A DNA stretch of 62,849 nt, filler included, from Calcarisporiella thermophila CBS 279.70 (lineage: Eukaryota; Fungi; Calcarisporiellomycota): the NCBI RefSeq assembly GCF_041956535.1. It is 9 parts of 9 records of this genome, joined end to end, with 100 filler letters (N's around TTAATTAATTAA, not from the genome) between each part and the next. Parts side by side here need not be neighbours in the genome. Positions count along the whole stretch, not along the records: positions 28,003 to 35,065 come from NW_027192250.1; 8 more parts are not named here. The stretch is one strand, 5' to 3'. Below the pieces are notes generated by a model. That model saw nothing but the letters and a program-made list of their open reading frames with translations, made no database searches and was not told where the DNA came from. Positions within the stretch are counted from its first letter, which is position 1. Every line of letters begins with the position of its first letter. The position numbers were made by a program, and so were the translations under genes. Below, in pieces: positions 1 to 62,849 of this stretch.

Positions 1-604
1 CATGTCAGATGAAGGTGGCATATCAACTTCAATTGACCTCAACATCATTTGAAGATTAATATTTTCGTTTATCTATTTCTATAGATAATAATATTAATGA
101 GAATCTCAGAGTATCTCCTGCAGATTTAAGAGAGTTTATTCGAAGCGAAGTGCGTGAAATGACAGGAAACCTAGGTCATTTAGCATCAAATCACGCAAGG
201 AGAGGAGGGGTCCAAATTACCTATTCAACAGGTAGAGGCAGAGGCAGAGGCAGAGGCAAAGGCAGAGGAAAGAAAATTAGTATCGAAAATAGACCGAGAA
301 GATATCAGCCAACAAGAGCAGCCAGAAAGGAAAGCAAAAATGGATAATAAAAATATATATATCGGAATTAAATAAATACCTATTATTTACTACTAATTAC
401 CTATTCGTTAAATATTCATTATTAACTCTACAAAGTGCTATCAAAAGGGGAACATAAAAGAGCATATAGAATATATGTGACGATAAGAAAACGTATAGGA
501 ACATAGAGGTTTTGTTCGGGTTTCATAATGCCCGATGTTTTCTAAACATTTTATTTATCCGAGTTTTTTGTAGGGTCACTGTATTAAAAATCAAATGGTA
601 ATGT

Positions 605-916
605 TTATTCCGGGTACAAATATTTAACACTTTTAATATAAGGATAATAAAATTTTTTATAGCTTTTCTGGACAGTTGCAATTAGCATGGTGCAGTTATC
701 ATCCCCGTACAATTCCAGTGGTCTTGGATGGTGCACATAAACATGAATCGATTTTACATGATTGTACACTTTCGAATTATTGATTAAATGGCATTGTGTA
801 GGATATATTCCAGCCGTAAAACCCCCACCCTTATAGTCAAATTCAGAATATAGGTTAACGGGATTACCAGCACTCACCAAAGTGCAAAGTGCGATGGTAT
901 ATAAAAATTTTAACAT
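605..916 (-). CDS. Small secreted protein, beta/gamma-crystallin (Greek-key)-like
   Basis: 103 aa with a hydrophobic signal peptide (MLKFLYTIALCTLVSA). Two Greek-key-like half motifs: LYSEFDYKG...VKSI and LYGDDNCT...IKSV. TATA-like sequence upstream on the minus strand. Confidence 0.6.
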   Translation of the reverse strand: MLKFLYTIALCTLVSAGNPVNLYSEFDYKGGGFTAGIYPTQCHLINNSKVYNHVKSIHVYVHHPRPLELYGDDNCTMLIATVQKSYKKFYYPYIKSVKYLYPE

Positions 917-1260
917 TGGAAATTGATAATGAAGTTTTTGTCTGGCTTTTAATCCTAAATATAAGCGAATTTAAGCTGAATCTAAACTCATGTTAAATTG
1001 ATTAACCAATATAAGTGATGTCTTCTCAAATTTGTCAGCATTTATGTCATCGGCTTTAACCTAACAGAAAATTCATATAGGAGATTGATTTTGTTAAATA
1101 ATTTTTACTTAAGCCTAACGTATGCGACAGCTTAAGGGAATTGAACAAGGCAAAGTCTGCAATCCACGCTTCACGATGGTTCAGAAGGCCCTTGAAAAAG
1201 TGACTATTGCGGATGTTTAAGTCAGTTTATAGCAACACTGACTTTATGGCCCTGCCTTGT

Positions 1261-2456
1261 TTAGGCTGCTGCTGATGCTGGTGCTGGTATTGCAGATGCT
1301 CGGGCTTGGAATAGTGGAATGTCGTTCGCTACATACCTTTCAATCCATTTTTCTGCGTTAGTGAAGTGCTCTTTTTCTGCAATTCTTCTGAGATGCGCCA
1401 TGCGGTAAGATACCATAATTTGTTCTTCAGCGGGTGCCTTGTTCGTGTTGGCGCCAGACGGATCGCCTTCCTCGGTATCCTGATTGTATTCTCCAGTTTC
1501 AGTTGTAGCAGCAAGGGAAACCATGGACGGATGGCCAATATGGGGTCACTATCGTTAGATCCATTTTCTCCATCACTGCCTTACGGAGTACTCGTACTAT
1601 TACTGTCCATGGTGGATTGGTGTGTGGATTGCATTTCTTTTCCCAATGCTGTGATAGGGTGTCCGTTGCGGCAGATCCTGGCTCTGAGTATCTGGAGAAA
1701 AAAGTGGAAGATAACTCGTTAGCCTCTCTGCGAAGGGGTTGAATGAATAGAGTCTCCATTTCTTCTCGATCCTGGAATCCTGGATCCTGGATGAGAAGGA
1801 TCATGACACAACTGAGTTTCCTTGAGTTCTTTCCAGTTGACGTGATATTGACTCTCTTTTTTTGACCACAGTCCTCCTAAGGTAAGGGATCTGAATTTCG
1901 CGCTCCACCCAGTGTCTGACGCGTCGGTCGTAGCAATTCTGGATAGAGCCGAGGGAAGAAACGATTTCCTGTTCCATATTTTAGGGTCTTCTGCCCAACA
2001 CTCTAACTCCTCCAATGCTTCCTGTGGGAGGTTGAATGAAGTGTCCCAGCACGGATTGGTGCTCAGTGCCCTGGTGTGCGCCATCATCAGTGACCTTGAA
2101 AATAGTCTGCTAGGCAATATTGCTGGAAATGCTATATTTGACGCTCCGAAGAATACCGCCAAATGTCGGGATGTCGTGAACCCTATGTCGTGTAGTCTGG
2201 TGGCTATGGAGTCGATATCCCTTACCTTTTTTGCCTGGTAACTTGATCGACATTTTCTGAGTATTGACGCTGAACCTCAGGTGTTCGATCGTCTGGGTCG
2301 GGGTTAAGAGCGATTTTTAAGGTTGATCAGAAAACCTCATGCTTCCAAGGTCTGGACTACTATCTGAGTGTGCTCCATCGTTTTCTGTCTCGAGAAGGCT
2401 GCGATTAGTAAATCGCCCAGATATGTCGTAACTCTTACCCCATGAATTCTCTCTGT
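1261..2456 (-). mobile_element. Degenerate DIRS-type (tyrosine-recombinase) retrotransposon fragment: RT end, RNase H, MT-like domain
   Basis: Frameshifted pieces read VRVTTYLGDLLIA (YxDD decayed to YLGD) and IATTDASDTGWSA...GGLWSKKESQYHVNWKEL (DIRS RNase H). NPPWTVIVRVLRK...IVTPYW / PWFPLLLQL match the DIRS methyltransferase-like domain. Confidence 0.8.
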
Positions 2457-3882
2457 AGGGAATAAATTAATCAATAAAATAAATATTTCTTTCTGCTGCT
2501 CTCCTTAGTATCAACGTTTTATTTCCGCATTTGATTAAGTAACATGAATGAGTGGTTTATTTCTAAATGAATTAATACTAGATTCAACTCCTTAATAAGA
2601 GGCAATCCATTAGGAAAATCACGAGTATAAGGTAGGCTAGTTTTGGCTTAAATTGGTATGAAATAAGTTCATTTATTATTTGTATACACTTGATTTCTTA
2701 TTTGGAACTTGCAGGTAAAATTTTAGGGATAATTCAAGGGTGCAATTTTCAGAGGCCGAATTCCGGGCCATCAATTTTTGCCACAAATTTTTATTGGAAT
2801 AACCCACCTTCCTGGGATAAAGTCCTTATTACTAAAATGTTCCCGTTCTCCGATATCCATGTTTACTAGGTTTGAAATCTTGACGACCCAAAGAATTTTA
2901 GATTCGTTTACAGTAAATTACAATGATTTGGAATATTCGGCGGAGTTTCTTCGAGGCAGCTTCTTTGTAGGATCCAGTTACCTCAATGATTTGACACAAG
3001 TTGCCTGTGCAATACGTAATAGCATAACTATACACCACTAAATGTTTCTTTCCTGTGTTTCGGTATAGGTTTAAAATGACGACAGCGGAGCGGGTTGCTC
3101 TTATGCTTGCTTGGGGATCTTCTTGCACCCTTACCCAGTAGAGGGATTTTGACCTCCCCCCAAAACACTACTAGCTTCCAATCATCCTCCGTCCAGTTTT
3201 AGCCCTTTCTAACAAATCCTCAGGCGACATCTATTTCGGGTAAGGACATGAGAAGAGGCTTCTTTATTCACACTTAAACAGGTAGTTCTTCTCGTTGAAA
3301 TTTTTGCTTCACGTAGCTGGAAGACAATCTGTTTTTCCTTCGTATATAATAGATTCTTTCACATTGATAGCATCCTTATACTGTCCAGGATTTAATAAGG
3401 ATTGTAATATCCTACAGCCTGTTACAATGACTCTCAATAGCTTTGGAATAACCCTTGGGTTATAAATATATTTCGATATTATTGTACATTGATAAAAGGG
3501 TACCCTGCTTGAATCGATGACATAAAAAAATGGATAGAGAGATATTATCCTCAGAAAATTACCAACTCAGTACACCTTTTTATATAAGCTGTACTAGAAA
3601 TTGTTATATGCCCTTATATTTTAAATAAAATCTACTGGCAGTAGTATCTTATCTGGAGATTGAACCATTTTATTAATCATTAGGGGATAATCCATAGTGA
3701 AATGTGGACGGCTTAAGTAGTCCACAGTCTCATACAAACTTTATGAGGGTACTATAAATTATTTCAAAGTTTATGAAATGACAAAATGGATGATTCGTTT
3801 TTGTGAAAATATATAAACGCATGGCGTAAATAGGACAGTTTAAACAGATCATCAGATCCATTGTATTCATTCTTTTATCAAT

Positions 3883-4539
3883 ATGAAGGCGCCAATTTAC
3901 TTAGCAGCATTTGTTGTATGCACTTTAACTCATCATGTACTTGCATCCCCTGTAATCAACAATATAGACAAAAGACAGTTTTCAGGAGCTGAAAACATTC
4001 CAGATATAGCTCGCAAATATATTCAACAGTCCAATCAAGGCGGTAGCCAAGATAATGGAGCTATATTTGGAGATAACAATTCAGGAACAAATAGCAGATC
4101 TAGCTCTGGACCAGGTCGCGGCAGCGGAAGTGGAGGTGATGGAAGTTATAGCTATAGCTGTAGCGGAAGCAGCTGTTCTTTTGATAAAAGACAATTAGAT
4201 AAAACGCGGCTTCCATTTCCAGGAGCAGAGTTTATACCTCCGTTTGCTCGCCAATTTATCCCGCAATTTAATCAAAATCAAGGAGTTAGATTTAGAGGGT
4301 CAAATGGCAACGCTGGTTTTGGACCTGGTCGTTCGAATAGCAATCAAGGAGTTGGATTGAGAGGGTCAAATGGCAGCGCTAGTATTGGACCGGGTCGTTC
4401 GAATAGCAATCAAGGAGTTAGATTTAGAGGGCCAAACAGCAGCGCTAGTTTTGGACCGGGTCGTTCGAATAGCAATCAAGGACCGGGCAGTTTTAGCTTC
4501 AGTTTTAACGATAAAGGGAGCAGCTTCGATAGTAACTAA
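3883..4539 (+). CDS. Secreted Kex2-processed repeat precursor, G/S/N/Q/F-rich
   Basis: Signal peptide, two DKR|Q sites, two homologous modules, internal 22-aa repeats. TATATAAA-like box near 3810. Intronless clean ORF. Confidence 0.8.
   Translation: MKAPIYLAAFVVCTLTHHVLASPVINNIDKRQFSGAENIPDIARKYIQQSNQGGSQDNGAIFGDNNSGTNSRSSSGPGRGSGSGGDGSYSYSCSGSSCSFDKRQLDKTRLPFPGAEFIPPFARQFIPQFNQNQGVRFRGSNGNAGFGPGRSNSNQGVGLRGSNGSASIGPGRSNSNQGVRFRGPNSSASFGPGRSNSNQGPGSFSFSFNDKGSSFDSN
4276..4482 (+). repeat. 66-bp (22-aa) coding tandem repeat, about 3.1 copies
   Basis: AATCAAGGA starts at 4276, 4342, 4408, 4474; unit NQGVRFRGSNGNAGFGPGRSNS. Confidence 0.95.
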
Positions 4540-5465
4540 TAACAAACTATGAAATATTTCTGATCACATCTTTACAATATGTACTCAATCATTACTTTGT
4601 TATATTATACTAAAAATTTAAAATACTAAAAAAATGGGAAAAAATCATAAAAAAATAAAAAAATTTAGGTTTGATTTTACCTCTTTTTATTGAGAAAATA
4701 TATTTGGTATGGGGAAATGTAGAAAAGAAGCAATCGCAACCATTGAAAACAGGAGAGGTTGCAATTTTTGAGATTTTTTGGACAGAAATACTGAATCTGG
4801 AAATGAAGGATCAGAATTTAAGATATATTTTATTAAGTGTGTGAGTAGATTAGATAATTATGTGAGGATGGATAATAATGAATAGTATTTTGACCAAAAT
4901 AAAACGCACTTCAAAACCAAAAAGGTTGCTGTAACGGATATGGGACTGGTAAGGTCCGAATTCTTATATAATTCAAGAAAGAGGTTTATTATTAAATCTA
5001 AATACTGTAAAAAAATATTATCTAAATTAATTGGTATCTTCACCTTACAGAATTCAAGTAAGGGGTGAGGAGCAATAAAGCAAAAAAGTTGAATTTATAT
5101 AGAATATCGGGAATATCAGATTGAAACATTAATATAAAGTACCTCCGGAAAGTTTTGGGGCATCTCTTTATTTTTAATAAATTAATCATATTTCCTGAAA
5201 AATTTCTATTTCAAATAAACACTATTTATGTTTTAAGAACTATCTGTGCCTGCTTTCACGATGTTTACAATACGGACTATTTTGTTTGCATCTTTACAGG
5301 GATATACCGATTTATTATGAAAAATGAAGTGGGACAATTTTGACCGATATAAACCGGGGTAGACTTGTACCCTTGTAGCTCGATATCTAAAGGTGTCCAC
5401 GGCTCGAAAGTTTCTCCATATTTTCTGCTAATCATACTCTTATTTATTTTAAAAAAACAAGCCTT

Positions 5466-5707
5466 ATGCCTCGAATCACTCCAAGTAAACGTGCTCGCGT
5501 ATCCGTCCTCCTCGAAGAGGGATACTCAACACGCGAAATTGCCGCCCGAGAAGGCATTGGAAAAAGTAGCGTGACAAGAATACTCCAGAATAAAGAGAAT
5601 GCATCAAACAATTCTCCAAGAAAGAAAATGGGTCGCCCTCGAAAGTTATCCAGCCGCGATGAAAATAGAATATGTAGAAGCGTGGCGATGGGAGAGTGTA
5701 AGAACGT
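5466..5707 (+). mobile_element. Tc1/mariner transposase N-terminus, cut by contig end
   Basis: HTH (GYSTREIAAREGIGKSSVTRIL) followed by the GRPRKLS linker typical of Tc1 transposases. Confidence 0.85.
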
Positions 5708-5807
5708 NNNNNNNNNNNNNNNNNNNNNNNNNNNNNNNNNNNNNNNNNNNNTTAATTAATTAANNNNNNNNNNNNNNNNNNNNNNNNNNNNNNNNNNNNN
5801 NNNNNNN
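5708..5807. other. Artificial contig linker (first of eight)
   Basis: N44-TTAATTAATTAA-N44 with stops in all six frames. Repeated at 24610, 27903, 35066, 42192, 45775, 49277, 52163. Confidence 0.99.
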
Positions 5808-7566
5808 TAGTTAGGGCGTTCTCCTGTGCCTGACGTTCCGGGACAAAGCCACATTGGTCAGGATGGATGATCGACGCGATAACACTCTGTATTCTCCACG
5901 CGAGTATTCTTGTTAGGAGTTTAATGTCCACATTGAGGAGAGATATCGGTCGCCAATTGCTTAGCAGTTCGGCATCCCCTTTTCTTTTATAGATTAGGAC
6001 AATCGTTGCTTTCTTCGAGAAGTTTATAGGGCTGTCCATTGTGAAGGCCTCATTGAAGAGCAGCTGAATCGTGGGGGCAAGCTCATCTTCAATGGCTCGG
6101 TAGAATTCCGCCGTAATTCCGTCCGGGCCGGGCGATTTGTTCTTTGGAGCCAGCCGAATGGCTCTCCTCACCTCTTCTTCGCTGATAGGCTCTTCCAGTT
6201 TTTCGCGGGCTTCAGTAGATAAAGTTTTGTCTACATGATTGAGGAGGGTGTTTTGCTCGGTTGTACTTGTGGGGTCCCCAGCATAGAGCTCCGTGTAGAA
6301 ATGGGTGGCCATTCTGGCTATTTCGCTAGGGTCTTCAGTGCGGGTTCCATCCGCTCTTTTCAGCGAGGTCATCGCGTTGACTGCTCTCCTTCTCGCAATA
6401 CGGCGGTGGAAGTATGCTGTAGATTTCTCGCCCTGGTCGGTCCAATTCAGGCGAGACCGAATGCGCAGTGCTTCAGTTCTTCTATCGACATGTGCAGCGA
6501 GTTGGTTGCGGAGCCTCTCCAATTGGCCATGCGACTCTCTAGTCCATGGGGCGTCGTGGTACCTCTTGAGAGCCCTGTTAAGCTGCGTTTCCTCCGTTCT
6601 ATACCGGCGTTGTCTTTGCGCCGCGTAGGTGGTAGTGAGTGATTGGAATTCTTGTTTTGCAGCGTTCCAAATGTGGCCCGTGGTCCTGAAGGTTTCGCGG
6701 GTTGTAAGCAGGTAGTGCCAATGGGCCTTGAGTGTGGCTGTGTAGAGTTCATCATCTGCTAGGCTGGAATTAAACCGCCATTGACCGTATCCAGATTTAG
6801 GAGCTGCAGCATTCCTTATTTCTGTCTGAATAGCCATGTGGTCATATGAAGATCCGGGGGGGTCCAGTAGGGTTACATCCGTTGTTTTTGATATGAGTGC
6901 TGTGCTGACCCAGAACAGGTCCAGTCGTGATCTCATTAGAGAGCTTCTCTGTGAGTATGTGAATTGGTCGCCTTTGGATGAGAAGTGCCTGTAGACGTCC
7001 GTAAGGGAGGCCGCAGATGTGATCATCCGAAGTCGATGTGAGGAGCCTCTGCGGTTTTGGGAGTTGGGAGCTGGTGGTGTGCGGTCAATTGCCGGATCAA
7101 GATGTGTGTTGAAGTCGCCTCCCATTATTAACCTGTGTTCTTCCAGTGAGGCTGGGAATGCGTCATAGAAGGCCTGCGTGTCCGGCTCTGCGGATGGGGC
7201 GTATACATTTATCAGGGTGATCGGGTAGGGGAGAAGAGGGGAACGGGCCACACATTTTAGGACACGGCCTTCCAAGGCGATATCCACGTCGGAAAGGGTA
7301 GTGTCGGAATGTGTAGACAGTATGGCAGAATGGTATGACCATATAGCTGGTCGGCCCCATTCTCTCTGCCATGGGTGGTTGTCATCTTCATTCTCAGCCT
7401 CTATATGTGCTTCTGAGTGTGAGTAGTTTGCTTCGTCAGGGGAGTGAATTTCTTGGAGAAAGATTAAGTGGGGTTTCGATATTAGCTTCAGCCAGTTAAA
7501 TAGTGTACGTCTTTTTTGAGGGTTAACTAAACCCCGAGTGTTGAGAGATAGGATCGATATAGACAT
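5808..7566 (-). CDS. L1/Tx1-clade LINE ORF2 (APE endonuclease + start of RT), cut by contig end
   Basis: APE motifs SLNTRGL, FLQEIH, NVYAP, GGDFN, RLDLFW, YDH. L1/Tx1 linker motifs WRFN and EKSTAYFH. RT motifs KSPGPDGITAEFY, NWRPISLLNVDIK, IHPDQCGFV. Uninterrupted over about 586 codons. Confidence 0.95.
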
Positions 7567-7610
7567 TGAGTAATGGGATAGGGTGTTGGGGTAGGGGGTA
7601 TAATTGTGAA

Positions 7611-8336
7611 TTAGAAGGAGCTGTCCTCCATTCTGTCACTTTCCATCCCGTCGTCCTCAACTACTTCCACGTCGTTTATATTGTCTTTCTTGAGATCGCT
7701 TAGTTTCTCTGGCTCTATGGTCTCATTTTCTTCCAATCATGGGTTATGCTGACTGGTGGAACTCCCTGAGGTTGTATCACTGCCTCTGTTGGGAGCTCTG
7801 CTGTCATCCAGCGATGAAGTTTGAACGACGATAGTCATTGCCTTGCTTCTGGTTACTCTTCCGGGTGGATTATCGTTGGATGAGGGTTGGGTTACCGCCT
7901 GGGTTGCGGGTTTCTTCTTGCCCTTGGATCTTCGACGCTTCACCAGAGTAAAGCCTTCAGGGTCGGTATACTCCTCTTCCTGGAGTCTGTCGATATTGGC
8001 TTCTTTGCTCTTAGTCATATCCTTTCTGTTTATGCCGATGGCCCCGTTGCTTAGGGTGACGGTTTTGTTGTTAGTTATGGCAGGGACTCTCGTGGGAGTG
8101 TTGAAGGTGAACTGGGGTACTTGGCTCGTAGGCCTGTTAACCCGTTTTGGGCAATCCCTGCTGTAGTGTCTTTCGCTGAGGCACACACGGCAGAGCGGTG
8201 GGCAATCGGGCCAGGTGACAAAAACCTTATGGTTGTCCACCAACATACGACGATTCAATTTCTCGATCGCCTCGTTGCGTTTCCCCGCCACGTTAAGAGT
8301 GAGGAAGATGGTCGGTCGAGCTACGTTTCGACGGGG
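7611..8336 (-). mobile_element. LINE ORF1 C-terminal part (gag-like CCHC knuckle), 5'-truncated
   Basis: CRVCLSERHYSRDC = CX2CX4HX4C. The frame is open from about 8336 with no upstream ATG. In-frame TGA at 7737-7739 is followed by an acidic in-frame tail to TAA at 7611. Confidence 0.85.
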
Positions 8337-8402
8337 TCAGCAATGTGGAAAAAAAAATACAGCTACACTTATAAACACTTTTAAAAACTCGGTTCACGCG
8401 AA

Positions 8403-8474
8403 GGTTCTATGGTGTAATCGGTAGCACCCAGGACTTTGAATCCTGTAACCTGAGTTCGATTCTCAGTGGAACCA
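8403..8474 (+). tRNA. tRNA-Gln(TTG)
   Basis: Acceptor stem GGTTCTA/TGGAACC; D-arm GGTGTAATCGGTAGCACC; anticodon arm CAGGA-CTTTGAA-TCCTG; T-arm CTGAG-TTCGATT-CTCAG. Intronless. Confidence 0.97.
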
Positions 8475-8483
8475 AGAGAATTA

Positions 8484-8490
8484 TTTTTTT
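8484..8490 (+). terminator. Pol III terminator (T7) of tRNA-Gln
   Basis: Run of 7 T, 10 bp after the tRNA 3' end. Confidence 0.8.
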
Positions 8491-9165
8491 ATTGATATTT
8501 GTCTTTTTATTAATCTTTGAATGAGGTGCATGTTAGATTATATATTTACTTTCCTTAATTTTTATTAGGGTAAATAGCTTCACTCAGGCATTAGTGCATT
8601 GTTTGAGATAAAAGATTATCCCTTTTATTGAATACTTAAAGTATATACATTGAGGATCTAGAGCTGAGAGGGATTCTTGATTCTGTAAAATAATAATGAG
8701 AATATTAGAGCGTACTAATAAACATTGAATAAGGGTACTCACATTGGTTTAAGAAGATAATCTTTCAGCCATTCTTTTCTGACCACCGGAGAATCTTGTA
8801 GAGGCATGCTGGTATCCTTCTGAATAAGAGTCACCGGTTGGCTAATAAATGTCAAATTCTTTAGCACTATCGAGATTTAAAGTGCAATTCAGTATTATGT
8901 GTATTCATTGGTCGAGAAAAATGAGGAATAACCATTTGTCTTCTCTCTATCTTCTTTTTCATTCATTTGGAGGCGTGCCTAATATACTGGAAAGAAGCTC
9001 AACTTCATTAAATTCAATTTTTAGTAATAGTGACGTTTATCTACTTTTTCCAAATTTTAGTCACCGTTAATATTAAAAAATAGAAACGCAATGCACTCCA
9101 CCTGCAACAGCATTTATTGACTTTTGAGATGCTACCGGGAAGACATTTCAATTGCCACAAGAGGT

Positions 9166-12100
9166 ATGCCTCGGCTAGGAGAACAAATATCCCCTTCGCG
9201 TCTATATACATCTTCACCTCCTCCACAATGGAGGCCTGGGCATGGACCTCTAGTGCAATCTCCTCGGTCTCCTTCCCCACAAGCCTCTTTCCGTCAAAAC
9301 CCAAACTTGACCCCTGACTCACCCTCAGCGAGTACAGTTGCAACATATACAAACTCCTTACATAATGCATTTTCGCTGTGGTATCAAAATCAGAATGGTG
9401 GATTCTCGTGTCGACCTCAGTTACCCTCCACACTTGGGTGGGTAGGTTACTGCTCTTTCACGACCGTCATTTCCTATGCCGAGCAATGAGCACCCTATCG
9501 GAAATCCTATCACACAAGAATTGCCTCTTAATGATACTCGGGTTAGATCAAATTTGCCACTTTTGCCACCTCAACAAGCCCTTAATAGCATGAACCCTGT
9601 CCCGGCTTACGCTCCGATACCGGTTCGATTCATTCAAATACCCCTGCTGGCAATGTTCAGTCGCCGCCACTCTCTCCCACTGGTAGTGCAAATGGTATAT
9701 CTCACACTCGAAGGAGAACATACCCCGAACAAATTAATATTGCTTGTATGAATGGCTCGGCTCAGCCAACAAGCAGGCAGTTTTATCCTCCTACACCTGG
9801 AGGCACAAATTCAACACTCGTCTCATCTTTTCATGCCCTCGAGGAAGATATCTCGTTCTAGTGGAGGTGTGCATGTATATCGATCGAGCGAGACTGCGAA
9901 GATGGATAGCCTGACGTACCAGTTTCAAGGAATGGATGTAGGGGATAAACGCATAAACATCTAATGCTAGATTTTTTTCTGAAATCCTTATCTACCCAAT
10001 AGCAGCTCCAGCACGTGCTATTGGTAGGAACCCAGCTCAATGTACAAGATTTGGATTCACTGCCGCCTAAAATCAATCTTCCCCCTAATGTGAATTAATG
10101 GATATATTCACAGTTTGTTATATTTTTTTAACATATTTCTATCATTATATTAGGCTTCTGCTAGCCAATCTCCACTTGCAAACCCAGATCCTCTTTACAT
10201 GCGTTGTATATTGAACGCATTCCCCGCCACACATGCGCCCTTGAATAAAAGGAAAAAATTAAGAGTAAAATTCCACTTGGCTTAGTACTAACACCATACA
10301 AATCTACCAAGGAAGATGAGGTATTCCATAGCCGGGGGTTATGAACTAAGCAGCTCTAAACTTACCATTTTCAAGATGCCGATCCCCGTCTTAAATGACT
10401 AGATTGACTGGATCCCGCGCAGTCATCGAAATCTTTCTAAATAATCTGGGAGAAATGTTCAAGGAAACACTCAATGTGAATAATGCACTTGGCCCAGCTT
10501 TACAAGCTGCGTATAAACTTGCAGTAAGTATCATAGCTTCCCGCTATGTATAGAGCTTGCATCAATAATTAGCACCATCCTTTAGTCACCCATTGGAGGC
10601 AAGATTGTAGTGATTCAGTCGACGCTGCCTAACATGGGCGATGGTGCTTTGAAGTCACGAGAAGACGTGAAAATTTTAGGAACTCCTAAGGTGGATACAC
10701 TATTGTCTCCTATTTTGTATGTGCTTAGATTAATTTAGCACCCAATAGGAGTCAGCTCTATTGCAGCCTTACTCCATGTTCTACAAAGTAGTTGCGATGG
10801 AATGTTCATGGTCACAAATATCTGTAGACATATTTGTACTCAGCTCAAAGTATGCTGATATTGCCACACAAGGTAATCTATCAAAGTTTTCGAGGGGTTG
10901 GCATTGTTTTTACCAGTATCGCCATAAATTTGAATAGCATGTGCCTCTCATTACGCTGGTGGTCAGCTGTTTTTCTACCCGGCATTTAGCACTAGCCGTT
11001 CAGTAGATGCCCTCCGATTTGCCAACGAATTTGCAGAGAATCTCTCTAGCCATACAGTTATGAAATTGCGCGCAACCCAAGGTTTTTTTTTGGAGTAATG
11101 CCGCATCAATTCTCTATTTTCTCAAATACTCCACTCTGCTAAGGCGTACAATTCTCTTCTTTTCATGACAACTTCTTCATTCGTTCGACGGATCTCTTAG
11201 CGCTACCTACTGTCCCGCGCGATCAATCTTACTGTGCAGATTGAAATCGAGGAGATTGAAATCGAGGAAAAGCTTAAAATACCTACCATCATTTTTCAAG
11301 CGGCGATAGTACATACGACGTGCTCAAGCGAAAGACGCATCCGCGTACTAACTCTCTGCCTACCTATCATCAATCAACTTCCCGAGCTGTATACTTCAGC
11401 TGATCTGATTGCTATTATCGCATTGCTTAATAAGGCCATAGAATGTTCGACTACGTCGAAATTAGAGGATGTACGTGATGCATTGACGAACAAATGCGTG
11501 GGTATCCTGCAAGCTATAAAACAAACCTTACCACGACATCATCCGGGGGCGCCACCTCAGCTTCAAATTGTAATAATTTGAAGATGCTACCGCTACTGAT
11601 CTTGGGCCTATTGAAGCACATCGGCTTTCGTCACAGCTCACAGATATCAAGCGACTTGCGGGCTTATACCCAAAATTTTCTTCGAGTTTTACCCGCGCCC
11701 CTGCTCACAATCCAATTACACCCACGATTATATGCTTTACGTTTGATGTCCATTCCTCAAAATAGCAGTGAAGAAGGAAAAAAGGGTCAGCTTCAGATTC
11801 CACTGCCCAAGAGAATGAACTTGACAAGCGAGCGAATCGAAAGACACGGGTGCTACCTCCTTGAAAATGGACAAAGTATACTTATTTGAGTTGGGTATGA
11901 TATAAATCCACGACTTTGTGCTGACCTGTTCGGGGTAGATTATGGAAATATTAGCCTCGGAAAGGTGCGCGTCCTCTTTTTATTCTACCTATTTGCCACT
12001 ACTAGTTGCTAAATTTTACATTAGACCAATTTGCCTGTTCTTGACAATCCCTTTTCCCAAGCAGTGCATCGATTTATATTGGAATCACACGGCGGCGGCA

Positions 12101-12276
12101 GATCTTGGCGGGAAAAGGTAATCTACCCAACGGCATATATAGTCAAGGAGGGATGTGACCCTGCACTTCGACTCTGGTTCCTGTCACACCTGATTGAAGA
12201 TCGGACAGATTCGATTTTCAGTTATGAACAATGGTTAAATCATTTGAAGGATCGTGTTAATTCGGGTTCTTCTTAA
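9166..12276 (+). pseudogene. SEC24: Sec24 (COPII cargo adaptor) pseudogene
   Basis: Pro-rich N-terminus, YMRC..NAFP...[66 protein letters not shown], gelsolin-like GCYLLENGQ, FLSHLIEDR...SYEQWL. Several frameshifts, a TGA at 11887-11889 where Trp is expected, and the Zn-finger/first trunk part is missing near 10400. Confidence 0.85.
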
Positions 12277-12483
12277 TACCCAGTGAAGCATTTTGCTCTT
12301 TTTTTTCTTCACAGTGAACATTTCACCATCTCTTTCATCATAATATATCAATTCACTCTTAAATGGATGGGCAGTGGAATTTTCCCAGCATATAATGAAT
12401 GGATATAAAATTATACCGTCTTTTTATATACTTTTTATATTTTCATTTGAACATTAAAGGTTGAATACAGTTCATACGCCTGT

Positions 12484-13070
12484 CTATCGTTGCTCAAGTT
12501 CAACTAGCACGCCTCCGCAATCCTTTGGGTGAAGAAATACCACGGGTTTGTTATGCGCTCCAATCTTAGGTTCTGGGTTGAGGGCGCGTACACCTTTTCC
12601 CGTCAACTCTTTCACTGCTCGATGTACATCATCTACCTCAATGCATATATGGTGAATCCCGCCATCCTTGTTTTTCTGTAAAAAGTTCTCGATAGGGCTC
12701 TTCTCTCCCAAAGGTTGCAGCAATTCAAGTTTCGTGTTTCCAAGATTGACAAAAACGGTCGTGACGCCATGCTCCGGGAGTGGAACTTGTTCACTCACCT
12801 TTGCACCTAGAACATCGCGGTAGAAAGCAGTAGATTTTTCAAGCGATGGCACAGCAATGGCAACGTGGTTGAGTTGCCCTAGCTTCCATAGTGGAGAATT
12901 CTTTTCCATTATGGGATGGGAATAAATAAGTTAACTAATGGATATTTTGGTAAAGATGCTGGAGAGTATACCTTTAGTGCATCCACCGAATAATGGCATT
13001 TCGGCGCTAGGCGCGCAATGCCCTGCGATCGGAACCGTAAAGCCAGAGATGTTACTTGTCTGAATACCAT
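12484..13070 (-). CDS. MCEE: Methylmalonyl-CoA epimerase, mitochondrial
   Basis: Exons 13070-12972 (Arg-rich targeting peptide) and 12900-12484. Motifs LNHVAIAVP, LELLQPL, GGIHHICIEV, FLHPKDCGGVLVELEQ. Confidence 0.93.
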
Positions 13071-13543
13071 TTTCCGAAGTGATATACGTGGGAAAAGAAC
13101 TAGGATAAAATAATATTTTATTTTATCTGAATATTATTCAGATTATAATCGGAGCTCTAAATATCACAATCCCATAATTTCGTGCTTGACCTGATTTAAA
13201 GCAAAAACACTTGCGCATGGCTGCACTGTTTTGATTTCTATGTCGTCAAACGACTGCCATAACTTAATGTTATAGCTTGCCATTCGAGGATGTTCTGTGC
13301 ACAGAGGCTGATCTAGTTCTTTGGACTGGAGAAGGCTGATATCTGCACCCAGATAGCTGAGATGGCCAATAAGTTTATATTTAAAAGAAAAATACAATGA
13401 GTTAAACACCTTTATGTTGAAAAGGTACATTTCTAATGTCAGATCCAATAAATCCCATAAAATATGCTAAAAAAACAAAAGTAAAATATTTACACAAAAT
13501 ATAAATAGCCCTCACAAGAAAAAAAGGTCTTATCGAAAGAAAC

Positions 13544-14817
13544 TTATTTGTTCATCGGCGATGATAGCCTTGGTGGACCATCTGGTTTATGAGGGCTCGC
13601 AGGAGGGGGTGTGGATAGCAATGGGGTGCGTTCATTTGTACTCTCATTGTAACATTCTTCTTCGTTGTCCTTTTCCCATCCGGCAAGTTTCCTGTATGAT
13701 CCTGGACCCCAAGATACGATCATCACCCCCACCGTCACCACAATTGCACCCATGAAAACCAACAGGGCTCGCCACCAGTTTAGCCGGTGCAGTTGATCAT
13801 AGTAGATGAGACCGTTAACAAGTGTGGCTACATTATAGGTACAGAATGCAAGTGGAGCAAGAAGCACGGTGCTACAAAACCGAAGCCCTTTGTTTAAGTA
13901 ATAGAGCTATCGAAAATGAATATTAAATTATGCTATTAATAAACTTATAGTAATACTATAGACTCAAACTTGCCGATTTACCTGCAATATAATGGTAAAA
14001 AATAGTAGGCCAACAATGACCCATGTTAATGGTTTATCAAACTGGTTCTTCCCCTCAAGTATTGTGAGCGCCAAAAGCTCGATTCCGCTTTTTGCGAAGA
14101 TCAGGCTCTGGCTTCCTATTACTCCACTTGCGAAGGCGTAGCTTATTCCTATCAGTGTCGATTTCCTCTCTTCACTGTTGAATCTCTCATCGTTCAGTCT
14201 CCGTTCTTTCCACAGCGCACGCTCCGCAATTTCTGTCGCTATTAGACTTCCAGCAAGCAATATTTCCTCTATGGCAAAGAAAGCGATAAAAGTAGTGCGT
14301 TTATATAGCTGTATCAGATCATATAGGGAATGATTGGGTTCAGAGATTGCACCAAACAATGCAATGAGAATTGCTCCCGTCACGATAAGGACTGTTCCAC
14401 CTGCTAAACGTGCAGTAAAGGGGTCAGAGAGTAAGAGTTTTGCAAAAAGTGCATTGAAGATTAGAGAGCAAGCGCCCAGTGGTCCGACCACTACTACGGG
14501 CAGAAGGCTTATGGTGAGGGGAGCTCCAATAGAACTGGCAAGAACAAAAGATATGAAGCCAATGAGCCACATCGGCCGTCTATGTCGATGTAGAGGTTGC
14601 TTTGAAATTAAGTTCAGCGTTTGAAATTTGCATCATCAAGAGAAAGTTACCTTAATGGGTGTTCACGCTGATTTTCAGGTAATGCATCATTAGCTATATG
14701 ACTCTTACGCTGTAGAGTCATCCCAAGGGATTGAAAGAGATTGTTTAGAATGGCCACAACAATTCCCAGCACCAGGGTCATGTTGGATGTACGAGTCTCT
14801 TCTAAAGATGTAATCAT
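13544..14817 (-). CDS. NIPA-family (DMT superfamily) Mg2+-transporter-like membrane protein, 3 exons
   Basis: QSLGMTLQRKSH, RPMWLIGF, VVGPLGACSLIFNALFA, SQSLIFAKSGIELL, NGLIYYDQ; multiple TM segments. Confidence 0.85.
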
Positions 14818-15084
14818 AGCTAGTCTAGGGATACGCTTCAGAGTGAACTGAAAAAAATAACTAGAAAAATCAAGAAAAAACACCTAAGCAAAAAAAAAAG
14901 AAGCAAATAAAACGGGAAACTATCAGCAATACAAGAATATATATTTCTTTAAAAAATGGAGATAAAATATGCAGCTAGCATGGAAAACGGTCAAGCTTAA
15001 TATGAGCTTAGGAAAATGTGACTGCATCATAAATTATTGAATATCACTCCCCAAAGAGATTGTATAGTTAAACTTAATTTTCAT

Positions 15085-16181
15085 ATGTTGGGCTCATCGA
15101 AACCGTCCACTGCTTGGTATATAGCAGATCTTCTTTATGCAAGTTCACGTCCATCCCACTTAGAACCACGACATCCTTATGTGCTCATTATATTAAATAA
15201 TCCAATTACAAGAGAAGATATTCTGCGGCATCTCTGGGACAATGGTAAAGTATTCCAAATCTGATCTAATTTTCTTAATAAACTAAATCTCTTTTATAGC
15301 ATCTCTAAGAATATGTGCTGATGGCGGTGCAAACAGGCTGTATGATAAATTTGCGCATACCCCCGACTCTCACAGGTGAAATATGATTTAGACCTAGTAA
15401 TTTTCTTTCACATGAACTTGAATTTTCCATTTTGGACAGATTTATTCCGGAATATATTCATGGCGATCTGGACTCAATAAGACAGGAAGTTCGTGCGTAC
15501 TATGAAGAGAGGGTACGTACTAATGAGCCAATTCTCTAGCGGTATATGCTTCATTATATTATGAATTTCAGGGTGCAAACGTAAAACGAATCGAGGACCA
15601 AGATTCGACAGATTTCATGAAATGCATTGAGCTCGTTGATAGTTTAGAAGAGGAGTCACATAATAAGCTGGGTGCGCATAAGCATGATATCGTTGGGCTG
15701 GGTGGTCTGGGCGGGAGATTTGATCAGTCGATCCATTCGATTCATCTGTTGCATCGTATGCAAACGAAAAGAAGAATATACTTGATATCCCATGAAAATG
15801 TGACATTCTTGCTCAATGAGGTACTACAGCGGTTTGACCTGTGTGGTTTGAAGAAAGCAGTAAGATTAATCTGGATAATTTTTGTAGGGGAAAAATGAAA
15901 TCTATCTTGATCAGCAGGTAGAGGGACCAACCTGTGGTATTTTACCCATCGGCGTTTCAAGCGCTCGTTTGACGACTTCGGGTTTAAAGTGGAACTTGCG
16001 TAATAATACAATTTTTAATTGTTTATGAGGTGGGCTTCTATAATAACCCATATTTTCTCGTTTAGAAAACGACATCACTTCATTTGGCAGTATGGTCAGC
16101 ACTTCAAATCAACTAGACAGCGATGTGGTTACAATAGAATGCGATGAGCCCTTGGTGTGGACGGTGGAAATTAAGACTTGA
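15085..16181 (+). CDS. THI80: Thiamine pyrophosphokinase, multi-exon
   Basis: [70 protein letters not shown] across exons. Confidence 0.93.
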
Positions 16182-16443
16182 AATCAAATCTAGAGAGTAT
16201 CAATATTTATGCTACTTAAAGTTTCTATATTTCATAAATTCTCTTCTCGTCAACTATATTTATTTTGGCAGTTGCGGTAAAAAGAGGAAGATTTATTGCC
16301 ATATATATATACGGAGAAATTTCTACAAGAACAGGATAAAACGATTCATTGATACCATAGCATATAAATCCCATATACATCGATATGTACTTATAAGCAA
16401 AATAAAGTCTAGATGGTATCGAATCTAGTGAAGAGAATAGGGA

Positions 16444-17943
16444 TTATAGAACTTGTCGCTGATTTGCTCTAATTCGTTGAACATCGGGCCATTCATCCTT
16501 GGGTCCCACTGTAACCACTGCAACATCTCGGTCCCACAAATATTTCTTCGCAGAGCGTCGAACATCTTCCGCAGTCACTTTGTCGACAAGAGCCTCCACT
16601 TCCTCTGGGCTAAATCGCTTTCCACATGTGATGAGCTGGCGTCCTATATCTTCTGCTATTGCGGTGCTTCCATCAAGGCTAAGCAATAGTGAGGCCTTCA
16701 GCTGTTGTTTGGCTCGCTCCACTTCCGCAGCCGTTACGGAACTCGATAATCGGATCCACTCTCGTTGCGTCAATGCAATCAAATCATCAAGGTTTCCATG
16801 TTTTTCGGTGACTAGGTAAATTCCAAAGAGCCCAGTATCGGAATACGAAGTATTGAATGACATAAATGAATTTGCGAGTTTCGAGCTGGCCAGCACTTGG
16901 GAAAGGCGTGAGGAAGCTCCAAGCGAACGGTCCCAAGAACCAATAATCGACTGCATAACAAGCATTGGATAATAGTCGGGAGAAGTCCAGCCAATACCTT
17001 CTACGGCAAGGGCCACATGTACGTTAGGAAGATCCTTTCTTACACGGGCTTCGGCACCTACAAATTTGGGATGAGGGGTAGTGTGTGCACCCAGGTTGAG
17101 ACGCTTAGGAGAGGATTTCAGGGATCCAAAGTACTGCCCAGCGAGCTCTACAAGACGCTCATGCTCTACTCCACCGGCTCCTACAAGCACCATCCGATCC
17201 GCGGTATAATTATCCTTAATGTATTTGAGCAAATCATCCCGTTTCAACGATCTAATGTTCTCTGTTGGCCCAAGGATCGTTCGTCCGAGAGAATGTCCTT
17301 GAAAGGCAACAGCATGCAAATGATCGAATACAACTTCCTCTGTTTGCTTTTCAACCTCTTCTTGCTCTCTAAGAATCACATCGCGTTCCCGTTCAATAGC
17401 ATGCAAGTCTAGTGTAGAATTCTGCAATATATCGGCTAGAATTTCCACTGCAGCAGGAACATCTTTCTTGAAAGCCTTGGCATAATAAACAGTTTGCTCG
17501 CGCGAAGTATATGCATTTAAATGTGCACCCATATTTTCAATCATAATCTCCAGATCATGCTGTGAACGTCGAGAAGTACCCTTGAATGCCATGTGTTCAA
17601 GAAAATGAGCAGCACCATTATTTTTATCGTTTTCAGCGCGAGAACCTGCATCGATCCAAACACCTACGGTCGCAGTCTGGGCGTGGAGATTCTCTTCAGT
17701 TGCAACAGTAAGGCCGTTGGGTAGGGTTGTAATCCGAGTCATAGGCAGAATAGAAGAAAGTGGTTGTAGCGGCGATGCGGTAGCAAAATTACGGTAAGCC
17801 TAAAAAAATAAACACATCATTTAAGAGTCATGTATTTTATATATTTCACATGATCTTCTATTGAATCCATTGTAAAAATATCCTACCTTTCTGGCTCCTA
17901 GATGCCTTGTCGTTAACCGTCCGGCAAGTAGTCTGAAAGCCAT
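16444..17943 (-). CDS. MAS1: Mitochondrial processing peptidase beta subunit
   Basis: Short targeting-peptide exon starting at 17943. TVGVWIDAGSR, intact HFLEH inverted zinc motif, LNAYTSREQT; M16 C-terminal domain. Confidence 0.93.
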
Positions 17944-18200
17944 AATGTTTGTAGGAAGATTATGGAAAGTCCAAGCTCGAAGTTAAAAAATTATTTTTCC
18001 TAGCTGCTGAGTCATTGCCTGCCCTCGAAATTGAATTAATAATACGTTCTGATTCGCTTTCTTAATTAGGTTGGTTAGGAGATTACACTCGGTTTGCTTT
18101 CATACGAATTATAAGTGCTATTGAGGCGGAGGATTGTGGGAATAGAATAAAAATTTTTAAACGCAATAGTAATCTTATTTGTACAAGCAAAGAGGATCGC

Positions 18201-18689
18201 ATGAGTGGTGTCAATCCTAGTCAAATGGGCACTAGCCCGATTAGCGGGAAACGCGGCAGACCAGTAGCTGATGTGTGGGATCATTTTAGAAGGTAAATGT
18301 TTAATTTATTAATAACCTAATTGACGCGATGACACATCATCCTACCTATATTTTCCTACATTGAAATCAATAGAGGTGAAAAGCAAAACCAATGTCATTA
18401 CCAAGCCCATTGTGTCTATTGCGAAGCAGTGCTTGGCGAGAATGTTGAGGTTGGAAGAGTGACGGGCAAAAATGATCAGATGCGTCGTCACCTATTGAAT
18501 TGCAGTTTTGCACCCGAAGATGTAAAGAACGGAGTGCGCGCACATGTACAGGCACAGATTGCGGCAAGTGCCACAGCAGCACCAGCAGGGCTACGATTTG
18601 CTACGAATAACGACATGATTCAAGGAACGCCTGCAAAACAACTTAAACTTAGTCATACAAGATTTCCTGCCATGTTGAAAGTAAGTTGA
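18201..18689 (+). pseudogene. BED zinc-finger (hAT transposase N-terminus-like) relic or small domesticated gene
   Basis: Spliced reading GRPVADVWDHFRR|GEKQNQCHYQAHCVYCE...MRRHLLNC fits W-x2-F...CxxC...H-x3-C. No transposase core follows. Confidence 0.7.
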
Positions 18690-18971
18690 TGTTGTTTTCG
18701 AAAGTAATCTAGTAGAGCCCTTTTTTATATATTTTTTATATTTTATTTCTTTTTTATTTTATTTTTTCTTTTTTAACGATGATTGTTTGACCTTTTTTCT
18801 TTCTTATCTTTTTACCTTTTTACGTTATTTAACCACTTTAAATATTTTTTCATTTTGAACCCCTCCTTTATTTTTTATATATTTAATCCCGAATGTTATA
18901 CAAGCATCGTCTTTCACCACTCATACTTTTCATCTGTCTAAACTCTTCCTTTTCTCTAGCCTGATTTCTCC

Positions 18972-20031
18972 ATGAGTTCGCGAAATAGCCCGTACGCTTG
19001 CCTTCTTCCCCCATCATGGTCTACCAAGATCACCGAGTGGCTACAGGAGGATGTTCCCTCATTTGACTATGGAGGCTTCGTAGTGGGTGACACCGAAGAG
19101 GTCGCAGTGCTTTTCGGAAAATCCGAGGTATATAATTCTGTTGTTGCTCTTTTTTGCTTTTGACATTGATGGAGGTTTTAATAGGGAGTTTTGGCTGGGG
19201 TTCCGTTTTTTGACGAAGTTTTCAGGCAATTAGATTGCAAGTATGTTTTATCGAATTGGGTGCTTTGATTATTTAATTTAAACGTTTTGTTAAGGGTCGA
19301 ATGGTTCCTGAATGAGGGCGATACGTTTGAACCCGTGAAAGAGGTTGCGCGGGTTTACGGAAAAGCTCGCAATATTCTCCTCGGCGAACGCACTGCGCTG
19401 AATATCATTGCACGCTGCAGTGGTATTGCTTACAAAGCCAAGAAAGTCCATGACCTCAAACTTCGGTATGGTTTCCATGGAGTGATTGCAGGTACCCGCA
19501 AAACCACGCCTGGATTTCGTATCGTTGAGAAGTATGGGATGCTTGTGGGTGGAGCGGATACTCATAGGTTCGATCTATCCTCTATGATAATGTTAAAGGA
19601 TAACCACATTTGGTCGCAAGGCTCTATCACTCGAGCAGTCCAACTTGCGCGATCGGCAGGTGGATTTTCATTAAAAATAGAGGTAGAATGCAGAAGTGAA
19701 GCGGAAGCAGACGAAGCAATTGCTGCAGGAGCAGATGTAATTATGTTGGATAATTTTGATTGCGAATCGCTGAAGATGACTGCGCGTGCTTTAAAACAAC
19801 GATGGAGCGGACGGCGCCATTTTCTGATTGAATGTAGCGGGGGAATAACCGAGGACACTGCTGAGCAATACTTTTGCGATGGTGAGTATAGGATAACTTT
19901 CTTGGTAAAAATCAAAAATGCAATATGAACAAACTTTTTTTTGGTTAGATATCGATATTTTAAGCATGGGAGCACTCTCGCAAGGGGTACCTCATGTCGA
20001 TTACTCCCTCAAAATTGATAAAAAACGATAG
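18972..20031 (+). CDS. BNA6: Quinolinate phosphoribosyltransferase
   Basis: [58 protein letters not shown], last exon [12 protein letters not shown]. Four exons. Confidence 0.95.
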
Positions 20032-20792
20032 TATTTTATCACTTTCTTTATTTCATTTCTTAACTATATTTCAATAACCTGGAGAATTGTAAAATTTTCT
20101 TGTTGGAATGTTTATCTATATCTTTACTCGTGTATTTTTCTTTCCTTTGGAGAGCCAGCATATCCAGCCCAATTATAGGTGAATTTTGGCTTCTTAGCAG
20201 TATCTTCTCATCAACGCATGGTTTGCATTTAAAAAGTTTTTTTTCCAGCTATTTCTATTAAGATATCTAGAATCTACAATCAACCCGTTTCTGCGAAAGC
20301 GAGCAAAAATAACAGACTTTCATCAAATGATCTGGACTGCTTATATCATTTAGAGTTATGTTATTTTATTGTATATTTTGCTGCGGCAATTCCAATATGG
20401 ATTATTCAAGAGAAAAACTAGAATAGGAAACCTTTTCGAATATATAATATTTGTTCCCATCTTTGCAGCTCCAACAAAGTTAATTTATCTTAATTTTGCT
20501 CCAGATTTTCCTAATAGTCTTTCGCTTTCTCTCTCTTTAATCACTTTTCCTTCAAACTTAAGAGATTCCCTGAGTAAATTGATCAATATTTTTACTATTT
20601 CCTTTTAAATGTGCTATTTCTCTTCTGTTAAGTAGTGGAAATACTGGCTATACATCGATTCACTTTACAATATTATTCGGTAGGCTATTTCTACTTAATT
20701 AACATTCTCCAATCCATTTCTTTATATATATTTATATATTTCGATCGTTTATCGACTTATAGATATAATATCAAGCATAGGACATCTTGAAC

Positions 20793-23700
20793 ATGACGAA
20801 TATAGGAGGCCCAGCTGTTGAAGCAGCCACCACTACGTCCACGAACTCTCCAATTGCTTCACAAATCGATCCTCTTCAGATATCTTTAAAACCACTCACA
20901 AATAATGTTTTATCTTCAGGCAAACAAGAGCTATTCTCCACCAGTTCCCCGCTTACAAGTATAGCGTCAGATATCGAATATTTAGACTCAGAAGAGCAAG
21001 ATGAACAGCGAGAAGAGAATGATGATGAAGGAAATGAGTTGGAGGATACGCCACAAAATCGCAAGAGAAAGGCCTTCACACTGAGCAATCTGAGTATTGG
21101 AACGGAACAGCTAAGGTATCAGTTCCTCGAAAGTAAGAAACATGCCTCAATACAGTCTAGAACCTCATCTCTAGCAGGTGACGATATGTCAAAACATAAC
21201 CGTGGACGTGGACGAAATCGAGGGTGCACTATGGGAAAACGCACCAAAAGAGTCAGAAAAAGCGTCGGAATTTCAGGGACTTATACCATTGATTCAGATT
21301 TATATTTGGACCCAGACGAAATAATGCAACAAAAGAAAACGTTGGAGCGGCAGGAAGGTGATGCGGCAGCTCGAGCATCGCGTCTCCCGCCCCATGAGCT
21401 CTCTGCCGAGGAGCTTCAAGTTTTCCGTGGAGCTTTCCGCGGTAGACAGCATGTTACCTACCTTGAGATACGCAACCGAATACTTGCACTATGGCTTCGA
21501 AATCCAACCCGATTTTTGTCTCTAGAACAAGCAACCTCTGTGGTACATAGAGGAAAGTTTGTCAGATTAGCACAGGCGGCATATGAGTTTTTAGCAAGGC
21601 ATTCATATATCAACTTCGGATATATATCGAGACCTTTCCCGGAGCGTCCTAGCTCTTCAATGAGAAAAGTGATTGTTGTAGGCGCGGGAATTGCGGGAAT
21701 TGCATGTGCACGTCAGCTGTATATTTTATTAAATCAGTTCTACCCAGCGGAAAAAGAAGTTCCACAAGTGATATTACTAGAAGCACGTGGTCGCTTGGGA
21801 GGGCGAATATTTACTTATCCACTCCAACAGGAGATTCCTGCTCAGTTTCGGGATAAAATAAAAGCGGAGTGGCTACCAGAACGCCCCTATGGAATTGATC
21901 TAGGAGCACAAGTCATCACTGGACTTGAAGGAGGCAATCCGATGCATGTTATAATTCAACGACAGCTCGCGATACCACTTCATTTTTTACTCACTGAATG
22001 TAAACTTTATGACGGTACCGGAAATGCAGTGGACAGCAAGATTGATAGGCAATGTGAAGAAATGTTTAATAACATATTGGATAGGGCGTGTGGGTTAAAG
22101 CAAGTGGAAAACGGAGGCCTTACCGAGGAATTGTTAGAATTTTGTCGAAAAAGAGGGGATCCGATTATAAATGAGAAAGGGGGTGAGAAAGAGAGTTGCA
22201 TACCCACTTTAGGAACAACAATGGATTATTTTTTAGAATTACATCCACAGTTTAAGTAAGTTATTCATTTTCCTAACATACATTAGAAGGCTAAGCAATG
22301 ATAACCCACTTGTAGGACATTAACACCTACAGAATTGAGCATTGTGCATTGGCACTACGCAAACTTAGAGGTAAAAACCTAAGTTCAATGTTATTTATGG
22401 AACTAGAGCTAAACCTGATTCTGTAAATAGTTCGCCAATGCTACTTCTTTGAGCAAGCTCTCGCTTCATCACTGGGATCAAGATGATGGCTATGAATTCA
22501 TGGGCGAACACAGCATGGTCCAAGGTGGATATGGACGAATTCCCCATGCCCTTGCCCTTGGTCCTGAACCGATTGATATACGTTTACGCACTCCTGTTAA
22601 CCTAATAGAATATACCATGGAAGCGGAGGACAGTGGAGTTTGTATTCATTGTAAAGATGGAGTTACTCTAGATGCGGACGCATGTGTAGTTACGATCCCT
22701 CTAGGTGTCTTAAAAGCGGGCGGTGTACAATTCGATCCCAAATTACCTACTTGGAAACAGGAGGCGATAGAAAGGCTTGGATTTGGATTGTTAAATAAAG
22801 TATGTATAATTTCTTTTTCATATTGCCTAATGGTATATTGATCACATATGATATTATTTTCTCATCTAGGTCATACTGCTCTTCCCTTATGCATTTTGGG
22901 ATGAGAGCCTAGATATGTTTGGGTATACAGGCGAAGGACCTCAAGAAATTAGTTATGATCCAAAATTTTTTGTGGCATCTCGCGGGAAATTCTACATGTT
23001 CTGGAACTGTATGAAAGTGATCGGTCTCCCGGTGTTGAGTAATATTACAAATGAAACAGCTGCTGTATATAATTTTTTTTTAAAATAACAATTTCAAACA
23101 ATTTTTAGTTGCATTGCTGGCCGGTGAATCTGCATACATTTGCGAGAACGCATCAGACGAGGATTTAGTCGCTGAGGCCGTTCAAATTTTACAGCGTATT
23201 CATCAGCGAGGTATCCCATATCCCTTAGAAAGTGTCGTCTCCCGGTGGTCCTTGGATGAATTCGCACGAGGCTCATACTCAAATATTGGTCCGATGGGTC
23301 AAGGGGAAGATTACGACCTGATGGCGAAGCCGATTGGGAACGTTTTTTTTGCTGGTACGCATGAAACACGATATCAAACTATTAGTAAGAGCTAATTTAT
23401 GTTCGATACGTTGTATTTTAGGTGAAGCTACTTGTAGAAATTATCCTGCAACTGTCCATGGTGCTTATATAAGTGGGTGTCGAGCAGCTTCTCAGGTCCT
23501 TGACAGTCTTGTCGGCAAACTGCATTATACAAATGAAGAGCTTTTTCCTTCAGCCGAGGATATGTCTGATGAAAATGATTATAAAATAATCAGAAAAAAG
23601 AAGCTGTATCCCAAAAAAAACCATTGGCCTCGAAGTGTCAGGAACGAAATGGAGTTACCGGAAGAGCGTGAGTCTTCAATTTCGACCTCATCTTTTGCAA

Positions 23701-23804
23701 CTGCGAGATCATCACCGTTTGAATCGGATGGTTCACAAGAGCAGATGGATCGAAATCCAAAAACATATCACGCAACGCAACGTGCGACTAACGTATATAG
23801 ATGA
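20793..23804 (+). CDS. LSD1/KDM1-like histone demethylase (SWIRM + FAD amine oxidase)
   Basis: SWIRM (YLEIRNRILALW...FLARHSYINFG), VIVVGAGIAG, LEARGRLGGRI, DLGAQVITG, LEFANA, GFGLLNKV, ARGSYS, FFAGEAT...YPATVHGAYISG. Confidence 0.92.
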
Positions 23805-26155
23805 TATGCCACACTACATATTGCGCATTATTCCTTAATAATTAATTTTGCATTGCATTTATCCTGGGATACTTTATGTTTGCCTTTTATCCAATTTTGT
23901 ATTATACCAATTATTCCCTTAGTACTTGCTTATATCCATCTTTTCCTAATTCTCTTCCATTTCCTATCATATGAATTGGTATAATAGGGGAAGTCATAAT
24001 CCTAAGCATTACTAAGTGAAGAAAAACTTAAATAATATTTCTTCTCTTCCATTGATGCAATTTTGAACGAAAGCAAATTTTTATTGATTTTATTGTAAAC
24101 CTTGAATTGCCACAACTGTTAGTTGAAAGTGCTTTCAACTATAATTAATAAATCAGTAAGAAAACAACTATACCATTTGCACAACACTTAATTTTCTTCT
24201 TTGGAGCTATTTCTAAAACGCTTTACTAAAGCAATTATGTTAACAAAATATTTTTTTATTTTAGAATATAGTAGAAATTGGTAATTCGACCTTAAAAAGA
24301 TTACTATATAAAAGTAAATTGGAGGGCACTCACCGTTTATGTTATGATAATCAACGCTAATTTCATATAATATGGTTCAAATTTCGTTTTTGATGGGTTA
24401 AATATCATGTTATGGAAAATTTTCTTCAACCTCTAAATAACACATTAATTATATATCAGTTCACATTCATTAGCCTATGCTGTATCTAAATTCAGCGTTG
24501 ACCTAGTAAGATTGTTCGACAATTTTGTGGAGTAAAATTGCATTAGAAACGGTCACTTCAATTTTTTAGCTCCCCACAAAATCGATGCTAATATTTTAAT
24601 ATATGGGAGNNNNNNNNNNNNNNNNNNNNNNNNNNNNNNNNNNNNNNNNNNNNTTAATTAATTAANNNNNNNNNNNNNNNNNNNNNNNNNNNNNNNNNNN
24701 NNNNNNNNNCGTGAACTAGAGACAATATTTAAAATAATTATTTATTGTTTATATCACTCCTTTTATTATTTATAGCCTTTTTTATATTATTTTCCAAGAG
24801 AATGTATAATGTACGTATCTGCCTCCATTTATTTAACAAATATTCCTACACTTCATTTTTATAACTTTTTCGGTGGAAATACCCCTGAGTTGGCAAGCTT
24901 AGCTGGGATATCTTCATGAAATAAAATCTAATGGTATATTCATTCAATATATTTGCAATTTTTTTTAAGAAAGGTGATCGTCTTTTTTACTCTTTTTTCA
25001 ATAGCTATGAAATAGAGAGTAATCTAGTCAAATTGCTCCTCTTTTATATTGACATTGAAGTAGTTCACTCACCATTTGATGAAGAGAGCAACGCGTTTAA
25101 TGTCTGAACTAATATTTCCGCATTAGTCACTCCTATTTTACTACCTAGAGAAGCAGTTTTGTTGAAAGCAGGTGCATCCCTATACGAAGAGTTGCGATTA
25201 CTAATTTAGTAATGTTAATTAATAGAAGGTTCATAGTTTCAAACCTTAACGGGGTAATTTCGCTGTTCTCTTTGGAAGGCGTTTACCCGCTCACAAAAAA
25301 CTGAGCTGTCGGCAGTAGTAAAGGTGAATATAATTTGACAGTACCTAAATCCGTACGGAATGATCATTTGCCTTGATATACCTGCAATGGATGTAGTTCC
25401 AGCATCAGTATCTTGAAATTTGTTACTTTTATCTAAGTTCTTTTGCAACTGGCGAAGGCATATTCTCCCAAGGATTTGGAGTAATGGAGAAGAGAGAATG
25501 AGGGCACTGCATGTCAGCAAGATAATCAGAACACACTCACAATAATAACAGGTTCGTCAATCGCCACGTATTAGTGCCGCTTCCATTACGCGTCGAGCAG
25601 GCTTGCAAATTAGATTAGTCATACGTAAAACTGGGCAAAACGAATTCGAAGCTCAAACAATGTAGCTAGTTAGGTTACCTCGGCTAAGCCGCACTTCCAG
25701 ACTTCTACACCTAACAGTAGCAGTACAGGACCTACGGCTGGATCACCACGACTAACCCGAGGAAGAATAGTGCCGACCGGCTCGTGGATTGACCGGAGAC
25801 GAAGTTGATCTGACAGACAACGGCCGCCTCCAGAGGAAGCCTGGCCAATTTCGCTTTGAAGCCAGTTAAGGCAATATGACATAAAAGTCAATTTGATACA
25901 ATTGGGCACTTGCAAGCCCACTTTGTCCCATGGAAGAGTCTTGAAGAGTCATACTGCGGAGTTGCAAACACATCGGATAATTCTACTCCTTTGTGCCTTT
26001 CCCGCTACTGATAAACTGGGTAGACAATGATAGAAAATTTCCCGATTAAGAAAATTTCCAAAAGAAACCTATAATAGAGTAAGTGTATATAAGTAGAGCA
26101 GAACCAGCCGCTTAATCAGAGCTTGTATCGAACTCTTGCATTTTCATATTCAACC

Positions 26156-27902
26156 ATGGTTGAAAAACCAAAGGAAAATACACCCTCATTAAGCAAACTA
26201 GATCCGATAGGAGGCCAGGAGTCCAAAAAGGATGATGAGTCGACAGATACTATAGTTGACCCAAGTACAGCTCTTAATGATCTCTCGCAGAAAGAGAGAG
26301 AAATAATTGAAGAGCAGATTCATACCACCGAATTTAAACTAAATGCTCGCGATCTATTTCGCTACGCGTCGAAATTCGACATTCTGCTTATGATATTGGG
26401 GTTGATAGCATCTGGGGTTGTAGGCGCTGCTACTCCCCTCATGACGTATGTTGAGTTGTCGACGGGATGTTGCTACTTATTTTGTACTAACAATCCCTCA
26501 TTTTTTACAGCATCATGTTTTCAGGCTTAGTGGACACGTTTACCAATTTCATGAAAGGGACAATCTCTCCAAGTGAAGTGGCCGATGCAATCAACTCCAA
26601 TGTGCTATATATTGTTTATATTGCCATTGCAACTTTTGTCTGCGGAGTGAGTATTGGACAATGTTAATTGTCGTGAGCGGATTACTCTGATCTGTGGAAT
26701 AATTCTTTCTTAGTACACGTACACCGCCACGTGGAGTTATACAGGTGAGCGACAGACTCGCATAGTGCGTGAGAAATATCTGGCTGCAGTTTTGCGTCAG
26801 AACATCGGGTATTTCGACAAAGTCGGCACAGGCGAGGTCACAAGCCGAATCACCAACGACACCCATAAGATGCAGGATGGAATCAGCGAGAAAATCCCAA
26901 TTGCATTCAAGGTAAGCTCATATGTTCCCTGCATCATCACGTGTCCCTTCTTCTATTTGGCGACTCAACCAATATATGCGAACAGGACGTTTGTGCATTC
27001 ATAGTTGCCTACGTGATTGCGTTCACTGCCAGCTGGAAGCTAACACTAGTATGTCTTTGCGTATTGCCACTCATTCTGTTTTCAGTATGGCTCTTCGTCA
27101 AGTAAATTTCAAGCATTTCAGCATTTTTTTCAGTAAATCATTTCCATCTCTTGTATGTATAATCTTTAGATTCGTTGCCGGGTACGAAGCAGTCCAGCTT
27201 GATATCTATGGTCAAGCTTCCACAATTGCTGACGAAGCGTTTTCGGCCATCCGGACTGTACATGCCTTTGGTGCACAGAGAAAGCTCGAATCACTATACA
27301 ATAAGAAAGTTGAAGAAGCAAAAAAAGAAAGGATATCTCAAATGGGGTTTCTTGGCATTTGCAGTTGCGCTGATGTCTCTGTGGATCTACCTTGCCTATT
27401 CTTTGGCATTCTACTATGGAACAACTATGCTCCTTAACGGCGAGCTGACATCTGGAACTATCATCCGTGTCTTTTTCCCTATTCTTATTGGATCCTTCTC
27501 AGTTGGTAAGTCTATTGTATTTTTCTCTGGCTACCCAAAGCATGCCTGACCAAGCCAATCTTCCTCTAGCCAATATCTCTCCGTCACTCCAGGCGTTCTC
27601 GCTTGCGCTTGCATCTGGTAGCAAGATATACGAAGCCATTGATCGAAAGTCTCCCATCGATAGCTCCTCTACCGAAGGATCAAAACCTGAGAATGTGAAG
27701 GGATTCATTCAAGTGAACGATGTCGACTTCTGCTATCCGTCACGACCAAGCGTGCGAGTGCTGAAGAACTTCACCTTGGATATCGAGCCTGGAACCACTG
27801 TCGCACTGGTGGGTGCCTCTGGTAGCGGGAAGTCGACCATAGTTGGCCTGGTCGAACGATTCTATGATCCGATCTCGGGGAAGGTGATGTTGGATGGAGT
27901 AG
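26156..27902 (+). CDS. ABCB/MDR (P-glycoprotein-like) transporter, 5' part, cut by contig end
   Basis: LFRYA, REKYLAAVLRQNIGYFD, GEVTSRI, EAFSAIRTVHAFG, FCYPSRP, Walker A GASGSGKST; multiple introns. Confidence 0.95.
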
Positions 27903-28002
27903 NNNNNNNNNNNNNNNNNNNNNNNNNNNNNNNNNNNNNNNNNNNNTTAATTAATTAANNNNNNNNNNNNNNNNNNNNNNNNNNNNNNNNNNNNNNNNNN
28001 NN

Positions 28003-29519
28003 AATGATGATGCATCATTGTACTGTACGAAGGTAGCTAAAGATGAAATGTGCTTCAGTTAAATAAAAAGCGGTTTCTGTAACTATACAATGATCAACCA
28101 CGCTTCTTCAACGTATTAGTGGTAAATATATGGGGCTGTCTGGTGCTAAACGGTGATTATCTCATTTCAAGTTTTGATTTCTGATCATTATGAAGAACAT
28201 CTGTTCACTCTACTCACTGTCACGACGTTATTTTTCCCAAAAACTGCTTCACCTAGTGATAATTATGCTTTATTTTAACCTATATAACATGATTAACTTT
28301 GCTTCGCACTGATTTTTACTGTCCAGCTTTGTTCAGTATCTGTTAAATTACCATTGCTATTTGTTTTCTGAACCTTTCTTCTATTTTTCTTTATTATATA
28401 TATATTTATTTTATCAAATAAATAAAATATTTCTCTACCACTCAGCCTGATCCACTCGTACTCTTAACGATATATCCACTTTTCTTTTTATATTACACCC
28501 TCTCCTCTCTGAATAAATTTCTCATCTTCTTTCCCTCAGTATTCTCTCAACGTTTGGAAGTACAGGTGTCTTAACCTATAAGCCAGCTTAGTTTGATTGG
28601 AATTTTATTTGCTCATCCTAGTTTAGATATCAACAATAAACTTCCTTGTATCTTTAATACTCTTAAATCACATGCGCAATAGCATATTGTATCGCTGCAT
28701 TATACTTAAGCTAAACATACTTTAGTATATACAATACTGTATAATTTGGCGTATACAGTAAACCCCAGAATTGTTATTGGCGACTTCAAGCTTTTATATA
28801 TCCTCTCCTATATCCAGATTAATAATTCTTTGATGTACTTTCTGAGTCGATTCACCCGTAATAATATTGCAGCTAATGCCTGCTTTATATTGACTCTACT
28901 ATTCAATATCTTTCGATTTTCTCACGAAAGGCTATTGATTAGAGATAGAGGTTATTGCTCGAGACCCATCTGGTAGTGAATGATGTAATATGTGGCGGCA
29001 CAAGAATAGGTAGACTAAGTTGATCTAGAAAATAGATCATATATTAAAAGAAGTTTACGAATTATGAATTATCTCACAATAATTAAGGTATTTTATTGCA
29101 CAGATGACCCTACTGTAACATTCTCATTTACTGATAGACATATTTGAATCCAATTCTGGACATACTCGAAATATCGTATGGATCATCTGTTTTCCTCTAC
29201 TTGGAAGTCGTTCAATGGTATCCATTGACTATTTCCTCGTATGCTATATTTTATACTATGTGATGCAGCACTTGGATTTTATCCTTATCGCGGTTGAATT
29301 TAATATAAATTATTTTTGCTATATCCAATCACAACGCTCGATCTGACCAATCGCATTTACACCCAATTTGGGTGGTAAAAGGTTTGGTGGGCCGGAAATG
29401 CAGCACCCGAATTAGGCGAACCGAATTAAAAGGTCCGAACTAGGGGGTCCGAACTAGGGAACGCAAATTAGTAGGCCCAAAAATGGTTGGACCCGAATTA
29501 GGGGACAGTTGGATGCGCC
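28003..29519 (-). mobile_element. Possible decayed DNA transposon (MULE-like) with terminal repeat array
   Basis: 14-bp subterminal array near 29360-29505 and a GG-start terminus. Weak frameshifted TTN..E.W-like trace near 28100-28130. Confidence 0.3.
29361..29505. repeat. 14-bp periodic degenerate repeat (core CCGAAYTAGG)
   Basis: Cores at about 29407, 29421, 29435, 29449, 29463, 29477, 29493, with weaker copies upstream. GC-rich island in AT-rich DNA. Confidence 0.85.
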
Positions 29520-31690
29520 TGCCACCGATACACTTCTATTTATAAAATAGAAATCGTCGCCACAACTACCCATCACCACTATACCGCTCCCTTTATATTT
29601 ACATGGAAGTTGAATTCCTGTTCACTAATTTCATGATCTCAATCTTTTCAAATCAAAATCAAACCATCTTGTACTGCAAAACACACAGTTTTATATGGTT
29701 TCTCTCTCGCTTATAAATTCACGAAAGCCGTCGTATATTTTAAGCACCCCTCAGTAGTTCAATCTACATTATAATTGCCTATTGATTTAATTTTTATACT
29801 GCACTGGAACACATTTTTTGTTCCCACACAAATATATATATAATAGCTGGTTGGACATCAATCGATCGGTTTTGCTCTGTAGCAGGACAACATATACGAT
29901 AGTTGATAATACCATAGAATGACCTTCAAGTGCAGGGTCACCGAGAATGCACACAACATTTTGTGTAAAATATGTAAATCAGTCTGAGAAGGTTTATTAT
30001 CTTTGTAAAGAATGTCTTTATTATTCCTACTTTTAATTCCAACCATTCCATTATTTTCTATATAATGCTTCTAATTTTAGTTTTTGATTCCTCACCCGTG
30101 TTTTCTATCTTGATCTTAACCTGCCCAATTTCGAATCATAACATTTTAGGTATCCTGCATGCTCTTTGCGAAAATAAATGACACTGTATGTGGAAAGCGC
30201 TTATGTACTGTAAATTCTACAATCCGTATTTATATACTGTGGTTGTTTATTATTTCTAGAATCCATCGCCACATCCTTAGCTCAGTTAAATGGTCTCATG
30301 ATAAACCCGACTATCCCTCAGACTCTTCCTTGTAATTACAGTAAATATTTTACATATTGAAGCTAGTAGTAATACTTTAGAATTGTAATAACGAACGTTC
30401 AACGATTCTTTTACGAATTTGGATCTGATATTAAACGTAAGCACGTAAGCAATGCGGAATCGACCGAATTTCAACTGTTCATTAATGGAGTTCATCAAGT
30501 GTACAATCATAGCACTGTAGATTAAGTACAGCTGGTATAGTATCTTCAAAATTGTAAAAGTTAAATTGATTAAAATCCATCGATAGAATCACGATTTACT
30601 AGAGTATATTTTATCTTCAATGCCCCAATCTTCTCTCTATACTACTTGTAGCAATGGTTACACTCTTTTCATCATCGCAAATTAAAGCTAAATAGTGAAA
30701 AAAAAAAAAATCAAATCAAATCAAATCAAATGGTTTCTGCACACTAGAGCACTTATAGTCTATGTAATGTGCGTCGATTAAAATTGGTACATTTCCAGTA
30801 TTAACTCAATAACTCAATACCCATTTAAATCGATATAATATTGATAAGAATATTATTAATAAAAAATACAGCTCACAGGTTATCGTCAACAATATTCTCC
30901 AGCCATTGATAAAGTGTCGATTCATTTCTGCACATATTACATTTCCTATAGGTGGCGACGTGTAGGGGTATATTGAGGATCTGAATTTACCCCAAATGCT
31001 CATTAAAAAATAGCCACTTTGTTGTCGACCCAAGCATTCATCCGAACTGTGACGTTCATCCAAACTTGTACTTTGGCCAAGTCTGTGTACGACACTACCT
31101 GAACTCTCAATTGAACTCTCATCCGAACTGAGGCCTTATTCATCGCATAAGCTTGTCCGAATGGTGGCTTCATTTGTGTACGGGAAGTATACGAAATTCG
31201 CACGGGTTCCGCCTGTGATTCAAGGATATTTATCGTGCTTAGTATATGTTTAATATGATATTTTTTTCTTGAGAAAGCGTATAATAAAAATAAGAAAGCA
31301 GCTTTGCTGCATTTTCTCAACACACTGAATAACGAAAATCCATATGAAACAAACTGTTGTTACTTAACTAATACTTGTTCTAGTTTATTATTACGCTTTG
31401 TCTTGGTCTTGTCTACCTACAGTATTTATTACCATTTTCAAATCAACCCACTTTTTTAAAGATAGTAGTGGATATACTGTACTGTAATCATAAATATCAC
31501 TTTGCTCACAAAAAATAATATGGAAGAGTCGTACTGATATTGTGGTACACCTTTCATAATAATAATACAGTATTTGATAATCGAGAATATTGGGCTTTCG
31601 CAGTTTAGTCCTTACACCACCCTTTTCTATTTGATGGCCTCAAACACATTGGTACTCTTGCTTTTATGCCCCTATCAAGAGGTTCCTCGG

Positions 31691-31698
31691 TATATAAA
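31691..31698 (+). promoter_or_regulatory. TATA box upstream of retroelement ORF1
   Basis: TATATAAA about 98 bp before the ATG at 31789, followed by a pyrimidine-rich leader. Confidence 0.5.
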
Positions 31699-31788
31699 AG
31701 TACGGATGCCTCAAAGCTCCCTCGCTTTCCTCACTGTTTTTTCTATCCCCTCTCTTGAGAAGACCTTTGCATTTTATTTCCATACAAT

Positions 31789-33561
31789 ATGACAGTCGCG
31801 GCAGATTCCCCAGTATTTGTCGCATTCATCAAAAGAATGGATGATAAGTTTTACAGCCAGAAGGATAGCCTCAAGTGCTTAAACTGTGACAAAACTGGAA
31901 AGCTGGGGACTAATCAAGACAGGCTCAGACGCCGCTATTACCAGTGCACCAACTGTCATAAAACGATTCACCGCGCGGATATGGCCCGTCGCCTTGGCAT
32001 ATCAGTTCCACCTGAATTGGTTACGAGGACTCGGGAAAAGTATTTTGCTGCCGGACCAAAAGGGAATAGTACCTCCGAGCAGCCTAGTGTCCAGCAGCGC
32101 CTTCTCCGTCCTAGCAGTGCATCCACCCCAGTGCTCCAAACGCTTTCCTCCAGGGAAACAGCCATTCATCACGCCATTCGCTTGCGTGAATCCGCTACGC
32201 GAGAGTCCTGTGAGTCGATCGAGGATGAACAGATTCATGAAAATAATGGCGATGAGACAGCTCAACCCACGGTTCCTGTTTCGTCTCTTCCCGGAGTTGA
32301 ACCAACTATGGAGCTTAGAACGCAGGTTGCAGCCCTAGCCAGTAAGGTAGAAGAGCTCGAAAAGCGGCTTCAGGATCAAGCTCATCAACACGCAAGAGAA
32401 CTTGAAGAAAGAAATCTCCAACACGAAAAGGAATTCGAAGAAAGGAATCTCCAGCACGAAAAGGAACTTGAAGAACGAGATCTCCAATACGCAAAAGAGC
32501 TTGAAGAGCGAGGGCTTCGTTATTTGGAGCTGATTAAGGAGAAATCCTTTGAGCGAGAAAAAGAACTTGAGGAGCGATACATGGGGGAGTTTGAGGAGCT
32601 TATACAGGAGCATCAACGCGAACTTGAAGAGCAGTCCGTCAAGTACGTGAAGCAAATCGCGGAATTAAAGAAAAGCGCAGAAAAAGGGACTCCAGCTGCG
32701 CAAGCATCCTCCAGACGAACCTTGAACGATTCGAGCCCTGATCACCAACCAATCAGGGCTAACCCGCCTAAGAAGCCTACGGCAAGCAAGCCTTCTTACG
32801 CGGACATCGTGAAAAGGTTGAAGATTCCGGAAGAAGATGAGAAAAGCTTCTCCACATCATTAAAGGTGCTCCACCAGAACTTACGCCCTGAAGATGCCTC
32901 CATGTCTGAGGTCGATCGCCGCCACAATCTTCGTAGGATTTATGTGACTGGTCTTCCGTTCATGCGTCTTGGAAGTCTGCGTAAGCACCTGTATAATCTC
33001 AGAGTGAGATTATCCAATGTTTACAATCTTGCTTACATTGGAAGACATACAGTGGAGTTCCTTGTGGCGGAGAGCTATTACTCATCTCTTGCTCGAAGGT
33101 TCTCGGCCTTGCATCTCCGTGTGGCGCTGAATTACGACCCCGAGAGGGCCCAAGATCCAAACGCGACGGATGAAGTGGTAGCCAAAGTAAAGGCCGCTTT
33201 CTTGAAAAGACTTGCAAGGACTAGTGAACGCTCTCCAAGCCACATTGTCCGAGAATACTTTTCCACGTGGACCAAAGCGATTCAGGATGCTACGGCCGAA
33301 GCTCCCCCAGTCTCCGCAATAATCTCTCAGCCCGTCTCTGCTTCAAACGCGGAATTAGGTACTAGATTAAACACCAAGTGCCGAATTCGAATTGTACTAA
33401 TAGAAATCTATGCTACTGTATTTGTTATAGGTGCCAGCCAAAATGGTCCTGCTGCAGCCATTCCGCAAGCAACCACGGCTACAAGCTCCCACACTCCCCA
33501 ACCTGAAGACCCCCCAATGGAGGAAGTCATTAGCATTCCAGATATCCAATCCTCTCAATGA
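31789..33561 (+). CDS. Non-LTR retrotransposon ORF1 (N-terminal C4 zinc ribbon, coiled coil, RRM-like domain)
   Basis: CLNC...CTNC; 11-aa repeats; SYADIVK; RRIYVTGLP...TVEFLV. Stop overlaps the ORF2 start (ATGA). Probable intron 33359-33430. Confidence 0.8.
   Translation: MTVAADSPVFVAFIKRMDDKFYSQKDSLKCLNCDKTGKLGTNQDRLRRRYYQCTNCHKTIHRADMARRLGISVPPELVTRTREKYFAAGPKGNSTSEQPSVQQRLLRPSSASTPVLQTLSSRETAIHHAIRLRESATRESCESIEDEQIHENNGDETAQPTVPVSSLPGVEPTMELRTQVAALASKVEELEKRLQDQAHQHARELEERNLQHEKEFEERNLQHEKELEERDLQYAKELEERGLRYLELIKEKSFEREKELEERYMGEFEELIQEHQRELEEQSVKYVKQIAELKKSAEKGTPAAQASSRRTLNDSSPDHQPIRANPPKKPTASKPSYADIVKRLKIPEEDEKSFSTSLKVLHQNLRPEDASMSEVDRRHNLRRIYVTGLPFMRLGSLRKHLYNLRVRLSNVYNLAYIGRHTVEFLVAESYYSSLARRFSALHLRVALNYDPERAQDPNATDEVVAKVKAAFLKRLARTSERSPSHIVREYFSTWTKAIQDATAEAPPVSAIISQPVSASNAELGTRLNTKCRIRIVLIEIYATVFVIGASQNGPAAAIPQATTATSSHTPQPEDPPMEEVISIPDIQSSQ
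32398..32530 (+). repeat. 33-bp (11-aa) coding repeat, about 4 copies
   Basis: ELEERNLQHEK / EFEERNLQHEK / ELEERDLQYAK / ELEERGLRYLE. Confidence 0.9.
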
Positions 33562-35065
33562 ATAGAAACATGACGCCCACTCTCAATACAACCAATGAGC
33601 CAACCAAATTGGCTCTAAGGATTGCTTTCATGAATGCTAATGGACTGCCTCAGCAGAAATTCAGAATCCTCTCGTCACTCATTCCCTCTCATTATGACAT
33701 CATATTCATTGCCGAAACCTGGTACGTCGACTACGATGCGATGCTCCAACATCCAGCAACATACCTCCACACCCCTTTCCCTTCATACCGCGACTATGGG
33801 ATCCCCGGTCGCCAGCACGGCGGACTTTTGGCCATGGTGGATCCTCGACTTCACCCTCAAATCACACAAAACAACATTACTGAGTATTCCATCCTTTTCA
33901 CCCTTAACTCCATAAGAATATGTGGCGTCTACTTTCCTCCGAGTATGTCAGTGGTAATATAATATATACCGAGTACAAAAATTCAAACAGTACCTAATAC
34001 AGCATCTATTATAGGCAGACATTCCTCGTCATCTCCCCAGCCAACCCGCGGTCATCATGGGTGACATCAACACCAAGTTTGACGGGCGACAAAGGGGGCC
34101 ACTAGAGAGAATTGACCTGTTTTGCGACTATGTGGCCAAGTGGTCCCTGTCACCTCTGACATTGGAGGCCGAGGAAAAAGGCCGGAACATGGTGGACCAC
34201 ACGTTTGTTCATTCGGATCTCGTCATGAATGTAAACTATTCTGCAATTGATCCCCCCGTGGACACCGACCATCTCTATCTTCTGCAGCTGGTTGTCGAAA
34301 TTCCAGTTGAGAACAACGCTTTTCGTGGCCTGCCAAGCCAGGCGAGCATTCCCCGGTATTATCTAAAGTATTTGGAGGATGCACCAACATTGAGGCTCTT
34401 CCAGTCTACCTACTCGCACTTGACTCGCACACTCACCCAACCTCTGGCTAATCTTGCTACCTTTTTCGCCAACTCGCAACCAGAGGAAGCCCAGGAGGTG
34501 ATAGAAGAAGCGGAAGGGCATCTTCTCCATGCCATCCAACTATGTGCAGAGTCGATTCTCGGCACCTACCGTCCTCAAGAGCGCCGGCAAGATCCCGACC
34601 ATCTATTTGAGCATCTAAAAACGTGTAGAAATACACATGATGCTCTACGGGCACTAAAAAGGGCACAGAGAGTCAATGGGATGAAGGGTTACATTCAGAG
34701 CAAGGATCCAGCAAAGTCCCCGATGGAAGAAGCAAGGGAGCACTACTCACGCGTTTTCCAATATCCCATTGGCGTGCAAGACGATTCCCCTCCTCCACTA
34801 CCTCTCGCCAGTACTCTCGAGCGTAAAGAGGAGGTCGCAAGCTTCTTTTCCTCGATAGATATCATTGCCTTCATCCGCTCATATCCCCAGCAAAAATCCT
34901 GCGGAGCCGATGCAATCCACACCAAGCTGTTGGTGGCTTTAACCGATACAGACTTTCCGCACCATCTTGCCTCCCTATTCAAAGCCTGTGTCATGCTTGG
35001 GTGCACGCCTAAAAGATGGAACTCCAGCGTGATCTTCCCGATTCCAAAATCAAATAGCGCGGCAA
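33558..35065 (+). CDS. Non-LTR retrotransposon ORF2 (APE + RT N-terminus) split by a 61-nt intron, cut by contig end
   Basis: FMNANGL, IFIAETW, GVYFPPSMSV|ADIP...IMGDIN, VDHTF, TDH; then KSCGADAIH...LASLFKAC...TPKRWNSSVIFPIPK. Intron 33954-34014. Confidence 0.88.
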
Positions 35066-37410
35066 NNNNNNNNNNNNNNNNNNNNNNNNNNNNNNNNNNN
35101 NNNNNNNNNTTAATTAATTAANNNNNNNNNNNNNNNNNNNNNNNNNNNNNNNNNNNNNNNNNNNNGTTAGAACTCAAGTAGTGAATTAAATCGGATTTCA
35201 ATTGAGAAACAATAGGGAGAAAATAGTAAAGAAAAAGAATATGATATAATCATTGTATTAAGGAATCTTAAACATTATCAGTTAACGTTTTTCAATGACT
35301 AAATGGGACTATTAGTTCTGAGTGACTAATTACTACTTCTTGAAATCAATTAGGATCAAGAAACGATATCTGAGTTCGTAAATATAATACTCAGCTATGA
35401 CTACTTCATTAACATGCTTTCTTGGACCCTTAGCCACATCGGAGGTATTCCGAAATCGCAAGCAATTATTGATACGGGACAACTGAGAGGAGCTTGTAAT
35501 TGTTGATCCTGGGCTTTTACTATCCTATTCGATCCAGAATAGGTTTTGTATCTGTCAAAAGTGGATGGTTGGTAAATAGTATTTTTCAACAATTTTACAC
35601 TACTTTATTCAGAAGCTCAACATCTACCTAATAACTGAATCCAATCGGCCGTTTAATAACCTGTTGAAATTGAGCGAAAGCGTTTTCAATACTGGTTACT
35701 CTGGTCCTAGTCATGAAATGAAGTATTTAGTTATATTTTTGCAGTAATGCTAGGGTAAATGCTAGTTATTGTGCAATGTAAACCCTCTCTGTTTCAGTGA
35801 TATAAATCCTATATCATTGCAACACTTGTCTGATTTCTCACCCTTAATGGCTGTACTCATTATTTAATTATATTGTCGAAGATACTACTAATTCAATTCG
35901 CTTTACTTTAATGGCTTTTTGGAGTAACTTTGCCATAGTACAACTAGAGTCAAATTATATATACTGTACAAGGAAGTGCCATCTGTTAGCCCATACTTTA
36001 TTATATATTTGATCGGTAGGAAGTTCTTATTTTTCTTTTAATTAAATATGTAATGATAGAATGTTCATATGAAATATTGAGAATAATAAGAAAAATAGAA
36101 CTATGAGTTGACGATTGAGACGTGGCAAAGATATTAGTACAATCACAACACTAAATAATGTCTTACAGTAAATATTCGGGAAACTAGTTGGGGGCCCTCT
36201 CATAAAATAAGATGCGGGAGTTACAGATGTAGGCTCAATATCGCGTTTTTCTTTTTCTATTTACACTCTAAAAAATTAATACATTAAAATGATAAGCAGA
36301 TGCAGCAGGGAAAAAAATTATTAATTGTCATTTTATCAAGGCATTAGTTATATTTAGCAACGATTATGGTTCTGAAATTTTAATAAATGTTATTAAATAG
36401 TCGATTTTCCTCTGGAATACTATCCTGTCCCATCAAAATGTTTAACAATACGAATCCGACATAGGGAATTCATATATTAGACAGTTAATCTGGGTATCAC
36501 AATAGCCCCCGAAGAAAATACATCTTCATAATTAGCGTATGCTAATCATAAAAGGATAATGCTATGTATACTGGTACTTCAAAAGGCTCATTAAGAGTTA
36601 AGAGTCAAATTGGAAAAGAAATATATAATTCCGTCAACTCCGCAGACAATGTCAATCGCTCTTAAGAAGCTCCTTCTACCGAGACTAAGCCTCGGCAATC
36701 TACCGTGCTTGGAAATTTTGCATAAGCAATTTCATTGGTTATGCTTAGCTAAAGTTAAAAGACCATGAAAACAATTTAATATAATTGGCCTATAAAAAAC
36801 GTATTATGGATACTATACCCCATTTGAAAGAGTATTTTAGCATTGAAATCGCGAAACATAGCAATTTTTTTTCTCACTATTTTTCGTATTACAAAGTTAA
36901 AGCTGACTTTAAATATTATGATATGCAATTGGGAGATTCTTTTCGAAGATGTGATTTAGTTTCAACTCTATATTGAATTACAAGCTTATAATGCATCGCT
37001 ACTAGATTTGACAGGTAAGTTCTAGTTGAAACCAATATGTTATATCTTTTATAGTATACTATATGCTTGTAATTGTTAATTTAGCATTGATATAACTTTT
37101 ATAAATAACAATAACGTGCTGATATGGAGTAATACATAATAGCATACAAGAATCGTTATAAATTAAGTGGTTTCGATACCAAAGGCTTAATTTTAACTAT
37201 CTTAAAGGTGCACGTAAAAGCAATGCTGGGTTAGTCCTCAGGTACAATTTTATCACCCAAAAGTAAAATAAATAAAAACCTATTTTCTTTACTTCAGGCT
37301 CAGTTAGCTTGCGTGGGAAAAGCAAAACATATTCTAGCGAGGATTAAAAAGATTGTAAAGTCAATGTTTGAGAGTGATGAATCATATCAAGATCAACTCG
37401 GTGAATGCTA

Positions 37411-37970
37411 GGCCATGTCATATCTGACGGGAATATTAATTTCAATAGCTCTTAACTAGCCACACACTTAAACAAATTCGAAAATGTGTTCAAGCAACCA
37501 TTTGAAAAATAATACTTTTAAGGCATAGCTTGTTTACTGAGAAATCGCTCTAGTTCCGAAATGATGGAACTTATTATATTCTGCTCTGGGGAAATTAGGC
37601 CATGTCATCTCTGACTTGTAATTCTCTACTTTGTTTGAATCGGCTATAGGATAAAAATTTCTCGCTTGTACCTGATTGAAAGTATAATGGAGATGCGATC
37701 GGGGAATAGATTTAATTAGAGTATAGTTAAGTTACCGAAAAAGAGTTATAGGCCCGAGCTGAATGAACTTTATTGTATTCAACTTTGGAAAGACTGAGCC
37801 ATGTCATGTATGATACAAGCTCAAACCATTCGATTTCAAAATCCCCATGTATTAACTAAAGTCTCATTTATTCATATCCGAAAGAGTACCGGGTAATGAG
37901 TTGTGAATTGTTTCCTTAAGGAATAGCTTGGTTACAGAGAGAAGGCTATAGGACCGAGTGGTATGGGCAT
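37411..37970. repeat. Degenerate ~190-200-bp tandem repeat, about 3 copies
   Basis: GCCATGTCAT at 37412, 37599, 37798; ATAGYT..TTAC...CCGA block at 37525, 37723, 37923. Confidence 0.7.
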
Positions 37971-38490
37971 TAAAATTTGTTACGGAGGGGTAGCGATTGT
38001 GACAAATCTGATTCATGTGTAACAGTTATGCAATTAAGGAAAAAAGGAAAATGGAATTACCTCTCTAGTTAAGAAGTATTTTCCAAAATGAATTCCAATG
38101 TCCAATGGGAGGAGAATACCGAAGTGAAAAAGGATATTTTACATTAAAAACTTGTAGATATTTATCCGAGATTTTTATGAAAATTACTATGTAACTTTCT
38201 TAATGAGGTTATACGAAGTGTATTCAAGGGCAATAGGCTATTAAAGAGCATATATTCAATAACCGATTGCGCAATATCTTACCCAAAAAAGTTTAATTCA
38301 ACAGTCACAAACCCTAAACTGATATTGCTGAATAAAGAGGGTGAATTGATAATATTTTAAATATTTCATGATTCATATTTAAATATCGACCATATCAAAA
38401 TCTCATTTTTATTTTCAACAAAACTCTTGAATTTCAGATTCACAGTTATACTATATTTAGATCTGTATTAGAAAGTGTTCTTTAGTAAAA

Positions 38491-41400
38491 ATGACGATTA
38501 GCGAAGCTGCTTCACAAGAGCAAATCAAGCGGGGACAAATGGTATCAAGTGCTTTGGGTAATATAAAGCCTCACGACGTAGAGGATATGTACCCTGCAAC
38601 TACTATACAAGCAAATTATATCTCGGATCTAGTTCGAGATCCCCAATCCAATATGGTGCAGATGGTTTTCGATATCGAAGGAGCTTTTGATATGGAGCTT
38701 GTACAGTCGGCTTGGTACAAGGTGGTAGAAGCAAACGCAATATTGCGCACAGAATTTATATACTCCAAGAAAGGTGTATTCCTGATTGTTCTCAAGAATC
38801 CCCCGATTGTCTACGAAGATTCATTAGTGTGGAATGAGGAAGAGGTCAGCAAGCTTCAAGAAGATTTCTTAACTATTGATAGACGTCGAGGTTTCAGCCT
38901 TGATGATGTTACGTTTTCCAGGGTGACTGTAGTCCGTATCAGAGACAAGGATCGATATCGGTTTTACTTGACCATACATCGCTCAGTAGTAGCAGGCTGG
39001 TCTGGCCCAGATTTATTAGCTGACTTGCTGAAATTCTATTCGGGAGAGAGGACAGGAAAACCACAATTTAAGGCACACGTTGACACTATCATATCAAAGA
39101 ATATTGGCGAAATCAAAGAATATTGGAAATCTGTGTTAAAAGGAGCGTTTATTCCGGAAAAACTGAATATACTAGAAGAGATTTCTTCTCTAGAGAGAGA
39201 GGAAAGTACCACTCAAAAATACAATTTGGAAATTACGGTAGATCAACTTCAGCAGTACTGCATTAACGCCGGTGTCACAATACCAAATTTCCTTAAAACT
39301 ATTTGGGCAGTTGTTCTCCGTCATTTTGCACGAAACGACGACGTAATTTTTGGTTACGTCATCAATGAACAAAATGAAATATTAGATGATATAGAGAGGT
39401 AAGGGTTGAATTAATTTCTATTATTATTTGTAATTTTATAGTCATTAGTTATGTGAAGAGACTAATATTATAAACTTGGTTATAGAATGATTGGTGTAAA
39501 TAAAATAACCATACCAATCCGTGTTGCGTTAAGTGATTCGATGACAATAAATGAGCTATTTCAAGCTATAAAGGATTTTCATGCCGACTCCATTTCCTAC
39601 AGCTATGTACCTCTTTCCGATATCAGGCGCTGGGCAAACATATCAGGGAGAGAGGATGTGTTCCAAACTATATTTTCATATGAAAATATTAAACAATATA
39701 ATTCCGTAGACGATGCGATTAATGAAGATAGAATACATGGAACGGCACTATATGAAGTTAAGGCTTCTCCTCTCATCATTAAGATCGAATCAACAGGCAC
39801 ATCTATCGGTGCAGNNNNNNNNNNNNNNNNNNNNNNNNNNNNNNNNNNNNNNNNNNNNNNNNNNNNNNNNNNNNNNNNNNNNNNNNNNNNNNNNNNNNNN
39901 NNNNNNNNNNNNNNNNNNNNNNNNNNNNNNNNNNNNNNNNNNNNNNNNNNNNNNNNNNNNNNNNNNNNNNNNNNNNNNNNNNNNNNNNNNNNNNNNNNNN
40001 NNNNNNNNNNNNNNNNNNNNNNNNNNNNNNNNNNNNNNNNNNNNNNNNNNNNNNNNNNNNNNNNNNNNNNNNNNNNNNNNNNNNNNNNNNNNNNNNNNNN
40101 NNNNNNNNNNNNNNNNNNNNNNNNNNNNNNNNNNNNNNNNNNNNNNCCCAATGACCACCAATGGAAAGGCCGACAAAGCCAAGTTGAAAGAAATTCCGAT
40201 TCAGCAAGCAAGGGGCCGGCAGCTTCCGGCTACGGAGAAGCAGAAGCTTGTCACGAGTCTCATGGCATCGGTTCTAAACATCGATACTGATCTGATCGAT
40301 CTCCACACTTCATTCTTCACGCTGGGAGGTGACTCGATTTCAGCCATTGCACTTGTATCAGCGTTCCGTAGACATGGATACCAGCTAACGGTGGCTCAGA
40401 TATTCAAATCGCCTACTCCGGCTAGACTGGCGACTATTATGCAAGAGCGACATGATAAGCCTTCGCAGAGGTCAGAAGCAGTTGTTGGGGACATCCCATT
40501 GACACCAATCCAGCACTGGTTCTTTGAGTCAAAGAGAAGATATCTTAATTTCTTCAATCAAGGCTGGGTGTTGAATCCACGCGAACACATTGATTTTGAA
40601 CAGTTCAAGCAGGCAATTGCACAGATTGTGGCGCATCATGACATGCTCAGAGCACGTTACACCAGAGATAGTGATGGCATGTGGAGACAGACAGTGCTTG
40701 GAGCAGAATTGTATAATATGAATGTTCAACACATTGTGTGCAGGGATGAAGATGAATTTTTGAAGCTTGCCAAGCACAAGTCTGCCTCATTAGATATTGA
40801 ATGCGGCCCATTGCATAGTGCTACGCTATTCGAAGTAAGCATTTCTAACGATATTTATTGTGTTTAAAGATTTTCTCAATTAGATAAATTGCTTCTTTTG
40901 TAATTCAGATTAAGGGCGAACAAAGAATTCATTTCACTATTCATCATCTTGTGATTGATTTAGTCTCATGGAGAATTATTTTAGAAGACCTCGAGATTCT
41001 CCTAAAAGGTGGTAGGCTTGAAGAGAAGACAACGTCATTCCAGGAGTGGGCAATTGCACAGGAACAACATGCTCAGTATTTCGATCCTTCTGTGTGGGAC
41101 CAACACATTAATATAGCTGATATGTCAATTCTAGCCAATCCTGATCCTACAGGGTAAGTTTTTCTGAATTAAATATATGTGGAATTTTCCTAAATTATAT
41201 TTTAATAATTATAGAGTATTGAGCACAAATAACTGCACTTTGATAAATCGAATTAGCGTTAGTGCGTCTAGTTTACTTGATAAAGCAAACGAAACGTACA
41301 GAACGAATACTCAAGATTTGGCGTTAACTGCACTACTATTAAGCTTCCAAGAGGTTATTGGAAAGGAAGAACTGTCGCTTTTCCTTGAAGGGCATGGTCG

Positions 41401-42191
41401 TGAGCCGTGGAATAATCAATTAGATATTTCGAGAACTGTTGGTTGGTTCACTACAGTTTTCCCAGTTACATTATCCACCTTATGCGCAGATTCGATTGAT
41501 ACCATAATCAAAAGACTAAAGAATACATTAAGATCTATTCCAGACAAGGGATTATCTTACGGAGCAATCAAGCATCTATCACCTTCAACGGACGCAACGA
41601 ATGCGGTAAAGAAGCATAATATGATCCCAATATATTTCAATTATTTTGGGCGATTTCACAACTTTGAAAATGTCTCTGCATTCTTCATTCCTGATGAAAG
41701 ATTTATAGGCGACGAGAGCGCTGAGAATGAAGTATTCCACGATATTGCTATTAATTGTTATTTCGATACCAAAGGACGTCTTCAGTTGACTATTGATTTC
41801 AATACTTCTCTATTTAACGCCTCTATTATATCGTCTTTGGGAGAAAAATGGGCAGAAAAAATGGAGAAGTTGATCGAACATTGTTGCGATGTCAATACGA
41901 TAGGTGGATTCACTGGCACAGACTTTAGCCTTCTCAATAATCCAACTCTTGTTTCTGAATTTGAAACAGAGCATCTTCCAAAATTAAAAGTTCAGCCAAG
42001 AAATGTAGAAGATATTTACCCTGCGACATCTTTACAAGCAAGTTTTATTTCAGCTTTAATTCGAGATCCACAATCATACGTGTTGCAATCGTTATATGAG
42101 CTAGAGGGTTCGCTGGATGTGCATCAATTGAAGTTTGCTTGGTACAAAGTTGCGACTGCAAATAGCATCCTTCGAACATGCTTTGTTTCCG
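38491..42191 (+). CDS. NRPS fragment A: C*-[A mostly in gap]-T-E-C (partial)
   Basis: First C domain has HRSVVAG in place of HHxxxDG. After the gap: PMTTNGKAD (A10), FFTLGGDSI (T), then LTPIQHWF...HHLVIDLVSW...EGHGRE...RTVGWFT...NYFG (E), then a new C start (EDIYPATSLQ). At least 3 introns. Confidence 0.93.
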
Positions 42192-42291
42192 NNNNNNNNN
42201 NNNNNNNNNNNNNNNNNNNNNNNNNNNNNNNNNNNTTAATTAATTAANNNNNNNNNNNNNNNNNNNNNNNNNNNNNNNNNNNNNNNNNNNN

Positions 42292-45200
42292 CGAAAGCTC
42301 ACTCATGGTTTGAAGGCGAGCTAACTTGAACATGTTGACATTGAATTGGTCAAGCCTGTAAAAGGGTTTTGCCTCGATAAACGGAGTCAACTTCGCCGGA
42401 ACAGCCTCGATAAACGCAGATGCGTTCCGATAATGGACCCGGTATTCAATGCGTGCCCCATAGTTTTTGGTTAATGCCATTTCCCATGCCATTTTCATCA
42501 GCTTCACTGACTTCTCCATTTTGCTGCTATAGTTGAGGACGTCTTGAATCGAAAATTTCTTCGGTCCTCTCCCCTTATCGTGGGAATACAACGACTGCTT
42601 CTCGCTCATGTATGCTTGCATGTATATGACGCCACATTGCTCCTGGATCCATTTTCGCGCCTCTGCTCTCAATCCCGCAATTTCCGAGGTGAAGCACCAT
42701 CGGTCCATTGTGCCCATTTTCATCCCCGAAAGTTTGAAAATCTCCTTGACCGCTTCTGCCTTCCAGAGCAACGTGGTGGCGGCACCCGAATTCGATTTGG
42801 GGAATATCTCTACCCCGATATCGAGGAAAAGCTTACTCTTGTCGATGGAGTCCCAGTCTATATCAGTGAGCTCTTTCCGTAACAACTCGAGAGGATTATC
42901 CATGGATGACCGCAGAATCACCTTGAGATCCTTGGCGTAAATATGGAAGAAATGATCTCGAAATACGCTAAGCTCTGCATCGGCTTCGCAACGCTTGCGC
43001 AAAGCAGAGAAAATCTGGGGCAAATACGCTCCAGGAATCCATTTGCCGCTGAAACGGAAGCCTCCTGTACCACAACTTAATCCCTGCGCAATATCGTAAG
43101 AAGGAGGGAATTGTGTGATGTCGTTGTCGGGCAATACTTCCTTTAACGCCGGCAGCATCACCTTATCATAAAAGCGTTTCAAATACTTCGCTTTTACGTA
43201 GTTGACCCACCTTCCCTTTTTACTCCGCAGTAAAGGAAGGAAAATCAACACTTTCACGCATCCGCCATCGCCACATGTCCCAAGCTCGAAGTTTGGAACA
43301 CTGCTTAGTTTCACTTCTTCTTGCTTGCCCTTGACATTTTTGATCTGAACAGTGATGTGGTTGTTAAACCGCAAGGTTGCATTCCGGTCTGGGAAAGGAA
43401 AATATTTAAGATTCCCACACACCGGCAAAGTTTGGCCCGTCCACAATATACTATCGATATCGATCGTATGTGTTAAGTCGGCCCGAGAGTAACCCATGCA
43501 TGACGCCTTGAAGGATATGGGCAAAATGGCCTTCTGATGCAATCCGGAGATGACAAGCTGCTTTCTTTTTTCTATAGTCACTTCCCTCGCCACATTTATC
43601 CATTGCTCAAGGCTAACTGCAGGGTGAACAGTTTTGAGGGCTTGATTTGTCTCTGGATAAGTGTTCGAAGATGATGGTGTTTCTGAAACGATTGGTGGCG
43701 GCGGCACAAGAACTAAATCGGCAATTGATTTGAAGTTGAATTTGCTTTTATATATTGGCCTAGAGAACAATAGAGATTAGCATCATGAGTTATTTTTCGA
43801 AGTTCATTCTAAGAAGCAATGTGTTTACCTCTTTTCTATCGAAGAGCATTGTGACTCAGCATCGGATACATCAGAATTGATGGAAATAATGGTTTGACTC
43901 TCTGAGCTATTTGCGAAAAATAAAACAGATTATTTCAATCGGAGATTATTTAGTAATATCATACACAACGAGTCTTTTTTTTTTGGTTTTTACATTACCT
44001 TTCATCCGATATAACCACCAATTCAACCCCATCAGGGACTTCCCCGCGCTCAGACCCGCAGCGGCCCGCACTAAAACTTTGGTCATAGTAACCCAAACTT
44101 GTTAAAAAAACCAAGGATCGATTTAGTAGATAGTTTCGAAGCAGAATTTTCGTTTACGTGTCTACGAAATAAAGACATTTTCGAGATCGTATGACCATCA
44201 CTCACCTGGCCTTTTCTTTCAATGCTCTAGAGATTCCCAAAGGATGCTGCCAATGAAAATAAAAATAAGTTAGACATATGATACTTTTTTTTTTGTAATC
44301 AATATCTTGCCAATTTAGCCAATGGAGCACCTAAAGCGCCATTACAAAAAACTGGTTTGTAGTTTACCTTTTCACGTTCTTCAAAACACCGAGGGGGACA
44401 ACTCTCAGCATTCAATCTATAGGCCGCAAAATCTTAGGCTCCTCTCCCTCATATCCATAGAATGCAGCTAATTACTTACTTATTTTGTTCATGGATAGGA
44501 AGTTCTTTCGACATTTCCCTTACTCTTAGCTCCGGTCCGTCGTCAAAAAGGCGAACGAACTCGGAGGTGGTAACTATGTCCCGTATCCATGCTCTGCACT
44601 GCTCCATATCGTTGTTACTTAGACAGTTGGAGATTTCAAGACCTCTTGTCACGGCATACATGAATAGCAGAACGTATACTCCGCAATCCCCACTGGTAGT
44701 TTGGCGTGGCCCATCGACCGGAATTATGTCACTTTTCCACCACCTAGCCTTCAACTGCCCATTTGTAAGTAGTTCAACGTACTCTTTCAGTTCACCCAGA
44801 TCCATTTGTCTTGGCGCGTTTCCAAGAGAGCAGTAAAAATACACTGCCAAATCCTGGGTGTCGAATAGATACGCATTCCAGTGAATATTCTCCACGTTAT
44901 TAACAAATAGGAGTTTGCTCGGCAGGTTTAGTCTCTCCGGCCATGTTCGAGGAAAGAGGGTTTTCGGATCGCGCATTTTGTGCATTTGCAGGATTGGTCT
45001 GCAATAACAATCTCCATAATAGAACGATGCACTCGTGCTCTTCTCTGCATAGTTCTGAAGTCGCGTAATAAACGCATTCATCACCTCGTCATCGAGCCAG
45101 CACCCTTCGCGAAATGTCTCAAGAGATAGTTTGGAAGGAGCAACGAATTGCACGGGTCCACTAAATAATATAGAAATAACAAAACAGGGCAAATAGTTAG

Positions 45201-45774
45201 GCAACTTTTTGAACCCCACTATTAACTGGGTTAATTGCAATAGGTGTGTACGGTTGAATGTTATCCCACACGAGCAGAAAATTGGGTGAGGAAACGGTAA
45301 AATTCCTCCCTCAAGATTTTTCCAGAGGACCACGCAGTATTCAACACAATCAACACATGGCTTACAGTAGCTCGGTACCCGCTACAATAAGTCCGCATTA
45401 TTGTGGGCTCACCTTTTATTCCCAGCGTCGGATATTGGGTTTTTTTGGATTAGTTCTCTGTCATGTTCAGACTTTGTGTTGATTGGATCAGGTTTCTTCG
45501 TATCTACAATGATTTGACAATCACTGGGAGTACTGCTTACAAGGAAAAAAAAAATTAGCAAAGTATTGCCGCAAAAAAAAAAAAAAATAAAACTTTTACT
45601 TCACCTTTGAATATGTGGGTTGTCCACGACAATTTCATTCATATTTTCATTTTCAGTCTCCATCTCAACCCATGGTTCGGTAGTGGATTCAAGTTTTTCA
45701 ACGCCAATATATTTTGAAGTACAATGGGGATGTAGATTGAGAATATGATAAAAGGGGAATTCGATTAGCAGTTC
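42292..45774 (-). CDS. Large multi-exon protein: Ulp1/SENP-like (C48) protease fused to an uncharacterised domain; putative transposon protein, both ends missing
   Basis: Ulp1 motifs WLDDEVMNAFI, IHWN, YCSLG, PRQTTSGDCGVYV. Five GT-AG introns join the protease exon in frame, through four small exons, to the ~490-codon exon ending at the contig edge. Confidence 0.75.
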
Positions 45775-46369
45775 NNNNNNNNNNNNNNNNNNNNNNNNNN
45801 NNNNNNNNNNNNNNNNNNTTAATTAATTAANNNNNNNNNNNNNNNNNNNNNNNNNNNNNNNNNNNNNNNNNNNNCCTAAACCTAACCCATACTAGGCCTT
45901 CTTTGGCTTTTCGAGCGCGTTGGATATTGACGGTCCATGATACTATTGCCGGAAGGATATATAGAATTTTTGTCTACCCCCTGGTACGCTCGCCAGGTGT
46001 AACAGGGTTCGAATGGTAGACGAAGATCTTTATAAAAATAGAAGATCGGTCAGGAACAACAAAATAGACTGAATGAGTATATATATGAAAAATAGGAAAT
46101 CAACTAATATGACATAATCTGGCTTTTCCAAAGGCTGACTAAAGATGCAGCTTCCATAAAACAATAAAACAAATATTAAAAAGGTAATAATAAACTCAAA
46201 ATGAGAATGATGAATGAAATTAACCGTCACATAATAATGGAAAGTACTGCAAGTAGGTTCGTCCTGTTACAATTTTGTTTAATATGGAGAATTGAACGAA
46301 TATTGTAATTTTAGACATTGATTTACTGTAAAAAAGGAGTGCTGCAATTCAAGTAGTATTTATTTATTG

Positions 46370-46740
46370 AAAGTGGAATAAATCACATAGACTTCCGAAG
46401 TGATGAGCTTCCGACGTGATATGAAACTTGACTAATTTTATTCTGATCTGATCCAAATCATCCCTTTTATTACAAAGTGGAATAAATCACATAGACTTCC
46501 GACGTGATGGGCCTCCGACGTGATGAGCTTCCGACGTGATATGAAACTTGACTTCTTTTCAATCGATCTGATCCAAATCATCTCTTTTATTACAAAGTGG
46601 AATAAATCACATAGACTTCCGACGTGATATAAAACTTGACTTCTTTCCATTCGATCTGATCCAAATCATCTCTTTTATTACAAAGTGGAATAAATTACAT
46701 AGACTTCCGACAAGATGAGCCTCCGACGTGATGGGATTCC
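46370..46740. repeat. Nested tandem repeat: 72-bp backbone plus 1-3 copies of a 16-mer (CTTCCGACGTGATGAG)
   Basis: AAAGTGGAATAAAT starts at 46370, 46474, 46594, 46682; periods 104, 120, 88. Confidence 0.95.
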
Positions 46741-48096
46741 TGATCCAAGCCTCCTTGAGCTCATATAAGTCGTCCAAATCTCACCTTCTCGACCATCTGA
46801 AATGATGTTCTTTCTCAAAGTAAACGAACTTATGGACTCGTACAAACTAGATCTAATATAAACGCCTTAATTAAAATATAACACAAAAACCTAACCAACA
46901 CAAGAAATCTCATATACGTTCTAATTTCAACCCAAACATCCAATTTTCAATCTACAGAATTGCATGTGCTTTTACGGTCTACAACTATCGCATATACAGT
47001 AGTCTTTCAAAATCTCTTCTGTCATCTGCTTCATTCTAAATACGAATTATACCGAAGTTTGAAAAACCCAATATTTAATACACTATTTGCCCTCAATTCA
47101 CTATTACATCATTTTTGTTAAAGGTTTATTACTTTTAATTTATAATGTTGGCTATCAAATATTAAGGTTGTTCACATTAAAAATATTCGATAATTAAAAA
47201 CAATGAATTTATCATTAGTGTTGCGAGTTTACATAAAAGATTAATAAAGAAGGGACAAAAAAAAATAATATTGAAATATGCTGAGAAAGAAAGATAAATA
47301 ATAATAGAAACAGTCCTGGTATGATTTTTCTTTCTAAAATTTTATACAATATATACAATAAAAACTGGAGTGGCTTTTACACATCAAGTATAATATACAC
47401 TATATGGAATGCTACTGGCACCTGGGACATTTTTATCCTCGGATGCTAAATTCAGATTTTTTTGTTGATCTCACCTTACATTTTGTGCTGGTTGTTTTTA
47501 CTTTTATGCCCTCTCCAGTGTTCACTTAATAATAAGTATAAAGTTTTGTGAAAAATAAAAGAACTAGACCGTTGACTTGAAGACAGTACAACTATAAATA
47601 TATTCCGGCCAGAAAAACATAAATTACTTTAAACTAGAACCAGCGGTATTCTTTTAATGTAATCAGATGCTGAGAACAGTACTTTTGGCTTTCATACGAA
47701 AACAAGTATATTAGATACAGCAGATTAAGCTAACTGACATCCAAAAAAAAAACAATCAAGCTCTTTACTAATTCATCGTATACAGTATTTACAGGAACAT
47801 CAAGCATATATTGCAACGTACTTTACTGCAATCCGTTAAATGAGTAAACAAGATAACAAGAACGTAGCATAATTTTATCCTACATTGCTAATAAGCAAAC
47901 TTCATATTTGCTTGCAAATAATATCTACTCCAAGAAGCAAATAGAAAAGACTTTAATTGAGCGCTATATCTTGGAAACTTTCATTTACCAATTTTAATTC
48001 CTAATAAAAGCAGCAAATAATATGAGCCACTTCTAGTGAAATGCTGCTGTAATTTCTCATAATAAAATTGAAAAATACTTTATCATTCAGTTAAAG

Positions 48097-49225
48097 CTAA
48101 CCCATTATTTCCTGGCCTTCCTTCACTAAATTTTCATTCAATACAAAATCAACGCAAGTGACGCGTATTCGTTCCGGGTCAGAATCCGATATTTGTTTAA
48201 AATGTGCATGCGTACACCAGACTTTTCCGCGGGGGTAAGATTTAGGAAGACATTCCATTCTCATGATATGCTCCAAAAGAAAATCATCGAGTTGCATTAT
48301 TTGCTCCTTCGTCATAGATCGACACAGCTCTCGATATTGGTTCAGGTAAGGTAAACTTTTCCAGCCCTGCATGCCCTTACCATTTAATTCCGCAGCTAGA
48401 TTGAAATACATACGGAAGCGCTGTCTCCATGACATCCCATTAACAACACCGAATTTCTTGTTACCAATTTTCACCCGAACAGAGAATAGGAACCTAGGGT
48501 TGCGCACGTATTGCTTAATCTCTTTGATATCAAAATTAATGCTTTCAAGATTCTGAGACGCTGGATCGGCAAGATGCCGAGTCGGGTTTGGAAATGTTCT
48601 CCAGAGGTCACGCTTGAAGTCCTGGAAGAGCGCCCGCGCTACTTTATGGATGCTGTCTGCTTCGTTCCCGTATTTGCCTTCAAGTACTGCTTTATCCACT
48701 CCATGCCCTATCAAAGTAAAGAATACGATGAAAATGTAAGACAAAATTATAAAAGGTAGGAAGGAATACAGCAAAAGGATAAAAAAAAGGCACTTATAAT
48801 TGGTCGATAAAATAACTATATACAGAAAAAAAAAAATACACACAGAGCTTATGGAGATGGTTCATAAGTCTGAGAAATAAATAGGCTATATACAGTATAG
48901 TAGGACGGTTTGGAAATTACTTTTGCGCTGCTGGACATGGTCTTCGAGGTTCTCTGAAATATTGAAGCTCTGCTTGGCACCCCCTTTTTTCTTCCGATTT
49001 TTTCGCGGTTTCAGCTTACGGTGCAAAGCTTGCAATTTTCGAGCCAAAGTCATATTGCAATGCCCACTGAGTCGAAACCCACTAGAATCAATGCACGCCA
49101 GATTATATAGTTTCATAGATTCCCAAGCTTTACTAAATGGCATAGGACGTAGATATTGGCTGTAGTCCAAAGGGCGTGAGATGATTCCTTTGATAAGCCA
49201 AACAAACAGCTCTATATATCGGATA
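48097..49225 (-). CDS. C-terminal exons of an uncharacterised protein, probably the same family as the 42292-45774 gene
   Basis: Exons ~49225-48921 (ELFVWLIKGIISRP...) and 48707-48097 (ALFQDFKRDLW...WRQRFRMYF...QGW..LPYL...CLPKSYPRGKVWCT) joined in frame by a phase-1 GT-AG intron. Confidence 0.65.
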
Positions 49226-49376
49226 CTATAATAAATGGCATAGTAGGTCAGTGCAAAAATTAAGTCGATGTATTGTNNNNNNNNNNNNNNNNNNNNNNNN
49301 NNNNNNNNNNNNNNNNNNNNTTAATTAATTAANNNNNNNNNNNNNNNNNNNNNNNNNNNNNNNNNNNNNNNNNNNN

Positions 49377-51145
49377 CAATATTCGTTCTCGATCCACCAC
49401 CTAAATACCGCTCATCTTTAAGCGGGTCTCCTCTTCCGGGATGGAATAGAATGATTTCCATGCCGACCAGCACTGTAATAATGACCTCACCCACTGACAG
49501 TGTCCAATCATATGTTGCTTCATTATGCAAATTCAACGATTGTATGGACTGGCGGCCTCGCTCTCTAGACACTAGAATATTAGCAATTATGTCGTCAGTA
49601 AGCCAGCGAGCCCGTACCGGGGGTTTAGTGGCAGGAAATCCGATCGCACTTGTTGAAGCACACCTAGCTACTTTCGGACCACACAATCGTTCAGCTGCCA
49701 CGTATCTCTATGGCTATGTGCAGGCATTGTCTGCCATTTGCAATATTGAGTGCGGCGCTACACTTGCTCACGCTGGTCATTGGCTTAAACCACTCTTCAG
49801 CGAAGCCCGTGCTCATACATCGTGGCAGTGCTATGCGTTGCAAAGTGTGCTGTTACCTATGGAAGATGGAGGAGGGCTGTTCGGGCGTCGTGTCACATTC
49901 ACTCCCAAAGGAGTAGAAGTGGCACGAGAAGTGTTCAATGCGTTGGCGGCGTGTATCAGCTTGAGTTTGGCAAATGAGTCCCCTACCATCATAGCTGCAC
50001 ATGCTGCCCTTAAACGAGCTGCAGCACATCTTCCCTCATTACTCATGACTCAATTCATCCGACCAGTGCTGGAGGCAGTGCCTGACGCCATGATAGTTCT
50101 ACGTTCGGCTAAAAGGGAATGCACGTGCCCCAACCTTCAACAAATTCAACAGGTTGCTAAAATTGTATTCGAAGTTGGTGGTGGACCGCTCACTAGAATA
50201 GGCCTGTGTGTGGTTCATAATAATGCTGTTTCAGTCGCCGAGTGGGTGGATATTGTTGGAAACGCGTTTTGAGCAGGGTTACTGGTGACTACGCGAGGTC
50301 TTTGCAGTGAGGTATTTGATTGCTTGGGATTCATGTGCGATCTGCCTTGGCTTATCGAGCACGGCGGGCATGTCTGGTTTAGACCTAGTCACAATCGCAC
50401 CAGTGTCATACACTGGGACGGAGGAGACGGTTTTCCCATATGTCGACGGGGTTACCACGCATTTCAGCACAGCAGTTGTCTGTTGAATAACCTGGGAGGT
50501 GATGATTGGCATCGATGTGGTGTGACAGTCGCAAGAGCCACTTACACAAAAAACGAAGATGGCGAGGATGTATGGAATATGGCATGGGTAAGGTCTATTC
50601 CGCCATGCAATGAAATCACTTCAACTGTGAAAAAACAAGAAATAGTCAAGGGAGAGGAACTGCAACATGTGGTAGCTGCCATAGGCATCCGTTCAAAAGA
50701 TTTTAAAAAGAACGGCACTTACCAGGTGGTGCTACCACCATCTCTCACTTTTGGATTAGCCACCAGAAGACATTCATGGTTATATGACAATCAGCAGATT
50801 CTCCTCCCAAATCGCAAGTCAGACCACCAGCAAGTGCGTAGGCTACTAGCAAGATCATTTATCCCTCATGGCGGTGGATGGACGGTTACTTATGGACATT
50901 CCGCCACTGGACCTTGCACCAGCATCGAAAGAATGCATTTTCGGGAATGGGACATAGGGTCAGCACTTTCACCAGACAGCACCGCAGTTAGCGTGCAGAT
51001 GGGACACGGTTGTGGCGCCAGTCAAGTAGTGGGGCTAGCTATTGCACTAGAAAGAAGCATGAGTGCTGCCATATTAACAACAGGTTGTCCATACTGCCAG
51101 TTGCAAAAGAGCACAACTAGTGGAGCATGCCTATGCATAGTATAA
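49377..51145 (+). pseudogene. Orphan intronless ORF (>585 codons, open to contig edge) with one in-frame TGA
   Basis: ORFs 49451-50272 and 50285-51145 are in the same frame, separated only by TGA 50270-50272. The frame stays open back to the contig start. GC-rich relative to the AT-rich flank. Confidence 0.6.
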
Positions 51146-52262
51146 GGATAAATATTGTCCAGAATTCCCTGATAACCACTCAGCTATATTGTATTAGCTA
51201 AGTAATATCGTGTAACAAATAAGAACATTCAAAAAGTGAATATTCTCCAGCAATAAGTACTCAGCAACTTCTGAACTTTGTATCTATATTATGCTGATAT
51301 TCAGAAAATCATGTATGGAATATTTTATTTTATATCATTCATAAATTTTGTCGTATTTAAAGAACAATATACGGTATCACAGAATACAGAACCGCGGTTC
51401 GGCAGGTAGAAAAAATTACTAGTTAATAGATATATAGTGTTCCCATCATATCAACGAGAAAAAAAAATTAATAATGGAATTCGTGCGCTTGGCAGAAGAG
51501 TGTTATAGAGAAACACACGATTCCGATAAATACATAGAATGGACTCACAGTAATGGTCTACTATGCTACATAAATAAATATTTATATACTTCCAAACCCG
51601 TCGAAACAAACATCTAGAATCACGGATGATTTTTGTTAAAACTTTGATCCAGATCTTTTAAGTGACATTATGGGATACTTAAGCCCTGAATTAGTAATTC
51701 TCACTTCTGAAATATTATTCCCTAAAACTATATACATCTAAAATTTTCCCTTGGGCCAAATAAGTTAAAATCCTACGGGTTCACTTTCTCTGATATTCGA
51801 CAGGTCCAAATTTATAATGAATCAATAGATTAACTGCATATTTTAGCATTTATTTAAAACATTTCTGGTTCAAGATTCTGGATGCAAGATCATGATTCAT
51901 ACTGTAAGTTCAAGAAAATATAAATATATTTAGTCAAGAAGTTACGTCAAGAGTACAGCGAGTCAAGATTACTTTTACAAATAATATGAATAAATGGGGC
52001 ATTTATAATCAAAGTAGTTCGACAAAAGGTTGTAGAATCTGATAGTCGTTCGAATTATCCAGAAGAATAATGGTTACTTTCCATTTTGCTACGTAATCTC
52101 TTAAAATTTGGAGAGTTTGGTTCCGGCTGCATCTTACAGAGCCGGGTCAAGGACAAACATTANNNNNNNNNNNNNNNNNNNNNNNNNNNNNNNNNNNNNN
52201 NNNNNNTTAATTAATTAANNNNNNNNNNNNNNNNNNNNNNNNNNNNNNNNNNNNNNNNNNNN

Positions 52263-55200
52263 GTGCGATCTCGATCTCGCCTTGTGGTTCCCCGTAAGTT
52301 TGACGAGCAAAATCACGGTTTCCTGGTGCAGGGAGATCTCTTCGATCGAGTTTGCCATTGGACGTCAATGGAAACTTATCCATGCGCACATACGCACTCG
52401 GCACCATGTACTCTGGTAGCCTCGCCATGAGATAAGAGCGAAGTAGCTGTGCAAATTGAGCCGCGTCGCCTGCACCAAAATGAAGTTTGCAACTGGTTAG
52501 TATTTTATGGATATAGACGCTCAATCATCCACATGAATCTTGTTTTGTTGCCGCTCCAGCTTCCAAAACCGTCCTTACCTTTTGCAAGTTGCGAATCGGA
52601 CGTGGCTATCACATAAGCAACAAGACGCTTGCTTTCTTCTACTCCTATTGCAACCACTACAGCCTCGGCCACCTGCGGGTGCTCGACTAGACGCGCCTCA
52701 ATCTCGCCAAGCTCGATTCGGAAACCGCGGATCTTGACTTGATGGTCATTGCGGCCAAGATACACCAGGTTGCCATCAGGGAGGTACCGAGCCAAATCTC
52801 CAGTCTTGTACATGCGTGCTTCAGAAATTCCAGCAAAAGGATCAGGGAGGAACCTTTCGGCGGTCAGCTCTGGCCTGTTTAGATATCCGCGAGCGACACC
52901 AGCTCCGCCTACATATAATTCGCCTACAACACCAATTGGCGTAGGTCGACCGTGATCGTCCAGCACATAGGTCCGTAGATCTGGAATACGCAGACCGATC
53001 GGACTGCTTGACAGACTGCAATCCTCCAGGGTTATCCGCCGATAGGTGACGTGCACTGTTGTTTCCGTAATGCCATACATGTTCACAACCTGAGGTTTGT
53101 CCTCCGCATGCGTCAGGAACCATGCTTGCAGAGCAGCAGGTGCTAGTGCCTCACCACCAAAAATCACGTAACGCAGACTGTCGCGTAGCCCGTCTCTTGA
53201 ATGGACCTCTGTAATCGTTTTGAAAGCGCTTGGGGTGATATTCAGTACCGTGATGGACTGCTTGCATATTATCTGATACAACTCCTGTGGTGAGCGTGCG
53301 ATGTCTTGTGAGATAATTACCAACCTGCCACCAAAGCGAAGAGCTCCCCAGATTTCCCACACAGAGAAATCGAAAGCGAAAGAGTGGAGAAGACACCAGG
53401 TGTCGTGCTCCGTGAAATCATACCAGCCGCCGGTAGCTGTGAATAGACGGTTCACTTGTCTATGTTCAACCATGACACCTTTTGGCTTGCCGGTGGATCC
53501 CGAGGTGTAAATGATATAGGCGAGGTGGTGCGGTGATAGACTAGGAATATGAGGGTTGGTGGTGGAGCTTTCAAACACTGCACTCGGATCAACCATGTTC
53601 AATTTAGCCAATCCTGCTCCGTGAAGAGCTGCTCTTCCACATGAATCAGCCATCACGATCGATGGTGATGCATCCAACACAATATCTACGAGTCGTTCAC
53701 TGGCATGCGCAGGATCAAGAGGCACATAAGCGCCTCCAGCCTTCAGAATTGCCAGTATCCCGATGATCAACCCTGGTGTACGCTCAACGCAAATTCCCAC
53801 AAGGGTGTCAGGTTGGACACCGAGCTTGACAAGATGATGTGCTAGGGAGTTAGCACGCGCGTTTAGTTCCGAATAGGTCAGAGTCTGGTCCTTGTATACG
53901 ACAGCGATGGCATCGGGCTTGCGTGAAACCTGCTGCTCAAATAGGTGATGGAGGTATAGGCCAGTCGGATAGTCCTCCTGGGTCTTATTCCATGTCTGCA
54001 GCAATAGTGTGCGCTCCTCTGTGGGCAGCACCTCAAGATCGGCTACTGATGCATTCGGGGTATGCTCCAATGCATTGGCTAAACTCTCGAGTGCCTGCTG
54101 CATGTAGCCACAGACACGGTCGGGTTCTATCTGTTGCAATGTCTGGACCGTCAAGCCTAGTTCATTGCCGAAATCATCCACTGAAAGGCACAATGGATAG
54201 TTGGTGCGATCCTGAATGCCTAGATATTCCATGCCGGAGAGGACTGGAGTGCCGTCGGATGACATAGAATTGTGCATGTAATTCAGCAGCGAACTAAATA
54301 GTGGAGTTCCTGCAGGAACCCCACTGCATCGTTGGGCTAGTGCTAACGGAGCATGCTCGTGCTCCAGAAGAGCTGCCAGAAGTGTATGGGTCGCGCGAAC
54401 ACCGTCCTCAACGCTACGCTCATCGAGATCAACACGGATTGGTAGCGTGTTGATAAAGAGTCCCATCGCCCTGTTCGAACTCGCGCCGACCTGCATGCGC
54501 CCAAATAGCACCGTGCCAAATACAACGCGTTGCTGCCCACTCGTGCGCGCAATCACTAGAGCCCAGGCAAGATGGCACAGACTGGCCAAGCTGACGCCTA
54601 ATCTCTTTGCTTGTGACCGAAGCAGCTTGTTCAGTTCTTGAGGTAGCATGCGACGTGCCTCTGTGACCTCAGCTCCATCACCATGGACATTCGTTAGTCC
54701 ATAAGGCAGTGTAGGACTTTCGATGTCAGCCAACATCTCCTTGAAGAAGCGCTCTTGTTCGATCGGATTGGCCCCCAAGCGCGCCTGTGCGATGAGATTT
54801 CGGTATGGAAGTGGTGGTGGCAGTGTATTGCCGTGTCCTTCAAGGAACGCCTGAATCTCGGCATTCAACGTTTCCGATGTTGACCGGTCGCTAATTAAAT
54901 GATGTTGCAACCGAACAAGGATCCACCGACCATTACTCTCTTGTGCAGTGACAATGCGAATCAGTGGCGCCTGAGCCAAATCAATACGATGTTGTCGATG
55001 TTGGAACTTATGTTTCAACTGCTGAATAATGGGTCCATCAACTGGGTCTAACTGGAGCTCAGAGACCGACAGTTGCGCTGTACGCCATACGACCTGTGCT
55101 GGTNNNNNNNNNNNNNNNNNNNNNNNNNNNNNNNNNNNNNNNNNNNNNNNNNNNNNNNNNNNNNNNNNNNNNNNNNNNNNNNNNNNNNNNNNNNNNNNNN

Positions 55201-58200
55201 NNNNNNNNNNNNNNNNNNNNNNNNNNNNNNNNNNNNNNNNNNNNNNNNNNNNNNNNNNNNNNNNNNNNNNNNNNNNNNNNNNNNNNNNNNNNNNNNNNNN
55301 NNNNNNNNNNNNNNNNNNNNNNNNNNNNNNNNNNNNNNNNNNNNNNNNNNNNNNNNNNNNNNNNNNNNNNNNNNNNNNNNNNNNNNNNNNNNNNNNNNNN
55401 NNNNNNNNNNNNNNNNNNNNNNNNNNNNNNNNNNNNNNNNNNNNNNNNNNNNNNNNNNNNNNNNNNNNNNNNNNNNNNNNNNNNNNNNNNNNNNNNNNNN
55501 NNNNNNNNNNNNNNNNNNNNNNNNNNNNNNNNNNNNNNNNNNNNNNNNNNNNNNNNNNNNNNNNNNNNNNNNNNNNNNNNNNNNNNNNNNNNNNNNNNNN
55601 NNNNNNNNNNNNNNNNNNNNNNNNNNNNNNNNNNNNNNNNNNNNNNNNNNNNNNNNNNNNNNNNNNNNNNNNNNNNNNNNNNNNNNNNNNNNNNNNNNNN
55701 NNNNNNNNNNNNNNNNNNNNNNNNNNNNNNNNNNNNNNNNNNNNNNNNNNNNNNNNNNNNNNNNNNNNNNNNNNNNNNNNNNNNNNNNNNNNNNNNNNNN
55801 NNNNNNNNNNNNNNNNNNNNNNNNNNNNNNNNNNNNNNNNNNNNNNNNNNNNNNNNNNNNNNNNNNNNNNNNNNNNNNNNNNNNNNNNNNNNNNNNNNNN
55901 NNNNNNNNNNNNNNNNNNNNNNNNNNNNNNNNNNNNNNNNNNNNNNNNNNNNNNNNNNNNNNNNNNNNNNNNNNNNNNNNNNNNNNNNNNNNNNNNNNNN
56001 NNNNNNNNNNNNNNNNNNNNNNNNNNNNNNNNNNNNNNNNNNGCTGGGACCATGAACTCTGGCAATCGTGTCGTGAGATGTGAGCGGAGTGCCAGAGCAA
56101 GTTGCGCTGTGTAGTGTTCCAATACAGTATCGTAACATGTTAGTGTCGTAAAGACTCATAATCTGACTTCAGCACATGAACAACGTCGTCCGAACTTACT
56201 TCTATCTCTATTCGTACTTTCCACAGCCTGATCATCAGACTTGACTATGACATAGGCAACAAGCCGCTTGTTGCTCCCTTCTCCTAAAGCAACCACAACG
56301 GCCTCTGCCACCAGGGGATGTTCATGCAGATGTGCCTCGATCTCGCCAAGCTCGATTCGAAATCCACGGATCTTGACTTGATGGTCATTACGGCCAATAT
56401 ATACCAGGTTGCCATCAGGGAGATATCGCGCCAGATCACCCGTCTTGTACATCCGTGCTTCAGCGTCGCCAACAAAGGGATCTGGAAGGAACCTCTCCGC
56501 TGTAAGTTCTGGCTTGTTCAAATAGCCTCGCGCCAGGCCGACTCCTCCAACATATATCTCACCCACTACCCCGAGAGGTACTGGATTGCCATGAGTATCC
56601 AAAAGGTAGATCCGCTTGTTGGGAATGGGGCGACCAATTGGCACTACATTTCCGCTGAAATCCTTGGGGCATTTCCACACAACTCCAGAGGTGATTTCAG
56701 ACGATCCATAGTTATTTATGATGGTGCTATTGGGCGCCACGGTTCTCAATGCATGAGGGAGATTCGGCGCCAAGGTTTCACCTACTGTAATGATTGCCCG
56801 GAGCGACTTTAGAGGAGGCATGTCCTTGCAGTCCTGGAGTAATGATGATGTAAAACTGACGTGGGTAATGGAATGGGTCTTTAAAAACTCCCAAAGTCGA
56901 TATCTATCCTGGCGAATGTCGTTCCGCAACAGATACAGACTTGCGCCGGCAGTCAAGGTCGAAAATATTTCAGAGACGCTGTGGGAAAAGTTGAAGGATG
57001 CAAATTGCAGGTAACGACTGCCAGGATAAATACCGAACATTTTGGGTCGACTATAGACCAAGTTCACGGCGCCTTGGTGCTCAACCATTACTCCTTTGGG
57101 CTTTCCTGTCGATCCAGAGGTGTAGATGATATACGCAACATGCCTCGAGGTCAGTTGAACGAGCTGAGGATTGCTGGTATCCTCTTGCTGCAGAGCACTG
57201 GGGTCCACAACTGCAAGTGAGGACAGAATCTCGTCTCCTATTGCCACTCGTCCAGTCTTGTCCGCCACCAGGATAGTCGGTGCCGTATCATTGAGGATAT
57301 CCCTTAGGCGGTCACTCTTGTAGAATGGGTCAAGCGGCACATATGCACCGCCAGCCTTGAGGATAGCCAGTATACCAATGATCATTTCAAGAGACCGCTC
57401 GACAGAAATCGCCACAGGCATATCTGGGTGAACACCGAGCTTGATGAGATGATGTGCTAGGCGATTGGCGCGTGCATTCAGTTCTGAATAAGTAAGGGAC
57501 TGATCCTCGTGCACAACAGCAATGGCCTTTGGCGTGCGTGCGACTTGCTGTTCAAACAGATAGTGGAGGCATAGGTGGTCGGGATAGTCCACTTGGGTCA
57601 TATTCCATTTATGTAGTACGAGTATACGCTCAGCTGGCGGCAGAATGTCGATTTTAGCGACGGATTGCGTTATATCGGATGCCATTCCTTCCAGTATCGA
57701 GTGAAGATATCCCGCATGCCGCTCAATCGTTGCAGAATCGAAGAGAGCTGCAGCGTAGTGTAGCACTCCTACGATTTGGTCGCCCAGGTCTTGCATATGC
57801 AAATCAAGTTCAAAACCTGCTGGGATAGCATTTGAAGACGTTTGTGTCCATCCAATGGCGCTCGAATCCTGGTCATGCTTGGACCAGTTGAAGGCAACCT
57901 TGAGAGGTGTAGAGTCATCATGCCCATATGCTTCAGTGGTCATAGTTGCCCTCTTAATGCGTTCAAGCAGCTGAATTATGTCTGGGTCACCGGAGAGGTC
58001 GACATGTATTATCACGTAGTACGTGGAGGAGGCGGCGGTATCTCTGTCGGGAGTGGTAAAAAGGCCGCTGCGTAGACCAATAGCAAAATTTTCTTGGCCC
58101 GTAAGCCTGGACAGAACGACAGCCCAAGCAGCCAGCAAGCCTACATTCAGGTCAATATCCCGTTGGTGGGTCAGGTTTTTGAGAAGCTGCGTAATCCGTG

Positions 58201-58420
58201 GCTCGAGTCGTATAGACCATTTCGCTACTTCCAGCGATCGATGGGTCAGGCGGGGTCGGTCCGTTGGCAAATCGAGCGGCAATGGTGCTACTTCAAGAGC
58301 CTTGAGCAAGTCGCCATTCCTCGCTTGCGGTTCTCGGGCACTGTAAGGCTTCGCATCCTCAGTAGGATTTCGGATGGATCCGCCGTCGCTCTTTATTGAA
58401 CTCGAGTCCTCAGTCTGCAT
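52263..58420 (-). CDS. NRPS fragment B, bacterial-like: C(partial)-A1-[T1 in gap]-dual E/C-A2(Thr), truncated
   Basis: Two A domains (YIIYTSGSTGKPKG, MYKTGDL, QVKIRGFRIELGEIE). Dual E/C hallmarks HHLISD, PYRNLIAQARLG, LPYGL, VVFGTVLFGRM. Introns 56107-56199 and 52470-52578. Confidence 0.95.
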
Positions 58421-61400
58421 TCACGATAATATTATTGATGTTAGAGACGTAAGAAACGCATTTAAATTTGTATGAACAAGACACGAGAGGTTATATGACA
58501 TACACTAGTATTTTCAGCTTTTCGAAGGAGAGAGTCTTGAAGCTCTTGCTTTGTGAATCCATCCGGATCAGCAAGTGTCTGCTCACTTCCTGAATCACTA
58601 ATAACAGAGATCGAGTCCTAGGTAGCAGCCAAATCGAGTGCCACGTCGACCCTTGGTTAGCAATGGGGTGAATGACAATAGATACGTAATTCGGTCAAGT
58701 TGGACAGAATTGTAGAGAGATGAATGTTCTCTCTCTTAGCATACTTACAGAATGATTCTGACGCATATAAGAATTGCTAGCGTTGAACGATGGCTGGTCG
58801 CCGCTGACAAGGCCCATGCTGAGAACCTCTTCCTCCTTTTGCCTAACCAAGGAGTAGATTATTAGCATACTCTCTGGATGATGAAGATCATAGACATGCA
58901 ATGCATCATTTTCTTCACACTCTGTCTTTTGACTTGGTTCAACTTACTTTCCGTTGATGATCATCTATGACCTTTTAACTATTCAAGTAAAACGTTAGAG
59001 CAATCAACGATTGGAATGCATTCTATATCCTGTGGTGCTATACAATGTGTAGGTGGCAACTACGTTAATACTTACCCTGTCCAATACTGTTGTTTATTTT
59101 GCTTCGACTTCACAAGGGTTGGCGTGAATGAAAGAAGTGAGAAAACAACTGAGAAAAACCAAACTAAATAAAATCAGAACAATCGTTTTATAAATATAGT
59201 TGGGGAGGGGGGGGGCAAGGAGAGCAGCGAGTTAGATCTCAGGGAATGTAGTATATATGCTGTGTAACTGGACAGCTCGTTTACACCTTTTCTCATGATA
59301 TGATATAATGTCATTAATATTAACTTGTTATGGCATAATATTTAATTTGTTATAATCTGGTGTAATATTTATGGGAAGATATATTCAATATTTGATATGA
59401 GATTTTATATATTTTTTGATTTTTTTATTCTTATTTTAAAACAATTTTTATACCTTTTTGTTCCTCACCGATCTCTATTTTTTACTAAAATCGTCTGCCT
59501 ACCTTACGAACCCCGTTATATTCTGAGTGATTTTTTCATGCTGCTCCATGCATGGCATGCAAAGAAATGGCACAAATGGGAATGGGGAGATGCTTACGAA
59601 AAAAAAAATGAATACACTCAAGCAGAGCAAAGTAACTATGGACTATCTGGTTTTCTTGTGAGCCCTCTTGATAATGCAGCGCGTTTGTTCCGTTGAATGC
59701 GGAGATATACTGTAGCTTGTTTTGTGAGACCAATGATTCTAACTTCACGGTATATCCAATCTCCGTTTATGGGGATCATGTACTTATACAGTAGATATTA
59801 CATCCTAACACTATCATAATGCAAAAACAACACAACAATAGAACCATTTGCTTTATTTTTCCGCGTCCGTCAATAATATAAAGTATTTTGGGGGCTTCTG
59901 AGAATCACATCATTTTTCATCTACAATTTCTAATAAAATATTAATTTCATTGTACAGCTGATAACTCACTATTGTAATAAGTGGTATGTATATTTTGTTA
60001 ATACTTTTCTGATTAGTTTTCGGTGAGGCCAAACTTCTGCAAGGCATGGCGTGTGACGCAAAATTCGTACAGTCAACCTCAAATAACTGCCTTTTTGGAG
60101 AAGGGTTCATAGGCAAATGGCGTCCGAAAACTTTTATTCAAAAAGATTAGCCATGCACAGTATCTTACAGTATCCCGCATTAATGTTGATACGGCATCAC
60201 CATTAATGCGGCGATCCAACGCTTTTGGCTTAGGGAATCTAGCAATTGCTGCGTCTGGGACAAGAAAAGAAAGTCATTTGCTTTGCACCATGTGTAGTCA
60301 CCACCTACGCCTCCCCGCCTTCTCACGGACTTTTAGTATAACATTTTGCAATTTTAAAGAGTTGTACCGTATATCTCTCGGTTTATACGATTGATCACAT
60401 ACAGCGCTTAGTTTTTTGATTATTTCAGTGTCACTGTGTTAAGATTTTTTTTTTTTGAACTTGATTTTAAATGCACCCAGTGTCAGGATTTTAACTTTTA
60501 CTTAACTTTTACATGCATCTAATTATTACTTGTTTGAGTGTAAATGAAAATCCTGTTTATTGTTTTTGTTGTTATTCTTTAAATAGTTCAGCTATTTGTT
60601 TTCTGATCCTCACTCCTATTTTTCTCTTTATATTTTTACTATTATTTTACTATAGGAGTCCGAAAGTCGAAAATTACTTTCGTCCCACACTGGGGTAACC
60701 TAATAATATTAGGCTATTGCTTGTACCAAATGCAATAACTAAAATTCGGTAGTTTCCAATGTCAGCACTCGGATTCTGTTTATTTTACAAATATACATCG
60801 CTTGTAGTTTTTTTACATCTTTCAATCGATTATTAAGTGTTTGCAAATCATATTACGAGCTTATTTTTCGTTTACTAAATTCTAGTATCCTCCGTACGCT
60901 ATTTGTGTTTATCAGATTATCCAAATCTTCAAATCAAGCATTTTATGTTAAACTGTTAATAATGAGTACTTGGATCAGTTTAGTCCACCGTCGTGCAGCC
61001 CAGTGTAATTTCACTAAAGTTGCCCTAGTCCAATGGGCAGAGTAGAATGGTAATACAGTAGATTTACACCAATATGTGAGGGCCAACCAACTCTATGGAT
61101 TTGGTTAGATTAATATAATACTACAAATATATACTAAGAATACTTTGATCCGCAGGCTCCGGATTCAATCGTTGGCGTATTATCTGCTGCATGCTCTGTC
61201 ATTCACAACAAAACAAACCTGCGTCAGGCAATTTGATTGGTCTTTCAACACAAGCGATTATGCAGAAAGAGCGGAGTTCCAAAGGAAGCGAGCAAACCGA
61301 ATCTCGATTTGCAACCTTTCTACTTCGCATCAGGCACTGTTGGGACAACCGTGCCAGGATATGCAAGGGAGAAGACCCCAGCCGCGCAGCCCATCCAGCT

Positions 61401-62849
61401 TTCGACTCGATTTTTTCCGATCCTTGCAGAAACCTGCATATAGCTTGGAGCTATACTGCCAAGTTTGGCCTAAGTCGATCCATCACTTTTCGTCAACCAC
61501 CGCATTCATCTGTTGCACGAAATTTTCATCCGGGCGCATCCGCCTCTAGTACTGCGCATAACAGGATATTCTTTCATTGGCGGTTGCAAGGGTCCCGAGA
61601 TCCCCTTCAACATATTTCGCGGCTACTGCGTACATATGCTAATGAAGCGGCTAGAATGCCTAACTAGCAGATACTCTGAAAGCTTGTGTTGTCAAGTGAA
61701 GCTTGAAAAGCGGGTCGCACAAAGGAAATATTTAGCTCCAAGGTATTTTATTTGTCCTCCTTAGATGCGCAAGATGAAGTCATTACGCTAGCATATAGAA
61801 ATAAGAATGCAGTGTCGCACTTATCCACCTGGAGGAAAACTTGTCAATGCGTAAGATTAGGAAAAATACTAAGCTCTAGCTCAATTGCTATCCAGCCTTA
61901 TATTCTTTATTATACCTGTGGATTTTACGCGATAATCTTCGAAAAAAGTTTGAAATCCTTTTTGAGCACGCCTCGATTGTAAATTCAAATTTTTCTAGTT
62001 CGTTTGTTGGCATTAAATGCTTGTTATTAATTTCTGTCCCATAGAAAGCGGATATTTGCCAGTCCAGTGAGCAAAACTTAAGGGGGCTATAAAGAAAAGA
62101 TAATTAGAGCTAAAATTAGGTAAAATTGGATGAAGCTCTTAGAATGCACCAATATTACCCTCTGTTTACTGTGTTTCAAAATAAAAGTACATATAGCAAT
62201 AGGTGGCGAAATAGGAAAAGCAACACTAAGATTCAAGAGTACTGAACGATGGTTAGGGCATAAACAGTTAAAGTGTTTTTAATATGTACTCTAAAAATTA
62301 TTGTAATTTATTTATGTAAGAGCATAATATAAATACCGGTTACTTTAACAACCGTATCATGTATTTATTTCAAAATTTTTTCGACTACTACAAGTCGCCC
62401 CAATAAGTCGAAAACTTGCCCATACGTTATTAAAAGTAGATATTTGAAGATAGTCTGGAGGATAATAAGTTTACTTCATCTGCCCTTGTTCTTTGTTTTT
62501 AACGTTTTGGTACTGTCGTGTAAATATCCCAATTGTCTGTGTATCTATTTCAGAGTACTATTATAATGAAAAGGAGGATTATGCTTGATGAACGTAGCGT
62601 AAATTTAGCAGACTCAAGTTTATTTTTTAATTGCTGAATAATCAATGGAATGTTACCCTTTTGTATAGTATATCGCGATTAATCGTTGCCTTGGATTATG
62701 TACTCTGAGACATCAGCTGTGCAATTAAATTAATAAATTATAGTTCATTTGGAAAATTGAAGATTAAAAATGATATAATTTTAATTAGTTAAATAGACTA
62801 TTTGCTTAATGTAGTAAATATGAAGATATTAGCACTAGAAAGTAGGCAC

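Follow-up and report, generated by a model that had tools for sequence, protein, structure and literature searches.

Two intron-like segments in a LINE of the fungus Calcarisporiella thermophila, one of which interrupts the endonuclease

The window analysed is a stretch of 62,849 nucleotides from Calcarisporiella thermophila, and the element described here lies in a part of it that is an entire scaffold of 7,063 bp, MU987623.1. This scaffold is a short unplaced piece which carries ORF1 followed by ORF2, the latter encoding an APE endonuclease and a reverse transcriptase (RT) and running off the scaffold end (Table 1). The termination within ORF2 can be understood from the fact that assemblies typically break at repeats. 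Two C. thermophila proteins, P0001 and P0003, are encoded on the contig, and both are ab initio gene models of NCBI. In this copy ORF1 is open, as are 1.45 kb of ORF2; the scaffold stops at the first RT motifs, and the RT and the 3' end lie off it. The flanks of the element are AT-rich and gene-free, and Rfam and tRNA scans of the piece gave no match.

Table 1. Features of the element on scaffold MU987623.1 (positions along the window)
Feature	Position	Strand	Basis or remark
Upstream part of repeat unit, AT-rich; candidate long 5' UTR with internal promoter	30582..31788	+	88-98% identity to L003/L007 (MU987613.1)
TATA-like motif GTATATAAA, candidate promoter element	31689..31697	+	About 92 nt upstream of the ORF1 ATG; within the unit common to the copies
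ORF1, 590 aa unspliced, 566 aa in NCBI model P0001	31789..33561	+	ORF scan, P0001, conserved domain, structure model
Intron-like segment in ORF1 tail, 72 nt, GTACTA..TACTAAT..TATAG	33359..33430	+	Removed base-exactly by NCBI model P0001
ORF2 exon 1, N-terminal half of APE endonuclease (N, ETW, YFPPS motifs)	33558..33953	+	Weak Pfam, alignments; begins in ATGA overlap with ORF1 stop
Alternative ORF2 intron, 76 nt, GTATGT..GCAG	33943..34018	+	Chosen in NCBI model P0003
ORF2 intron candidate, 61 nt, GTAATA..CTAAT..TATAG, phase 0	33954..34014	+	Carries the TAA ending unspliced ORF2; 26% GC
ORF2 exon 2, C-terminal endonuclease half (GDIN, VDH, TDH), linker, first RT motifs (SCGADAIH..)	34015..35065	+	Open to scaffold end

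The homology of the scaffold copy to L003/L007 begins at about 30582 in both, and the 5' edge of the element probably lies near this position, about 1.1 kb upstream of 31691, where the original prediction had placed its start. The TATA box that had been proposed upstream is present as a TATA-like motif, but with such an edge it falls inside the repeated unit. An extra 165 nt (30637-30801) are found in the scaffold copy and are absent from the other copy.

ORF1 has an N-terminal CxxC..CxxC motif resembling a zinc ribbon, with a weak GRF-like zinc ribbon match in Pfam, followed by a coiled coil whose coding sequence (32354-32630) repeats with a 33-nt period, in seven copies. A conserved domain common to L004, P0002 and L005 has in the predicted structure (pLDDT 74) a beta-alpha-beta-beta-alpha-beta, RRM-like core, and no significant match to it was found in Pfam or in a fold search of the PDB. 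The tail is rich in P, S and T. When the ORF1 protein was used to look for further copies, only P0001 and one distant metagenome relative were found; its C-terminal part retrieved nothing from protein collections, and exact look-ups of unspliced ORF1 and of the exon-1 ORF in the same collections gave no entry.

The two exons of ORF2 were searched separately, the only spliced sequences being the database models P0001 and P0003. Both gave weak Pfam matches to Exo_endo_phos and Exo_endo_phos_2, and the conserved nuclease residues are divided between them, with N, E (ETW) and Y (YFPP) in exon 1 and GDIN, VDH and TDH in exon 2. Exon 2 found 351 relatives, and those aligning over all 350 aa of it carry RVT_1. 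The relatives combine an endonuclease with RVT_1, and the best solved match is human L1 ORF2p (PDB 8sxt/8c8j). The sequence comparison thus supports the predicted assignment to the APE-type non-LTR retrotransposons, as an L1/Tad-like LINE. Other fungal LINEs of this kind (such as L002, L005 and P0005) are built on a comparable plan: a coiled coil and an RRM-like domain are found in their ORF1, which is 500-620 aa long, while their ORF2, of about 1,000 aa, begins with an APE endonuclease and carries RVT_1. An overlap of ORF1 stop and ORF2 start, as ATGA or over 8-10 nt, is conserved in the relatives. [quoted passage not shown]

ORF2 starts at 33558 and is interrupted within the endonuclease by the 61-nt segment at the coordinates originally predicted. 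Its GC content is 26%, whereas the coding sequence on either side has 47-51%, and it has a CTAAT branch motif, the A of which is 17 nt from the 3' end. Unspliced RNA would encode a truncated product of 134 aa; the TAA at 33960-33962 agrees with the predicted stop at 33962. The length of the segment is 1 modulo 3; its removal, as had been foreseen, restores the frame with a phase-0 junction between ..GVYFPPSMSV and ADIPRHLPSQPAVIMGDIN.., preserves the PPSM motif of the family and gives a loop of 19 residues, compared with 18-22 in the relatives. The frame of exon 1 is closed by the TAA and that of exon 2, just upstream of the exon, by the TAG with which the segment ends (34012-34014); hence neither a frameshift nor readthrough can bridge the insert. 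Judging from the sequence, the endonuclease-RT would be obtainable from the scaffold copy only by splicing or another removal of RNA, in agreement with the prediction.

The exact borders of this candidate intron are ambiguous. The predicted 61-nt pair stands as one solution, but it is not the only one, as the 76-nt pair also restores the frame; the latter, however, drops SMSVAD to read YFPPNIPRH and fits the homologs less well, the conserved S after PP being lost and the loop reduced to 14 residues. The consensus donor at 33943 together with the first usable AG, at 34014, removes 72 nt and leaves the product out of frame, which counts against the intron reading. The P0003 model further ends with an evidently false intron that places a stop codon ahead of the scaffold end.

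Both insert sites are read straight through in about 14 relatives; among these is a paralogous LINE family of C. thermophila itself, L004/P0005, which is without AT-rich inserts. The proposed search for the same intron positions in relatives therefore gave a negative result among these 14 or so, in contrast to the C. thermophila copy, where the endonuclease is split and RNA processing would be needed. Exon 1 aligns to residues 7-119 and exon 2 from residue 133 of the uninterrupted ORF2 of L002, exon 2 with 31% identity over 345 aa, and both exons can be aligned to 13 further relatives. Five proteins starting at the intron position (P0020, P0052, P0145, P0045 and P0098) were considered as candidates for an intron at the same site and were rejected. 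L005 is one ORF of 1,290 aa for which the gene caller had picked a later start, and L006 is 5'-truncated and reads YYPPSMNAAD without interruption; both read through the ORF2 insert site, and the other three of the five late-starting proteins include the YxPPS motif. A metagenome scan for close relatives gave 600 pattern hits, none of which was confirmed.

The 72-nt segment in ORF1 was also predicted as frame-preserving, and P0001 removes the same bases. It has 32% GC and a TACTAAT branch motif 30 nt from its 3' end, and it is missing from the homologous ORF1 tails. As it is in frame and free of stops, its splicing would be optional for ORF1. It is kept in diverged copies on another scaffold, for which dS is about 0.2-0.5 and dN/dS about 0.3, and was seen in an old copy of 85% identity.

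Taken together, both segments look like spliceosomal introns: they are bounded by GT and AG and have a suitably spaced branch motif, a short AT-rich body and a T-rich 3' part. They are two AT-rich inserts within one otherwise open coding region of 3.3 kb, each missing from homologs, and removal of either gives a product (ORF2 or ORF1) colinear with intron-less homologs. The genome annotators independently modelled introns at both places. On the other hand, one might suppose that the 61-nt segment is a private insertion that killed this copy, that the ORF1 segment is a tolerated in-frame insertion, that nothing is spliced and that the active source copies are uninterrupted, the intron signals being a by-product of AT-rich sequence. 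This would fit the ab initio nature of the annotators' models, the freedom from stops of the ORF1 segment, which needs no splicing, and the variable loop between PPS and GDIN, which gives slack for a frame-restoring GT..AG pair. It would also fit the weak donors, GTAATA of the 61-nt form and GTACTA of the ORF1 segment, both of which are non-consensus at +5 and +6 and lack the usual G at +5, and the fact that among the copies found the ORF2 insert is seen in the scaffold copy only. Such an explanation has to face the full set of signals in both inserts, with CTAAT and TACTAAT 17 and 30 nt from the 3' ends and a length typical of short introns, as well as the finding that removal of 61 nt neither loses nor gains coding sequence relative to the relatives. 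Moreover, a 30-nt block surrounding the branch site is common to both inserts (p about 0.02 in a shuffling test), and the 1.05 kb of ORF2 after the insert are still open, which is unexpected long after a killing insertion. A private insertion is regarded as a serious minority possibility. The introns of a neighbouring Crinkler gene, examined as a calibration, gave ambiguous solutions, and a single clear AT-rich intron, of about 77 nt, was recognised.

At least three further copies or fragments were found in the same genome, one of them 98.6% identical to the scaffold copy and the rest decayed; those on MU987613.1 have 80-88% and 98.6% identity. The 98.6%-identical ORF2 fragment covers 34112-34693, thus starting downstream of the ORF2 insert, and the old copies end at 33429. 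No 3' end, tail or target-site duplication was visible in the copies on MU987613.1. An old copy was followed past a Tc1/mariner insertion (L007 12235-13867) in search of ORF2, and no LINE sequence follows. RIP-like mutation of the old copy was considered and rejected, with 103 against 82 transitions in the two directions. When exon 2 was used as a query for further copies in protein collections, only P0003 and P0004 were found. By its sequence, the element is a multi-copy family and not one domesticated gene, although domestication had been among the options first offered. The view that ORF1 and ORF2 are a domesticated host gene or gene pair with ordinary intron gain could draw on the intact ORFs, on the gene models called here, which would not be expected if the region had been repeat-masked, and on the result that protein collections hold no near-identical full-length paralog. 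It is extremely improbable in the light of the additional copies, the transposon-style overlapping bicistronic layout, the short unplaced scaffold ending inside ORF2 as at repeats, and the AT-rich flanks without genes.

The copies also bear on how the segments were inherited. LINEs are copied from RNA, and introns in their coding regions should be purged within one generation. It could be proposed that a resident copy, once inserted, acquired the introns in a single event, that the intron-bearing copies spread as DNA by segmental or ectopic duplication, and that retrotransposed progeny are intron-less. Such a spread would suit the 1.2 kb of non-coding DNA upstream that the copies have in common, part of it lying before the TATA-like motif, as well as the rearranged state of the MU987613.1 copies and their position amid other transposons; it would also suit the established cis-preference of LINEs. 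It is normal, however, for a LINE to have an internal promoter within a long 5' UTR, and other observations speak against duplication. The ORF1 divergence between copies has a dS of 0.48 and a dN/dS of 0.34 over 431 codons, indicating that part of it accrued under selection and that the lineages were functional after the split. In addition, one old fragment, in which the 72-nt segment is present, begins with a piece in inverted orientation (33282 down to 32805) and continues in direct orientation (about 33204 to 33429), the two overlapping by about 79 bp. Such an arrangement is left by twin priming in the course of target-primed reverse transcription. Spread as DNA is considered quite improbable.

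The best reading, held with a confidence slightly above even, is that the copy is a young L1/Tad-like LINE whose introns are genuine and of the spliceosomal type. On this reading the scaffold holds the 5' two-thirds of an otherwise intact copy, young or under selection, of a multi-copy LINE with APE endonuclease and RT, which would have gained two short AT-rich introns on the sense strand. One bicistronic RNA would be made, from which ORF1 could be translated with or without removal of the 72-nt intron, and ribosomes would re-initiate at the ATGA overlap for ORF2. The full endonuclease-RT would come only from RNA lacking the ORF2 intron, of 61 or 76 nt, whereas unspliced RNA, or the 72-nt mis-pairing of 33943 with 34014, would give a truncated protein. 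Since the 61-nt form and the ORF1 intron have non-consensus donors, splicing would probably be partial and would leave unspliced RNA for reverse transcription; copying of such RNA would explain the persistence of the ORF1 segment in diverged copies. The anatomy, the lack of both inserts in relatives, the presence of several copies and the persistence of the ORF1 segment in old ones are observed, whereas splicing of the segments and the nature of the copied RNA are inferred. LINE cis-preference predicts that spliced rather than unspliced RNA is the copied template, which counts against the best reading.

Introns have been identified in sense-strand LINE transcripts of Tad from Neurospora crassa and of human L1, as stated in a passage of PMC1636488 with reference to Sewell & Kinsey 1996 (Tad) and to earlier studies (L1). 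Like the C. thermophila element, Tad is a LINE of a fungus. Its intron is reportedly not needed to join the ORF2 reading frame, and L1 splicing uses cryptic sites, damages the element and is not required for expression. In the C. thermophila element, unlike these two, splicing would be obligatory for the endonuclease-RT. Retroviruses and intron-bearing LTR elements such as Ogre of legumes use weak splice sites to obtain both spliced mRNA and an unspliced RNA template. The working principle proposed here is the same, although those elements belong to a different class, with LTRs, an integrase and cytoplasmic reverse transcription. Such a division of labour is problematic for LINEs on account of their co-translational cis-preference. 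Intron retention has been held to be a peculiarity of Penelope-like elements (PMC8557442).

A stronger version, in which a LINE lineage carries coding introns through target-primed reverse transcription while ORF2p from a minority spliced isoform acts in trans on unspliced RNA and so breaks cis-preference, appears rather unlikely. A related possibility is that host introns entered LINE RNA by reverse splicing, after which this RNA was turned into DNA; if true, a long-postulated route of intron gain would have been caught on the only type of RNA for which copying back into DNA is routine. Should the ORF2 insert be private to the scaffold copy, it would be of minor interest, as an insertion that was tolerated or that killed the copy. 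An APE-type LINE that needs splicing to make its endonuclease, and in whose copies at least one intron-like segment persists, would, if real, bear on how strict cis-preference is and on how new introns arise. It would also bear on whether splicing gates retrotransposition or feeds RNAi surveillance, as in Cryptococcus, where poorly spliced transposon RNA is under such surveillance (PMC7175516).

Calcarisporiella thermophila is a thermophilic, early-diverging fungus of the phylum Calcarisporiellomycota. Window positions 28003-35065 represent its complete scaffold MU987623.1 (7,063 bp, assembly GCA_041956535.1), on which two genes were annotated by NCBI, VTP21DRAFT_10258 (P0001, 566 aa; ORF1) and VTP21DRAFT_10259 (P0003, 422 aa; ORF2). 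ORF2 was found to be broken, as had been predicted, by an insert carrying a TAA that ends its unspliced frame at 33962. It is on balance probable that this insert and a second one in ORF1 represent true introns of spliceosomal type, carried by a young copy of a LINE, with ORF2 complete only when spliced.

Coordinates of the LINE features on MU987623.1 and of the related pieces on C. thermophila scaffold MU987613.1
Feature	Window position	Strand or orientation	Remarks
ORF1	31789-33561	+	read from sequence
ORF2 exon 1 frame	start 33558, TAA stop 33960-33962	+	ATGA stop/start overlap with ORF1
ORF2 exon 2 frame	open from 34015 to scaffold end	+	read from sequence
ORF1 insert, 72 nt	33359-33430	+	GTACTA..TACTAAT..TATAG, 32% GC, no stop
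ORF2 insert, 61-nt form	33954-34014	+	GTAATA start, TATAG end
Alternative ORF2 intron, 76 nt	33943-34018	+	GTATGT..CAG, frame-restoring, used by P0003
LINE copy on MU987613.1 (L003/L007)	30582-33145		80-91% identity
Inverted piece on MU987613.1	33282 down to 32805	inverted	89%
Direct piece on MU987613.1	~33204-33429	direct	85%
Separate ORF2 fragment on MU987613.1, 582 bp	34112-34693		98.6%

The two halves of ORF2 (exon 1 and exon 2) were compared with homologs separately. Both gave weak endonuclease-family matches, and the conserved nuclease residues are split between them (N, ETW and Y in exon 1; GDIN, VDH and TDH in exon 2). Metagenome contig L002 has an uninterrupted ORF2 (1,000 aa) and a homologous ORF1 that overlaps it; residues 7-119 of this ORF2 align with exon 1, and its alignment with exon 2 starts at residue 133. 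Exon 2, searched exhaustively, gave 351 relatives, most of about 1,000 aa and with the alignment starting near residue 120-135; RVT_1 is present in ORF2 relatives, and their top solved-structure match is human LINE-1 ORF2p. By these matches the element is an APE-type LINE, in agreement with the original prediction, and is L1/Tad-like; a Penelope-like element was rejected. ORF1 has a zinc-ribbon-like N-terminus (weak match), a coiled coil in which an ELEERNLQHEK-like unit of 11 residues (33 nt) is repeated in seven diverged copies (32354-32630), and a conserved domain common to the ORF1s of relatives; the predicted model of this domain has an RRM-like beta-alpha-beta-beta-alpha-beta core with two helices, and a fold search against the PDB gave no significant match.

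The 61-nt ORF2 insert has 26% GC, whereas the coding sequence on either side has 47-51% and the non-coding flank 34%. The insert contains a CTAAT motif with its A at a distance of 17 nt to the 3' end. Its removal does restore the frame as claimed, in phase 0 (...YFPPSMSV + ADIPRH...VIMGDIN). The exon 1 frame stops two codons inside the insert and the exon 2 frame is closed upstream by the very TAG that ends the insert at the 3' site; hence, frameshifting or readthrough cannot connect the halves, which, as the frames read, could be joined only by removing RNA or DNA. The claim that splicing is required for EN-RT thus stands for this copy, with some other kind of RNA removal as the alternative.

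The 76-nt form, overlooked in the original prediction, yields YFPPNIPRH in P0003. In relatives, Y-x-P-P-S-[LM] is followed by 18-22 residues to GDIN; the 61-nt form keeps PPSM with a 19-residue loop before GDIN, whereas the 76-nt form loses the S after PP and has a 14-residue loop. The relatives favour the 61-nt borders. The last intron of P0003 (~34930-35015, GTGGCT donor) conflicts with the alignment to relatives and is followed by a frameshifted 13-residue exon leading to a TAG at 35055-35057, just before the scaffold end; by this alignment the uninterrupted frame at 34930-35057 is real and the intron is a scaffold-edge prediction artefact. Since relatives contradict it, the NCBI models are ab initio and have no transcript basis. 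Pairing of the consensus-like donor at 33943 with the first usable AG (34014) would take out 72 nt and give a frameshifted, truncated product, so that productive mRNA needs the weak donor or a skipped AG.

The ORF1 segment, predicted to be frame-preserving and intron-like, is excised exactly (33359-33430) in P0001. Its 24 residues are an insertion relative to the ORF1 tails of L002 and of L004 (MU987641.1, 2,976 bp), which represents another LINE family from this clade and genome. L004 consists of an ORF1 tail and ORF2, both free of inserts and of uniform 45-63% GC, and its protein P0005 shows 37% identity to exon 2; the annotated start of P0005 lies ~35-40 residues later than in relatives, so that P0005 may lack the N-terminus of the endonuclease, unless a different frame encodes it. 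The ORF2 insert site is read straight through in 14 relatives. The suggested search for the same intron positions thus found uninterrupted sites in these relatives and L004, and both inserts are, as far as visible in the sequences, lineage-specific. Some matches seemed to start at the ORF2 intron position, which was an artefact of 5' truncation or of the start codon chosen. Around the branch site the two inserts have a 30-nt block in common (p ~0.02, shuffling), which may reflect the common branch consensus alone or a common origin. The ORF2 insert is known from one copy, as the MU987613.1 pieces cover 30582-33429 and 34112-34693 only, and no second copy spanning it was found among these pieces, protein matches to parts of ORF1 and ORF2, or a metagenome pattern scan. 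A private insertion that killed ORF2 would be consistent with a single copy and is possible, if rather unlikely, beside the exact restoration of the frame.

Homology between the MU987623.1 and MU987613.1 copies starts at ~30582, and the repeated unit therefore includes ~1.2 kb of sequence before the ORF1 ATG. The start originally placed at 31691 is accordingly probably too far downstream; the TATA-like motif reported upstream is present, but internal to the repeated unit. An apparent internal duplication in the MU987613.1 copy (30582-33145) was due to a scaffold gap of Ns. Positions 30637-30801 (165 nt, with A13 then (TCAAA)4) are missing from this otherwise colinear copy; either they were deleted there, or a small element, perhaps retroposed or SINE-like, was inserted on MU987623.1. 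A GC-richer island (29375-29510, 45-47% GC) in the AT-rich flank consists of repeated CCGAA[TC]TAGG-like units, such as ACCCGAATTAGGCGA and ACCCGAATTAGGGGA, 86 nt apart; the related TCATCCGAACTG occurs three times at 31038-31137, within the element's upstream region.

The direct piece on MU987613.1 keeps the GTACTA start and branch-motif region of the 72-nt segment. Close to the end of that segment, a Tc1/mariner element (12235-13867 of L007, from the same scaffold) has been inserted at a TA and interrupts the piece; its terminal inverted repeats are 105 bp long and match at 93%, and its DDE_3 transposase frame has an internal stop. Beyond its right end in L007 there is no LINE sequence and unrelated sequence follows, indicating further rearrangement afterwards. 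The direct piece also has an extra AT-rich insert of ~146 nt at about 33225, with ACTAGT on both sides. Around the old copies MU987613.1 is transposon-rich (a Ty3/gypsy-type pol and two Tc1/mariner DDE_3 genes); beside these transposons, at L007 15271-17400, lies a gene with a Crinkler domain.

Over 431 ORF1 codons, dS between the copies is 0.48 and dN/dS 0.34 (other MU987613.1 pieces: 0.17-0.26 and 0.29-0.49); part of the divergence thus arose in functional lineages that already had the ORF1 segment. No RIP-like bias was found in the substitution pattern between copies. Domestication as a host gene is highly improbable for an element with further copies and fragments on a second scaffold. At L007 11388-12236 the inverted piece is followed by the direct piece; the two overlap by ~79 bp and have GAAAAG microhomology where they meet, a layout that suggests twin priming. 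If this is right, the RNA that was reverse-transcribed had not lost the 72-nt segment, and the evidence for such copying is suggestive. Spread of the intron-bearing copies as DNA, with retrotransposed progeny that would be intron-less, is quite unlikely.

The keeping of introns through retrotransposition is considered to typify Penelope-like elements (PMC8557442). Introns are described in transcripts of the LINEs Tad and L1, and those of TART are antisense (PMC1636488); a non-exhaustive literature search gave no APE-type LINE with an ORF2 readable only after splicing. The original observation holds and its interpretation is partly supported. With genuine introns, ORF1 would be translated with or without splicing, ORF2 would be reached through re-initiation at the ATGA overlap, and the full ORF2 product would come only from productively spliced RNA. 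Weak donors would leave unspliced RNA, which might serve as the copied template; this last step, drawn solely from the persistence of the ORF1 segment in other copies and in conflict with cis-preference, is considered unlikely.

Follow-up and report, generated by a model that had tools for sequence, protein, structure and literature searches.

A gene of the fungus Calcarisporiella thermophila (Mucoromycota) raises the question of whether an Ulp1 protease fused to an unfamiliar enzyme domain marks a new type of transposon. The window is the whole stretch of DNA that was analyzed (62,849 nucleotides), and the locus lies at 42292-45774 (3,483 bases). This segment is the start of scaffold MU987620.1 and is identical to L001:1-3483. 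Its minus strand is filled by one gene of 8 exons, all 7 introns are GT-AG, and no repeats of note were seen within 42292-45774. The original prediction, made by a model from the sequence, had spliced the gene by hand, joining an Ulp1 exon in frame to a region of ~490 aa. The independent NCBI model VTP21DRAFT_9699 (P0001) agrees with this splicing, and the ~490-aa region corresponds to exon 8, with 489 codons.

Database searches were run exon by exon, and the NCBI model served for coordinates. Exon 1 (45605..45663, minus strand, as are all features of the gene) carries the start codon at 45663 and encodes an acidic, low-complexity N-terminus (P0001 residues 1-19). Exon 2 (45413..45532; residues 20-59) has GT-AG introns on both sides. 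Exon 3 (44480..45160) encodes an Ulp1/C48 SUMO-protease domain, which matches PF02902 with E=1.3e-6, above the Pfam curated cut-off, and the yeast Ulp1 structure 1euv with E=4.9e-6. The catalytic His (44883), Asp (44862), and Cys (44685) are intact, together with the oxyanion Gln (44703), and the proposed fusion of an Ulp1 protease to the core domain is confirmed. Linkers are encoded by exon 4 (44368..44416; residues 288-303), exon 5 (44206..44246), exon 6 (43999..44097; VELVVISDE), and exon 7 (43829..43906; Ser-rich and acidic). By eye, a homologous exon to exon 5 lies upstream of paralogue L002, where exon 6 is kept too. Exon 8 (42292..43759) stays open to the edge of this segment and contains the predicted Rep_trans-like domain at about 43480-42365.

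Exon 8 is cut by a scaffold gap of 5,358 N (L001:3484-8841), beyond which the frame resumes for 324 aa. These residues are colinear with paralogue L002, and therefore essentially no coding sequence is missing at the gap, which may hide an inserted repeat. The whole Ulp1-core protein would be about 1,190 aa long. The NCBI model ends in a short exon before the gap that is probably spurious. The sole candidate end feature of this copy is a hairpin at L001:10203-10261, 390 nt past the stop codon. It has a 14-bp perfect stem (z -7), overlaps an 18-nt palindrome, and is a candidate end or origin of the element.

The core domain has no match in Pfam, PDB sequences, or the ESM Atlas, and a word-index protein search found just the gene and one paralogue. 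A large protein search returned 400 homologue clusters at 50% identity. The named homologues are all fungal (Calcarisporiella, Cladochytrium, Coniophora, Suillus, and Ceratobasidium) and span Mucoromycota, Chytridiomycota, and Basidiomycota; most of the rest come from metagenomes or SRA data and are unnamed. Pattern-based searches of IMG/VR, prokaryotic genomes, and phages, which are of limited sensitivity, gave no core-domain relatives. The names that NCBI gives to homologues P0130, P0157-P0163, and P0101 ('alpha-1,3-glucan synthase ags1', 'capsular polysaccharide export protein') appear wrong.

Core residues are numbered from window position 43578 on the minus strand. The motifs that had been quoted for this region are all present, with the Asp of FLDIGVE at 42822, the Tyr of QAY at 42612, and the Glu of RIEYR at 42447. 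Mean column identity of the aligned core domains is 17%, yet D40, K219, D253, Y323, R376, and E378 are invariant across the 112 aligned domains. D42 (99%), S43 (97%), and R380 (95%) are also highly conserved in this alignment. The combination of D42, D253, Y323, R376, and E378 is kept in 92 of the 93 homologues that span the full domain. Conservation of the D/E/Y/R-x-E residues in homologues, which had been suggested as a check, is 99-100% and far above the domain average. The core is followed by a C-terminal domain of ~320 aa, common to at least 66 proteins, in which no polar residue is invariant.

The N-terminal part of the family is variable. Ulp1 is found in 10 of the 47 long homologues, with weak matches in others; the nearest relatives have it, basidiomycete members match it weakly, and some homologues have no N-terminal module. 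SIR2 takes the place of Ulp1 in three proteins (P0046, P0060, and P0061). The Ulp1 domain would be an accessory module that can be swapped, its place being taken by SIR2 in some relatives. A USP-like protease region was noticed by eye at L013:707-1500, for which Pfam and PDB gave no confirmation.

The AlphaFold2 model of the core domain is of high quality (pLDDT 94.8, pTM 0.92). Its best whole-domain matches among 48,161 PDB chains in VIA-align are two Rep_trans structures, RepDE (4cwc; Z 6.1, rmsd 5.5, 169 aligned) and RepSTK1 (4cij; Z 5.7, rmsd 5.0, 189 aligned). They stand at ranks 2 and 3, after a 68-residue helical match. TBP, whose curved sheet is common to Rep_trans, is listed with Z 4.7. 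A second structural comparison placed 4cij_B first, at Z 5.5, and the row after it scored 3.9. The Z values of 5.5-6.1 from these curved-sheet comparisons lie below the 7-8 that unrelated models often reach with this tool, and by themselves they prove little. Foldseek against PDB and viral models returned nothing at E<=0.001, with 4cij at E 0.38. The top viral-fold rows include Inoviridae proteins, one of them named G2P replication protein (E 0.01-0.05, not significant).

By sequence, the core protein is not a member of PF02486, as that model was unmatched by the query and by all 112 members. Profile comparison by hhalign with 14 Rep_trans proteins gave probabilities <1%, which are not significant. 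The best local pairs, equally non-significant, set Y323 with RxYxK and D253 with RLDxA. Other enzyme classes were also looked for. The fold lists contain no RNase H-fold, HUH, or tyrosine-recombinase structure. No conserved HUH motif is present, no histidine being conserved in more than 62% of the family, and a DDE core gave neither a Pfam match nor an RNase H-fold row. Tyrosine-recombinase/DUF3435 domains had no Pfam match in the full-length homologues, and the model is a beta-sheet fold. The Pfam results, fold lists, and histidine conservation are all in line with the remark that no DDE, HUH, or YR motif is evident.

The metal ligands of RepD are D46, D142, and E214, and its nucleophile is Y191 (PMC4797284). 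The alignments of the whole-domain model start at model/Rep positions 35/39 (RepDE) and 34/1 and 33/0 (RepSTK1), which would place D42 on D46 of RepD and D9 of RepSTK1. D42 (43455) belongs to the DIDS motif (43450..43461, minus strand), in which the invariant D40 lies at 43461. Residues 246-386 were folded alone to bring the alignment ends to the other motifs. Positions 4..141 of this half-domain model align to RepDE 138..222 (Z 4.7, rmsd 3.3, 78 aligned), at rank 6 and level with unrelated folds. The alignment sets D253 on D142 and R376/E378 on R212/E214. D253-x-G/A255-x-E257 (42808..42822, minus strand) would thus equal D142-x-A144-x-D146 of RepD, with D253 as second metal ligand, and R376-x-E378-x-R380 (42439..42453, minus strand) would equal R212-x-E214, with E378 as the third. 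The register is read from alignment end-points and assumes that the terminal strands hold no gap. So read, the model has D42, D253, and E378 on three separate strands in register with the Rep ligands. This exact register of the acidic residues gives the fold match more weight than Z alone.

The proposed nucleophile is the invariant Y323 (42612), within Q321-x-Y323-xxx-K327 (42598..42618, minus strand). In the model it ends strand 317-324, the last one before the R-x-E strand 375-382. Its likely equivalence to Y191 comes from this strand order and the non-significant profile pair, not from the end-points. The basic residues R140, R189, and K193 of RepD are not kept in place: position 251 is Y/F/V, position 321 is Q (71%), and a K stands at Y+4 (78%). 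R189 and K193 of RepD matter for religation. Compared with RepD, D40, K219 (42922..42924, minus strand), and R380 are additional invariant or near-invariant residues. K219, K327, and R380 may stand in for R140, R189, and K193, with K219 replacing one of these basic residues.

The Rep_trans reading of the original prediction finds support and can be taken further. The D/D/Y/R-x-E residues are in predicted register, and DIDS, to which no role had been given, would supply the third ligand (D46), but R140 and the R-x-Y-x-K surroundings are absent. The remark that the spacing is longer than in RepD also holds: the first and last motifs are about 370 residues apart, against about 190. As for the enzyme, Rep structures top the whole-domain matches and the motifs are conserved, but the scores are middling and the profile and Foldseek results are non-significant. 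Taken together, the model and alignments indicate that the core domain very probably has a Rep_trans-like active site. The predicted fold does not look unrelated to Rep_trans, the motifs are conserved, and the gene is not single-copy, the three points on which the original prediction was most exposed.

The C. thermophila genome contains four paralogues (P0001-P0004), with 34-60% identity to the query. One of them, L002, is decayed: a stop interrupts it, and it carries an insertion and a short tandem duplication; it is apparently truncated upstream and adjoins unrelated host genes. A count of copies had been proposed, and in this genome the gene proves to be multi-copy with one copy decayed. 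Codon-position differences between paralogues are 91/61/162, with the third position changed most.

Young copies come from Ceratobasidium, where the homologue has ~22% identity to the protein encoded in the window. Eight proteins at least 90% identical are encoded on different chromosomes of two Ceratobasidium AG-Ba assemblies. Their loci share a unit that is 99.4-99.9% identical and starts sharply at a common short motif, on the other side of which lie four different flanks. It was for the Ceratobasidium homologue alone that near-identical copies were seen dispersed and sharing an end. The unit runs for >24.7 kb, a span in which its far end was not reached, and no empty site was found for it. 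A right end at L003:19334 was ruled out because other copies run past it. At the left end, a supposed TIR element of 2.2 kb was likewise rejected, since its inverted match is just 10 nt long and it lacks a target duplication. A perfect 40-nt palindrome lies 300 nt inside the sharp end. Two identical perfect 40-nt palindromes occur at L003:1713-1752 and 1890-1929, 178 bp apart, whereas L005 and L006 have one and lack the spacer.

The 13-nt left-end motif and a 14-nt subterminal word are common to the unit and a hAT-like element (L004:19587-22114). This element, recognized as hAT by eye and blank in Pfam, is inserted in some Ceratobasidium copies. Because the end motif is common to both, the sharp end of the unit may have been made by another transposase. 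The motif was not found near the second Ceratobasidium subfamily or in Calcarisporiella. In two distant Ceratobasidium subfamilies the same partner gene is retained upstream of the core gene and transcribed divergently from it (L003:4670-7269 and L017:7291-9652, both minus strand). The first exon of the partner resembles DUF3723, a ParB-like Starship auxiliary gene (Atlas score 0.96). In all 10 long-contig loci (L002-L010 and L017; six independent contexts), the core gene is oriented towards whichever end of the chromosome or scaffold is nearer, and eight of the 10 lie within 80 kb of that end. This orientation fits either subtelomeric recombination or one-ended copying to the telomere.

The claim of a mobile element has indirect support. 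The gene is multi-copy, with decayed and young copies and one sharp end, but that end may belong to the hAT-like element, and neither a far end nor an empty site was found. For these reasons, self-mobilization is something we infer and not something read directly from the loci. The core family looks mobile, and the transposon reading is likely.

Four other explanations bear on these data. A Rep_trans-fold nickase could be a passenger or helper of large DDE (hAT-like) composite elements, or could have been multiplied by subtelomeric duplication. The end motif and subterminal word common to the hAT-like element suit a passenger, as does the DUF3723-like partner, an auxiliary gene in Starships, and the end-ward orientation and position suit the subtelomere, where ectopic recombination multiplies DNA. 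Yet no hAT transposase is kept beside the gene at L001, L002, L013, L014, or L017, and it is the core protein itself to which Ulp1 is fused. The catalytic residues do not vary, and the copies, hundreds of them in three phyla, are diverged and often stand alone; both points suit an autonomous enzyme better, and the passenger or duplication explanation is possible though unlikely. It is quite unlikely that the Rep_trans match is a coincidence of curved beta-sheets and that the core is some other metal-dependent nuclease or transposase with a D-D-E triad and a structural tyrosine. Middling Z values, the want of a significant Foldseek or profile match, and Bet v1/START-like folds close behind speak for coincidence. 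On the other side, Rep_trans was predicted before the structural search and both Rep structures top the whole-domain rows. The predicted register is exact for the three acidic ligands and R212, and RNase H-fold, HUH, and tyrosine-recombinase structures are missing from the lists.

The core could also start the replication of a circular DNA in fungi, plasmid-like or virus-like, that integrates only now and then. Every characterized Rep_trans-fold protein is an initiator of replication or transfer for a plasmid, phage, or ICE, and many homologues are intron-poor and on metagenomic contigs of 3-7 kb. One contig (L015:1-1757) has a 55-nt terminal overlap with a small hairpin at the junction, but it carries just the first half of the domain and may be a circle, a tandem repeat, or an assembly artefact. 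The seven spliceosomal introns of the window's gene, the chromosomal copies, the lack of a match in the viral, phage, and prokaryotic pattern searches of limited sensitivity, and the absence of any capsid or partition gene seen nearby make a replicon improbable. Finally, domestication as a host gene with a settled cellular function, e.g., at telomeres, would account for the intact Ulp1 triad, the spliced structure, the third-position excess, and the subtelomeric bias. Patchy lineage-specific paralogues, the decay of one copy, the dispersal of near-identical copies among different flanks, and variable N-terminal modules make domestication very improbable.

The explanation that best covers the data, and is probably correct, is a fungal transposon moved by a non-HUH tyrosine nickase of the Rep_trans fold. 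The gene would encode the protein that mobilizes a group of fungal DNA elements not yet described, with a core that acts as a Rep_trans (TBP-like fold) tyrosine transesterase. D42, D253, and E378 would bind a divalent metal that activates the DNA phosphate. Y323 would then nick one strand at the element end, probably at a hairpin, and remain covalently attached. Host replication would displace the nicked strand, and the reverse reaction would join it to the target. Movement would be of the copy-and-paste, rolling-circle kind known from Helitrons, Replitrons, and IS91, but its enzyme would not belong to the HUH class. Ulp1 probably counters SUMO-dependent silencing or repair. A wider proposal, that DNA transposons with a Rep_trans/TBP-fold tyrosine nickase, unrelated to HUH, DDE, and tyrosine-recombinase enzymes, form a major eukaryotic group of their own spread through early-diverging fungi and basidiomycetes, is about evenly balanced between acceptance and doubt; some members would be giant, carry DUF3723, and perhaps copy one-endedly telomere-ward.

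Rep_trans proteins of PF02486 include pT181 RepC/RepD, RepSTK1, CTX RstA, and the MOB_T relaxases. They resemble the core in the predicted TBP-like sheet, in three acidic ligands on separate strands, and in the order and register of D / D-x-A/G-x-D/E / Y / R-x-E. They differ in that the fungal protein has no detectable sequence similarity to them and has long insertions, and its gene is spliced, chromosomal, and fused to Ulp1/SIR2 and the 320-aa C-terminal domain. Ulp1 passengers are carried by MULE and KDZ/Zisupton DNA transposons. CryptonF and CryptonS likewise carry a passenger C48 protease, either next to the mobilizing enzyme or fused with it (PMC3212892). These Ulp1-carrying transposons use tyrosine recombinases or DDE-type transposases, neither of which was detected in the fungal family. 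Helitrons and Replitrons, eukaryotic rolling-circle transposons (PMC10288648), resemble the fungal family in its likely mechanism, with a tyrosine nickase, copy-and-paste movement, hairpins near the ends, and no long TIRs seen. Their enzymes are HUH-fold, with a helicase in Helitrons, unlike the fungal family, which has no conserved HUH motif or helicase. Starships (10.1101/2021.12.13.472469) are similar to the Ceratobasidium relatives in large size (>24 kb) and a DUF3723-like gene. No DUF3435 tyrosine-recombinase captain was seen in the fungal family, and Ceratobasidium and the other hosts lie outside Pezizomycotina.

A Rep_trans fold recognized by structure only has a precedent in Rep-Arvir / DUF7845, which has three acids and one essential tyrosine in a divergent motif (PMC13107129). 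That protein is archaeal, contains a wHTH domain, and replicates viruses and plasmids. As of April 2026, Rep_trans-fold initiators were reported in bacteria and, newly, archaea only (PMC13107129). Eukaryotic DNA transposons use DDE, tyrosine recombinase, or HUH enzymes, and Ulp1 is known as a Crypton passenger (PMC3212892, PMC10288648). The literature searched, whose coverage lies outside Repbase and subscription journals, held no eukaryotic Rep_trans element. If mobilization is confirmed, the family would stand outside the known transposon groups; if not, it would still extend a known enzyme fold to eukaryotes. If correct, this reading brings the Rep_trans fold to the third domain of life and adds a new enzyme class to eukaryotic transposition. 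It also gives a function to hundreds of 'hypothetical' or misnamed fungal proteins, points to large cargo-carrying elements outside Pezizomycotina, and offers a new single-strand nicking and joining enzyme.

Several loci contain nested mobile DNA. The labels hAT, CACTA, pogo, and USP were assigned by eye and are unconfirmed by Pfam and PDB. The nested segments are L005:1-1586, the left 3 kb of the unit in L004, L007 from 15610 onward, L008:16509-18945, L017:3001-6304, and L002:1-1748. They comprise CACTA-like and pogo-like remnants, Ty3 and copia LTR elements, a Tc1-type DDE_3 gene, and a 2.4-kb insert with 85-bp direct repeats.
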